Assembly: GCA_035544635.1 (NCBI GenBank)
Contig: DATKDQ010000222.1
Span: 1 to 52,388, forward strand
Reading direction: 5' to 3'
Source: Thermoanaerobaculia bacterium
GTDB taxonomy: Bacteria > Acidobacteriota > Thermoanaerobaculia > Multivoradales > Multivoraceae
DNA length: 52,388 nucleotides
Below are positions 1 through 52,388 of the stretch, in pieces (positions within the stretch are counted from its first letter, which is position 1; each line of letters starts with the position of its first letter). Made by a program: the position numbers and the translations under genes. Below the pieces are notes generated by a model. It saw only the letters and a program-made list of their open reading frames with translations. It had not been told where the DNA came from and did not search any database.

Positions 1-139
1 CGGAGATGGTGATGCCGGGGGACAACGTGAACCTGACGGTGGAGCTGATCGCTCCGATCGCGATGGAGCGCGGCCTGCGCTTCGCGATCCGTGAGGGCGG
101 GCGCACGGTCGGCGCCGGCACCGTGACGGAGATCCTGGA

Positions 140-143
<4 letters not shown>
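1..143 (+). CDS. tuf: Elongation factor Tu, 3' end (partial, runs off the left edge)
   Basis: Frame 3 translates to [46 protein letters not shown], the conserved EF-Tu C-terminus. Stop TGA is at 141-143. Confidence 0.93.
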
Positions 144-457
<314 letters not shown>

Positions 458-479
458 GCAGATAGGGGGAGAGACGACC

Positions 480-1112
480 ATGGACGGCATTCTCGGCCGC
501 AAGCTGGGCATGACCCAGATCTTCGCGGAGGACGGTACGGCGTTGCCCGTGACCTTGGTCGCGGCCGGTCCTTGCGTGGTGGTGCAGCGCAAGACCACGG
601 AGACCGACGGGTACGAGGCCGTCCAGCTCGGTCTCCTCGAGGACAAGCCTCCCAAGAAGATCTCGAAGCCGTTGAAGGGGCACCTCGACAAGGCGGGCGT
701 CGGTCCAGTGCGCCGGTTCGCCGAGTTCGACATCGGCCCCGACGACGCGGAGGCGAGGGCGGGCGACCAGGTGAAGGTCTCGATCTTCGAGCCCGACCAG
801 TTCGTCGACGTCGTGGGCACCAGCAAGGGCAAGGGGTTCCAGGGGGTGGTCCGGCGCCACCACTTCCGGGGTGGCCGGGCGACGCACGGGTCGATGTTCC
901 ATCGCGCCCCTGGCTCGATCGGCGGGTCCTCGGAGCCCTCCCGCGTCTTCCCCGGCATGCGAGCCGCGGGACGCATGGGCGGCAAGCGGGTGACCGCGAA
1001 GAACGTGCGCGTGGTGAAGGTGGACGAGGATCGCGGGCTCCTGTTCCTGCACGGCGCCGTGCCGGGGCCGCGCGGCGGCTACGTCCAGATCCGCCGGGCG
1101 AAGAAGGGATGA
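480..1112 (+). CDS. rplC: 50S ribosomal protein L3
   Basis: Internal ATG at 480 gives [15 protein letters not shown], the canonical L3 N-terminus. GGGGGAGAG lies upstream. The ORF-track start at 423 was rejected. Confidence 0.95.
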
Positions 1113-1741
1113 AGGCGATGAAGATCGCGGTCAAGAGCCTCGGGGGCGAGACGCTGCGCGAGATCGAGGTGCCGGAGGAGGTATTCGGCTACCCCTACAA
1201 GCAGGACCTCATCCACGCCGCCGTGGTGTCCATCCTGGCCGCGCGGCGCAGCGGCACGCACCAGACCAAGACCCGCGGCGAGGTCTCGGGCTCCGGGCGC
1301 AAGCCGTGGCGGCAGAAGGGAACCGGACGCGCGCGCGTCGGCAGCATCCGGACGCCGCTGTGGCGAAAGGGCGGCACGGTGCACGGTCCGGTGCCGCGCG
1401 ACCACGCCAACAAGCTCTCTCGGGGCGAGAAGAGAAACGCCTTGAAGTCAGCGCTGTCGCGCAAGCTCGCGGAGGAGAGGATCGTCGTGGTCGACGGCCT
1501 CGATCTCGAGAGCCACAAGACGGCTGCCCTCTCGAAGCAGCTCTCGGAGCTGGGGATCCACGGTAAGGCTCTGTTGATCGACCGTCACGACAACCGGAAC
1601 CTCGAGCTGGCGTCGCGCAACCAGCCGACGCTCAAGATGGTCGACGCGCTCGCGGTCAACGTGTACGACGTAGTGGATCGTCCGTACCTGGTCGCGAGCG
1701 TTGCCGCGCTCGGACGGCTGATCGAGGTGCTACAGCGATGA
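1109..1741 (+). CDS. rplD: 50S ribosomal protein L4
   Basis: ATG 1109 overlaps the rplC stop (ATGA). The translation [13 protein letters not shown]...[13 protein letters not shown] is L4-like. The longer ORF from 572 is an out-of-context extension. Confidence 0.93.
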
Positions 1742-2025
1742 GGATCCAGGACGTCATCCGCCGCCCACTGATCACCGAGAAGTCCACGGAGCTGCGCGAC
1801 ACCGGCGTGGTCGCCTTCGAGGTCGATCCGCGGGCCAACAAGATCCAGATCAAGAAGGCGATCGAGGCGCAGTTCCAGCGCAAGGTGAGCGCGGTCCGGG
1901 TGGCGCGGTTCGCCGGCAAGGAGCGCCGCCAGGGCCGCTTCAAGGGCCGGCGCCCGGAGTGGAAGAAGGCGTACGTCCGGCTCGCGGCAGGCGAGAAGCC
2001 GATCGAGTTCTTCGAGGGGATGTAG
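1738..2025 (+). CDS. rplW: 50S ribosomal protein L23
   Basis: 95-aa ORF (RPLITEKS...KKAYVRL) with an ATGA overlap onto rplD. Confidence 0.95.
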
Positions 2026-2029
2026 GGTC

Positions 2030-2857
2030 ATGGCGATCAAGAAGAGAAAGCCGACCAATTCGGCGAGCCGGTTCCAGGAGTACGCGGGCTTCGAGGAGCT
2101 CACGGTGAGCGAGCCGCACAAGCCGCTGGTCAGGGGCTCAAAGCGCAGCGGCGCCCGCAACAACCGGGGGCATACCACGGTCCGCTTCCGCGGCGGCGGT
2201 CATCGCCGCCGCTACCGCGAGATCGACTTTCGGCGCGAAAAGCACGACGTGCCGGCCAAGGTGGCGACCGTCGAGTACGATCCCAACCGGTCGGCTCGCA
2301 TCTGCCTGCTGCACTACGCGGACGGCGAGAAGCGCTACATCCTGTGGCCGGTCGGGCTCGGCGTGGGCGACACCGTGTCCTCGGGCGAGACGGCAGAGAT
2401 CAACGTGGGCAACGCGATGCCGATCCGCCGCATCCCGCTGGGCACGGTGATCCACTCGATCGAGCTCAGGCAGGGTCGCGGCGGGCAGCTTGCGCGCTCC
2501 GCCGGTGCCGGCGCCCAGCTGATGGCGAGAGAGGGCTCACACGCGCAGCTGAAGATGCCGTCGGGTGAGGTGCGCCGCGTGCACGTCGAGTGCTACGCCA
2601 CCATCGGACAGGTGGGGAATGTCGAGCACTCGAACGTGTCGCTCGGCAAGGCCGGCCGCAAACGCTGGCTCGGACGGCGTCCGCACAACCGCGGCGTGAC
2701 CATGAACCCGGTCGACCACCCGATGGGCGGCGGAGAGGGTAAGTCGTCGGGTGGACGCCACCCGACGACGCCGTGGGGGGTGCCCACCAAGGGGTACCGG
2801 ACGCGGAACAACAAGCGCACCAACCGTTGGATCGTGAAGCGGCGGTTTCAGAAGTAG
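2030..2857 (+). CDS. rplB: 50S ribosomal protein L2
   Basis: 275-aa ORF containing GRNNRG, HGGG-like and [13 protein letters not shown] motifs. Confidence 0.97.
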
Positions 2858-2869
2858 ACGGGAGCAGCG

Positions 2870-3166
2870 ATGTCGCGTTCACTGAAAAAGGGCTTCTTCA
2901 TCGACAAGCACCTGCTGGACAAGGTCCGGCTGGCGACGCAGACCAAGGACCGGCGTGTGCTGCGCACCTGGTCGCGGCGCTCGACCATCATCCCGGAGAT
3001 GGTGGGCTTGACGATCGCGGTGCACAACGGGACCAAGTTCATCCCGATCTACATCAGCGAGAACATGGTTGGGCACAAGCTGGGGGAGTTCGCACAGACC
3101 CGCACCTTCCGCGGCCACTCCGGCGCCGCCAAGACGGAGCGCCGCGCGGCGCCGCGGCCGGCCTAG
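2870..3166 (+). CDS. rpsS: 30S ribosomal protein S19
   Basis: [12 protein letters not shown]...HKLGEF, with a short Ala/Arg-rich C-terminal tail. Confidence 0.96.
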
Positions 3167-3207
3167 GTGAGCGACGGCGGCCGAGCAGCAGAAGGAGAGT
3201 AGATCGT

Positions 3208-3555
3208 ATGGAGGTCACTGCGAAGCTGCGTTACCTGCAGGGCTCACCGCAGAAGGTGAGGCTGGTCGCTGACCTCATCCGAGGCAGGCAGGTCCAGGAT
3301 GCGGCGAACGTGCTGCAGCTCACGAACAAGGCAGCGGCCCGCCCACTGCGCAAGCTGCTCAGCTCGGCGGTCGCCAATGCCGAGAACCGTGATCAGCCGG
3401 TCGACGTGGACACGCTCTACGTCAAGGAGATCTTCGTCGATCAGGGCCCGGTAGCGAAGCGCATTCGACCGGCGCCTATGGGGCGGGCGTTCCGTATCCT
3501 GAAGCGGCAGAGTCACATCACGATCAAGCTCGAGACGCGCGAGAACGAGAGCTAG
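3208..3555 (+). CDS. rplV: 50S ribosomal protein L22
   Basis: ATG 3208 gives [32 protein letters not shown] lies upstream. The in-frame extension to 2773 overlaps rplB and rpsS and was rejected. Confidence 0.94.
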
Positions 3556-3565
3556 GGGAGGCAAC

Positions 3566-4213
3566 GTGGGTCAGAAGACGCATCCTTACGGTTTCCGCCT
3601 GGTCTACAACAAGACCTGGCACTCGCGCTGGTACGCCGACAGCCAGTACGCGGATACGCTGGAGGCCGACCTCAAGCTGCGCCACCACCTGAAGAGACGG
3701 CTGTCACATGCCGCCGTCTCCGAGGTGGACATCGAGCGCGCCGCCGACAAGCTGCGGGTCACGATCTATACCGCGCGGCCGGGAATCATTATCGGCCGCA
3801 AAGGTGCCGAGGTGGACAAGCTGCGCGACGACCTGATGAAGCGAATGGGGCGGCCGGTGCACATCAACATCCAGGAGGTGCAGCGCCCCGAGCTCGACGC
3901 TCAGCTGGTGGCGCAGTCGATTGCCGGGCAGCTCGAGCGCCGGGTGGCATTCCGCCGCGCTATGAAGAAGGCCATGGAGTCGGCTTTCCGCTTTGGCGCG
4001 AAGGGCGTGAAGATCATGGTCTCGGGCCGCCTCGGGGGGGCGGAGATCGCGCGTTCGGAGTGGTACCAGGAAGGTCGTCTGCCGCTGCACACGCTGAAGG
4101 CGGACATCGACTACGGCTTCGCCGAAGCGCGCACCGCCTCGGGGAAGATCGGTTGCAAGGTGTGGGTTTACAAGGGCGACCTGCTCAAGGAGCGGGGCCG
4201 CCGTGCAGCTTAG
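3566..4213 (+). CDS. rpsC: 30S ribosomal protein S3
   Basis: [12 protein letters not shown]..., with KH and S3-C domains recognisable. GTG start, with GGGAGG upstream. Confidence 0.96.
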
Positions 4214-4228
4214 CTTGTTAGCAGGGGA

Positions 4229-4310
4229 GCCCGTCCGGTCGCCGGACGGGCGACACGCGCCGTCCGCGGCGCCAAAGTCATTGAGCGGAGGGGCGTGCTA
4301 AACAGCACGC
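4229..4310 (+). other. Three consecutive stem-loops in the rpsC-rplP spacer
   Basis: Three stem-loops read directly from the sequence. Hairpin 1 is GCCCGTCCGG-tcg-CCGGACGGGC at 4229-4251. Hairpin 2 is GCGCCG-tccg-CGGCGC at 4257-4272, an inverted copy of the dispersed hairpin-B motif. Hairpin 3 is GCGTGCT-aaac-AGCACGC at 4293-4310. Confidence 0.7.
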
Positions 4311-4323
4311 ACTGGAGCTAACC

Positions 4324-4743
4324 ATGTTGATGCCAAAGAAGGTCAAGTGGCGCAAGCAGCAGCGCGGGCGACGCGGCGGGCGGACCAAGGGAGGCGAGTA
4401 CCTCGCCTTCGGCGACTACGGGCTGCAGGCGCTCGAGCCGGGCTGGGTGACCGCTCGCCAGATCGAGGCCGCCCGCGTCGCGATCTCGCGCGCGGTCAAG
4501 CGCGGCGGCAAGCTCTGGATCCGAGTCTTTCCGGACAAGCCGGTGACCAAGAAGCCGCTCGAGACCCGCATGGGCAAGGGCAAGGGCAACCCCGAGGAGT
4601 GGGTGGCGGTGGTGAAGCCGGCGCGCATCCTCTACGAGATCGAGGGGGTGACCGAACAGGTGGCGGAGGAGGCGATGAAGATGGCCTCGCACAAGCTCGG
4701 CATCCGGGCGCGTTTCGTGAGCCGTCACGAGGAGCTGAGGTGA
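4324..4743 (+). CDS. rplP: 50S ribosomal protein L16
   Basis: [16 protein letters not shown]..., with GGAG 7 nt upstream. Confidence 0.96.
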
Positions 4744-4750
4744 ACGAGCG

Positions 4751-4942
4751 ATGAAGGTTTCGGAAGTCCGGCAGTGGAGCGAGGAGGAGTTGCGCAGCAA
4801 AGAGAACGAGCTGGTGGATCAGCTCTTCGCCTTCCGCTTGCAAAGGGTGACGGGCCAGATCGAGAGCTCGGCCAAGGTGCGGCAGACCCGCCGCGACCTC
4901 GCCCGGGTGCTCACGGTTCTCCGGGAAAGGCAGGGCGCGTGA
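4751..4942 (+). CDS. rpmC: 50S ribosomal protein L29
   Basis: 63-aa ORF ([19 protein letters not shown]), in the expected position after rplP. Confidence 0.93.
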
Positions 4943-5253
4943 TGGCGATCGGCGATACGACGAGCGAAGGCACGATCGAGAGCGGCGAGCGCCGCGGCAA
5001 GGCCCAGGTCAAAGTGGGCACGGTGGTGAGCGACCGGATGGACAAGACCGTCGTGGTGGAGGTGGAAGGTAAGTCGACCCACCGCCTGTACCACCGTCAA
5101 GTGAAGCGGACCAAGCGGTTCGCTGCCCATGACGAGCGCAACGAGGCCAAGGTCGGGGACCGCGTCGTTCTGGAGTCCACGCGCCCGCTGTCGAAGAGCA
5201 AGCGCTGGCGGGTCCGCGAGATCCTGCGGCGCTCGGTCGAGGTGGAGCCATGA
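4942..5253 (+). CDS. rpsQ: 30S ribosomal protein S17
   Basis: ATG 4942 overlaps the last base of the rpmC stop. [18 protein letters not shown]...[13 protein letters not shown] is S17. About 20 aa of N-terminal extension. Confidence 0.93.
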
Positions 5254-5618
5254 TCCAGATGGGGACCGTGCTCGACGTCGCCGACAACTCGGGAGCCAAG
5301 AAGATCGCCTGCATTACGCTGCTCGGCGGCTCCTCGGGTCAATATGCGCGGCTGGGCGACGTCATCACCGCCTCGGTGAAGGAGGCGGCGCCGGACGGCA
5401 CGGTCAAGAAGGGGCAGGTGGTCAAGGCGGTGATCGTACGGACGGTGAAGCAGCACCGCCGCAAGGACGGCAGCTACATTCGGTTCGAGAGCAACTCGGC
5501 GGTGCTGATCGACGATGCCCGCGAGCCGGTAGGGACCCGCGTTTTCGGCCCGGTGGCGAGGGAGCTCCGTGAGCGCCGCTTCATGAAGATCGTGTCGCTG
5601 GCGCCCGAAGTGCTTTGA
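5250..5618 (+). CDS. rplN: 50S ribosomal protein L14
   Basis: [18 protein letters not shown]..., 122 aa. Confidence 0.97.
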
Positions 5619-5632
5619 TCGAGGAGCGGCCG

Positions 5633-5953
5633 ATGAAGCTGAAGATCAAGAAGGGAGACCAGGTCCTGGTGATCACCGGGAAGAACCGTGGCGCCCGGGG
5701 GAAGGTGCTGCGTATGGTTCCGGCGCAGGGCAAGGCGATCGTCGAGGGTGTGAACATGATCAAGCGCCACACCAAGCCCAACCCACAGCGCCAGATCAAG
5801 GGCGGCGTGGTGGAGCGCGAGGCGCCGATCGCGGTCTCGAAGCTGATGCTGATCGACCCGGACAGCGGCAAGCCGACCCGAGTGGGCTGGAAGCGCAACG
5901 CCGACGGCACCGTGTCGCGCGTCGCCAAGGTCTCGGGCGCGGTGGTCAGCTAG
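5633..5953 (+). CDS. rplX: 50S ribosomal protein L24
   Basis: ATG 5633 gives MKLKIKKGDQVLVITGKNRG (KOW motif). GAGGAG lies at 5621-5626. The ORF-track TTG at 5615 is considered less likely. Confidence 0.92.
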   Translation: MKLKIKKGDQVLVITGKNRGARGKVLRMVPAQGKAIVEGVNMIKRHTKPNPQRQIKGGVVEREAPIAVSKLMLIDPDSGKPTRVGWKRNADGTVSRVAKVSGAVVS

Positions 5954-5979
5954 CCGGCGAGTAACGAGGACGGAGAACG

Positions 5980-6594
5980 ATGGCGAAGAAGCAAGCGAAG
6001 GCGGCACCACCGGGCGGTAGACCGGCCGCGATCGCAGTGAAGCCACGCCTCAAAGCGCGCTTCGAGGAGGAGGTGCGTCCGGGGCTGATGCAGCAGTTCG
6101 GCATCACCAACACGATGGCGGCGCCCCGCATCGAGAAGGTGGTGCTCAACATCGGACTGGGCGAGGCGAGCCGCAACATCAAGCTGCTGGACGCGGCGAT
6201 GGAGGAGCTCCAGGCGATCGCCGGCCAGCACCCGACCATCACCCGCGCGCGCAAGTCGATCGCCGCCTTCAAGCTGCGCGAGGGGATGCCGATCGGCTGC
6301 CGCGTTACCCTGAGGGACGCCCGGATGTGGGAGTTCCTCGACCGCCTCATCAACGTCGCGCTGCCGCGCGTCCGCGACTTCCGCGGTGTGCCCGCGAAGA
6401 GCTTCGACGGCCGCGGCAGCTATACGCTCGGCATCCGCGACCACCTCATATTCCCCGAGGTCGACTACAACAAGGCCGAGGGAACCAAAGGTTTGAACGT
6501 AACGATCGTGACCTCCGCACGGACGGACGAGCAGGCCCGCCACCTCCTGCGCGCGCTGGGCATGCCCTTCGCGCAGGACGGGGCGGCCGCCTGA
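5980..6594 (+). CDS. rplE: 50S ribosomal protein L5
   Basis: The conserved core is [11 protein letters not shown]...[14 protein letters not shown] lies 5 nt upstream of ATG 5980. This start gives about 20 aa of N-terminal extension. An alternative GTG at 6037 has no SD. Confidence 0.93.
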
Positions 6595-6612
6595 GGCCGG
6601 GAGCCTTCATCG

Positions 6613-7011
6613 ATGAACACGACCGATCCGATCTCCGACTACCTCACCCGCATCCGCAACGCCATTCTGGCGAAGCACGACCGTGTGGACGTGCCGCTCT
6701 CGAAGCTCAAGCTCGAGCTCAGCGGCATCCTGCGTGACGAGGGGTACATCCGCGACTTCGACGTGGTCGAGGAGCAGCCGGTCGGGAAGATCCGGCTTTT
6801 CCTGCGCTACACGCCTGACGGGACGCCGGCGATCACTCGTATAGCGCGCGTCTCCAAGCCCGGGCGGCGGGTGTACAAGAAGGCGGTGGAGATCGGGCCG
6901 GTGCTCAACGGCATCGGGCTCGGCATCATCTCGACCTCCCGCGGGATCCTCACCTTCGACCAGGCGAAGCGCGAGGGCGTCGGGGGCGAAGTGTTGTGCG
7001 AGCTCTGGTAG
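6613..7011 (+). CDS. rpsH: 30S ribosomal protein S8
   Basis: MNTTDPISDYLTRIRNA..., 132 aa. It follows rplE after only 18 nt, so there is no S14 gene between them. Confidence 0.96.
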   Translation: MNTTDPISDYLTRIRNAILAKHDRVDVPLSKLKLELSGILRDEGYIRDFDVVEEQPVGKIRLFLRYTPDGTPAITRIARVSKPGRRVYKKAVEIGPVLNGIGLGIISTSRGILTFDQAKREGVGGEVLCELW

Positions 7012-7032
7012 GCGCCGGCCAGGAGTAGTGAC

Positions 7033-7572
7033 ATGTCACGTATCGGCAGACTCCCGATCCAGCTTCCCGAGGGCGCCCAGGTGTCGCTCGACGGGCGAGT
7101 GTTCACGGCCTCCGGCCCCAAGGGGAACGTGGCGCAGGACCTGGTCGACGGCATCGACGTCAAGATCGAGGATGGCACGGTCACCGTTCTTCGCTCCGGT
7201 GACAGTGGCCCCGACCGGGCGAAGCACGGCCTGATGAGGGCGCTCCTAGCCAACGCGGTGAAGGGCGTCACCGAGGGCTGGAGCCGCGAGCTGGAGATCC
7301 ACGGCGTGGGCTTCCGCGCGGAGGCGAAGGCCAACGAGGTCCACCTCGCCCTCGGATATTCGCACCCCGTAGTGTTCCGGGTGCCAGAGGGTGTCAAAGT
7401 CGAAGTGGATCGCAACACCCGGATCGTGGTGAGTGGCGCGGACCGCCAGCAGGTGGGGCAGGTGGCGGCGGAAATCCGCAAGCTGCGGCGTCCCGACGCC
7501 TACAAGGGCAAGGGGATCCGGTACAAGGACGAGCGTTTGAAGCTCAAGGTCGGCAAGGCCGGAGTCGGCTAG
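7033..7572 (+). CDS. rplF: 50S ribosomal protein L6
   Basis: MSRIGRLPIQLPEG..., 179 aa. Confidence 0.96.
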   Translation: MSRIGRLPIQLPEGAQVSLDGRVFTASGPKGNVAQDLVDGIDVKIEDGTVTVLRSGDSGPDRAKHGLMRALLANAVKGVTEGWSRELEIHGVGFRAEAKANEVHLALGYSHPVVFRVPEGVKVEVDRNTRIVVSGADRQQVGQVAAEIRKLRRPDAYKGKGIRYKDERLKLKVGKAGVG

Positions 7573-7663
7573 CCATGCCTTCGGCGCCGAGGACGGCGCG
7601 GCTCCGAAGATGCTGGATGGCATTTTCTCCGCTCGCACCTTGTTGGCGCCGAGGACGGCACGG
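7571..7663 (+). repeat. Composite intergenic hairpin element in the rplF-rplR spacer
   Basis: The element reads AGCCATGCCTTCG, then hairpin B at 7584-7599, then CTCC, then a degenerate hairpin A (GAAGATGCTGGATGGCATTTTC, about 7606-7627), then TCCGC, then a second hairpin B at 7646-7661. It aligns by eye with the 48.0-48.14 kb array. Confidence 0.75.
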
Positions 7664-7693
7664 TTCGAGAACGTTGGGTAGCGGGAGCTCGAG

Positions 7694-8080
7694 ATGAACG
7701 ATCTGCGCAGGAAGCACATTCTGAAGAAGCGCGCGCGCCGGCGGCGCGCGCATCTGCGGGTGAGGAAGCGGGTGCGCGGCTCGGCGGAGCGGCCGCGACT
7801 GTGTGTATACAAGAGCCTGCGTTACATCTACGCCCAGATCGTCGACGATCTGGAGGGGCAGACGCTGGCTCACGCCAGCTCGCTCGAGAAGGACGTTCGT
7901 GGCGCGCTCGGCAAGTCGACGGGTAACAAGGGCGCCGCCAAGGCGGTCGGTCGGAAGATCGCGGAGCGAGCGCTGGAGAAGGGCATCAAGAGCGTCGTGT
8001 TCGATCGCGGTGGCTACGTGTATCACGGCAAGGTGAAGGAGCTGGCCGAGGGGGCCAGAGAGAAGGGGCTCCAGTTTTGA
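7694..8080 (+). CDS. rplR: 50S ribosomal protein L18
   Basis: 128-aa ORF with ...[18 protein letters not shown]...[22 protein letters not shown]. Confidence 0.95.
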
Positions 8081-8130
8081 GTATTCCTCAGCGCGGCGGG
8101 CTCGCAAGCGACAGGGGCAGGAGAACGAGC

Positions 8131-8712
8131 GTGACCACGACCGACAGGGACAGAGATCGCGACCGGGACGGTGGTGAGCTGTACGAGGAGGTCGTACACA
8201 TCAACCGTGTGACCAAGGTCGTCAAGGGCGGCAAGAACTTCTCTTTCTCGGCCCTGGTGGTCGTCGGTGACGGCAACGGCCGCGTCGGCTATGGCGCGGG
8301 AAAGGCGAAGGAGGTCCCGATGGCGATCCGCAAGGGGATCGAGATCGCCAAGAAGAACATGATCGAGGTCGCCATGAGAGGCACTTCGATTCCACACGAG
8401 GTGGTCGGCGTGTACGGCGCGGGTCGCGTGCTGCTGCGTCCGGCGTCCGAGGGCACCGGCGTAATCGCGGGCGGGCCGGTGCGCGCGGTGATCGAGACCG
8501 CCGGGATCCAGGACATCCTGACCAAGTCGCTGGGCTCGACCAACCCGCACAACGTGGTCAAGGCGACGTTCGCCGGGCTGCTGCGGCTGCGTACGCGCGA
8601 GGCCGCGCTGGCCCAGCGTGGAGTCTCGGCCGAGCGTGCGGGGGCGGAGGAGGCGGTCGCCATCGCCGCCGAGGCCGGCGACTCGGTGGCGCCGGGGGAG
8701 GGGGCGGAATGA
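8131..8712 (+). CDS. rpsE: 30S ribosomal protein S5
   Basis: The core is [45 protein letters not shown] 8131 is preceded by AGGAG at a 7-nt spacing. The ORF-track TTG at 8077 remains possible. Confidence 0.9.
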
Positions 8713-8933
8713 CGGCCCGGCGGTCCGACCATTCTCGCCCACCCGCGGGCCAGCGACTGCGCATCCAGCAGGTACGTTCCGCGATCGGCTCCAACCCGCG
8801 CCAGCGCGAGACATTGCGCACGCTCGGGCTGCGGCGCATTCGCGAGATCGTCGAGCGTGACGACACTCCGGCGGTGCGCGGCGCGGTCGCCAAGATTCCG
8901 CACCTGGTTCGAATCGTCGAGGATGAACGATGA
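8709..8933 (+). CDS. rpmD: 50S ribosomal protein L30
   Basis: [28 protein letters not shown]...[12 protein letters not shown] overlap with rpsE. 14-aa N-terminal extension. Confidence 0.9.
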
Positions 8934-9361
8934 AGCTCCACGAGCTCAAGCCCCGCCAGGGGGCGAAGCACAGCCGCAAACGCGTCGGGCGGGGCCCCGG
9001 CTCCGGGACCGGCAAGACCGCCGGCAGGGGCCACAAGGGGCAGAAGTCGCGCTCCGGCTACAGCCAGCGGATCGGCTTCGAGGGCGGCCAGATGCCGCTC
9101 GTGCGCCGGGTGCCGAAGCGGGGCTTCACCAACATCTTCAAGACTCGATACGCGACGGTGAACCTGTCGCAGCTCGCGGATCTGGGCCCGGAGATCGACA
9201 CCGAGGTGCTGCTTCGCCACGGTCTGGTCCGCCGCGGCAGGCCGGTCAAGATCCTGGGCGACGGTGAAGTGACCGCTTCGCTCCAGGTGACCGCGGACAA
9301 GTTCAGCCGCGCCGCGCGCGAGAAGATCGAGGCGGCGGGAGGCCGCTGCACTGAGCCATGA
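8930..9361 (+). CDS. rplO: 50S ribosomal protein L15
   Basis: [43 protein letters not shown]. Confidence 0.96.
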
Positions 9362-10740
9362 TCGAGAGCTTCCGCAACATCTTCGCGATCCCCGACCTCC
9401 GCAAGCGGCTGCTGTTCACGTTCGGCCTGCTCGCCGTCTACCGGCTCGGCTGCTACATCCCCACGCCGGGAATCGACCCGGGTGCGCTGCTCGAGCTGAT
9501 GGAAACGCTGCGCGGTACCGTGCTCGGCTTCGTGAACACGTTCACCGGCGGCAGCTTGGAGCGGGTCGCCGTGTTCGCGCTGGGGATCATGCCGTACATC
9601 ACGGCGTCGATCATCCTGCAGCTCCTCACTGTGGTGGTGCCCCACCTCGAGAAGCTCTCCAAGGAGGGCGAGCTCGGGCGCAAGAAGATCACGCAGTACA
9701 CCCGCTACGGGACCATGGTGATCTCGATCGTGCAGTCGATGGGGATCGCGCTCTTCCTCGAGAGCACACCCACTCCAGGCGGCGCCTCGCTGGTGCCGGC
9801 GCCGGGCTGGGGCTTCCGGCTGATGACCGTGCTTTCGCTGACCACGGGCTGCGCGGTCGTGATGTGGCTGGGGGAGCAGATCACCGAGCGCGGGATCGGC
9901 AACGGCATCTCACTCGTCATCTTCGCCGGGATCGTGGTCGGACTGCCGGGAGCGCTGATCTCCATCATCCAGCAACTCCAGGCCGGCGCGCTTTCGATCC
10001 TTCAGGTGCTGCTCCTGACCGTCTTCATGGTGGCGGTGATCGCCTTCATCGTCAGGATGGAACGGGCCCAACGTCGCATTCCGGTGCAGTACGCGAAGCG
10101 CGTGGTCGGGCGGCGCATGTACGGCGGCCAGAGCACCTATCTGCCGCTGCGCGTCAACACTGGCGGCGTCATCCCGGTGATCTTCGCCAGCTCGGTGGTC
10201 ACCATCCCCCAGACCATCGCTCGAATGATTCCGGTCGATTGGCTGCAGACGGTGGCCGACGCGATCCAGTGGGGGCAGCCGGTCTACTACCTGCTGTACG
10301 TCGCGGCGATCATCTTCTTTTGCTATTTCTACGTGTCGATCATCTTCAACCCCGCCGATCTGGCCGAGAACATGCGGAAGTACGGTGGGTTCATTCCCGG
10401 CATCCGCTCGGGGCGCCGGACCGCGGAGTACATCGACCGCATCCTGACCCGGCTCACGGTGGTCGGTGCGCTCTATCTGGCCGCCGTCTCGGTGCTGCCC
10501 GAGTTCCTCATCACCGGGTTCAAGGTCGAGGGCATTCCGTTCGTCGGGCGGAGCCTCGACGCGGTCATGCCGGCGTGGTTCACCCAGGGCCTCGGCCTCA
10601 ACTTCTACTTCGGCGGTACCTCGCTCCTGATCGTGGTCGGCGTGGCGATGGATACCCTGCAGCAGATCGAGAGCCAGCTGGTCATGCGCAACTACGACGG
10701 GTTCATGAAGCGGGGGAGGATCCGTGGGCGCCGCGGGTGA
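9358..10740 (+). CDS. secY: Preprotein translocase subunit SecY
   Basis: 460-aa polytopic membrane protein in the canonical position after rplO. Contains [15 protein letters not shown] and the plug/TM motifs. Confidence 0.96.
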
Positions 10741-11302
10741 TGGCCGCCGGGTCGTGTTCCTGGGCCCTCCGGGATCGGGCAAGGGCACCCAGGCGGCGCT
10801 GCTCGCCGAGGATCTCGGTGTCCCCGCGATCTCGACCGGCGACATGCTGCGCGAGGCGGTCGCGAACGGGAGCGAGATCGGCCGCCGCGTGCGCAAGATC
10901 ATGGAGGCCGGCGAGCTGGTCGGCGACGAGCTGATGGCCGACGTGGTCAAGGAACGGCTGGGGCATGCGGACGCCGGACGCGGGTTCTTGCTCGACGGGT
11001 TCCCGCGGACGGCCGCCCAGGCGGAGACCCTGCGTCAGATCCTGGACGGCGTGTCCGAAGACCTCGATCACGTGGTGTTCATCGACGTGCCCGAGGAGGA
11101 GCTGGTGCGCCGGGCGCTCCTGCGCCAGCGCGCCGACGACAGGGACGACGTGGTGCGCGAGCGGCTCCGGGTGTATCGCGAGAAGACCCAGCCGCTGGTC
11201 GAGGACTACCGGGCGCAGGGGCTGCTGCGTGAGATCGACGGCAACCGCGAGGTGGACACGGTGCGGCGCGCGATCCTCGACGCGCTCGAGGTGAACGGCT
11301 GA
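10724..11302 (+). CDS. adk: Adenylate kinase (short-lid form)
   Basis: VVFLGPPGSGKGTQA P-loop and GFLLDGFPRT. The GTG start overlaps the end of secY by 17 nt. Confidence 0.92.
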   Translation: MGAAGDGRRVVFLGPPGSGKGTQAALLAEDLGVPAISTGDMLREAVANGSEIGRRVRKIMEAGELVGDELMADVVKERLGHADAGRGFLLDGFPRTAAQAETLRQILDGVSEDLDHVVFIDVPEEELVRRALLRQRADDRDDVVRERLRVYREKTQPLVEDYRAQGLLREIDGNREVDTVRRAILDALEVNG

Positions 11303-12063
11303 TGGTGCTCAAGACGATCGGCGAGATCGAGTTGATGGCGAATGCGAACGCGATCGTGCACCGGGTGCTCGACGATCTGGCGGCGATGATCGCGCCGGGG
11401 ATCACCACCCGGGAGCTCGACCGCGCCGCGGAGGAGATCATCCGCGCCGCGGGCGCGGTGCCGGCGTTCCTCGACTACAAGGGCTATCCGGCGACGCTCT
11501 GTACCTCGGTGGACGACGTGATCGTACACGGCATTCCGAACGACGAGCCCTTGAAGGAGGGCGCCATTCTCGGTGTCGACTGCGGCGTGCTCTACAAGGG
11601 ATACTACGGCGATGCGGCGCGCACCTTCCCGGTGGGCCGCATCGGTGAGACGGCGAACCGGCTGCTCCAGGTGACGCGGGAGGCGCTCGAGCTGGCGGTC
11701 GAGCACGCTCGTCCTGGCAGCCGCCTCTCCGACATCGGCCACGCCGTCGAGAGCCACGTCGTCGATCATGGCTTCTCGGTGGTCCGCGAGTTCGTGGGGC
11801 ACGGCATCGGCACGTCGCTTCACGAGGACCCGCAGATCCCGAACTTCGGAAAGCCGGGGCGAGGTCCGAAGCTGCGTCCGGGAATGGTCCTCGCGATCGA
11901 GCCGATGGTGAACGCTGGAGGCCCCGACGTCAGGGTCGACCCCGACGGCTGGACCGCCCGCACCGCGGACGGATCCTTGTCGGCGCACTTCGAGTTCTCG
12001 GTGGCGATCACCGAGTCCGGGCCGCGGGTGCTCGACCGGGCTGGTTACGGAAATGCCGGTTAG
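11302..12063 (+). CDS. map: Type I methionine aminopeptidase
   Basis: 253 aa. The metal-ligand context is VIVHGIP, VDCGV..GYYGD, HGIG, LAIEPM and EFSV. Confidence 0.94.
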   Translation: MVLKTIGEIELMANANAIVHRVLDDLAAMIAPGITTRELDRAAEEIIRAAGAVPAFLDYKGYPATLCTSVDDVIVHGIPNDEPLKEGAILGVDCGVLYKGYYGDAARTFPVGRIGETANRLLQVTREALELAVEHARPGSRLSDIGHAVESHVVDHGFSVVREFVGHGIGTSLHEDPQIPNFGKPGRGPKLRPGMVLAIEPMVNAGGPDVRVDPDGWTARTADGSLSAHFEFSVAITESGPRVLDRAGYGNAG

Positions 12064-12087
12064 CACTTCCTACACCGGGCGTGATTT

Positions 12088-12105
12088 CGCGCCGCGGACG
12101 GCGCG
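12088..12105 (+). repeat. Hairpin-B element copy (map-infA spacer)
   Basis: CGCGCCG-cgga-CGGCGCG, a perfect 7-bp stem followed by GCGCTCCGATGAGG, which resembles the element's linker. Confidence 0.65.
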
Positions 12106-12150
12106 GGCGCTCCGATGAGGACGCGACTCGAGAAGGACGAGGGGTAAAGG

Positions 12151-12375
12151 GTGTCGAACAAGGAAGAGGCGATCGAGGTCGAGGCTACGGTGGAGGAGAC
12201 CCTCCCCAACGCGATGTTCCGAGTCAAGCTCGACAACGGTCACGCAGTTCTCGCTCATATCTCCGGCAAGATGCGCAAGCACTTCATCCGTATCTTGCCG
12301 GGAGACAAAGTGCTGGTCGAGCTGTCGCCGTACGACGTGACGCGCGGCCGCATCGTGTACCGGCTTCGCGGTTGA
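12151..12375 (+). CDS. infA: Translation initiation factor IF-1
   Basis: 74 aa with ...[41 protein letters not shown]. Confidence 0.96.
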
Positions 12376-12385
12376 AGGTGACGTC

Positions 12386-12499
12386 ATGAAGGTGAGACCG
12401 TCGGTGAAGAGAATGTGTCCGAAGTGCAAGATCATCCGGCGCCACGGCGTGATCCGGGTGATCTGCGAGAACCCCAAGCACAAGCAACGGCAGGGATGA
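12386..12499 (+). CDS. rpmJ: 50S ribosomal protein L36
   Basis: Not in the ORF track because it is too short. My own translation gives [37 protein letters not shown], with the CxxC...CxxxxH zinc ribbon. It sits in the canonical infA-rpmJ-rpsM position. Confidence 0.93.
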
Positions 12500-12502
12500 C
12501 CC

Positions 12503-12883
12503 ATGGCGCGAATCGCAGGGATCGATCTTCCTCCCAACAAGCGCGTCGAGATCGGGCTGACCTCGATCTACGGAGTCGGTCGCTCGCGCGCGATTCAGGT
12601 GCTCGCGAAGGCCGAGGTCACGGCCGCGACCAAGGTCAAGGACCTCACCGAGGACGAGGCGCGTCGGATCCGCAAGGTGATCCAGGACGAGGGCCGGGTC
12701 GAGGGTGATCTGCGCAAGGAGATGACCACCGACATCAAGCGGCTGATGGAGATCGGCTGCTACCGGGGCGTACGCCACCGCCGTGGCCTGCCGGTCCGCG
12801 GTCAGCGCACGCATACCAACGCGCGCACGCGCAAGGGCCCGCGCCGCCAATCGATCGCCGGCAAGAAGAAAGTGAAGAAGTAG
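12503..12883 (+). CDS. rpsM: 30S ribosomal protein S13
   Basis: [26 protein letters not shown]..., 126 aa. Confidence 0.97.
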
Positions 12884-12889
12884 GGAGAC

Positions 12890-13312
12890 GTGATGGCGAA
12901 GGCAGCTGCACCAGCACCAACAGAGCGGAGAGGCACCGCGTCGGCGCGCCGCAAGGACAAGCGGACCGTCCCGCACGGAGTAGCCAACATCCAGGCCAGC
13001 TTCAATAACACGGTGATCTCGATCTGCGATCCGGATGGCAACGTGATCACCTGGTCGTCGGCGGGGCGCGCCGGTTTCAAGGGCTCGCGGAAGGGAACGC
13101 CGTTCGCCGCTCAGGTCGCCGCGCAGAACGCGGGACACCAGGCGCGGGACCACGGCGTGCGTACGGTCGACGTCCTGGTGAGGGGCCCGGGAGCGGGTCG
13201 CGAGTCCGCGATCCGAGCGCTGCAGACCACTGGGATCGACGTGAAGTCGATCCGCGACGTCACGCCCATCCCGCACAACGGGTGCCGACCGCGCAAGCGG
13301 CGGCGCGTGTAG
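12890..13312 (+). CDS. rpsK: 30S ribosomal protein S11
   Basis: [30 protein letters not shown]...[13 protein letters not shown]. The start is GTG 12890 or the adjacent ATG 12893. Confidence 0.95.
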
Positions 13313-13328
13313 CGCCGTCCGCGACGCC
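13312..13328 (-). repeat. Degenerate inverted hairpin-B copy (rpsK-rpoA spacer)
   Basis: GCGCCG-tccg-CGACGC, with one stem mismatch, immediately after the rpsK stop. Confidence 0.5.
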
Positions 13329-13399
13329 CATGTGATGGCGAGCGAGGGCGTGGTGTCACCACGGCCGGAGCGAGCGCAGTACAACGAAGGAGCAAAGCA

Positions 13400-14395
13400 A
13401 TGCATTGGAAGGGTTTTCAGCGCCCGCAGCGGGTGGAAGTCGACAGCGGGTCCATCTCGTCCACGTTCGCCCGGCTCTCGGCCCAGCCGTTCGAGCGCGG
13501 CTTCGCGACCACGGTCGGCAACGCTTTGCGGCGGGCTCTCTTGTCCTCGATCGAGGGCGCGGCCATCACCGCCGTGCACATCGAAGGAGTGCTGCATGAG
13601 TTCTCCTCGATCTCGGGCGTGGTCGAGGACGTGTCGGACATCATTCTGAACCTCAAGCAGATCCCGATCCGGTTGCACTCGGACGAGCCGAAGATCATCG
13701 CGATCGAGGCGCAGGGACCGCGCGTGGTGACGGCCGGCGACTTCGTCGCCGATCCGACCATCGAGATCGTCGACCCTGATCGGCCGATCGCAACGCTCAA
13801 CGACGAGGGCGTGCTCAAGCTCGAGGCGCAGGTGCGCAACGGCCGCGGGTTCGTGTCTGCCGACAAGAACTTCGATGAGTCGATGGGCATCGGCTGGGTC
13901 CCGATCGACTCGGTGCACAGCCCGGTGCGCAAGGTGAACTACACGGTCGAATCGGCCCGGGTCGGCCGGGCGACCGACTACGAGCGTCTGGCCCTCGAGG
14001 TCTGGACCAACGGCACCATCAGCCCCGAGGACGCGGTGTCGCTCGCGGCCATGCTGCTCAAGGACCACCTCACGATCTTCATCCATCTCGAAGAGAGCAT
14101 GAAGGAAGAGCCACGGGCGCAGAGCGACCAGGAGCTGTCCGGGCTCGACGCGCTGCTCGCCAAGGAGATCGACGAGCTCGATCTCTCGGTGCGGTCGGCG
14201 AACTGTCTGAAGAACGCGAACATCCACACGCTTCGCGATCTGGTCCGCAAGTCCGAGAAGGACATGCTCGAGACCAAGAACTTCGGGCGCAAGTCCCTCG
14301 AGGAGCTGCAGGAGCTGCTGGGAAGGCTCGGGCTGGGGTTCGGCATGGACGTGCCCGCCGCGCCGCCGCGCCGGGGGGCCTCGGTGATCGCGTAA
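13400..14395 (+). CDS. rpoA: DNA-directed RNA polymerase subunit alpha
   Basis: 331 aa. The N-terminal domain has [24 protein letters not shown]. The C-terminal domain has [23 protein letters not shown]. Confidence 0.97.
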
Positions 14396-14413
14396 CCAGG
14401 ACAACCGGAGACC

Positions 14414-14436
14414 GGCGGAGGTGCTTCCTCTCCGCC
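14414..14436 (+). other. Stem-loop in the rpoA-rplQ spacer
   Basis: GGCGGAG-gtgcttcct-CTCCGCC, a 7-bp stem with no U tract. Confidence 0.5.
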
Positions 14437-14462
14437 CCGTCGTTCGGTCGGAGACAGAACAG

Positions 14463-14864
14463 ATGCGTCACGCACAGAGAGGCCGCAAGCTCGGCCGGAC
14501 GACGTCCCACCGGCTGGCGATGTTTCGCAACCAGTTGGCGTCGCTCGTCGTCCACGAGCGGATCGTCACCACGCTGCCCAAGGCGAAGGAGTTGCGGCCG
14601 ATCGCCGAGAAGCTGGTGACGCGCGGCAAGGGGGGCTCGGTGGCGGACCGCCGCCAGGTTTCGCGCGTCCTCCAGGACCGCGATCACGTCAAGAAGCTGT
14701 TCGACGACATCGGGCCGCGGTTCGCGGACCGTGCCGGCGGCTATCTGCGCATCGTGAAGCTCGGTCCCCGTCAGGGCGACGGAGCCGAGACCGCCGCCCT
14801 GCAGTTCGTGGACTACGATCCCGCCAAAGCGGCGGAGGCGAAAGAGAAGAAAGAGAAGAAGTAG
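14463..14864 (+). CDS. rplQ: 50S ribosomal protein L17
   Basis: ATG 14463 gives [24 protein letters not shown]. Lys/Glu-rich C-terminal tail. Confidence 0.95.
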
Positions 14865-14868
14865 TTAC

Positions 14869-14895
14869 GGCGGCGCGGCCGCGCTCTGCGCCGCC
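14869..14895. terminator. GC-rich hairpin between convergent rplQ and the EF-G paralog
   Basis: GGCGGCGC-(11 nt)-GCGCCGCC. There is no U tract on either strand, so an intrinsic-terminator role is uncertain. It abuts the stop codon of the minus-strand gene. Confidence 0.35.
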
Positions 14896-16991
14896 TAAGA
14901 CGCCGCCGCCTGCTCCCGCGCACGCCGATCCTCGGCGATGATCTTGTCCTGGATCTGGCGTGGCACCTCCTCGTAGTGCGAGTAGGCCATGGTGTAGCTC
15001 GAGCGGCCCTGGGTCATCGAGGTCAAGGCCTGCGAGTAGTCGAGCATCTCCGAGAGCGGCACCAGCGCCTTGACCACCTGGGTGTGGGCGCCGCGGGCGT
15101 CCATGCCCTGCGGCCGGCCCCGCCGCTGCGAGAGGTCGCTCATGATGTCGCCCATGAACTCCTCGGAGGTGACGATCTCGACGCTCATGACGGGCTCGAG
15201 CAGCGTCGGTCGGGCCTTCGCCATGGCGTCCTTCCATGCCAGGGAGCCAGCGATCTTGAACGCGAGCTCCGAGGAGTCGACGTCATGGTACTGGCCGTCG
15301 ATCAGACGCACGCGGAAGTCGACCACCGGATGGCTGGTGTTGAATCCGTGGGTGGCTGCTTCGACGATCCCCTTCTCGACCGCGGGTCGGAAGTTGAGGG
15401 GAATGGCGCCGCCGAAGATCTCGTCGGCGAACTCGAACTTCTCCCCGCGCGCCAGCGGCTCGATGACGATCTTGCAGTCGGCGAACTGCCCTCGACCGCC
15501 GGTCTGCTTCTTGTGGCGGCCGTGGCCTTCGGCCGATGTCGTGACGGTCTCGCGGTACGGCACCTTCGGCGGATGGAGGATCAGATCGACCTTGTAGCGG
15601 CTCTTGAGCTTGGCCACCGCGATCTCCACGTGGAGCTGGCCGGCTCCGGAGAGCAGGAACTCGCCGGTCTGTGGGTCACGGTGAGTAGCCAGTCCGACGT
15701 CCTCGTCGAGCAGACGCGTGATCGCCTCGCCGATCTTCTCCTCGTCGCCCTTGGACTTGGGCTCGAGCGCGAACGTGATCGCCGGCTGCGGCGCCTCGAA
15801 CCAGGCCAGTTTCACCGCACGCTCCTTGGCGCACAGCGTGTCGCCGGTCGACGAGACCTTGAGCTTGGCCACCGCCCCGATGTCACCGCAGACCAGCGTG
15901 GGCGTCGGGCTGCCCTGCTTGCCCTGAGCCAGGATCAGCGCACCGGCGCGCTCGCTGTCCTCCACGCGCGGGTTCCACAAGGTGGTATCGGAGGAGAGCG
16001 TGCCGCTCGTCACCCGCAGCAGCGAGAGCCGGCCGCTGGAGGGATCGTTGAGCGTCTTGAAGACGAGCGCAGCGACCGGCTCGGCCGGATCGCACTTGAT
16101 CTCGACCGGCTGCCCACCGAGATTGGTCGCGGGGAAGACTCCGCGGTCGGCCGGCGAGGGCAGCAGGTCGACCAGGGCGTCGAGCAGTGAAGCGGTCCCG
16201 ATGCCGTGCAGCGCGGAGCCGGTGGTGATGGGAAAGATCTGGCGCTGGGAAATCGCCCGACGCAGCCCCTTCCACAGCTCCTCGTCGTCGAGCGTCCCCT
16301 TCTCGAAAAACGTCTCCATCAGCGCTTCGTCGCTCTCGGCGACCGCCTCGATCAGCTTGCCGCGCCACTCCGCAACCGCGTCTTCCAACTCGGCGGGGAT
16401 GTCGGCGCCGCGGCCCTTGCCGTTGCCGTCGAGGTCGTAGGTGCGCGCCTGGCGGTGCACGATGTCGATGACTCCCGTCACATCGTGCTCGCTGCCGATC
16501 GGGAGCTGCACCGGAAGTGCGGTGCGCCCGAAGCGGGCGGCGAGCGACTCGGCGACGCCGAGGAAATCGGCACGCTCACGGTCGATCTTGGTGATGTGGA
16601 AGACGACGGGCAGGTCCATCTGCTCGGCGATCTCCCACATCTTCTCGGTCATGACCTCGATGCCGGAGGCGCCGCTCACGCAGAGCAGCGCGGCGTCGCT
16701 CGCACGCAGTCCGCACTCGGTCTCGGTCACGAAGATGGAGTAACCGGGGCAGTCGAGCAGGTTGATCTTGGTCTGGCGCCAGGGCGCGAAGGCGATCGCG
16801 AGGTTGATCGAGATCCGGCGTTCGATCTCCTGCGGGTCGAAATCGGTGACCGCGTTGCCGTCTTCGACCCGGAGCAGCCGATTGGCGACTCCCGTGGTGT
16901 AGAGGAGGGCGCTGGTCAGCGTGGTCTTGCCCGTATCGCTGTGGCCGACGACGGCCAGGTTTCGGATCTTGTCGGGGCTCGCGACCTGCAT
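14895..16991 (-). CDS. Elongation factor G paralog (EF-G-like translational GTPase)
   Basis: ATG 16991 gives MQVASPDKIRNLAVVGHSDTGKTT, with GGAGGA 8 nt upstream. G motifs present are GHSDTGKT, DCPG and TKID. EF-G domains II-V are recognisable (…RHKKQTGGRGQFA…). The 1076-aa track ORF is a spurious upstream extension. Confidence 0.88.
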   Translation of the reverse strand: MQVASPDKIRNLAVVGHSDTGKTTLTSALLYTTGVANRLLRVEDGNAVTDFDPQEIERRISINLAIAFAPWRQTKINLLDCPGYSIFVTETECGLRASDAALLCVSGASGIEVMTEKMWEIAEQMDLPVVFHITKIDRERADFLGVAESLAARFGRTALPVQLPIGSEHDVTGVIDIVHRQARTYDLDGNGKGRGADIPAELEDAVAEWRGKLIEAVAESDEALMETFFEKGTLDDEELWKGLRRAISQRQIFPITTGSALHGIGTASLLDALVDLLPSPADRGVFPATNLGGQPVEIKCDPAEPVAALVFKTLNDPSSGRLSLLRVTSGTLSSDTTLWNPRVEDSERAGALILAQGKQGSPTPTLVCGDIGAVAKLKVSSTGDTLCAKERAVKLAWFEAPQPAITFALEPKSKGDEEKIGEAITRLLDEDVGLATHRDPQTGEFLLSGAGQLHVEIAVAKLKSRYKVDLILHPPKVPYRETVTTSAEGHGRHKKQTGGRGQFADCKIVIEPLARGEKFEFADEIFGGAIPLNFRPAVEKGIVEAATHGFNTSHPVVDFRVRLIDGQYHDVDSSELAFKIAGSLAWKDAMAKARPTLLEPVMSVEIVTSEEFMGDIMSDLSQRRGRPQGMDARGAHTQVVKALVPLSEMLDYSQALTSMTQGRSSYTMAYSHYEEVPRQIQDKIIAEDRRAREQAAAS

Positions 16992-17058
16992 GCGAAGGGG
17001 TCCTCCGTCGCGGAGTTGAACGGAAAATATATCACTCGATACGGAGTCCGCCGGCCCT

Positions 17059-18420
17059 TCAGGCTGCCGCGGGCACCGACTTGAGCACCTGCACCGGACC
17101 GAATCGGGCGAGCTCCGAGGCCAGCGCGCCGGCCGGCCCGACCGCCACCACGGTCGCCTTCTCGGGGTCGAGGTGCTCGCGCAGGACACGGCGCAGGCGC
17201 CCCGGGCCGATAGTCGTGAGCTCCTCGAGATGGCGGTCGAAGTGATCGTCGTCCAATCCGTAGACCGCGATCTCCTCGAGCCGCCCCAGCAACCCGCTCT
17301 GGCTCTGCAGGCCGTAGGGGAAGACGCCTCGCAGATAGCGGATGCCCTCCTCGAGCTCCGCCGCCTCGACCGGCTCGTCCCGCAGCCGCGCGATCTCGGC
17401 GAGGATCTCTTCCGAGGCGCGCGCCACCGCCTGATTCGCGACCGCGGTCCAGACCAGGAACGGACCGGGTCCGCGACGGTCGACGAACGCACTGTGCGCG
17501 CCGTAGGTGAAGCCGTGACGCTCGCGCAGGTTGAGGTTGATACGGCTGGTGAACTTGCCGCCCAGGATGGTGTTGCCGAGGAGGAGCTCGGTGTGGTCGG
17601 GATGGTTGCGCGGCGGGCCGGCGTGCCCGACGCGCAGCTCGGTCTGAGCCGCGCCCGGCCGGTCGACCACGACGACCCGTCGGCGCTGCGGCGGCGCGAC
17701 GAGCGGTGGAGGCTGCGGGGGCTCCGCCGAGCCGAGCCCGGCGAGCGCCCGCTCCGCGGCGGCGAGCATCCGGTCGGTGTCGACGTCGCCGACCACGACC
17801 AGCGAGGCGTCCCGCGCGGTCCGGCGCTCGGTCCAGAATCGCACGATCTCCTCGCGCCGAATCGCGCGCAGCGACGAGTCGTCGCCGAGCAGGGAATGAC
17901 CGTACGGAGAGGCGCCGTAGACCGCCGCCGAGAACGCTTCCTCCGCGAGCGCCCCCGGTTGATCCCGGCGGCGCAGCCACTCGGCGAGGCGCTCCCGGCG
18001 CTGGCGCTCCACCTCGGCCTCCGCGAAGGCCGGATTCGAGGCGACATCGGAGAGGAGCTCGAGGCCGGTGTCGAGATCGCGCGACAGCACCCGCGCCGAG
18101 ACCGCAGCGGAGCTCCAACCCGCACCGCTGCCCAGGCTGCCGCCCAGGGATTCGATCTCCTCCGCGATCTGGCGCGACGACCGGGTGGTGGTGCCGTCCT
18201 CTAGCAGCGACGCGACGAATGCCGCGAGACCGGAGCGATCGGGCGGATCGGACGCGCCACTCCACGGGTAAGACAGGCGCATCGAGACCAGCGGCGTCCG
18301 GCGCTGCTCGAGCACGTATGCGGTGAGCCCGGCCGCCAGCCGCTCGCGCCGGAACGAAGGGAACCGGCAGGGGACGTCAGCAAGCGGGCTCGGAGGCCGG
18401 CTGCGATCGAGAGCCGTCAC
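17059..18420 (-). CDS. M16 family peptidase, non-catalytic (beta-like) subunit
   Basis: 453 aa with the pitrilysin fold pattern but no HxxEH motif. Overlaps the upstream M16 gene by 4 nt. Confidence 0.8.
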   Translation of the reverse strand: MTALDRSRPPSPLADVPCRFPSFRRERLAAGLTAYVLEQRRTPLVSMRLSYPWSGASDPPDRSGLAAFVASLLEDGTTTRSSRQIAEEIESLGGSLGSGAGWSSAAVSARVLSRDLDTGLELLSDVASNPAFAEAEVERQRRERLAEWLRRRDQPGALAEEAFSAAVYGASPYGHSLLGDDSSLRAIRREEIVRFWTERRTARDASLVVVGDVDTDRMLAAAERALAGLGSAEPPQPPPLVAPPQRRRVVVVDRPGAAQTELRVGHAGPPRNHPDHTELLLGNTILGGKFTSRINLNLRERHGFTYGAHSAFVDRRGPGPFLVWTAVANQAVARASEEILAEIARLRDEPVEAAELEEGIRYLRGVFPYGLQSQSGLLGRLEEIAVYGLDDDHFDRHLEELTTIGPGRLRRVLREHLDPEKATVVAVGPAGALASELARFGPVQVLKSVPAAA

Positions 18421-19766
18421 CCCGGTGCCTCCCTCCTCGGGTCGGCGACCTTCGGCGCCCCCGGCTCGGGCGCGGCCAGCTCGGACGCCGCCGGCTCGAC
18501 CCAGAGACGCGCCCGGTGGTCCGGGCGCAGGCTCCTCGACGCGAAGTCCTGGAGCTCACCGGCATCGATCTCCTGATAGGTCTCGATCTCGGAGGTCACG
18601 TCCTCGGGACGGTCGAAGTAGGTGGTGAGCTGCGACAGCAGGTCGGCGCGCCGGTCGAGGGTCTGCAGCTCGGCGAAGTAGCCGGTCAGGATGCGGTTGC
18701 GCACTCGCTCGAGCTCGGTCTCGTGAGCCGGAGTGTCGGCGGCAGCGGCCAGGTGCTCGTCGATGGCTCGGCCGAGCACGTCAGGGGGGACACCCGGCTT
18801 GGCGGTGGCCACCACGTGGAACGAGCCGCACGCCTCGGTGGGCAGCGCGTACGAGGCGACCGACTGCGCCAGCTCGCGCTCGTGGACGAGGTCCCGGTGG
18901 AGGCGACTCGCCTTGCCGCCGGCGAGCACGTGCGAGAGCAGGTCCGCCGCGTACCATTCCCGCTTGCCGTATGCCGGGATGGTGTACGCCAGGTAGATCC
19001 TCGGCAGCTGCACGCGGTCGGTGAGTCGGTCGAAGCGCTCGCCCGCGAGCCGCCCCGATGCCGTCGGCGCGGGCCGGGGTCCGCGACCCGCCGGGATCTC
19101 CCCGAAGTACCTCTCGACCAGCTCGACCGCCTGCCCCGGATCGAAGTCGCCCGCCAAGGTCAGGACGGCGTTGTCGGGGACGTACCAGGTGGAGAAGAAC
19201 TCGCGCACGTCGTCGAGCGTGGCGGCGGCGATGTCCTCCATGGTGCCGATCACCGGCCAACTGTACGGGTGCTCGGGCGGGAAGAGCAGCTCCCAGACCC
19301 GCTCCGCCGCGCGCCCGTACGGCTGATTGTCGACCCGCTGGCGCCGCTCGTTCATGACCACCTGTCGCTGGGTCTCGAGCTTCTCCGCGGTCATCCCGGG
19401 GAGCAGGAAACCCATCCGGTCCGACTCCAGCCACAGTCCGAGCTCGAGGCTCGAGGCCGGCAGCGTCTCGTAGTAGTTGGTGCGGTCGTACCAGGTCGAG
19501 CCGTTGGCCACACCCCCGACGCCCTGGACCCAACGGAAATGCTCATTGGCCCCGACGTGCGCGCTGCCCTGGAAGAGCATGTGCTCGAAGAGATGAGCGA
19601 AACCGGTCTTCCCCCGCCGCTCGTTCTTCGAACCGGTGTGGTACCAGAGGTTGATCGCGACCAGGGGCAGGGAAGCGTCGCGATGGAGCACCAGGCGCAG
19701 GCCGTTGGCCAGGCGGTGCCGTTCGATCTCGAGTGGCGGGGGGGCGAGGGCGGTCGCGATCGGCAC
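18417..19766 (-). CDS. M16 family zinc peptidase (HxxEH, pitrilysin-like)
   Basis: 449 aa. GFAHLFEHMLFQGS carries the inverted zinc motif HxxEH. Confidence 0.87.
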   Translation of the reverse strand: MPIATALAPPPLEIERHRLANGLRLVLHRDASLPLVAINLWYHTGSKNERRGKTGFAHLFEHMLFQGSAHVGANEHFRWVQGVGGVANGSTWYDRTNYYETLPASSLELGLWLESDRMGFLLPGMTAEKLETQRQVVMNERRQRVDNQPYGRAAERVWELLFPPEHPYSWPVIGTMEDIAAATLDDVREFFSTWYVPDNAVLTLAGDFDPGQAVELVERYFGEIPAGRGPRPAPTASGRLAGERFDRLTDRVQLPRIYLAYTIPAYGKREWYAADLLSHVLAGGKASRLHRDLVHERELAQSVASYALPTEACGSFHVVATAKPGVPPDVLGRAIDEHLAAAADTPAHETELERVRNRILTGYFAELQTLDRRADLLSQLTTYFDRPEDVTSEIETYQEIDAGELQDFASRSLRPDHRARLWVEPAASELAAPEPGAPKVADPRREAPG

Positions 19767-19940
19767 GCGGAGAGAAGTCTACCAACCGGTCCTGTCGGCT
19801 GCGTCACGGCAGACTGGTCCCAGCAACGACGTCACTGAGTGCCGTCGGTTGGCTCACTTTGCCGTCGTGCCTCCGTCAGCCAGGCCGCCGTGCAGGAGAC
19901 CGGGGGGGCACGAGCCGAGCCACTGTCCCGCGAGGCGGTC

Positions 19941-19970
19941 TTGACTTGCGCCTGGTTTTCGCCTTATGCT
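19941..19970 (+). promoter_or_regulatory. Candidate sigma-70 promoter of lexA
   Basis: TTGACT at 19941-19946, an 18-nt spacer, then TATGCT at 19965-19970. The ATG lies only 9 nt downstream of the -10 element, giving a near-leaderless geometry. Confidence 0.35.
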
Positions 19971-19979
19971 GCTCCGCCG

Positions 19980-20600
19980 ATGACACCGGTCAAGGATTAC
20001 CTGACACCTCGGCAGAAGGAGATTCTCGAGTTCATCCGCGACTTTCGCCGCGCGAACGGCTACTCGCCGACCCACCGCGAGATTTGCGAGCGCTTCGGCT
20101 TCACCTCCTACGGCACGGTGCACAAGCACCTCAAGCTGCTCGAGAGGAAGGGCTTTCTGAGGCGGGACTGGAACCAGAAGCGTGGCGTCGAGCTGGTCGA
20201 TGCCAAAGCCGGAGCCGGGAGCCTGGAGGTCAGCTTCCTCGGCCGTATCGCCGCCGGCGAGCCGATCGAGGCGATTCGGGACGAGGAGACGCTGGCGGTG
20301 CCTCCCCAGCTCCTCCGCGGTCCGGAGGGCCAGCACTTCGTGCTTCGGGTGGTGGGCGAGTCGATGATCGAGGAGGGTATCCACGACGGCGACCTGGTCG
20401 TGATCCAGCGACGCGACACCGCCGCGACCGGCGACATGGTGGTCGCGCTGATCGACGACGAGGCGACCCTGAAGCGGTTCTACCCGGAGGGCGAGCGGGT
20501 GCGGCTTCAGCCCGCGAACCGGGCGATGCCCGCCCTGCTCCTTCCCGCCGACAAGGTCCGCGTCCAGGGCGTCGCGGTCGGGTTGATGCGGCGCTTCTGA
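19980..20600 (+). CDS. lexA: LexA repressor
   Basis: ATG 19980 gives MTPVKDYLTPRQKEILEFIRDF. The protein has a winged-helix domain, the cleavage-site context GRIAAGEP, catalytic Ser in GESM, and Lys in ATLKRF. Confidence 0.93.
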   Translation: MTPVKDYLTPRQKEILEFIRDFRRANGYSPTHREICERFGFTSYGTVHKHLKLLERKGFLRRDWNQKRGVELVDAKAGAGSLEVSFLGRIAAGEPIEAIRDEETLAVPPQLLRGPEGQHFVLRVVGESMIEEGIHDGDLVVIQRRDTAATGDMVVALIDDEATLKRFYPEGERVRLQPANRAMPALLLPADKVRVQGVAVGLMRRF

Positions 20601-20713
20601 GGCCGCGGCCCTTCAGGGTGGCCGTATCTTCGCGGTATTGCTATCATTGTATCCTTCCTCTCAAACGCCGGACGATCGCCCCGGCTGGGGCGCCGAGCCG
20701 GCACGGGGGTCGC

Positions 20714-22147
20714 ATGACGACCGCATCGACCGAACAAGCCCCGCGCCGGGACATCGACAGCCTGCTCCGGCACATGACCGAGATGGGGGCGTCGGATCTC
20801 CACCTGCGCTCGGCGCGTCGCCCCCTGGTGCGGGTGCACGGGCGGTTGCAGTCCCTCGAGGGTGATCCGCTTCGGGCAGCCGAGATCGGGAGCATGATGG
20901 ACGCCATCATGCAGCCGCACCACAAGGCCAAGTTCGAGAAGAACCTATCGGTGGATCTCGGCTACGGCATCCCGGGCCTGGGCCGCTATCGCTGCAACGT
21001 GTTCCTGCAGCGCGGCACGCTGGCGGCGGCGTTCCGCATGATCCCGGACCAGATCAAGTCGGTGGAGGAGCTCGAGCTCCCCGAATCGCTCCTCGACTTC
21101 TGTCATCTGCCGATGGGACTCGTCCTCGTCACCGGCCCCACCGGCAGCGGCAAGTCGACCACGCTCTCGACGCTGGTCCAGTACATCGCCGATCAGTACC
21201 CCGTGCACATCGTCACCATCGAGGATCCGATCGAGTTCCTGCTCCACGACTCGATCGGCACGATCTCCCAGCGCGAGGTCGGCACCGACACGCCCGGCTT
21301 CTACGAGGCGCTCAGGAACTCCCTGCGGCAGGACCCCGACGTGATCATGGTGGGTGAGATGCGCGACCCGGAGACGGTCTCCACGGTCATCACCGCCGCC
21401 GAGACCGGCCATCTCGTCTTCTCGACGCTCCACACCAACGACACCGGGCAGACGATCGACCGCATCCTCGACAACTTCCCCCCCGGTCAGCAGAGCCAGG
21501 TCCGATTCCAACTCTCGCAGGTCCTGCGCGCCGTGATATCGATGCAGCTGGTGCGGCGCCGCGACGGCTCGGGCCGAATTGCCGCGCTCGAGATCCTGCG
21601 CACCTCTCCCGATATCGAGAAGCTGATCGCCACCGGGCGCACCTCCGAGCTCCTCGAGCGCATCGAGTCGTCGGTCGGCCACTACCACATGCAATCGATG
21701 AACCAGTCGCTCATCGCGCTGGTGGTGAGCGGAACCATCGGCTTTCAGGAGGCGATGCGCTGCTCGACCGACCCCGACGACCTCGACCTCAAGATGCGTC
21801 GCTTCTTCCCCAAGATTCTCGAGCAGGAGAAAGACATGAGCAGCAGCGCCGACTATTCCCAGATCTTCGAGCTTCTGCAGTACCGCAAGCTCTACGAGGA
21901 GCAGGAGGAGAAGGTCAAGATCCAGCTCGGCGAGAAGGACGAGCTGATCGGGGACCTACGGCAGCGCCTGACACGCCAAGGGGAGGACGTCGAGCGGCTG
22001 CGCAAGGCACTGAGCGACACCGACGAGCGCATCGCCAAGCTCGAGGCCGAGAAGGATCGGATCGCGGCCGAGTCGAAGCAGCGGGTCGACAAGCTTCAGG
22101 ATCGAGTGCGCGAGCTCAATCAGCAGCTCACCGGGGCGCCCAGGTAG
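20714..22147 (+). CDS. pilT: PilT/PilU-family type IV pilus retraction ATPase with a C-terminal coiled-coil extension
   Basis: ATG 20714. Walker A is GPTGSGKST, Walker B is DVIMVGEMRD, and the His box is GHLVFSTLHTN. A heptad-rich tail of about 110 aa follows, from roughly 21810 to 22147. Confidence 0.85.
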   Translation: MTTASTEQAPRRDIDSLLRHMTEMGASDLHLRSARRPLVRVHGRLQSLEGDPLRAAEIGSMMDAIMQPHHKAKFEKNLSVDLGYGIPGLGRYRCNVFLQRGTLAAAFRMIPDQIKSVEELELPESLLDFCHLPMGLVLVTGPTGSGKSTTLSTLVQYIADQYPVHIVTIEDPIEFLLHDSIGTISQREVGTDTPGFYEALRNSLRQDPDVIMVGEMRDPETVSTVITAAETGHLVFSTLHTNDTGQTIDRILDNFPPGQQSQVRFQLSQVLRAVISMQLVRRRDGSGRIAALEILRTSPDIEKLIATGRTSELLERIESSVGHYHMQSMNQSLIALVVSGTIGFQEAMRCSTDPDDLDLKMRRFFPKILEQEKDMSSSADYSQIFELLQYRKLYEEQEEKVKIQLGEKDELIGDLRQRLTRQGEDVERLRKALSDTDERIAKLEAEKDRIAAESKQRVDKLQDRVRELNQQLTGAPR

Positions 22148-22289
22148 CCCCGCAGAGTAGCGAAGCTCTCCGCGGAGCTCTCTCCTAGGATCCCCAGCCG
22201 TCGGCGCGCCGAAGACTCACCAGCACCGCCGGCGGAGAACACCGGGCCACCCGAGGGCGCCGCGAGACCACCATCGGGTCGAGGCCGGT

Positions 22290-22318
22290 TTGCCCAGGCG
22301 CCATGTCGGGAGTATCAT
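22290..22318 (+). promoter_or_regulatory. Candidate sigma-70 promoter of gatCA
   Basis: TTGCCC, a 17-nt spacer, then TATCAT. The ATG at 22331 is 12 nt after the -10 element and no SD is visible. Confidence 0.3.
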
Positions 22319-22330
22319 CGGCTTCCGGGC

Positions 22331-22618
22331 ATGAGTCTAACTATCGATGAAGTAAGGAGAATAGCGCTCCTCGCGCGGCTTCGCCTGTCGCCCGGGGAGG
22401 AGGCGCTGTTCGCGCCGCAACTGGGCCAGATACTCGACTTCGTCGCTCAGCTCGCGGCCTATTCGACGGCACCGCCGGTGTCCCGAGAGACACCCGCCCT
22501 CGAAGCCGCCGACCAACCTGGCTGGTCGATGCCGCGGCACGAGCTGCTGGCCAACGCGCCCGCGAAGCTCGACGCGTTCCTGCTGGTGCCGCAGGTCAAG
22601 GTCAGGGCGGATGAGTGA
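22331..22618 (+). CDS. gatC: Asp/Glu-tRNA amidotransferase subunit C
   Basis: 95 aa. IDEVRRIALLARLRLSPGEE is typical of GatC. Confidence 0.9.
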   Translation: MSLTIDEVRRIALLARLRLSPGEEALFAPQLGQILDFVAQLAAYSTAPPVSRETPALEAADQPGWSMPRHELLANAPAKLDAFLLVPQVKVRADE

Positions 22619-24116
22619 GCTCTGGATCCAGGGTGCGGAGGAGGTCGCCGCGGCCGTACGGAGCGGCGAGCTCCTGGCCGCCGAGGTGGTCGAAACCTGC
22701 CTCGAGCGCACCGCCGAGATGGAACCGCGGGTCGGTGCCTATCTACGAACGTTCGACGACGCCGCCCGCCGTCAGGCCGAGGAGATCGACCGGCGGCGCG
22801 CCGCCGGCGAGCGGCTCGGCCCGCTCGCTGGCGTGCCGGTGGCGCTCAAGGACAACCTGAGTCTCTCGGGCGATGCCTGCACCTGCGCCTCGCGCATCCT
22901 CGAGGGCTACCGCTCGCCCTACACCGCGACCGCGGTCGAACGGATGATCGCCGCCGACGCGATTGTCGTCGGCAAGACCAACCTCGACGAGTTCGCGATG
23001 GGATCGTCGTGCGAGAACTCGGCGTTTCAGTCGACGCGCAACCCTTGGCGGCTCGACGCGGTGCCCGGTGGCTCGAGCGGCGGGTCGGCCGCGGCCGTCG
23101 CTGCCGGGAGCGTTCCCCTCGCTCTGGGCTCGGATACCGGCGGGTCGATCCGCCAGCCCGCCGCGTTCTGCGGCCTGGTGGGCGTCAAGCCCACCTACGG
23201 CCGGGTGTCGCGCTACGGCCTGGTCGCGTTCGCCTCCTCCCTCGATCAGATCGGGCCGCTGGCTCGCTCGACCCGCGACGCCGCGCTCGGTCTCCAGGTG
23301 ATCGCCGGGCCCGATCCGGCCGACGCCACCTGCGCGCGGCGTCGGGTGGAGGACTATCTGGCGACCATCGAAGGATCGGTCGCCGGGATGCGGGCCGGCG
23401 TGATCGCGGAGGTCGACACCACGTCGCTCGCTCCCGTCGTGCGCGCGAACTGGGAACGCTCGCTCGGCCGGCTGCGCGGGCTCGGCGTCGAGATCCTCGA
23501 GGTGTCGCTGCCCAACCTGCCGGCCACGATCGCGGTCTACTACGTGATCGCGAACAGCGAGGCGAGCGCCAACCTGGCGCGTTACGACGGCGTCCGCTAC
23601 GGGCGGCGCGCCAAGGCCGCGGGATCGCTCCTCGACCTCTACTTCGACACCCGCGAGGAGGGCTTTGGTCCGGAGGTGAAGCGGCGGATCCTGCTCGGCA
23701 CGTTTGCCCTCTCCTCGGGCTACTACGACGCCTACTACGGGCGCGCGTGCGGGGTACGCCGCGAGCTCGAGGGGCAGTTCGCCGCCGCGTTCTCCGAAGT
23801 CGACCTCATCGTCATGCCGACGAGCCCCACCGCGGCGTTCTCGATCGGCGAGAAGATCGACGATCCGCTTGCGATGTACCTGTCGGACATCTACACGGCG
23901 CCGGTCAACCTGGCCGGCCTTCCCGCGGTGGCGCTTCCGTCGGGGCTCGACGACAGCGGCCTGCCGCTCTCGGTCCAGCTCGTGGGCCGTCCCTTCGCCG
24001 AAGCCGATCTGCTGCGCGTCGCACGCGCTCTCGAGCGCGTCACGGCAGCGCCCCAGCTCCCGGAGCTGCGCGACCGCGCGCCCGGGTCCGGCGCCACGCC
24101 GGCAGGTGCAGAATGA
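22611..24116 (+). CDS. gatA: Asp/Glu-tRNA amidotransferase subunit A
   Basis: 501 aa. Amidase signature [14 protein letters not shown]...[12 protein letters not shown]. Overlaps gatC by 8 nt. Confidence 0.94.
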
Positions 24117-25906
24117 CGGCGCTCGCACGCGCGCGGTCGAGTCGCAGCCGTCCTCGGGCGTGGCGGTGCGCACGCGCGGGGCCGCTGCTCCTGCTGCTCG
24201 CGGTGGCGCTCGCGCCGGCGATGGCGCGCGCCGAGCTGGCGCGCGTGCGGCTCGGAGCGGCGAGCGGCTCGGACCTCGTCGCCGTCGAAGGCGACGATCG
24301 CCGCATCCACGTCGAGGCGCTGCCCCGGCCGGGCGAGGGGCTGAACGGTCTGGTGGTGCGGCTCTGCGGTGCCGGCGGCGCGCGCGCGCGCGCCGAGGTG
24401 TCCGCCGCGAACGGTGGAGTGGAGCGGCTCGAACGCGGCGTGCGGTACCGGATCCCGTTCTCGTGCCTTCGGCCCGAGCTCCAGATCCAGACCCTCCAGG
24501 CGCTCTTCCCCGACGACGTCCTCGCCGCCGACGGCTGGCGCCACCGTGTCGTCTCCCGTCGCGGAGCGCCGCCGCCGGACCTGTGGAGCGTCGCGGAGCT
24601 CTTCACCGGGAGCGGCGAGGAGTTCCGCCAGCTCCGCGGCGCGAACCGACTCCGTGACGAGAGGCTCGAGCCCGGGCAGGAGGTGCTCGTCCCCCGCTCG
24701 CTCCTGAGGCCGTCGCTCGAGGCGGCCCTGCCGCGTTCCGACCCGGCCGTCTCGGCGCTGATCTACGAGCGCGACCAACGGGGTGAGTACGCCGTCTACC
24801 GTCTGGATCGCGGCGAGGCGCTCTACTCGAGCGTGGTCGCGCGCTTCACCGGCCGCATCTTCGCCGAGGACGTCAACCAGCTCGCGACCGAGATCGCCGC
24901 GCGCAGCGGGATCGCCGACGTGACCGACATCCCGATCGGGTATCCGGTGAGGATCCCGCTCGAGCTCCTCGCCCCCGAGCATCTTCCGATCGGGCACCCG
25001 CGACGCCAGGAGTACGAGCGCGACCTGGCCGAGAGCTCCGGATACGCCAACCTGGTGCGCTCGCGAAACCTCGAGGGCGTCACCGTCATCCTCGACGCCG
25101 GCCACGGGGGCCGGGACGTGGGCGCGTCGATCGACGGGGTGTGGGAGAGCGTGTACGCCTACGACATCGTGCTGCGGATTCGCCGCCTGCTCGGTCAGAC
25201 CGCCGCCGAGACGGTGATGACGACGCGCGACGGGGGCGAGTGGAAGGTGGCGGAGCGAGACGTCCTGGCCTCCTCGCGCGGACACGCCGTCCTGACCACG
25301 CCGCCCTACGCGATCGACGACTCGCGGGTCTCGAGCAACCTGCGCTGGTACCTGGCGAACAGCGTCTACGGGCGCGCGGTCTCGAACGGCGGCGAGGCCG
25401 ACAAGGTGGTGTTCCTGTCGGTCCATGCCGACTCGCTTCACCCGTCGGTGCGCGGCGCGATGGTGTACGTGCCGGGACTGCTCGGGAATCCGAGCCACTA
25501 TGGCAAGACCGGGGCGGTGTACGCGTCGCGCCGCGAGGTCCAGGAGCGGCCGCGCGTGGACTTCGCGCACGCCGATCGCGCGCGCAGCGAGGGCCTGTCG
25601 CGAGATCTCGCCAAGCACATGATCGCGTCGATGCGCCGGCATGGGATCGCGATTCACCCCAACAAGCCGATCCGCGACCGCGTGATCCGCGGCAAGCACG
25701 CCTGGGTCCCCGCGGTGCTGCGCTTCAATGCCGTCCCGGCCAAGATCCTGATCGAAGCGTGCAACCTGGCGAACGGCTCCGATCGGCGATTGATCCAGAC
25801 CCGGGCATTCCGGGAGGAGGTGGCGCGCGCGGTGGTCGAGGGGCTGCTGGCCTACTACGGCGTCGAGCCCGGCGACCGGCAGGACGGGCAGGTGGCCGGC
25901 CGGTGA
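24113..25906 (+). CDS. N-acetylmuramoyl-L-alanine amidase (Amidase_3) with signal peptide and LysM-like N-terminal repeats
   Basis: ATG 24113 overlaps the gatA stop (ATGA). There is a signal-like LLLLLAVALAPAMARA. The amidase core is VILDAGHGGRDVGA...FLSVHADS...EACNLAN. Confidence 0.82.
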   Translation: MTALARARSSRSRPRAWRCARAGPLLLLLAVALAPAMARAELARVRLGAASGSDLVAVEGDDRRIHVEALPRPGEGLNGLVVRLCGAGGARARAEVSAANGGVERLERGVRYRIPFSCLRPELQIQTLQALFPDDVLAADGWRHRVVSRRGAPPPDLWSVAELFTGSGEEFRQLRGANRLRDERLEPGQEVLVPRSLLRPSLEAALPRSDPAVSALIYERDQRGEYAVYRLDRGEALYSSVVARFTGRIFAEDVNQLATEIAARSGIADVTDIPIGYPVRIPLELLAPEHLPIGHPRRQEYERDLAESSGYANLVRSRNLEGVTVILDAGHGGRDVGASIDGVWESVYAYDIVLRIRRLLGQTAAETVMTTRDGGEWKVAERDVLASSRGHAVLTTPPYAIDDSRVSSNLRWYLANSVYGRAVSNGGEADKVVFLSVHADSLHPSVRGAMVYVPGLLGNPSHYGKTGAVYASRREVQERPRVDFAHADRARSEGLSRDLAKHMIASMRRHGIAIHPNKPIRDRVIRGKHAWVPAVLRFNAVPAKILIEACNLANGSDRRLIQTRAFREEVARAVVEGLLAYYGVEPGDRQDGQVAGR

Positions 25907-26000
25907 CAGGATGCCCGGCAGGTGACCGGTCCATTCGCGCCACCCGTTCGCGCGCGGAGGGAGCAAAGTGAGACGGTGACGTGTCTAAACTGGTAGAGAC

Positions 26001-26582
26001 ATGGCCGCGTCGAACGTCCTCACGCCGGGGCTGCCCACCGCGCCGGATTTCGATCTCGCCGACCGGCACCGCTACGGCGACGAATCCGCGTTCACCGAGC
26101 TCTACGACCGGTTCTCACCGATGGTCTACAACCTCTGCCTGCGTCTCTCGGGCGACCCCACCAGGGCGCAGGACCTCAGCCAAGAGGTGTTCCTGCGCGT
26201 CTTCAAGGGGCTGCCGAAGTACCGTGGCGGCTCCAGCCTGAAGACCTGGATCTATCGCATCGCGCTCAACCACTGCCGCGGTCGGCTCGGTCGCCGCACC
26301 CTCCCGACCGAAGAGTTCTCGGCCGAGCACTGGGACCGCGGCCCTGCCGACCCTACGCGCGGGCCGGAGGAGTCGCTGCTCGCGCGCGACCGGGGGCGCC
26401 GCATCGACGCCGCGTTGCTCGCGCTTCCGGTCCGGTTCCGCGAAGCTGTCGTTCTGCGCGACGTCGACGGGCTGTCCTACCAGGAGATCGCCACCGTGCT
26501 CGGGGTACGAGCCGGTACGGTGCGGTCGAGGATTGCCCGCGGTCGCGATCGTCTCCGCACACTGCTAGAGGCCGAAGAATGA
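26001..26582 (+). CDS. ECF-type RNA polymerase sigma factor
   Basis: 193 aa. Region 2 is AFTELYDRFSPMVYNLCLRL...DLSQEVFLRVF. Region 4 is LSYQEIATVLGVRAGTVRSRIARGR. Confidence 0.9.
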   Translation: MAASNVLTPGLPTAPDFDLADRHRYGDESAFTELYDRFSPMVYNLCLRLSGDPTRAQDLSQEVFLRVFKGLPKYRGGSSLKTWIYRIALNHCRGRLGRRTLPTEEFSAEHWDRGPADPTRGPEESLLARDRGRRIDAALLALPVRFREAVVLRDVDGLSYQEIATVLGVRAGTVRSRIARGRDRLRTLLEAEE

Positions 26583-27295
26583 GCACTCATCTCGCCACCG
26601 ATAGCCTGTCGGCCTATCTCGACGACGAGCTCCAGGAGCGCGACCTGCGGCTGGTCGAGGCTCACGTGAGCGAGTGCCCGGACTGCCAGCGCCGGCTCAA
26701 GGGCTTGCGGCGAGTGGTCGATGACCTACAGCGCCTGCCCGCCGCGATCCCGCCCCCCATCCTCGGTCGCCACGTCGAGCGCGAGGTGTCGGAGCGCTGG
26801 CGCGCTCGCCGCGAGGAGGCGCGGCGCGGCCGCGATCGGGGCGGATTCGAGCTGGTCCAGGGACCGATCCGCCTCGGGTTCGCGATGGTCGCCTGCCTGG
26901 CCATGATCGTGGTGCTCTACGCCCACTGGGTGGCTCGCGAGGGCGCGACTCCGACCCAGCTGGTGGTGCCGCCCGCGGCCGCCGTGGAGCCCTCGGCGGA
27001 GCGCGTCGAGGCGGGTGGCCGTGTCTTCGTCCCGGCGCAGGGTGCCTGGTGGCAGGCGGACCTGCTCGGCGCGAGCGAGGTGACCGTCGACGACGCCGCC
27101 ACGATCCCGGCGGATGCCGCACTCGAGCGCGCGCCCTGGCTTGCCGATCTGCTCGCGCGCGGCCCCGTGGTCCTGGTGCTCGACGGTATGGTGGCGGTCG
27201 TCCGGCCCGCCCAGGACCCGTTGCCCCCGGCCGCGCCCGCCCCGTCCGATTCTCCGGCCCTGCCTTCGGAGCCACCGGAGGTGCCCCGGGGCTGA
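26579..27295 (+). CDS. Anti-sigma factor (zf-HC2, single-pass membrane)
   Basis: Overlaps the sigma gene by 4 nt. The H-x3-C-x2-C motif is HVSECPDC. There is one TM helix, IRLGFAMVACLAMIVVLYAHWV. Confidence 0.82.
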   Translation: MSTHLATDSLSAYLDDELQERDLRLVEAHVSECPDCQRRLKGLRRVVDDLQRLPAAIPPPILGRHVEREVSERWRARREEARRGRDRGGFELVQGPIRLGFAMVACLAMIVVLYAHWVAREGATPTQLVVPPAAAVEPSAERVEAGGRVFVPAQGAWWQADLLGASEVTVDDAATIPADAALERAPWLADLLARGPVVLVLDGMVAVVRPAQDPLPPAAPAPSDSPALPSEPPEVPRG

Positions 27296-27312
27296 AGCCG
27301 CGGCCCCGTCCG

Positions 27313-29433
27313 TCAGCCCGGCGCGGGGTCGATCGCCACCACGCGGTAGCGCTTGCCGCCCAGATCCAGTTCCTCCCCCGGCTTCCGGCCGAGCAGCAGC
27401 CGTCCCACCTCCGACTGGTAGGACAGGACCCCGGCTTCGGGATCGCTCTCCCACGGTCCCAGCAGGATGAGGCTGCGCTCCTCGCCTTCCTCGCTCCGCA
27501 GCCGCGCCGCCGTGCCGATTCCGACCCGCGAGAGGTCGACCTGACCGAAGTCGATCGGCTTGGAGCGGGCGAGCTCGTTGGACAGCGCCTCGGCTCGTGC
27601 GCTCAGGTACTCGTGGCGCTGGCGCGCCGCCTTGTACTCGAAGTTCTCGCGCAGGTCGCCGTGCGCGCGCGCCTCCTCGATGGCGCGGCGATTGCGAGGA
27701 ATCTCGTCCTCGAGCAGGGCCTTCAGCTCCCCGCGCTTGCGGCGGATGGACTCCTCCAGCGCGTACAGCGGCTCCTCGGTCTCGCGCAGCGCCGGGAAGC
27801 GCACCAGGACGGCGTCCTCCAGCGCGCGGCGCCGATCGAGCGTGAGACCGGTCGTGCGGCGTACCGACTCGAGGGCGTCGGCCGCCTCGGCGACGTCGAG
27901 ATGTGGAAGCAGGCGCGGCAGCGTGCCTCCGGACTCCGCGAGCGCGGCCAAGCGCTTGCGGAAGGGCTGGAGCTCGTCGCGCCCGACCGCTGTCAGGATC
28001 CGCTTGAAGAGGCGCAGCGGCGAGGGTCCACGCAAGCTCTCGTCGACCCCGGCGCGCTCGGCGATCCAGGTGAAGAAGGCGGGCGCGTCGGCCGGCTGCA
28101 CCAGCGCGCGATCCACCAGTCGCCCCACCATCACGGGGTCCTTGGCGCCGAGCGTTCTGACCAGCTCAGACAGGAGGCTCGGCTCGCTCTCGGCCAGGAT
28201 CGCTGACGCGTACACCGCCGCCCAGTCGCTGCGCACCTCGCGGACCAGCTCGTAGGCCCGGGCCCGCACGGCCTTCGCCGGGATGCTCGACAGCAGCCGG
28301 TCGGGGTTCTCGGCCGCGGCGACCAGCGCCGCCGCTCTCCCGAGCACGTTGCCCTCCTGCGCGGGCGGGGGCTCGGCCTCGGGGGCGAAGCGATCGAGCG
28401 CGAGCGCGATCTCGAACGCGAGCGCCGGTTCGGTCGCCGCCGCGTCGCGCGCCCGGGCGAGCAAGCTGTCGATCATCCGCCGCCGCAGGTCCGGGTCCTG
28501 GGTGTCGGCCTTGCGCAGGAGCTCGATCTGTGCGGCCGGCTGCGCGCCCTCGAACTGGCGCCACACGGTCGAGGTCGCCTCCTCGCTCGAGCCTGCCCAG
28601 ATGTAGGCGTTGCGCACGTCGGGGCTCGCCACCACCTGCGGATGACGCCGGGCCGCCGACCACCACGACGTCCAGCGCTCGGGCGGCACCAGCCCCTCGA
28701 CGGCGGCCCGGATCTCGGCGGCGGTCACCGGACGCTGGAAGCTGGTCAGGATGCGCTCGAGGAGCTCGGGCGGGGAGAGCTCGCGAAGACGATCCGGTAC
28801 CTCGATCTTGTGCACCACGAAGTGGTCCGGGCCGAGCAGGGTGAGCAGCTTGCCGGCGGCCCGGAACCCCACGCGCAGGTCGCCGCGGTCGACGAGCTCG
28901 ATCTTGAAGCCCTCGAGGTCGAGATTGACCTCGCCGACGCGACCGGCGCCGTGGCCTTCCACCCAGACGATCGAGCCCGGGGTGAATCGGAGAACGCTCT
29001 CGAGACGGCCCACCCGATCCCAGACCTCGGCGTGGTCGCGCGGAGCCCGGCGCAGACCGAAGGTCTCGAGCGCGTCCTCGAAGCTCGAGTGCGCGCTCCA
29101 CATCTCACGCAGCCTCTCGAGCACCGTGTCGTGGAACCGAGACTTGGCCACCAGGATCTCGCCGGCGGCGCGCAGGAGGTCGAGCCTCTCGGCCCGACGG
29201 CCCTGGAGTCGCAGCTCGTCGTCGAGGACCTCGAGCAGCGTGCGTGCCGAGTCGCCGTGCCCAGACCCGGTCAGATGGCGAGCGATGCCGACGAACCAGT
29301 CGAGGTCCTCCGGCTGATCGGCGACCCGCTCCAGCCAGGCCGATTCGACGGATTCGATGTCGCCCTTCTCGATGCGCTGGCGGATGTCACGGGGAACCGC
29401 CATGGGGCGCACGAAGATATCACGGGCTTTCAT
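27313..29433 (-). CDS. Large GreA/GreB-module fusion protein (706 aa)
   Basis: ATG 29433 (MKARDIF) has GAGG 6 nt upstream. The C-terminal ~150 aa carry the Gre coiled-coil tip GDLRENFEYKAARQRH and the Gre C-terminal domain (…VGIGTAARLR…LLGPWESDP…VLSYQSEVGRLLLGRKPGE). The N-terminal ~550 aa have no confident assignment. Confidence 0.8.
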   Translation of the reverse strand: MKARDIFVRPMAVPRDIRQRIEKGDIESVESAWLERVADQPEDLDWFVGIARHLTGSGHGDSARTLLEVLDDELRLQGRRAERLDLLRAAGEILVAKSRFHDTVLERLREMWSAHSSFEDALETFGLRRAPRDHAEVWDRVGRLESVLRFTPGSIVWVEGHGAGRVGEVNLDLEGFKIELVDRGDLRVGFRAAGKLLTLLGPDHFVVHKIEVPDRLRELSPPELLERILTSFQRPVTAAEIRAAVEGLVPPERWTSWWSAARRHPQVVASPDVRNAYIWAGSSEEATSTVWRQFEGAQPAAQIELLRKADTQDPDLRRRMIDSLLARARDAAATEPALAFEIALALDRFAPEAEPPPAQEGNVLGRAAALVAAAENPDRLLSSIPAKAVRARAYELVREVRSDWAAVYASAILAESEPSLLSELVRTLGAKDPVMVGRLVDRALVQPADAPAFFTWIAERAGVDESLRGPSPLRLFKRILTAVGRDELQPFRKRLAALAESGGTLPRLLPHLDVAEAADALESVRRTTGLTLDRRRALEDAVLVRFPALRETEEPLYALEESIRRKRGELKALLEDEIPRNRRAIEEARAHGDLRENFEYKAARQRHEYLSARAEALSNELARSKPIDFGQVDLSRVGIGTAARLRSEEGEERSLILLGPWESDPEAGVLSYQSEVGRLLLGRKPGEELDLGGKRYRVVAIDPAPG

Positions 29434-29482
29434 TGACCGCCTCGCGCGGCGGGGACTAGAGTACGGTCGAGCTCGGTCATCG

Positions 29483-30298
29483 ATGAGCCACCGACGGAAA
29501 GAGGAGGAGCGCAAGCCACGACCCTGGGAAGTGGATCGCGACGGCGGCCCCGACTCGTTCGGCGACTGGCTCAAGCGACAGCGGAGTCTGCGCGAGATAA
29601 GCCTGCGCGAGATCTCCGACGTCACCAAGATCAGCCTGCGCTACCTCGAGGCGCTCGAGGAGAATCGCTTCTCGGTGCTCCCGGCCGCGGTGTTCGCTCG
29701 CGGCTTTCTGCGCGAGTACGCCCGCTACGTCGGCCTCGATCCCGACGAGGTCGTCAACTACTACAGCGTGGCGCAGCAAGACCAGGAGCCCGAGGGCACG
29801 CCCTCGAAGCCGCGCCCTCGGCGGCTCCACTCGTCGACCCAGTGGCTCTACGGTCTGGTCCTCACCGGAGGCGTGGTCGGTCTGTTCGGGGTGGTCGCCG
29901 CCGTGTCATTCTGGGCCGAACGACGACCGGCCAGCGTGGAGCCCCCTCCGATCGCCGCGCCGGTCTTCGCACCGGCGCCGCCTCCGCCCGTGGCGGAGAC
30001 CTCGGGGGCGCCGCTCGAGGTCACGCTCGACTTCACCGAGAACTGCTGGGTGGAGGCGATCCTCGACGGGAGCGAGCGCATCAGCGAGCTGCGGGTGCAG
30101 GGCGAGTCGCTCCGGCTCAGGGCGACGGAGAGCGTCGCGCTGACACTGGGCAACGCCGCCGGTGTGCGCATCGAGGTGAACGGGCGGCCGTTCGAGATCG
30201 CGGGCGGTAGCGGGACAGTTCGCGCCGTCGAGATCACGCTCGATTCGCTGCGAGCCGCAGAGGCCCCGGACAGCGGCGCCGGAGGGTCGAGCCTCTGA
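29483..30298 (+). CDS. rodZ: RodZ-like cytoskeleton protein (HTH, TM helix, DUF4115-like C-terminus)
   Basis: ATG 29483. The HTH region is FGDWLKRQRSLREISLREISDVTKISLRYLEALEENRF, and the TM helix is WLYGLVLTGGVVGLFGVVAAVSFW. The C-terminus reads CWVEAILDG...LTLGNAAGVRIEVNG. Confidence 0.75.
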   Translation: MSHRRKEEERKPRPWEVDRDGGPDSFGDWLKRQRSLREISLREISDVTKISLRYLEALEENRFSVLPAAVFARGFLREYARYVGLDPDEVVNYYSVAQQDQEPEGTPSKPRPRRLHSSTQWLYGLVLTGGVVGLFGVVAAVSFWAERRPASVEPPPIAAPVFAPAPPPPVAETSGAPLEVTLDFTENCWVEAILDGSERISELRVQGESLRLRATESVALTLGNAAGVRIEVNGRPFEIAGGSGTVRAVEITLDSLRAAEAPDSGAGGSSL

Positions 30299-31338
30299 GC
30301 GACCGGTCTCCTTCCGATCCCCCCGAGCGGTCGCAGCTTTCGCTGCTCGACCAGGTCCGCGAGGGCTCGAACCGCCAGCTCCAGCTGCTCGCGGCCGACG
30401 GCCTGCTCCCGGTCGAGCGCAGGGAGCTGCTGCGGCTGCAGGTCTGGCTCACCCAGTCCGACGACGGCGAGATCGCGGGGCGCGCCGTCCGCTCTCTCGA
30501 GCGGAGCGATCCCGAGGTGCTCGCCGCGGCCGCAGCCGAGGTCGATCCCGAGACGCTCGATGTCCTGGTCGAGACGGTGGCGCATCCGCTGGTGCTCGAG
30601 GCGGCTCTCCAGCGGCGCGACATCGCGGTATCGACGCTGCGGCGGCTGGCGGCGTGGGTTCCGGCCCAGCTGCAGGAGATTCTGCTGGTGCGGCAGGAGG
30701 ATCTGCGGCGCAATCCGGAGATCCTCGACGCGCTCGAGTCCAACCCGTACCTGACCGCCTACACCACGCGGGTGCTGCGCGAGTACCGCGAGTATCTGCT
30801 GCCGCAGCGGCCGGCGACGCGCCAGCTCGCTCCGGAGGAGCTCGCCGAGGTCACCGACGAGATCGTCCAGCGCGCGATCGCGACGGTCGCCGTCCACGTC
30901 CCGAGCCAGGGCGAGTACGACGAGCTCACCGGCCTCACCGAGAGCCAGGTCCGCGGCCTGCCGCTGGCGGTGCGGGTGAAGCTCGCGTTCGGCGCGTCGA
31001 AGACGCTGCGCAACATCCTGCTCAAGGACCAGAGCCCGCAGGTCGCGTTGACCGCGCTGAACCGCTGCTCGATCTCGGATCGCGAGATCGAGCAGCTCTG
31101 TCAGAGCCGGAACGTGTCCGAGGAGGTGCTGACCGAGATCAGCCGCCACCGGGAATGGATCAGCAAGTATCGCATCATGTTCATGCTGGTAAAGAACCCG
31201 CGCACGCCGGTGAACGTCTCGACGCAGTTCGTGCCGCGCCTCGCGGCCCGCGACCTCAAGGTGCTCGCCGTCGACCGCAACGTCCCGGACTCGGTGCGGT
31301 CGAGGGCCCGTACCCTCTACCGTCAGAAGACGGCGTGA
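30295..31338 (+). CDS. Helical-repeat hypothetical protein; start uncertain
   Basis: The canonical-start ORF is 30517-31338 (GTG). The same frame shows a strong coding signature back to the in-frame stop at 30208-30210, with GC3 about 92% and GC2 about 46%. There is no ATG, GTG or TTG in that stretch. CTG 30295 overlaps the rodZ-like stop (CTGA) and has GGAGGG 8 nt upstream. Confidence 0.55.
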   Translation: MSDRSPSDPPERSQLSLLDQVREGSNRQLQLLAADGLLPVERRELLRLQVWLTQSDDGEIAGRAVRSLERSDPEVLAAAAAEVDPETLDVLVETVAHPLVLEAALQRRDIAVSTLRRLAAWVPAQLQEILLVRQEDLRRNPEILDALESNPYLTAYTTRVLREYREYLLPQRPATRQLAPEELAEVTDEIVQRAIATVAVHVPSQGEYDELTGLTESQVRGLPLAVRVKLAFGASKTLRNILLKDQSPQVALTALNRCSISDREIEQLCQSRNVSEEVLTEISRHREWISKYRIMFMLVKNPRTPVNVSTQFVPRLAARDLKVLAVDRNVPDSVRSRARTLYRQKTA

Positions 31339-31361
31339 GGTCGAGCGGTCGGAGCGGAACG

Positions 31362-31988
31362 GTGACTGCCGAGAAGCAGAACTACTACGCGATTCTCGGG
31401 GTGGTCCAGGAGGCGACCGAGGCGCAGATCCGGGCCCGCTTCAAGGAGCTCGTCCGCCGTCATCACCCGGACCGCTTCGTCGGCGGGGAGAAGTTGAAGG
31501 CGGAGGAGCGCTTCCAGGCGATCACCGAGGCGGTGAACGTCCTCACCAGCCCGACGCGGCGCCGCGACCACGACTTCGAGCTGGCTCAGCACAAGGGAGG
31601 CGAGCGGCGGGGCCAGGACGGCGATCGCGTCGCCCAGGCCTACCTGCAACGCGGCGCCAAGGCCTACCGCGATCGCAACTGGGTGCAGGCGGCCGACAAC
31701 TTCCACCGCGCCACCGAGGCGCAGCCGCAGAACGCGCGCGCCTTCTACCTCTTGGCGCTGGCGTGCATCCAGAACCGGCGCTTCAAGCAGCAGGCGGTGA
31801 ACGCGATCAGCCGCGCCTGCGAGCTCGAGCCGATCAACGTCGAGTACCTCACGCTCGGGGGCCGGATCCTCGCGGAGGCGGGTTTAGCGGCCAAGGCGGA
31901 GAAGTTCTATACTGCGGCTTTGCGTTGGGGCGGGCCCGATCCGGCGATCGAGGAGGCCCTGCGGAAACTCAGGAATCCTCGCTCCTGA
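31362..31988 (+). CDS. J-domain (DnaJ-like) protein with TPR repeats
   Basis: GTG 31362, with GGAG 7 nt upstream. NYYAILGV...ELVRRHHPDRF contains the HPD motif. TPR-like repeats follow. An alternative GTG at 31335 overlaps the previous stop. Confidence 0.8.
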   Translation: MTAEKQNYYAILGVVQEATEAQIRARFKELVRRHHPDRFVGGEKLKAEERFQAITEAVNVLTSPTRRRDHDFELAQHKGGERRGQDGDRVAQAYLQRGAKAYRDRNWVQAADNFHRATEAQPQNARAFYLLALACIQNRRFKQQAVNAISRACELEPINVEYLTLGGRILAEAGLAAKAEKFYTAALRWGGPDPAIEEALRKLRNPRS

Positions 31989-32008
31989 ATGAGTCGCTCG
32001 CACCCGGT

Positions 32009-32809
32009 ATGAGCTCCATCCTCGCCTGCGGTCAGACCGATCCCGGCCTGGCGCGCCTCCACAACGAGGACGCGTTTCGCGTCGACGGCGACAACGGGCT
32101 GTACCTGGTCGCCGACGGCATGGGCGGCCACAGCCATGGCGAGGTGGCGTCGAAGATCGCCGTCGAGACCATCGCCAAGGCGCTGCGCAGCCCGGTCGAG
32201 GTCAGCAAAACGGCACCGGCTGGGGGCGGCGACGGCGCGGGGCTGGCCCAGGGTGATGGGGAGCTCCGCCCCCATTCCATTCGCTTCAAGGAGGCGATTC
32301 GGCGTGCGCACGACGCCATGCTTCTCGCCATCCGGGACGACCTGCGCCTGCAGGGCATGGGCACCACCGTCGCCGGCCTCCTGGTGCGGGACGGAGTGGC
32401 CACGGTCGCCCACGTCGGCGACAGCCGCGTCTACCGGCTCCGCTCCGGTGAGCTGCGGCTTCTCACCCGCGATCACACCTGGGTCAACGAGCAGGTGATC
32501 GCCGGGTTCCTGACCGAGGACCAGGCGCGGACGCATCCACTGCGCAACGTCGTCACCCGGGCCCTGGGCGGCGAGGCCGACGTCTCGGTCGACGTGCAGG
32601 AGGTGGATCTGCGCCCGGGCGACCTCTACCTGGTCTGCTCCGACGGGTTGACCTCGATGCTCACCGACGCCGAGATCCGCGCCCGGGTGGCGAGCGGAAG
32701 CCCGCTCGACGAGATCTGCCGGCAGCTCATCGCCGACGCCAACGAGCGCGGGGGCGTCGACAACATCACCGTGATCCTCGCCCGCATCCTGGACGATTCA
32801 GCCGCGTGA
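32009..32809 (+). CDS. PP2C-family Ser/Thr protein phosphatase
   Basis: ATG 32009. Motifs present are RLHNEDAF, LYLVADGMGGHSHGEVAS, GTTVAGLL, VAHVGDSR, LVCSDGL and GGVDNITV. Confidence 0.9.
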   Translation: MSSILACGQTDPGLARLHNEDAFRVDGDNGLYLVADGMGGHSHGEVASKIAVETIAKALRSPVEVSKTAPAGGGDGAGLAQGDGELRPHSIRFKEAIRRAHDAMLLAIRDDLRLQGMGTTVAGLLVRDGVATVAHVGDSRVYRLRSGELRLLTRDHTWVNEQVIAGFLTEDQARTHPLRNVVTRALGGEADVSVDVQEVDLRPGDLYLVCSDGLTSMLTDAEIRARVASGSPLDEICRQLIADANERGGVDNITVILARILDDSAA

Positions 32810-33926
32810 TGGACGAGGTCGGCGTCGTCGGCGGTGGTCCGGCGGGGGCCGCCGCCGCGCTGGCGCTGGCGCGCGCCGGAGCGGGTGTCACCTTGTATCG
32901 GCCCGCGCGGCCCGGTGAGAAGCCCTGCGGTGGTGCAATCCCCGACGCGTTCCTGCCCTCGATCGAGGGCTTCGCCGCGCCGGCGTCACCGGCGGTGCGT
33001 CCTTCACGGCTGGTGCTCGAGAACGCGTCGGGTTCGCGGCTCGAGCTCGAGGCGCCCGGACTGCGGGTCTTCCGTCGCGCCGATCTCGACCGCTCGCTCC
33101 AGGCCGCCGCCGTGGCGGCCGGCGCGAGGATGGTCGAGGCGAAAGTCGACGCGATCGCGCCCGGCACGCGGGGGGTCGAGGTCCGGGCCGGCTGTGAGCG
33201 GCGGCGGTTCTCGTGGCTGGTCGGCGCCGACGGCGCGCGTGGACTGGCGCGCCGCTCGCTCGGCCTTGCGCCGGGCGAGGAGAGCCTCGGCGTCGGCGCG
33301 TCGCTCGACGGGCCCGTTCCGGACCGGCTGGTGCTCGGATTCCCCGACGCCGCGGACGCCTACTGCTGGCTCTTTCCGCGTCCAGGTGGGATGTCGGTCG
33401 GCATCGCCTTCGACCCCCGACGGCTGTCGCGCGGCGCCGGCGCCGCCGCTCTCGTTCGCTTTCTCGACCGTCACCTGCCGGGCGCGAGCGCGGCGCTCGC
33501 TTCCGGTCGCCGCTACCGCTACCCGATCCCGGTATACGGCGCGGGCACCCGGGACGCGATCGAGCAGGGCACGCGCTCGCGGATGCTCTTGGTCGGGGAC
33601 GCCGCCGGCGTCGCGGATCCACTGACGCGGGAGGGAATCCGCTGGGCCATTCTCACCGGCACCTGGGCCGCCGAGAGCCTGGTCTCGCAGCGGCCGGAGC
33701 GCTTCGCCGATCGCGTCGAGGCCGGGCTCGAACCCGAGCTCGGTCGCGCCCGGCGCGCGTCGCGGCTCTTCTACGAGGAGCCGATGGCACAGTGGATGGT
33801 GCCCGTGGCGCGGGTGCATCCGAGGATCCGCGGTGTGCTGCGCGACCTCCTGACCTGCAGCCAGACCTACGTCGGCCTGCGCCGTCGCCTGCTCGAAGCG
33901 ACGTTCGGGCGGTATGCTGCCCCCCT

Positions 33927-33930
<4 letters not shown>
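32806..33930 (+). CDS. Geranylgeranyl-reductase-family FAD-dependent oxidoreductase
   Basis: [14 protein letters not shown] dinucleotide fold, KPCGG, GADG, and [17 protein letters not shown]. The start is GTG 32806 or ATG 32809, overlapping the PP2C stop. Confidence 0.8.
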
Positions 33931-36890
<2,960 letters not shown>

Positions 36891-36912
36891 CGGCCGGGCG
36901 GAGTGCCGATCC

Positions 36913-38523
36913 CTACTCTCCGGCGGCGAGTTGCCCGGTGAGGGGCTCCGGCCGGCTTGCCCACCCCTCGCGCTCGCGGGCGATGGCGTACTCCATGGCG
37001 TCGGCGAGCGCGGTCCAGCTCGCCTCGATGATGTTGGTCGACGCGCCGACAGTGGTCCACTGGCGCGCGCCCTTCTGGAAGTCGATCAGCACCCGGGTGG
37101 TGGCGGCGGTGCCCTCCTGGGAGTCGAGGATGCGCACCTTGTAGTCGGAGAGGTGGACGTCCTGGATCTCGGGATGGGTGTCGGCGAGCGCCTTGCGCAG
37201 CGCGAGCGACAGCGCGTTCACCGGCCCGTTGCCCTCGGCCGCGGTGTGCACCAGCCTGCCCTCGACCTCGACCTTCACCGTGGCCTCGGAGAAGAGGCCG
37301 CGGCCCTCCCGGTGCTCCACCACGACCATGAAGTCGACCAGTTGGAACGGCGCGCGGTACTCGGCGTGGGTGCGCCGCAGCATCATCTCGACCGAGGCCT
37401 CGGCGCCCTCGAAGGTGTAGCCCTTGCTCTCGAGGTCCTTGACCCGCTCCAGCACCTCGCGCGCCCGTGAGGCGTCGGTGGCGAGCGCTTGCCGCTCCGC
37501 GAGGTGGAGGATGTTACCGCGGCCCGAGAGCTCGGAGACTACGGTGCGCATCTCGTTGCCGACCAGCGCTGGCTCGACGTGCTGGTAGCTCTCCGGGCAC
37601 TTGAGCATCGCCGCGACGTGGATGCCGCCCTTATGGGCGAACGCGCTGCGCCCCACGTACGGCGAGTAGTCGTCGTGCGGTATGTTTGCGACCTCGGCGA
37701 CGTAGCGCGACAGCTCGGTGAGCTCGCGCAGCCGCTCGGGAGGCACGCAGCGCCGTCCCATCTTGAGCTGGAGATCGGGAACGATGGTGGTGAGGTTGGC
37801 GTTCGAGACGCGCTCGCCGTAGCCGTTGACCGTACCTTGGACCATGACGGCGCCGGCGCGCACCGCGACCAGCGAGTTGGCCACGCCGCAGCCGCCGTCG
37901 TCGTGGGTATGGATGCCGACGGGTGCCGCGGCCGAGCGGCAGACCGAGGCCGTGATCGCTTCGACCTCCCACGGCAGCGTGCCGCCGTTGGTGTCGCACA
38001 GCACCAGAAAGTCGGCGCCCCCGCGGGCCGCCGCCTCGAGGGTCGCTATCGCGTAGCCCGGATTGGCCTTCCACCCGTCGAAGAAGTGCTCGGCGTCGTA
38101 CACCACCTCCCGGCCGGCGCGCTTCACGTAGCGGACGCTGTCCTCGACCATCGCCAGGTTCTCGGCGAGTGTGGTCTCGATCACCTGCTCGACGTGCAGG
38201 TCCCAGCTCTTGCCGACCAGCGTGACGACCGGAGTGCGCGCCTCGAGCAGCGCCTGAATATTGGCGTCCCGGTCGCAGTGGGTCTGCTTGTAGCGTGTGC
38301 TGCCGAAGGCGCAGATCCTCGCCTGCCGGAGTGGAATCTCGCGGACGCGGGCGAAGAACTCGGCATCCTTGGGGTTCGAGCCCGGCCAGCCGCCCTCGAT
38401 GTAGGGGATGCCGAAGGAGTCGAGCCGCTGCGCGATCTTGATCTTGTCGCCGAGCGAGAGCGAGAGGTTCTCGCGCTGGGTGCCGTCGCGCAGCGTGGTG
38501 TCGTAGAGGAAGACCTGGCTCAT
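36913..38523 (-). CDS. cimA: (R)-citramalate synthase (LeuA-family, CimA type)
   Basis: ATG 38523 gives MSQVFLYDTTLRDGTQRENLSLSLGDKIKIAQRLDSFGIPYIEGGWPGSNPKD. 536 aa with a C-terminal regulatory domain. The track ORF extension to 39912 was rejected. Confidence 0.85.
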   Translation of the reverse strand: MSQVFLYDTTLRDGTQRENLSLSLGDKIKIAQRLDSFGIPYIEGGWPGSNPKDAEFFARVREIPLRQARICAFGSTRYKQTHCDRDANIQALLEARTPVVTLVGKSWDLHVEQVIETTLAENLAMVEDSVRYVKRAGREVVYDAEHFFDGWKANPGYAIATLEAAARGGADFLVLCDTNGGTLPWEVEAITASVCRSAAAPVGIHTHDDGGCGVANSLVAVRAGAVMVQGTVNGYGERVSNANLTTIVPDLQLKMGRRCVPPERLRELTELSRYVAEVANIPHDDYSPYVGRSAFAHKGGIHVAAMLKCPESYQHVEPALVGNEMRTVVSELSGRGNILHLAERQALATDASRAREVLERVKDLESKGYTFEGAEASVEMMLRRTHAEYRAPFQLVDFMVVVEHREGRGLFSEATVKVEVEGRLVHTAAEGNGPVNALSLALRKALADTHPEIQDVHLSDYKVRILDSQEGTAATTRVLIDFQKGARQWTTVGASTNIIEASWTALADAMEYAIAREREGWASRPEPLTGQLAAGE

Positions 38524-38537
38524 GATCGAAATGCTCC

Positions 38538-41480
38538 CTACTCGATCTGCTGCAGCAGCTCGAGCAGCTCCTCGGGCGAGAAGATCTTGCCGAGGCGCGG
38601 ATGGTCGGCCTGCACCACGTCCCCGAGCAGCTGGCGCTTGCGCTCGATCATCGCCGCGATCCGCTCCTCGAGCGTGTTCTCGGCCAGGAGCTTGAACACC
38701 TGCACCGCACGGCGCTGCCCGATGCGGTAGACGCGATCGGTCGCCTGATCCTCCTTGGCGGCGTTCCACCAGCGGTCGTAGTGGATGACGACCGAGCCGC
38801 CGACCAGGTCGATGCCGGTGCCGCCGGCGCGCAGGCTGCCGAGAAACACCCGGCAGGCGGGGTCCTCGTTGAAGCGGTCCACCACCTCCCCGCGCTTGCG
38901 GGTGGAGCCGGTGAGTGTGGCGTACTCGACGCTGAGCCCGCGCAGGTACTCCTGCATGATGCGGATCATCCCGAGGTACTGAGTGAAGACCACCACCTTC
39001 TGGCCGCTGCCGAGGCTCTCGTCGAGGAGCTCCTTGAACAGGTCCCACTTGCGCGAGTCGTGCCGCTCCCACTCGCCGAGCGTCCCCAGCGCGAGCGCCG
39101 GGTGGTCGCAGATCTGCTTCAGGAGGTTCAGCACCGCGAAAATATGGATGTACGGCAGCGGCTCGACCTTGGCGCGGATGCGGTCGGCCAGCGCGGCACC
39201 GCGCGTCGCGATGGTCTGCCGATAGAGCTCGCGCTGCTCGTCCGACAGCGTGCAGGTGCGGGTATCCTCGATCTTCTCCGGCAGCTCGTCGAGCACGCTC
39301 TCCTTGAGGCGCCGCAGCACGAACGGGGCGACCAGCCGGCGCAGCGAGCGCAGGCCCTCCTCGTCGGCGCCGTCGCGGGTGCCGGCGCCGAAGCGATCGA
39401 AGTATGTCTCGTCGTCGCCGAGATAGCCGGGGAGGATGAGATCGAACAGGTTCTTGAGCTCGTCGAGCGAGTTCTCGATCGGCGTCCCGGTCAGGCCGAT
39501 CTTCATCTTGGCGTCGAGGGCGATCGCCGCCTGGTGCGCCTGGGTCTCGCGGTTCTTGATCCACTGCACCTCGTCGAAGACGACCAGCTCCCACGGCACC
39601 TTGCGGAGCTTCTTGGCGTCGTTGCGCAGCACGCCGTACGAGGCGATCAGGAGGCTGCCCGCCTCGAGCGCCCGGTCGAGGTCGCGCTGGGCGCCGTGGT
39701 AGATCACCGCCCGCAGATCGGGCGCATGGTCGCGCAGCTTGTTGCGCCAGTGGCTGATCACGGTGCGCGGGCAGATGACGAGGAACGGCTTCTTCACCTG
39801 GCAGTGCTCGCGCAGCAAAAGCATGAGCGCCATCGCCTGGTGAGTCTTGCCCAGCCCCATGTCGTCGCAGAGCAGCCCGGCGAGCTGGTTCTCCCAGAGG
39901 AAGTGCAGCCACTCGACGCCGATCCTCTGGTACGGGCGTAGCTCGCTCTTCATCCCCGCCAGCGGCGCCAACGGCAGCGATGGGCGCAGCTCGAGCAGCC
40001 GCTCGACGATCGCCGCCCGGGCGCCGGTTCCAGAGATCCGTACCGGCTTCGAGGTCGACGACTTGAGTCGGAGGATCTGCGCCGAGGAGAGCTGCACCTT
40101 GCCACCCACCCGTCTGGGCTTGGCGCTGCGGCGGCTCCCAGTGAGCGGCGCGATGCCGGCGAGAGCGGGCGCGGTGAGATCGATCCAGCCCCGCTCACTC
40201 TCGAGATAGGGCAGACCCTGCCCCTTTGCCTCCAGCAGCTTCTCGAGCGGGATGGTCTCGTCACCGAAGCCGTAGCGCACCGCCATGGTGTCGGACTCGC
40301 CGGCGGCGATCTCGAGGAAGTCGAACTCCCGGAAGATCCGGAGCTCCCTCATCGCGTCCTCGAGCACGAGCTTCGGCTTGGCGCCGGCGGCGTCGCCGCG
40401 CTCCAGGAATCCGGCGATGCGGTTGGCCTTGAGCCGGCGCTTTCCGATCGCGCCCCGGTCCTCGGCCCCTTCGATCTCGGCCAGCACCTCGACCTCGGGC
40501 AGGTAGAGGAGCCCGCCGTAGCGGAATTTCGCGAGCTCCGCCTCCGCGGCCCTCGTCGACTCGTCGGGGTCGACGAGCACCTGGAGCTTCGCCACCAGCG
40601 TTCGCTTCTCGCGGTCGCCGGCGAGGAGCCTCAGGAGCGGCAGCAGGGGCAGCGGCTCGGGTGCGGTGCGGCCGCTCGCCTGCGACTCCTCGAGCAGGAA
40701 CGCGAGCAGGCTCCGCACCCTGGTCCGCGGCACCGAGACCCGGGCCACCGGCTGCGCGGGGCCGCGCAGGAAGGTGGCTGTGAACTCGCCGGTTTGGAGG
40801 TCGATCGCCGGTTCGAAATGACCACGGTCCTCGTACTCGCGCGAGCCGTGATAGGCGAGCCGATACCACAGGCTCTCCTCGAAGGACTGGCGATTGGTGC
40901 GCAGGCCGGCGCGGTTGAGGTGCTGCTCCTCGGCGGTGCGCAGGAACATGGAGAGCTTCTCGATCAGCCCGCTGCGGTCCTGGAAGCCGTTGTCGGGCGG
41001 CAGCTTGCCGATGCGCTCGAGGAACCGCAGCGTCGCCGGCGAGTGCTCGAGGAGCTCGACCAATGTGCGCCCCTCGGGCGAGGTGAGCCGGACGGCAAGG
41101 CGATCGCCGCGGCGCACCTGCAGGATGCGCGTGTCCTTGAAGGGCTGCGGGTCGCCCTCTTGGAGGAGCTGCGCCAAGCGGTGCCAGCGGGTGGCGGCGA
41201 ACACCTCGCCCCACGACCGGTTGTGGTAGCGCTTGCGGAACTCGCCGATCTCGCGGCCCAGCTCCTCCAGGTGGCGGCACGTCCGCCTGCGGCCGACGCT
41301 GCACCCACAGAAGCGCAGCGGCCGCGTCGAACCGACGGCGTTCTCGAGGTACATCGCCGAGCCAGGGTCGGGATCGCGCGGCTCCTGCAGGAGCGCGATG
41401 CCCGAGCGATGGAACTCGAGGTTGGAGAACCGGCTCATCGTCAGCGCGAATCGGTTCGCCGCGCAGGGGAGGCGAACCAC
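38538..41480 (-). CDS. SNF2-family helicase with N-terminal SWIM zinc finger
   Basis: The SWIM CxC..CxH motif is FCGCSVGRRRTCRHL. The SNF2 N-terminal part has LRPYQRIGVEWL, DDMGLGKT and VFDEVQWIKN. Helicase C has GGTGIDL and DRVYRIGQ. The start is GTG 41480 or ATG 41438. Confidence 0.88.
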   Translation of the reverse strand: MVRLPCAANRFALTMSRFSNLEFHRSGIALLQEPRDPDPGSAMYLENAVGSTRPLRFCGCSVGRRRTCRHLEELGREIGEFRKRYHNRSWGEVFAATRWHRLAQLLQEGDPQPFKDTRILQVRRGDRLAVRLTSPEGRTLVELLEHSPATLRFLERIGKLPPDNGFQDRSGLIEKLSMFLRTAEEQHLNRAGLRTNRQSFEESLWYRLAYHGSREYEDRGHFEPAIDLQTGEFTATFLRGPAQPVARVSVPRTRVRSLLAFLLEESQASGRTAPEPLPLLPLLRLLAGDREKRTLVAKLQVLVDPDESTRAAEAELAKFRYGGLLYLPEVEVLAEIEGAEDRGAIGKRRLKANRIAGFLERGDAAGAKPKLVLEDAMRELRIFREFDFLEIAAGESDTMAVRYGFGDETIPLEKLLEAKGQGLPYLESERGWIDLTAPALAGIAPLTGSRRSAKPRRVGGKVQLSSAQILRLKSSTSKPVRISGTGARAAIVERLLELRPSLPLAPLAGMKSELRPYQRIGVEWLHFLWENQLAGLLCDDMGLGKTHQAMALMLLLREHCQVKKPFLVICPRTVISHWRNKLRDHAPDLRAVIYHGAQRDLDRALEAGSLLIASYGVLRNDAKKLRKVPWELVVFDEVQWIKNRETQAHQAAIALDAKMKIGLTGTPIENSLDELKNLFDLILPGYLGDDETYFDRFGAGTRDGADEEGLRSLRRLVAPFVLRRLKESVLDELPEKIEDTRTCTLSDEQRELYRQTIATRGAALADRIRAKVEPLPYIHIFAVLNLLKQICDHPALALGTLGEWERHDSRKWDLFKELLDESLGSGQKVVVFTQYLGMIRIMQEYLRGLSVEYATLTGSTRKRGEVVDRFNEDPACRVFLGSLRAGGTGIDLVGGSVVIHYDRWWNAAKEDQATDRVYRIGQRRAVQVFKLLAENTLEERIAAMIERKRQLLGDVVQADHPRLGKIFSPEELLELLQQIE

Positions 41481-41553
41481 CGACTCTAGCAGGCTGCACC
41501 GGGCGCGGAGAAGACATGTCTCCGGAGGAAACGGCGCAGGATCGATCGCCGAC

Positions 41554-41582
41554 TTGACACCGCTCGATCACTCCCGTAAAGT
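41554..41582 (+). promoter_or_regulatory. Candidate sigma-70 promoter of the ilv-leu leader
   Basis: TTGACA at 41554-41559, a 17-nt spacer, then TAAAGT at 41577-41582. This is the best consensus match seen in the window. Confidence 0.55.
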
Positions 41583-41592
41583 CACCCGCCAC

Positions 41593-41784
41593 ATGCGCCG
41601 TGCTGGGGTATCCTTCTCGATGTCCACCGTCCGGGGGACCGGGTCCATCACCCAGGGGACCGGGCACGCTCCGGCGGTGGGGGCTGCGCCCGCGTTGGAC
41701 CACTCGCTCCTCGTCGGGGTCGGCTCGCTGGGGTTGCTCCTGGTCGTCCTCGCCCTTATCGTCCCCCTTCTGGGGGCGACGTAG
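41593..41784 (+). CDS. Candidate ilv-leu leader peptide (alternatively a small membrane protein)
   Basis: The ORF ends ...SLLVGVGSLGLLLVVLALIVPLLGAT*. Possible starts are ATG 41593 (2-3 nt from the predicted TSS), ATG 41620, GTG 41677 and TTG 41695. A terminator follows, then ilvE. Confidence 0.4.
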   Translation: MRRAGVSFSMSTVRGTGSITQGTGHAPAVGAAPALDHSLLVGVGSLGLLLVVLALIVPLLGAT

Positions 41785-41812
41785 CGCGACCTGCAACATA
41801 GACGCGATACGG

Positions 41813-41843
41813 AGCCCCCAGCAGTGCTGGGGGCTTCGTTTTA
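41813..41843 (+). terminator. Intrinsic terminator (attenuator) upstream of ilvE
   Basis: AGCCCCCAGC-agt-GCTGGGGGCT is a perfect 10-bp stem followed by TCGTTTTA. It lies 54 nt upstream of the ilvE ATG. Confidence 0.75.
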
Positions 41844-41896
41844 TGGGGCGATCGAGAACCATCCACCACCGCATCGGAGACGCGTAGGAGGGCCGT

Positions 41897-42850
41897 ATGC
41901 CAATCGACAAGTCGGAGTGGATCTGGATGAGCGGACGCTGGGTGAAGTGGGCGGAGGCCACCGTCCACGTCACCGCCCACGCTCTTCACTACGGATCCAG
42001 CGCGTTCGAGGGCATTCGCGCCTACGAAGGCGAGGACGGTCCGGGCATCTTCCGGCTCGACCGCCATCTCGAGCGCCTGCTCGACTCCTGCAAGCTGCTG
42101 CGCTTCGAGATGGCGGACTACGGGCTCGACACGCTGACGCGGGCCACCGTCGAGCTGGTCGCGCGCAACCGACACAAGTCCTGCTACATCCGTCCGATCG
42201 CGTTCCGCGGCTCGGAGTCGATGGGCGTCTATCCGCTCACCTGCCCGGTCGAGGTGGCGATCTTCAGCTTCCCGTGGGGCGCCTACCTCGGTCCCGAGGC
42301 GATCGAGCACGGGGTCGACGCGGCGGTCAGCTCGTGGCGCCGCTTCGCGCCGTCGACCACCGCCCCGCTCGGCAAGATCGGCGGCCAGTACGTCCCCAAT
42401 CAGTTCGTCGCGGTCGAGGCGCGGCAGAATGGCTTCGCCGAAGGCATCATGCTCGACTCGTTCGGTTACGTGAGCGAGGGCGGCGGCGAGAACCTGTTTC
42501 TGGTCAGACGCGGCGAGATCATCACCACACCGCTCTCGTCCTCGATCCTCGAGGGGGTGACCCGCGACAGCGTCGTGACGCTGGCGCGGGATCTCGGCTA
42601 CACCGTGCTGTTCGAGAGTGTGACGCGCGAGATGCTCTACCTCTGCGACGAGCTGTTCATGACCGGCACCGCCGCCGAGATCACGCCGGTGCGCTCGGTC
42701 GATCGCATTCCGATCGGCAGCGGCAAGCGCGGGCCGATCACCGCGCGCCTGCAGCAGGAGTTCTTCGGGATCGTGTCGGGGCGAGTTCCCGACCGGCACG
42801 GCTGGCTGACCAGAGTGCCGCAGCTCGCGCCGGTGGGCGCCGAGCGCTGA
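41897..42850 (+). CDS. ilvE: Branched-chain amino acid aminotransferase
   Basis: 317 aa. HALHYGSSAFEGIRAY, and the class IV aminotransferase pattern EGGGENLF...LEGVTR. AGGAGG at 41886-41891. Confidence 0.92.
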   Translation: MPIDKSEWIWMSGRWVKWAEATVHVTAHALHYGSSAFEGIRAYEGEDGPGIFRLDRHLERLLDSCKLLRFEMADYGLDTLTRATVELVARNRHKSCYIRPIAFRGSESMGVYPLTCPVEVAIFSFPWGAYLGPEAIEHGVDAAVSSWRRFAPSTTAPLGKIGGQYVPNQFVAVEARQNGFAEGIMLDSFGYVSEGGGENLFLVRRGEIITTPLSSSILEGVTRDSVVTLARDLGYTVLFESVTREMLYLCDELFMTGTAAEITPVRSVDRIPIGSGKRGPITARLQQEFFGIVSGRVPDRHGWLTRVPQLAPVGAER

Positions 42851-42880
42851 ATCGAGCGAACGACGATGGAGGGGCGGGGC

Positions 42881-44587
42881 ATGAGACTCACCGGAGCCGA
42901 GATCATCTGGGAATCACTGATGCACGAAGGATGCGACCTCGTGTTCGGGTATCCGGGCGGCGCCATCCTCCCCACCTACGACGCGCTCTCCAAGTATCCG
43001 CAGGTCCATCACGTGCTCACCCGGCACGAGCAGGGGGCCACCCACATGGCCGACGGCTATGCGCGGGCCACCGGTCGAGTGGGCGTGGTGATGGCGACCA
43101 GCGGGCCGGGTGCCACCAACCTGGTGACCGGCATCGCCACCGCGATCATGGACTCCTCCCCGATCGTCGCGATCACCGGCCAGGTCCCAAGCTCGGCGAT
43201 CGGCACCGACGCATTCCAGGAAACCGACGTCACCGGCATCACGCTCCCGATCACCAAGCACAACTACCTGGTGGCCGACGTTCGCGATTTGGCGGCCACG
43301 CTGCGCGAGGCGTTCCACGTCGCGCGAACCGGCAGGCCGGGTCCGGTTCTGGTCGACGTACCGAAGGACATCCAGATCGCCACCACCGAGTTCGAGTACC
43401 CCACCGAGCCGATCCGGCTGCGCGGCTATCGGCCGCTCGGCGCGGCGTCCCCCGAGCAGGTCGCTGCCGCCGCCAAGCTGCTGCGCACCGCCCGCCGTCC
43501 GCTCATCCTCGCCGGACACGGCGTCTTGATGTCGGGGGCCGTGCGCGAGCTGCGCGAGTTCGCCGAGTCGGCCCAGATCCCGATCGCGCTCACGCTCCTC
43601 GGCAAGGGCGCGATCTCCGAGCATCACCCGCTCTGCCTCGGCATGATGGGGATGCACGGCGAGGCCTACACCAACAACGCGATCCAGGAGGCCGACCTGC
43701 TACTCGCGTTCGGCATGCGCTTCGACGACCGCGTAACCGGCAACCTGGCGACCTACGCCAAGAAGTCGCGGAAGATCCACGTCGACATCGACCCCTCCGA
43801 GATCAACAAGAACGTCAAGGTCGACGTCGGGATCGCCGGCGACCTGCGCGCGGTGCTCCAGCAGCTCCTTCCCGTGGCGCGGCGCGAAGCCGACCCGGCA
43901 TGGATGGCGCGCATCCAGGAGTGGAAGAAGGAGACCACGGCACGCGACGTCATCCACGAGCAGGCCGGGGACAAGCTCCTCGCCGCCCACGTCATCCGCG
44001 ACCTGTGGCGCTTCACCGGCGGTGACGCCATCACCGTCACCGATGTCGGACAGCACCAGATGTGGGAGGCGCAGTACTACCCGCACGAGCGGCCGCATAC
44101 CCTGATCACCTCGGGCGGGCTCGGCACCATGGGCTTCGGGCTGCCGGCAGCGATCGGCGCCAAGATGGGCAGGCCCGGCGAGGAGGTGTGGGCGATCGTC
44201 GGCGATGGCGGCTTCCAGATGACCATGGCGGAGCTCGCGACCTGCGTGCAGGAACGAGTCGAGCTCAAGGTCGCGATCATCAACAACGGCTACCTGGGCA
44301 TGGTCCGTCAGTGGCAGGAGTTCTTCTACGAGGAGCGCTACAACGCATCACCGATGGTGAATCCGGACTTCTGCAAGATCGCCGACGCCTACGGCATCCC
44401 GGCGGTGCGCGTCACCCGACGCGAGGAGGTCGAGGACGCCGTCGCGCGCGCGCGCGCCCACGAGGGCGGCCCCATCGTGCTCGAGTTTGTGGTCGAGAAG
44501 CACGACGTCGTCTACCCGATGGTGCCCTCCGGGGCGACTCTCAACGCGATGATCCGCCGGCCAGCGGCGACGCCGGAGATGGTGTGA
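42881..44587 (+). CDS. ilvB: Acetolactate synthase large subunit
   Basis: [31 protein letters not shown], plus the ThDP motif [16 protein letters not shown]...GDGGFQM. ATG 42881 has GGAGGGG 7 nt upstream. An alternative ATG lies at 42866. Confidence 0.93.
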
Positions 44588-45180
44588 TCGAGACGGCGAT
44601 GGAGATCCCGACCGGGAGCGGACACCCAGTGCGTACCAGCAAGCATGTCCTGACGGCGCTGGTCGAGAACCGCCCCGGCGTCCTGTCGCGGGTGGCCAAT
44701 CTCTTCCGCCGGCGCAACTTCAACATCGACAGCCTCACCGTGGGCAGGACCCACCGCGACGACCTGTCTCGCATGACGTTGGTGATGGACGGCTCTCAGG
44801 AAGAAGTCGAGCGGCTGGAGAAGAACCTCTACAAGCTGATCAACGTGATCCACGTCGAGCACATGACCGACCGGCCGTCGCTCTATCGCGACCTCGCTCT
44901 GATCAAGGTGGCGGTCTCGGGCGAGACCCGCCGCGAGGTGCACCAGCTCGCCGAGATCTTCCGCGCCCGCATCGTCGACGTCTCTCCGGAGTCGATGATC
45001 ATCGAGCTGACCGGGGAGGAGTCGAAGATCGAGAACTTCACCGACCTGCTGCGGCCGTTCGGCATCGTCGAGATGGTGCGCACCGGCGTGGTCGCGATGG
45101 GTCGAGGAGAGCACACGCTGGAGCACGACTCCTACCAGCCTCGCGCCGGCGTCCTGGGCAGTCGGAAGTCGGTGCTCTGA
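44584..45180 (+). CDS. ilvN: Acetolactate synthase small (regulatory) subunit
   Basis: GTG 44584 overlaps the ilvB stop (GTGA), with GGAG 6 nt upstream. The ACT domain is [34 protein letters not shown]. Confidence 0.9.
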
Positions 45181-45245
45181 AGGGTTCAGACCGGCGAGCC
45201 GCGCGATCCGGCCGGACCGCCACCACACAGGAGAAGGACGCGACG

Positions 45246-46259
45246 ATGCCCAAGCTCTACTACGACGCCGACGCCGATCTCGACCTCCTCGACGGCCGCA
45301 CCGTCGCGATCATCGGCTACGGCAGTCAGGGCCACGCTCACGCGCTCAACCTCCGGGACAGCGGGATCGATGTGGTGGTCGGCCTGCCCGAGACCAGCCG
45401 CAGCCGCGCCAAGGCGGAGGCCGCGGGCCTGCGCGTCCTGGACGTGGCCGACGCGGCGCGAGCGGCGCGGATCGTCATGATCCTCACGCCCGACACCGTG
45501 CAGCGCGAGATCTACGAGCAGTCGATCAAGGCGCATCTCGCCACCGGCGACACGTTGATGTTCGCCCACGGGTTCAACGTCCGCTTCGGGCAGATCCAGC
45601 CGCCGCCGGGGGTCGACGTCAGCCTGGTGGCGCCCAAGGCACCGGGCCATCGCGTACGCGAGGTGTTCACCGAGGGCGCCGGCACTCCGGGCCTGGTGGC
45701 GATCGCCCAGGACGCGAGCGGCCACGCGCTCGAGGACGCGCTCGCCTACGCCAAGGGCATCGGCTGCACCCGTGCCGGCGTCATCGCCACCACCTTCGCG
45801 GAGGAGACCGAGACCGACCTGTTCGGCGAGCAGGTCGTCCTGTGCGGCGGCGTGTCCGCGCTGGTGCGCGGCGCCTTCGAGACCCTGGTCGAGGCCGGCT
45901 ACCAGCCGGAGGTGGCGTACTTCGAGTGCCTGCACGAGCTCAAGCTGATCGTCGACCTCATCTACGAGGGCGGCCTCTCCTACATGTGGTACTCGGTTTC
46001 GGACACCGCGGAGCACGGCGGCTACGACGCCGGCGACAAGGTGGTGACGCCGGAGACGCGCCAGGTCATGAAGCAGATTCTCGCCGACATCCAGAGCGGC
46101 GAGTACGCGCGGCGCTGGGTCGAGGAGAACCAGAAGGGCCGTCCCTGGTTCGCCGAGCGCCGCCGCCAGGAGCGCTCCCACCCGGTCGAAGGGGTGGGCA
46201 GGCAGCTCCGCGCCATGATGCCCTTCCTCGACGCCAAGGAGGTCGCCGAGGGCGGTTGA
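45246..46259 (+). CDS. ilvC: Ketol-acid reductoisomerase (class I)
   Basis: [40 protein letters not shown], 337 aa. Confidence 0.96.
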
Positions 46260-46268
46260 GGAACGTCG

Positions 46269-46302
46269 GCGCCGCGGACGGCGCGGTGCGTCCTGCGGAC
46301 GC
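46269..46302 (+). repeat. Hairpin-B element copy plus an adjacent hairpin (ilvC-leuA spacer)
   Basis: GCGCCG-cgga-CGGCGC at 46269-46284, then GCGTCC-tgc-GGACGC at 46288-46302. Confidence 0.65.
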
Positions 46303-46402
46303 GCTCCCGGCTCCGTCGGCGGAGCTGGATTCGGAACGTAGGGCCGAACTTGTGTCGGCCGAGGTGCAGCGCAGGAGCCGAGAGCAGACAGGAGAACGAG
46401 CC

Positions 46403-48013
46403 ATGACGCAGCCGCAACAGGACGAAGTCGTACGCATCTTCGACACCACACTGCGCGATGGCGAGCAGTCGCCGGGCGCGACGCTCACCAGCGTCGAGAA
46501 GCTCGAGATCGCACGGCAGCTCGCGAGCCTCGGCGTCGACGTGATGGAGGCCGGCTTTCCGGCGGCGAGCCCCGACGACCTCCACGCCGTCAGGCGGATC
46601 GCCGAAGAGGTGGGGACTCCCGACGGGCCGATCATCTGCGGGCTCGCGCGCGCCAACCGGGGCGACATCGAGAAGGCCTGGGAGGCGGTGCGAGAGGCGG
46701 CGAAGCCGCGCATCCACACCTTCATCGCCTGCTCCGACCTGCACATGGAGCGCAAGCTCGAGATGACGCGCGAGCAGGTGGTGGCCCAGGTGCGCGACAT
46801 GGTCGAGCTCGCGCGCGGGCTCTGCGCCGACGTCGAGTTCTCGCCCGAGGACGGGAGCCGCTCCGACGTCGACTTCCTGCTCGAGGTGCTCGGGGTCGCG
46901 ATCGAGGCCGGCGCCACCACCATCAACGTGCCGGACACCGTAGGCTACGCCACGCCCGAGGAGTACGCGGCGCTCTTTCGCCGGCTCATCGCCGAGACGC
47001 CGGGCGGCGATCGCGTGATCTGGTCGGTGCACTGCCACGACGACCTCGGCCTCGCCACCGCCAACACCATCGCCGGCCTCGCCGCCGGCGCGCGCCAGGC
47101 CGAGGTCACCATCAACGGCATCGGGGAGCGCGCCGGCAACACCAGCCTCGAGGAGGTGGTGATGGCGCTCCACACCCGGCGTCCGGTGTATGGCCTGCGC
47201 ACCTCGATCGACACCACCCAGCTCGCCCGCACCAGCCGGATGGTGAGCAACTACACCGGGATCGCGGTGCCGCCGAACAAGGCGATCGTGGGGGCGAACG
47301 CCTTCGCGCACGAGGCCGGCATCCACCAGGACGGCATGCTCAAGGACCACCGCACCTACGAGATCATGACGCCGGAGACCGTCGGCCTCTCGCACTCGAA
47401 GCTGGTGCTCGGCAAGCACAGCGGTCGCCACGCGTTCCGCATCCGCCTGGAGGAGCTCGGGCATCACCTCTCCCCCGCCGAGCTCTACCCCGCGTTCCAG
47501 CGCTTCAAGTCGCTGGCGGAGAAGAAGAAGGTCGTGACCGACGCGGACCTCAACGCGCTGGTGACGTCCGAGGTGAAGCCGGAGGCGATCTACGCCCTGG
47601 TCGATCTCCAGGTCGCCTGCGGGCGTAGCGGTCTGTCGACCGCCACCGTGCGCCTGCGCGGCCCGGGCGGTGTGGAGAAGGTCCAGCCCGCGGTGGGCAC
47701 CGGCCCGGTCGACGCCACTTTCCGCGCCATCGACGACATCGTCGAGGCGCCCAACACGCTGGTCGAGTACAGCGTGCACAGCGTCACCGAGGGCATCGAC
47801 GCGCTGGGCGAGGTGACGGTGCGCGTCAAGTCGGGCTCCGGAGACGCCCGCACCTACGGCGGCTATGGAGCCGACACCGACGTCATCATGGCGAGCGCGC
47901 AGGCCTACGTGGCGGCGCTGAACCGCATGCTCGAAGCCCAGGGACGCGGCTCCCGCGGCAAGGAGATCGGCCCGGCTACCGTCCGCACGGCTGGCTCCGG
48001 ACATGCTGGATAG
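46403..48013 (+). CDS. leuA: 2-isopropylmalate synthase
   Basis: ATG 46403, with GGAG upstream. [17 protein letters not shown] and [15 protein letters not shown]-terminal LeuA dimer/regulatory domain is present. 536 aa. Confidence 0.94.
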
Positions 48014-48142
48014 CATGTCCTACGCCAGCCATGTCTTCGGTGCCGCGGACGGCGGTGGCTCCGGACATGCTGGATAGCATGTCCTCCGCCAGCCATGCCC
48101 TTGGCGCCGCGGACGGCGCGGGACATGCTGGATAGCATGTCC
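47999..48142 (+). repeat. Tandem composite hairpin array (leuA-leuC spacer)
   Basis: The 22-nt palindrome GGACATGCTGGATAGCATGTCC occurs three times, at 47999-48020, 48063-48084 and 48121-48142. The copies are separated by two related spacers that each contain hairpin B (48040-48055 and 48104-48119). Copy 1 contains the leuA stop TAG at 48011-48013. Confidence 0.9.
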
Positions 48143-48163
48143 TCCGCTTGGGAGGCATCGACG

Positions 48164-49621
48164 ATGGACGCAGCGCGGCCTAGAACTCTCTTCGACAAGG
48201 TCTGGGACAGCCACGTCGTCCCCGGGACCGGGGGCGAGGGTCTGGGTGATGGGGGTTCGGGGCGGGAGGGCCTGCCAGCCGTCCTCTACGTCGACCTCCA
48301 TCTGGTGCACGAAGTCACCTCACCGCAGGCGTTCGCCGAGCTGCGCCGCCGGGGGCTGCGGGTGCGGCGCCCGTCCCAGACGCTCGCCACCATGGATCAC
48401 TCGACGCCGACCGATCCCTCGATCGGTGCCGCGCGCTTGCGGATGATCGATCCGCAGGGGGCGGCGCAGCTCGAGCAGCTCGAGCGCAACTGCCGTGAGC
48501 ACGGCATCACGCTGTTCGCGATGGACAGCCCGGAGCGCGGCATCGTGCACGTGATCGGTCCCGAGCAGGGCCTCACGCAGCCGGGGATGACGGTCGTCTG
48601 CGGTGACAGCCACACCTCGACCCACGGCGCCTTCGGCGCGCTCGCGTTCGGCATCGGCACCAGCGAGGTGGCCCACGTGCTCGCCACGCAGTGCCTGCTC
48701 CAGCACCGGCCCAAGACGTTCGAGATCCGTGTCGACGGGGCGCTCGGTCCGGCGGTCACCGCCAAGGACCTCATCCTTTACGTGATCTCCACGCTCGGCG
48801 TCGACGGTGGGACCGGGCACGTTTTCGAGTACCGCGGCTCGGCGATCCGCGGGCTCGACATGGACGGCCGCATGACGATCTGCAACATGTCGATCGAGGG
48901 CGGCGCGCGCGCGGGCATGATCGCGCCCGACGAGACCACGTTCGCGTATCTCCGAGGGCGACCGAGGGCACCGCGGGGCGAAGCGTGGGAGCGGGCTCTC
49001 GATGCCTGGCGGCGTCTGCCGACCGACGACGGCGCGCCGTTCGACCGCACGGTCACGATCGACGCTGCGCAGATCCAGCCGATGGTCACGTTCGGCACCA
49101 ACCCAGGTATGGGAATCCCGGTGCGCGGAACGGTTCCGGGGGAGGAGGGGGTGCCCGAAGGCCAGCGCCGCACATTCGCCGAGGCGCTCGCCTACATGGA
49201 TCTCGATCCGGGGCGGCCGCTCCTCGGCCACAAGATCGACGTCGTGTTCGTGGGGAGCTGCACCAACTCGCGGATCTCCGACCTGCGCGCGGCGGCTTCG
49301 GTGCTGCGCGGCCGGCGGGTGGCGAGCGGGGTGCGCATGCTGGTCGTCCCGGGCTCGCACCAGGTGAAGCGGCTGGCGGAGGAGGAGCACCTGGACGAGG
49401 TGTTCCGCGCCGCCGGAGCGGAGTGGCGCGAGGCCGGCTGCTCGATGTGCCTGGCGATGAACGGGGACCAGCTCGAGCCCGGCCAGTACGCGGTGTCGAC
49501 CTCGAACCGCAACTTCGAGGGGCGCCAGGGCCCGGGTGGGCGCACGTTCCTGGCCAGCCCGTTGACCGCAGCGGCTTCGGCGGTGCGGGGCGAGATCACC
49601 GACGTGCGGGAGATGCTGTGA
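48164..49621 (+). CDS. leuC: 3-isopropylmalate dehydratase large subunit
   Basis: ATG 48164, with GGGAGG at 48150-48155. [11 protein letters not shown]...[13 protein letters not shown], and the Fe-S Cys context VGSCTNSR / GCSMCL. The track start at 48095 reads through the repeat array and was rejected. Confidence 0.93.
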
Positions 49622-50235
49622 TGGACAGCCCCCGCTTCACCACACTGGCGAGCCGCGTCGCGCCGCTCCCGATCGACAACGTCGACACCGACCGGATCAT
49701 CCCGGCGCGCTACCTCAAGGTCACTGACAAGAACGGGCTGGGCGAGGGGCTCTTCGCGGACTGGCGGCGGGGCGCCGACGGCAGTCCCGACCCCGACTTC
49801 GCGCTCAACCGTCCCGAGCTCCGCGGCGCGCGCATCCTCCTGGCCGGAGACAACTTCGGCTGCGGCAGCTCGCGCGAGCACGCCGCCTGGGCGCTGCTCG
49901 GCGCCGGCTTCCAGGCGGTGCTGTCGACTCGGTTCGCCGACATCTTCCGCAACAATTCGCTGAAGAACGGCCTCCTGGTGGTCGAGATCCCGGTCGGGAC
50001 CTGGCGTGAGATCCTCGCTCTAGTCGAGCGCGACCCCGCGATCGAGATCGAGATCGACCTGTCGGCGCAGCGCGTCTTACTGCCAGACGGAGTGGACGTG
50101 TCGTTCACGATCGACCCGTTCTCCAAGCACTGCCTGCTCAACGGCGTCGACCAGCTCGGGTTCCTGCTCGAGCAGCTCCCGGCGGTCGAGCGCTTCGAGG
50201 CGGTGCGTCCCGCGCGAATCGACTCGCGTGCGTAG
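49621..50235 (+). CDS. leuD: 3-isopropylmalate dehydratase small subunit
   Basis: ATG 49621 overlaps the last base of the leuC stop. IDNVDTDRIIPARYLK...NFGCGSSREHA. Confidence 0.94.
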   Translation: MDSPRFTTLASRVAPLPIDNVDTDRIIPARYLKVTDKNGLGEGLFADWRRGADGSPDPDFALNRPELRGARILLAGDNFGCGSSREHAAWALLGAGFQAVLSTRFADIFRNNSLKNGLLVVEIPVGTWREILALVERDPAIEIEIDLSAQRVLLPDGVDVSFTIDPFSKHCLLNGVDQLGFLLEQLPAVERFEAVRPARIDSRA

Positions 50236-51319
50236 GCGCATCGTCCTGCTGCCGGGAGACGGCGTCGGCCCCGAGGTGATCGCCGAGGGTCGGCGCGTGC
50301 TCGAGGCGGTCGCCTCGAGCCGCGGCTTCGGGCTCGACTTCGTGGAGGCAGCCGTAGGTGGGAACGCGATCGATCTCGAGGGCGTCGCGCTGCCGCCCTC
50401 GACGCTCGCCGAGTGCGAGCGCGCCAGCGCTCTCTTCCTGGGCGCCGTCGGCGGGCCAAAGTGGTCCGATCCGACGGCTCCGGTGCGCCCCGAGGACGGG
50501 CTCTTGGCGCTGCGCAAGCGGTTCGAGCTGTTCGCGAACCTGCGCCCCATCCCGGTCTATCGCAGCCTCGTTCACCTCGCGCCGATGCGGGCCGAGCTGC
50601 TCGCCGGCGTCGACCTCCTGTTCGTGCGCGAGCTCACCGGCGACGTCTACTTCGGCCCACGTCAGGAGCAGGGCAGCGGATCGAGCGCGTACGACACCAT
50701 GGTCTATAGCGTGCCCGAGGTGGAGCGCATCGCGCGCGTCGCGTTCGAAGCTGCGCGCGGGCGGCGGCGCAAGCTGACCTCGGTCGACAAGGCGAACGTG
50801 CTCGCCTCGATGCGGCTGTGGCGGCGGACCGTGGAGCGGGTGGCGCGCGACTACCCCGACGTCGAGCTCGAGCACGCACTGGTCGACTCCTGCGCCATGC
50901 ACCTGGTGCGCCGGCCCGCCTCGTTCGACGTCATCCTCGCCGGCAACATGTTCGGGGACATCCTCTCCGACGAGGCCTCGGTCCTGTCGGGATCGCTCGG
51001 CATGCTGCCCTCCGCCTCGCTCGGCTCCGGCCGCTTCGGCCTCTACGAGCCCGTGCACGGCTCGGCGCCCGACATCGCGGGACGCGGCATCGCCAACCCG
51101 ATTGGCGCGGTGCTGTCGGCGGCCATGCTCCTCCGCTTCAGCCTGGGCCGCGCGGACGACGCGGCGGCGGTCGAACGCTCGGTCGAGCGCGCGCTGGACG
51201 GCGGCGCGGTGACCGCCGATCTGGTCGCCTCGGGCGCCAAGCACCTCTCCACGCGTGCCATGGGCGACGCGATCCTGGATCGCCTGAGCGAGGAGCTCGC
51301 AGCCAAGGCCGCCGTGTAG
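50228..51319 (+). CDS. leuB: 3-isopropylmalate dehydrogenase
   Basis: The GTG start gives RRIVLLPGDGVGPEV, followed by NLRP... and DKANVL...NMFGDILSDEAS. 363 aa. Confidence 0.95.
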   Translation: MRRRIVLLPGDGVGPEVIAEGRRVLEAVASSRGFGLDFVEAAVGGNAIDLEGVALPPSTLAECERASALFLGAVGGPKWSDPTAPVRPEDGLLALRKRFELFANLRPIPVYRSLVHLAPMRAELLAGVDLLFVRELTGDVYFGPRQEQGSGSSAYDTMVYSVPEVERIARVAFEAARGRRRKLTSVDKANVLASMRLWRRTVERVARDYPDVELEHALVDSCAMHLVRRPASFDVILAGNMFGDILSDEASVLSGSLGMLPSASLGSGRFGLYEPVHGSAPDIAGRGIANPIGAVLSAAMLLRFSLGRADDAAAVERSVERALDGGAVTADLVASGAKHLSTRAMGDAILDRLSEELAAKAAV

Positions 51320-51322
51320 CGG

Positions 51323-51356
51323 CCGGGCTCGTTTCAGTCGCGACCGGGCTCGTTTC
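51323..51356 (+). repeat. 13-nt direct repeat downstream of leuB
   Basis: CCGGGCTCGTTTC occurs at 51323-51335 and at 51344-51356. A 7-bp hairpin overlaps the second copy at 51351-51370 (CGTTTCC-ggcact-GGAAGCG). Confidence 0.6.
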
Positions 51357-51399
51357 CGGCACTGGAAGCGACGCGCCGGACGCCGCACTCACCGCTCGC

Positions 51400-52388
51400 T
51401 CAGAACCTGAGCAGGATGTTGTCCGCTCCGTGCTCGGCGATGAGTGTGCGGAAGCGCAGGACGATCTGGTCCCACCGCGCGAACAGGGCGTCGAGCTCGA
51501 TCGGTCTGAGGAACGGCTGCAGCATCGTCCTCACCCGCGCCCGCTCGACGCTGCGCAGCGCCGACCACAGCTCGGGCGTGATGCGCCGAAGCTCTTCGAT
51601 GCGCTCGTCGCCGTATTCGGTCTGGAACCCGCGGGTGTGATCGATCAGCCAGATGGTCCAGTGACGATCGATCAGCTCATTGCCGGTGTTGCGGTCGTGG
51701 TTGTTGATGAGCGCGTCGAAGACCTGCCTCTCGACCTGCTGGCGCGCCCAGCTCAGCGCGTCGGGAGGGTGCAGTTTCTGCTCCAGGCGTCGGGCCTCCG
51801 TCATCGCCTGCTCGACCCAGGCCTGCAGCGAGCCCTGCTTGCCGCGATAGACGCGGGGCACTGCCGGCGGGATCCGGTCGAGGCCGAGGGTGCGCCCGAG
51901 CTCGTAGGCAGCGGGTTCGAACTGGTAGCTGTCACGGAAGTTGCGGTAGAACCGCCCCTCCGGCCCCTGTTTGGCGCGCTCGTCGACCGCCACCGTGCGG
52001 AAGACGGCGTGCGCGCGAACCCCGTCTCGCTCGAGCACGACCTTGAGCGGACGGTTGAGGCCCTGGTCGATGGTCTCGTGCGACACGATCTCCGCCGTGC
52101 GCAGGAAGTCCTCGAGCTCCTCGGGGCCGCGGAACGGCAGTGGCTCGCCCTCCGGTCCGGGCCACCTCCACGGCGGCATGCCCGGGGCGGGCAGCGCCGT
52201 TTCGGCGATCGTGACGCCTTCCACGGCGAGCTCGGCCGTCCGTGAGAACGTCCACAGCTCCTCGCGCCGATCGGCGTAGATGGCGGTGAAGACGCCGTCC
52301 ACGATCTCGAGCGCGGAAGGCTTGCCGCCATAAACCTCGGAGAGCATCCCGGTGTCGATCAGGAACGCGCGGCCGCCGAAGCGGACCC
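51400..52388 (-). CDS. Atypical (PI3/PI4-kinase-like) kinase-fold hypothetical protein, probably 5'-partial
   Basis: The ORF has a first Met at 52347, but the frame stays open to the window edge (…VRFGGRAFLIDTG upstream). It contains NNHDRNTGN and WLIDHTRGF, which resemble a kinase catalytic loop and a metal-binding motif. Confidence 0.6.
   Translation of the reverse strand, partial: VRFGGRAFLIDTGMLSEVYGGKPSALEIVDGVFTAIYADRREELWTFSRTAELAVEGVTIAETALPAPGMPPWRWPGPEGEPLPFRGPEELEDFLRTAEIVSHETIDQGLNRPLKVVLERDGVRAHAVFRTVAVDERAKQGPEGRFYRNFRDSYQFEPAAYELGRTLGLDRIPPAVPRVYRGKQGSLQAWVEQAMTEARRLEQKLHPPDALSWARQQVERQVFDALINNHDRNTGNELIDRHWTIWLIDHTRGFQTEYGDERIEELRRITPELWSALRSVERARVRTMLQPFLRPIELDALFARWDQIVLRFRTLIAEHGADNILLRF

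Follow-up and report, generated by a model that had tools for sequence, protein, structure and literature searches.

A predicted leader-peptide attenuator with Leu, Val and Ile codons ahead of an ilv-leu operon in an uncultured member of the Thermoanaerobaculia

Introduction

How might a bacterium that encodes the synthesis of all three branched-chain amino acids (BCAA) in one operon adjust its expression to demand? The question is raised by a locus from an uncultured, soil-type bacterium of the class Thermoanaerobaculia (Acidobacteriota). The window, by which we mean the whole stretch of 52,388 nucleotides that was analysed, carries the genes ilvE, ilvB, ilvN, ilvC, leuA, leuC, leuD and leuB on its forward strand. 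An initial annotation had counted nine genes in this operon; Pfam gives these eight in the window. The same annotation had read the DNA ahead of ilvE as an attenuator of the classical kind. Leader-peptide attenuation has been described in Proteobacteria, Actinobacteria and Firmicutes (PMC2965389), and in the searchable literature we found no paper, beyond a general survey, that joins leader peptide, antiterminator and Acidobacteria. Based on the arguments below, which include a comparison with relatives that supports this reading, we estimate a probability of about 0.8 that a ribosome-mediated (leader-peptide) attenuator ties expression of ilvE-ilvBN-ilvC-leuA-leuCD-leuB to how much charged tRNA is available for Leu, Val and Ile.

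Results

Promoter and leader reading frame

The elements of the locus are collected in Table 1. Like every other feature listed in the initial annotation, the promoter lies exactly where it had been placed. A scan of positions 40500-43000 (2.5 kb) for sigma-70-like sites returned this one alone, with 0.1 expected, and no promoter-like site between the terminator and ilvE. Of the 16 tabulated relatives, 15 have a TTGACW motif with a TAnnnT-like -10 box at a distance of 17-19 nt. Two possible operators were considered and rejected, namely the palindromes around the -35 box (GATCGATCG/CGCTCGATC) and a 9-nt inverted repeat at 41542-41550/41847-41855; neither is conserved in L182, L073 or L075.

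Table 1. Positions of the features described in the text
Feature	Position	Strand	Remarks
Sigma-70-type promoter	41554-41582	+	TTGACA, 17-nt spacer, TAAAGT
-35 box	41554-41559	+	TTGACA
-10 box	41577-41582	+	TAAAGT
Leader ORF	41593-41784	+	63 codons + TAG; ATG 41593 the likely start, 10 nt past the -10 box; lacks a Shine-Dalgarno sequence
In-frame 21-nt tandem duplication (repeat D1)	41622-41663	+	STVRGTG/SITQGTG; lies where the N-terminus of the leader is variable
Regulatory codon run (last 26 codons)	41704-41781	+	16 of 26 are Leu, Val or Ile
CTT-ATC (Leu-Ile), codons -9/-8	41755-41760	+	Last stall position that leaves region 2 free (masked folds)
Region 1	41760-41767	+	CGTCCCCC; forms a small hairpin with region 2; lineage-specific
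Antiterminator, 5' strand	41767-41788	+	Region 2 (CTGGGGGC, 41770-41777), last codons, TAG 41782-41784, CGCG
Antiterminator, 3' strand	41803-41824	+	Overlaps terminator 5' arm (GCCCCCAG, 41814-41821)
Intrinsic terminator	41809-41844	+	15-bp stem around a perfect 10-bp core (41813-41835); loop of 1-3 nt; UUUUAU follows
Operon under predicted control	41886-51319	+	Pfam matches; leuA start separately placed
Shine-Dalgarno AGGAGG before ilvE	41886-41891	+	
ilvE	41897-42850	+	Pfam
ilvB	42866-44587	+	Pfam
ilvN	to 45180	+	Pfam
ilvC	45246-46259	+	Pfam
leuA	46404-48013	+	Pfam and start check
leuC	48095-49621	+	Pfam
leuD	to 50235	+	Pfam
leuB	50228-51319	+	Pfam

Read from ATG 41593 to the TAG codon, the leader frame translates to 63 amino acids, MRRAGVSFSMSTVRGTGSITQGTGHAPAVGAAPALDHSLLVGVGSLGLLLVVLALIVPLLGAT. 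The other proposed starts, ATG 41620, GTG 41677 and TTG 41695, share one frame with it. It had been suspected that the frame is leaderless, and the relatives back that suspicion. An ATG-CGN start lies 10-12 nt past the -10 box in the window leader (WIN) and in L182, L073, L075 and L189, and stays in frame with the tail despite ORF lengths of 63, 70, 41, 41 and 41 codons, respectively. The leader ORF lacks a Shine-Dalgarno sequence and both ilvE and leuA possess one. The likely true start is ATG 41593, as judged from sequence, in a nearly leaderless arrangement in which the frame would be translated from a transcript that starts a few nucleotides upstream. The N-terminal part of the leader differs in both length and sequence among close relatives.

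Leaders of this kind had been called rarely annotated; this ORF is on public record at NCBI as the 54-aa ‘hypothetical protein VMS86_08885’, starting from ATG 41620. An exact look-up of the window IlvE and of the 63-aa ORF found neither recorded as an exact sequence, and a homology search with the peptide gave just two matches, the 54-aa annotation of the window itself and a relative of 41 aa. Leader peptide would be the more accurate name for VMS86_08885, as for comparable gene calls of 39-54 aa.

Terminator

The hairpin AGCCCCCAGC/GCTGGGGGCT at 41813-41835 is an exact, perfect 10-bp stem, as first described. It extends to 15-nt arms (41809-41823/41825-41839, repeat I4) that are 93% complementary, with a ΔG of -27.8 kcal/mol, and lies 54 nt upstream of ilvE. 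On the forward strand of the 52-kb window it is the sole perfect GC-rich hairpin of at least 8 bp with a T-rich tail. Its U tract is interrupted (UCGUUUUAU). A simple terminator scan missed the hairpin at 41809-41844, in our reading because the extended stem enters the T run and the tail is left with too few Ts. The terminator is conserved, with covariation, in 13 relatives (A-U in 9 and G-C in 4). In vivo the hairpin is predicted to terminate transcription.

A family of related loci

A common layout was recognized at 16 related loci, mostly from the class Thermoanaerobaculia. In most, the start codon lies 9-12 nt past the -10 box, with no Shine-Dalgarno sequence. The ORF has 37-72 codons, a variable N-terminus and a tail rich in Leu, Val and Ile. 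GGGG ends the frame 5 nt short of its stop codon. Between the stop and GCCCCC, all members have a constant spacer of 26-32 nt, and a GCCCCCRG/CYGGGGGC terminator precedes ilvE. Eight loci (L001-L005, L182, L183 and L188) were found through IlvE, independently of the leader. They are all the IlvE relatives in which the layout of the operon is kept, and each has the promoter, the short L/V/I-rich ORF, the spacer and the terminator. Their IlvE proteins are 60-71% (L001-L005), 95% (L182), 76% (L183) and 72% (L188) identical to that of the window. The arrangement is missing from more distant IlvE loci and from the stand-alone ilvE genes L184 and L185. A gene of 41 aa has been called 75 nt upstream of ilvE on the contig that encodes P0005, and P0122 encodes an additional leader, in L189/L190.

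These observations bear on the possibility that a chance open frame happens to stand beside an ordinary hairpin in GC-rich DNA and has no function. Long open frames are indeed common at 65-70% GC, and the octamer shared by the ORF and the terminator (see below) occurs window-wide at chance level. However, the whole arrangement is conserved where IlvE is only 60-76% identical, its spacing is constant and its pairs covary, and no other such hairpin exists on the forward strand in 52 kb; the probability of a chance arrangement is negligible.

The family is matched by no Rfam, Pfam or NCBIfam model; its predicted function belongs to a class of mechanism that is already known. Rfam gave no match at the gathering score over the whole window and, in 41400-42000, only chance hairpin matches at E ≤ 10. 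In L080, L143, L112, L064 and L187, Rfam returned tRNA, SRP RNA and group II intron domains only, and none of its leader or cis-regulatory families. Four leader peptides had no match in NCBIfam and only sub-threshold noise in Pfam. A covariance model, R1, re-aligned its sequences identically and added nothing to the family from the window or from the loci it was run on, L001-L152 and L182-L188; L153-L181, L186 and the leaders of Asn type described below either fell outside that search or gave no match.

The leader might also be a ligand- or tRNA-binding RNA switch (a riboswitch or T-box), or be served by a protein-dependent antiterminator, the ORF being incidental. A leader of about 250 nt with a terminator at its end would suit such a device, and the Bacillus ilv-leu operon is under T-box control. 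Against this, there is no Rfam match even at E ≤ 10, with the T-box model RF00230 included. Further, over its 5' two thirds the leader is free to change in length and sequence among close relatives while the frame is kept, which is the opposite of a conserved aptamer, and what is conserved is the codon run together with the antiterminator/terminator pair. We regard an RNA switch as highly improbable.

The codon run and its relation to the downstream genes

The proposed enrichment of the tail was borne out: 16 of the 26 final residues are Leu, Val or Ile, against a background of 22.5% in six window genes (binomial p = 2e-5). The kind of residue is conserved in the tails of all members (16 relatives), and every ilvE-type leader contains all three. 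Phe, Trp, Tyr and Met together make up 1% of the family tails. Codon choice is also skewed, in that CTT accounts for 1.5% of Leu codons in window genes and for about 28% in the family tails (35 of approximately 125), and CTT-ATY is found in 11 of the 16 tabulated sequences. The Gly codon of region 2 is GGG in 16/16 of these, whereas GGG comprises 22% of Gly codons in window genes. Conservation at third codon positions is 0.81-0.94 in the tail and 0.73-0.81 in ilvE, a comparison that covers only 16 codons and does not place the tail clearly above ilvE.

The composition of the tail is linked to the downstream pathway. The sister leader L080, ahead of leuA-leuC-leuD, is almost pure Leu. Taken together, L080 and its relative L143, which also precedes leuA-leuC-leuD, possess 20 Leu against 3 Val plus Ile residues, compared with 91 against 86 in the ilvE-type leaders (Fisher p = 0.0013); both contain LLLLLLL, encoded largely by CTT and CTC. 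Among 120 matches to a generic pattern, a BCAA gene follows 5 of the 11 L/V/I-rich ORFs and 0 of the 109 others (p = 2.4e-6). One homologous leader, L152, stands ahead of a metallophosphoesterase gene, with no BCAA gene.

A hydrophobic tail may, of course, have a different meaning. The ORF could be a true gene, with a terminator of its own, for a small protein that crosses the membrane once, and transcription of the ilvE operon would then be independent of it. The tail does resemble a transmembrane helix, its hydrophobic character is conserved and gene callers annotate the ORF as a protein. However, Phe, Trp, Tyr and Met, which are common in membrane helices, are nearly absent from the tails, and the type of residue tracks the downstream pathway, with Leu only before leuACD. 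The N-terminus is conserved neither in length nor in sequence, there is no Pfam or NCBIfam match, and the ORF lacks the Shine-Dalgarno sequence that ilvE and leuA have. Both the stop codon and the GGG codon keep a set distance from the terminator, and no promoter-like site from which ilvE could be transcribed independently lies between the terminator and the gene. A membrane protein is thus very unlikely. On the points given above, we reject this reading together with the T-box, riboswitch and chance-ORF readings.

Contigs from Gemmatimonadales carry a similarly built leader, rich in Asn codons, ahead of tRNA-Asn genes.

The predicted antiterminator and its covariation

The initial annotation had noted that an octamer of the terminator 3' arm is duplicated in the last codons of the ORF. 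The copy at 41770-41777 is predicted to pair with 41814-41821, as proposed, but the antiterminator is far larger than this octamer, with arms of 22 nt each that include the stop codon. These arms (repeat I1) are 82% complementary and give -31.1 kcal/mol (z = -5.4). The octamer itself, CTGGGGGC, has four copies in the window on both strands, with 3.35 expected, and three of the copies are within 41770-41834.

An alignment of the relatives had been suggested as a check on the octamer. In it, the upstream copy of the terminator 3' arm is kept as GGGG 5 nt before the stop, region 2 as a whole lying 5-12 nt before the stop codon, and this copy co-varies with the terminator 5' arm (U-A in 6, C-G in 5). 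A second pair of antiterminator columns is G-C in 10, C-G in 2 and U-A in 1; the covariation is partial and rests on two or three columns, because most paired columns are invariant G-C. The topology is the same in 13/13 segments, with the stop codon paired and z from -1.6 to -5.9. Pairing in the observed register amounts to 78.6%, a level that none of 500 shuffles attained; slid registers gave 35-58%. In constrained folds of L005 and L144 the antiterminator pairing is only weak. RNAalifold, applied to a MAFFT alignment, recovered only the helix between the G-run and the C-run, since the register of the internal loop varies between members. In some folds G-runs at 41603-41608, 41678-41688 and 41728-41733 also pair with the terminator 5' arm; they are not conserved and we treat them as incidental.

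Modelled masking by the ribosome

Folding with masked segments, another check that had been proposed, reproduced the expected switch. With the ribosomal A site at codons -16 to -8, the antiterminator forms in most members, but it does not once the A site has advanced to codon -7 or beyond, the stop codon included. These folds suggest that the switch depends on where the ribosome stalls. When the 3' arm is included, the terminator is present in every minimum-energy fold, and antitermination is therefore a kinetic argument.

The four-segment design of the trp, his and leu attenuators includes a 1:2 protector or pause hairpin. A counterpart had been seen here between CCCCC (41763-41767) and GGGGG (41772-41776). 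This hairpin is present, at -14.2 kcal/mol, but the four-segment design that it implied is not uniform in the family. The hairpin appears in constrained folds of the closest relatives (WIN, L073 and L075), the CCCCC/GGGGG sequence is also present in L182 and L189, and no such hairpin is seen in constrained folds of L001, L003, L080, L134 and L143. As it is confined to the window's closest relatives, the family cannot be described as uniformly four-segment. In the constrained folds of L001, L003, L080, L134 and L143 the antiterminator forms without a ribosome, and the untranslated state of these members may therefore read through and not terminate.

The last point raises the question of what is sensed. 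Attenuation might be coupled to translation in general, so that it reports translation capacity or growth rate and not Leu, Val and Ile specifically. The long, variable N-terminal part would provide many non-BCAA codons on which a ribosome could lag, and several members form the antiterminator as long as the stop codon is not reached by a ribosome. Yet the enrichment of the tail is specific to Leu, Val and Ile, all three of which occur in every ilvE-type leader, the rare CTT codon is enriched, and the Leu-only leader before leuACD argues for amino-acid specificity. A general sensor of translation is, we believe, unlikely.

Discussion

Four features of the classical leader-peptide attenuators were found together at this locus: a leader ORF enriched in codons for the end-product amino acids, a predicted terminator with no intervening promoter, a mutually exclusive antiterminator and, in masked folds of most members, a fitting geometry of stall site and stop codon. 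We propose the following model for a leader-peptide attenuator at ilvE. The RNA would begin a few nucleotides ahead of ATG 41593, and a ribosome would load on its near-leaderless 5' end and read the 63-codon ORF behind RNA polymerase. If Leu-, Val- or Ile-tRNA were scarce, the ribosome would stall within the L/V/I run, at codons -16 to -8, the last of these sites being the rare CTT-ATC. Such a stall would leave 41767-41788 (the last codons, the stop and spacer) bare to pair with 41803-41824, including the terminator 5' arm, and the resulting antiterminator of -31 kcal/mol would permit polymerase to continue into ilvE. With all three tRNAs ample, the ribosome would reach the UAG at 41782, where its footprint would mask the entire 5' strand of the antiterminator; the terminator 5' arm would then pair with 41825-41839 and transcription would stop near 41843.

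It is conceivable, though we hold it at somewhat less than an even chance, that these leaders are instances of a modular, undescribed design (a near-leaderless ORF, GGGG 5 nt before a UAG that the antiterminator includes, then some 30 nt of spacer leading to a GCCCCC/GGGGGC terminator) that is reprogrammed by its codon run: L/V/I for ilv-leu, Leu for leuACD and Asn for the tRNA-Asn gene in Gemmatimonadales. Of the BCAA and Asn leaders, the latter is the less expected, and if the modular reading were true it would represent leader-peptide attenuation of a tRNA gene and not of enzymes. A search signature for other genomes follows from the family: a TTGACW promoter and a near-leaderless ORF, with GGGG-N5-stop separated by about 30 nt from a GCCCCCRG terminator. 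As a whole, the locus provides a well-supported, testable example of gene regulation in a poorly studied phylum.

How does this leader compare with known systems? In Bacillus subtilis, the T-box of the ilv-leu operon senses uncharged tRNA directly by RNA-RNA contacts, without translation. The operon is similarly fused there, and the choice between terminator and antiterminator likewise depends on tRNA charging, but the leader described here has no match to RF00230 and its 5' part is not conserved in close relatives. In Escherichia coli and Salmonella, the ilvGMEDA leader (ilvL) encodes a 32-aa multivalent peptide whose single hydrophobic run draws on codons for Leu, Val and Ile. Our locus shares with ilvL the mixed run, the terminator opposed by a mutually exclusive antiterminator and an operon that includes ilvE. 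It shows no similarity in sequence, matches neither Rfam nor NCBIfam, and differs in the length of the peptide (63 aa, 37-72 in the family), in lacking a Shine-Dalgarno sequence, with a start that probably adjoins the transcription start, in placing the stop codon inside the antiterminator stem, in that the 1:2 protector hairpin is not conserved, and in an operon that adds ilvBNC and all the leu genes.

The enterobacterial leuL peptide has four consecutive rare CUA Leu codons. A leucine-rich attenuator peptide also precedes the ilv-leu operon of Staphylococcus aureus (PMC5794164). Like these, the present family uses runs of Leu codons with a preference for rare ones, which would sense Leu-tRNA, and the direct analogues are L080 and L143; the window leader, unlike them, is multivalent (L/V/I) and not Leu-specific, and no sequence relationship exists.

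The leader of ilvBNC in Corynebacterium glutamicum (PMC11857589, citing Morbach et al. 2000) encodes the 15-aa IlvL, MTIIRLVVVTARRLP. IlvL has no ribosome-binding site and is translated from a start codon that is 1 nt from the start of transcription; it carries Ile, Val and Leu codons, and antiterminator and terminator hairpins lie ahead of the genes for acetohydroxyacid synthase. The model for this leader has three hairpins, among them an anti-antiterminator that also blocks initiation, and the terminator is far downstream of the stop. This leader belongs to a different phylum (Actinomycetota), bears no sequence similarity to ours and is 15 aa long where ours has 63. Both have a frame without a ribosome-binding site and Ile, Val and Leu codons, together with antiterminator and terminator hairpins, which are predicted in our case.

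The leader locus and its relatives

The elements that the initial annotation had proposed upstream of ilvE are present in the window (see the table), including a second copy of the terminator octamer CTGGGGGC within the last codons of the ORF (region 2). Leu, Val and Ile (L/V/I) account for 16 of the final 26 ORF residues, compared with 22.5% in six window genes (p = 2e-5), and three of the four copies of the octamer in the window lie inside 65 nt at the leader. Nowhere else on the + strand of the window is a perfect GC-rich stem-loop followed by a T-rich run. Pfam confirmed the flanking genes and reduces the operon, described as having nine genes, to eight. The sole database protein identical to the leader ORF product is 'hypothetical protein VMS86_08885' [Thermoanaerobaculia bacterium], and the nearest IlvE relatives are likewise from Thermoanaerobaculia. 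The ilv-leu operon carries its own leuA besides a second LeuA/CimA-like gene, which is divergent from the operon and lies directly downstream of the helicase gene. Past leuB there is a direct repeat, with no canonical terminator at that site. Two inverted repeats, one around the -35 box and one that encloses the entire leader, are not kept in close relatives.

Features of the window and of retrieved loci
Feature	Location	Strand	Remarks
Promoter TTGACA-17 nt-TAAAGT	window 41554-41582	+	sole promoter-like site in 2.5 kb (0.1 expected)
Leader ORF, 63 residues	window, ATG 41593 to TAG 41782	+	C-terminal end SLLVGVGSLGLLLVVLALIVPLLGAT
Tandem duplication, 21 nt, in frame	window 41622-41663		GTCCACCGTCCGGGGGACCGG / GTCCATCACCCAGGGGACCGG, N-terminal part
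Terminator hairpin, perfect 10-bp core	window 41813-41835	+	15-nt arms, dG -27.8 kcal/mol, then UUUUAU
SNF2-family helicase gene	upstream of leader	minus	Pfam
ilvE, ilvB, ilvN, ilvC, leuA, leuC, leuD, leuB	downstream of leader		Pfam
LeuA/CimA-like gene	window 36913-38520	minus	HMGL-like, HCS_D2, LeuA_dimer domains
Inverted repeat around -35 box	window 41540-41569		GATCGATCG/CGCTCGATC
Perfect 9-nt inverted repeat	window 41542-41550/41847-41855		TCGATCGCC/GGCGATCGA
Direct repeat	window 51322-51358		CGGGCTCGTTTC, two copies just past leuB stop codon
Leu-type leader	L080, 6958-8877		tail LAVLALSLLLLLLLSTGAT, leader MMTRNGRTTARSLTMAETPGAHLGPLAVLALSLLLLLLLSTGAT
Leu-type leader with group II intron	L143, 250-2029		RF02001, RF01998; RVT_1+GIIM ORF
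Leader before metallophosphoesterase gene	L152, 1130-2632		LKPNREAATAVLPDLTLRTFDGVFLTILALLGLLLLTTTGVG; also L159, L171
Two successive L/V/I-rich ORFs	L187, 410-810		Anaerolineae
Asn-type leader	L064, 107-266		
Asn-type leader	L112, 4607-4846	minus	
Asn-type leader	L084, 7939-8172		
Further Asn-type leaders			L062, L101, L108, L119, L124, L125, L131, L133, L138, L140, L168, L170, L179

A scan with IlvE, restricted to one genome per species and blind to the leader, returned 61 loci. Five of them combine 60-71% IlvE identity with an upstream region that is intact: L001-L005, from Thermoanaerobaculia (Ca. Multivoraceae included). All five possess a GCCCCCRG/CYGGGGGC terminator 66-109 nt 5' of ilvE, with a short ORF and a TTGACW promoter ahead of it; this terminator is absent upstream of ilvE in the more distant loci of the scan. 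Their ORFs contain 13-16 L/V/I in the final 25 residues and end in G-[AV]-[TN]-TAG. L182 (95% identity), L183 (76%) and L188 (72%) came from a protein search and subsequent contig look-ups, and all three lie in a window-like helicase-leader-ilvE-ilvB neighbourhood; the look-ups also yielded a Holophagales variant, L186. The helicase-leader-ilvE arrangement is kept in L001, L183, L188 and L189; no leader is present in L184 and L185, two relatives with a solitary ilvE in different surroundings. The leader ORF had been recorded by gene callers in several assemblies (39, 41, 53 and 54 aa), never with a name or a Pfam domain.

Most members have their first in-frame start 9-12 nt past the -10 box, and no Shine-Dalgarno sequence was found at the leader ORF starts, whereas ilvE and leuA have clear ones. 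At this 5'-proximal position the window and its four closest relatives (L182, L073, L075, L189) carry ATG-CGN (Met-Arg), in frame with the tail despite ORF lengths of 63, 70, 41, 41 and 41 codons, respectively; beyond Met-Arg the N-terminus is not conserved. The extra length of the window leader over its 41-codon relatives is partly due to the tandem duplication. This pattern of starts and frames is consistent with initiation at the 5'-proximal ATG, which is reported for the Corynebacterium glutamicum ilvBNC leader (PMC11857589). The internal starts at 41620, 41677 and 41695 may serve as alternatives, and would leave the regulatory tail unchanged. All members stop at TAG except L183 (TAA) and L186 (TGA); TGA ends four of five window genes checked. 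The leader stop codon and GCCCCC are 26-32 nt apart. The Gly codon near the ORF end is GGG in 16 of 16 tabulated sequences (22% of Gly codons in window genes), about 28% of the Leu codons in the tails are the rare CTT, against 1.5% in window genes, and 11 of the 16 have a CTT-ATY pair 8-11 codons from the stop.

Alternative RNA structures

The predicted antiterminator of the window is a hairpin that begins 16 nt upstream of the stop codon and runs through the terminator 5' arm (-31.1 kcal/mol, z = -5.4). It consists of an outer helix (CUGGGGGC with GCCCCCAG), a middle helix (CGUA with UACG, to which the stop codon contributes its U and A) and an inner helix (CGCG with CGCG). The same topology was obtained in all 13 members tested (z from -1.6 to -5.9). 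In an alignment of 16 sequences, 78.6% of antiterminator cells are paired, compared with 35-58% in slid registers, and none of 500 shuffles matches the observed pairing or covariation score. Between region 2 and the 5' arm, six sequences have U-A and five have C-G at one column pair, and the pair adjoining the stop codon is G-C in ten, C-G in two and U-A in one. Because the core G-C pairs are invariant, the antiterminator covariation is real but thin. The terminator also covaries (A-U in nine, G-C in four).

Constrained folds, in which the nascent RNA was cut before the terminator 3' arm and a ribosome masked at set A-site codons, show the switch anticipated in the initial annotation. In most members, a modelled A site at codons -16 to -8, counted from the stop, allows region 2 to pair with the 5' arm; this pairing is lost once the ribosome has moved on to codon -7 or beyond, the stop codon included. 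Switching is weak in L005 and L144. The 1:2 hairpin (CCCCC/GGGGG, -14.2 kcal/mol) that had also been proposed appears only in the folds of the window and its closest relatives; it is missing from those of L001, L003, L080, L134 and L143, in which the antiterminator folds as long as it is free of a ribosome. The minimum-energy fold of the full-length RNA always contains the terminator, which means that the choice between the two structures has to be a kinetic one, as it is in classical systems.

These results are best explained by classical multivalent (Leu/Val/Ile) transcription attenuation, to which we assign a probability of roughly 0.8. A ribosome stalled at Leu, Val or Ile codons would leave the antiterminator 5' strand uncovered, so that polymerase reads through, while an unhindered ribosome arriving at UAG would cover this strand and allow the terminator to form. 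That the leader is instead a non-specific sensor of translation coupling is unlikely, and an origin of the arrangement by chance is exceedingly improbable.

Codon content and the downstream pathway

A generic DNA pattern (GGGG-N5-TAG, 22-40 nt, terminator core) retrieved 120 metagenome loci, the majority of which are ordinary gene ends. A branched-chain amino acid (BCAA) gene lies within 1.5 kb downstream in 5 of the 11 matches with an L/V/I-rich tail and in 0 of the 109 others (p = 2.4e-6). One of these five is L080, where a leader with a near-pure Leu run precedes leuA-leuC-leuD and has the same layout of promoter, terminator and stop codon as the ilvE-type leaders. Leu and Val+Ile residues number 20 and 3 in L080 and its relative L143 together, against 91 and 86 in fourteen ilvE-type tails (p = 0.0013), all 14 of which contain Leu, Val and Ile. 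Aromatic residues and Met make up 1% of leader tails. An independent membrane micro-protein would be another reading of such a hydrophobic ORF, but a quite improbable one; the strongest argument against it is that codon type matches the downstream pathway, with a nearly pure Leu run before leuA-leuC-leuD.

Three further arrangements were observed. In L143 a group II intron directly follows the terminator of the Leu-type leader, in the place where leuA is expected, and looks like an insertion behind an intrinsic terminator. In L152 and its like, a homologous leader with a TACAGT -10 box, a GTG start as in L001 and a poor T tail precedes a secreted metallophosphoesterase gene in place of a BCAA gene; this leader may represent either a relic or an attenuator put to new use. 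In L187 the two short ORFs, unrelated in sequence to the window leader and each followed by a terminator-like hairpin, precede an ilvD-ilvE-...-ilvN-ilvC cluster.

Asn-codon leaders before tRNA-Asn genes

In 16 of the 120 pattern matches a tRNA gene is found no more than 400 nt beyond the terminator, and in all 16 it is tRNA-Asn(GUU), 23-116 nt past the terminator. Each locus has an ORF of 20-25 codons with 2-5 Asn codons (e.g. MRTFAGLGANRNGNASLPNLGAGAA), which starts just past the -10 box and ends in GGG-GCG-GCG-TAG, then a spacer of about 30 nt and a terminator (GCGCCCCCGG/CCGGGGGCG), a build similar to that of the BCAA leaders. L112 belongs to Gemmatimonadales, judging from its DnaX neighbour. 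The BCAA-leader covariance model recognised no Asn-type leader among the loci searched (L001-L152, L182-L188), no Rfam family matched the two scanned (L064, L112), and our literature search found no paper on Asn-codon leaders before tRNA-Asn. From its sequence, the element may be an attenuator of this class; if functional, it would represent leader-peptide attenuation of a tRNA gene.

Comparison with known systems

The leader falls outside all curated families of sequences: it is matched by none of the leader, T-box or riboswitch models in Rfam, and no NCBIfam or Pfam model matches the peptides. An RNA controlled by a ligand, tRNA or protein is very improbable here. According to a 2010 survey, leader peptides had until then been known only from Proteobacteria and Actinobacteria; the survey added Firmicutes and remarked that attenuators predicted in Acidobacteria had no function assigned (PMC2965389). 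A text search of the literature, in which subscription journals are thinly covered and an earlier mention is possible, found no such leaders in Acidobacteria. In its mixed L/V/I run and its proposed working, the window leader resembles the enterobacterial ilvGMEDA leader; it would work like the leaderless IlvL of C. glutamicum (PMC11857589), and the L080-type leader would work like the leu leaders.
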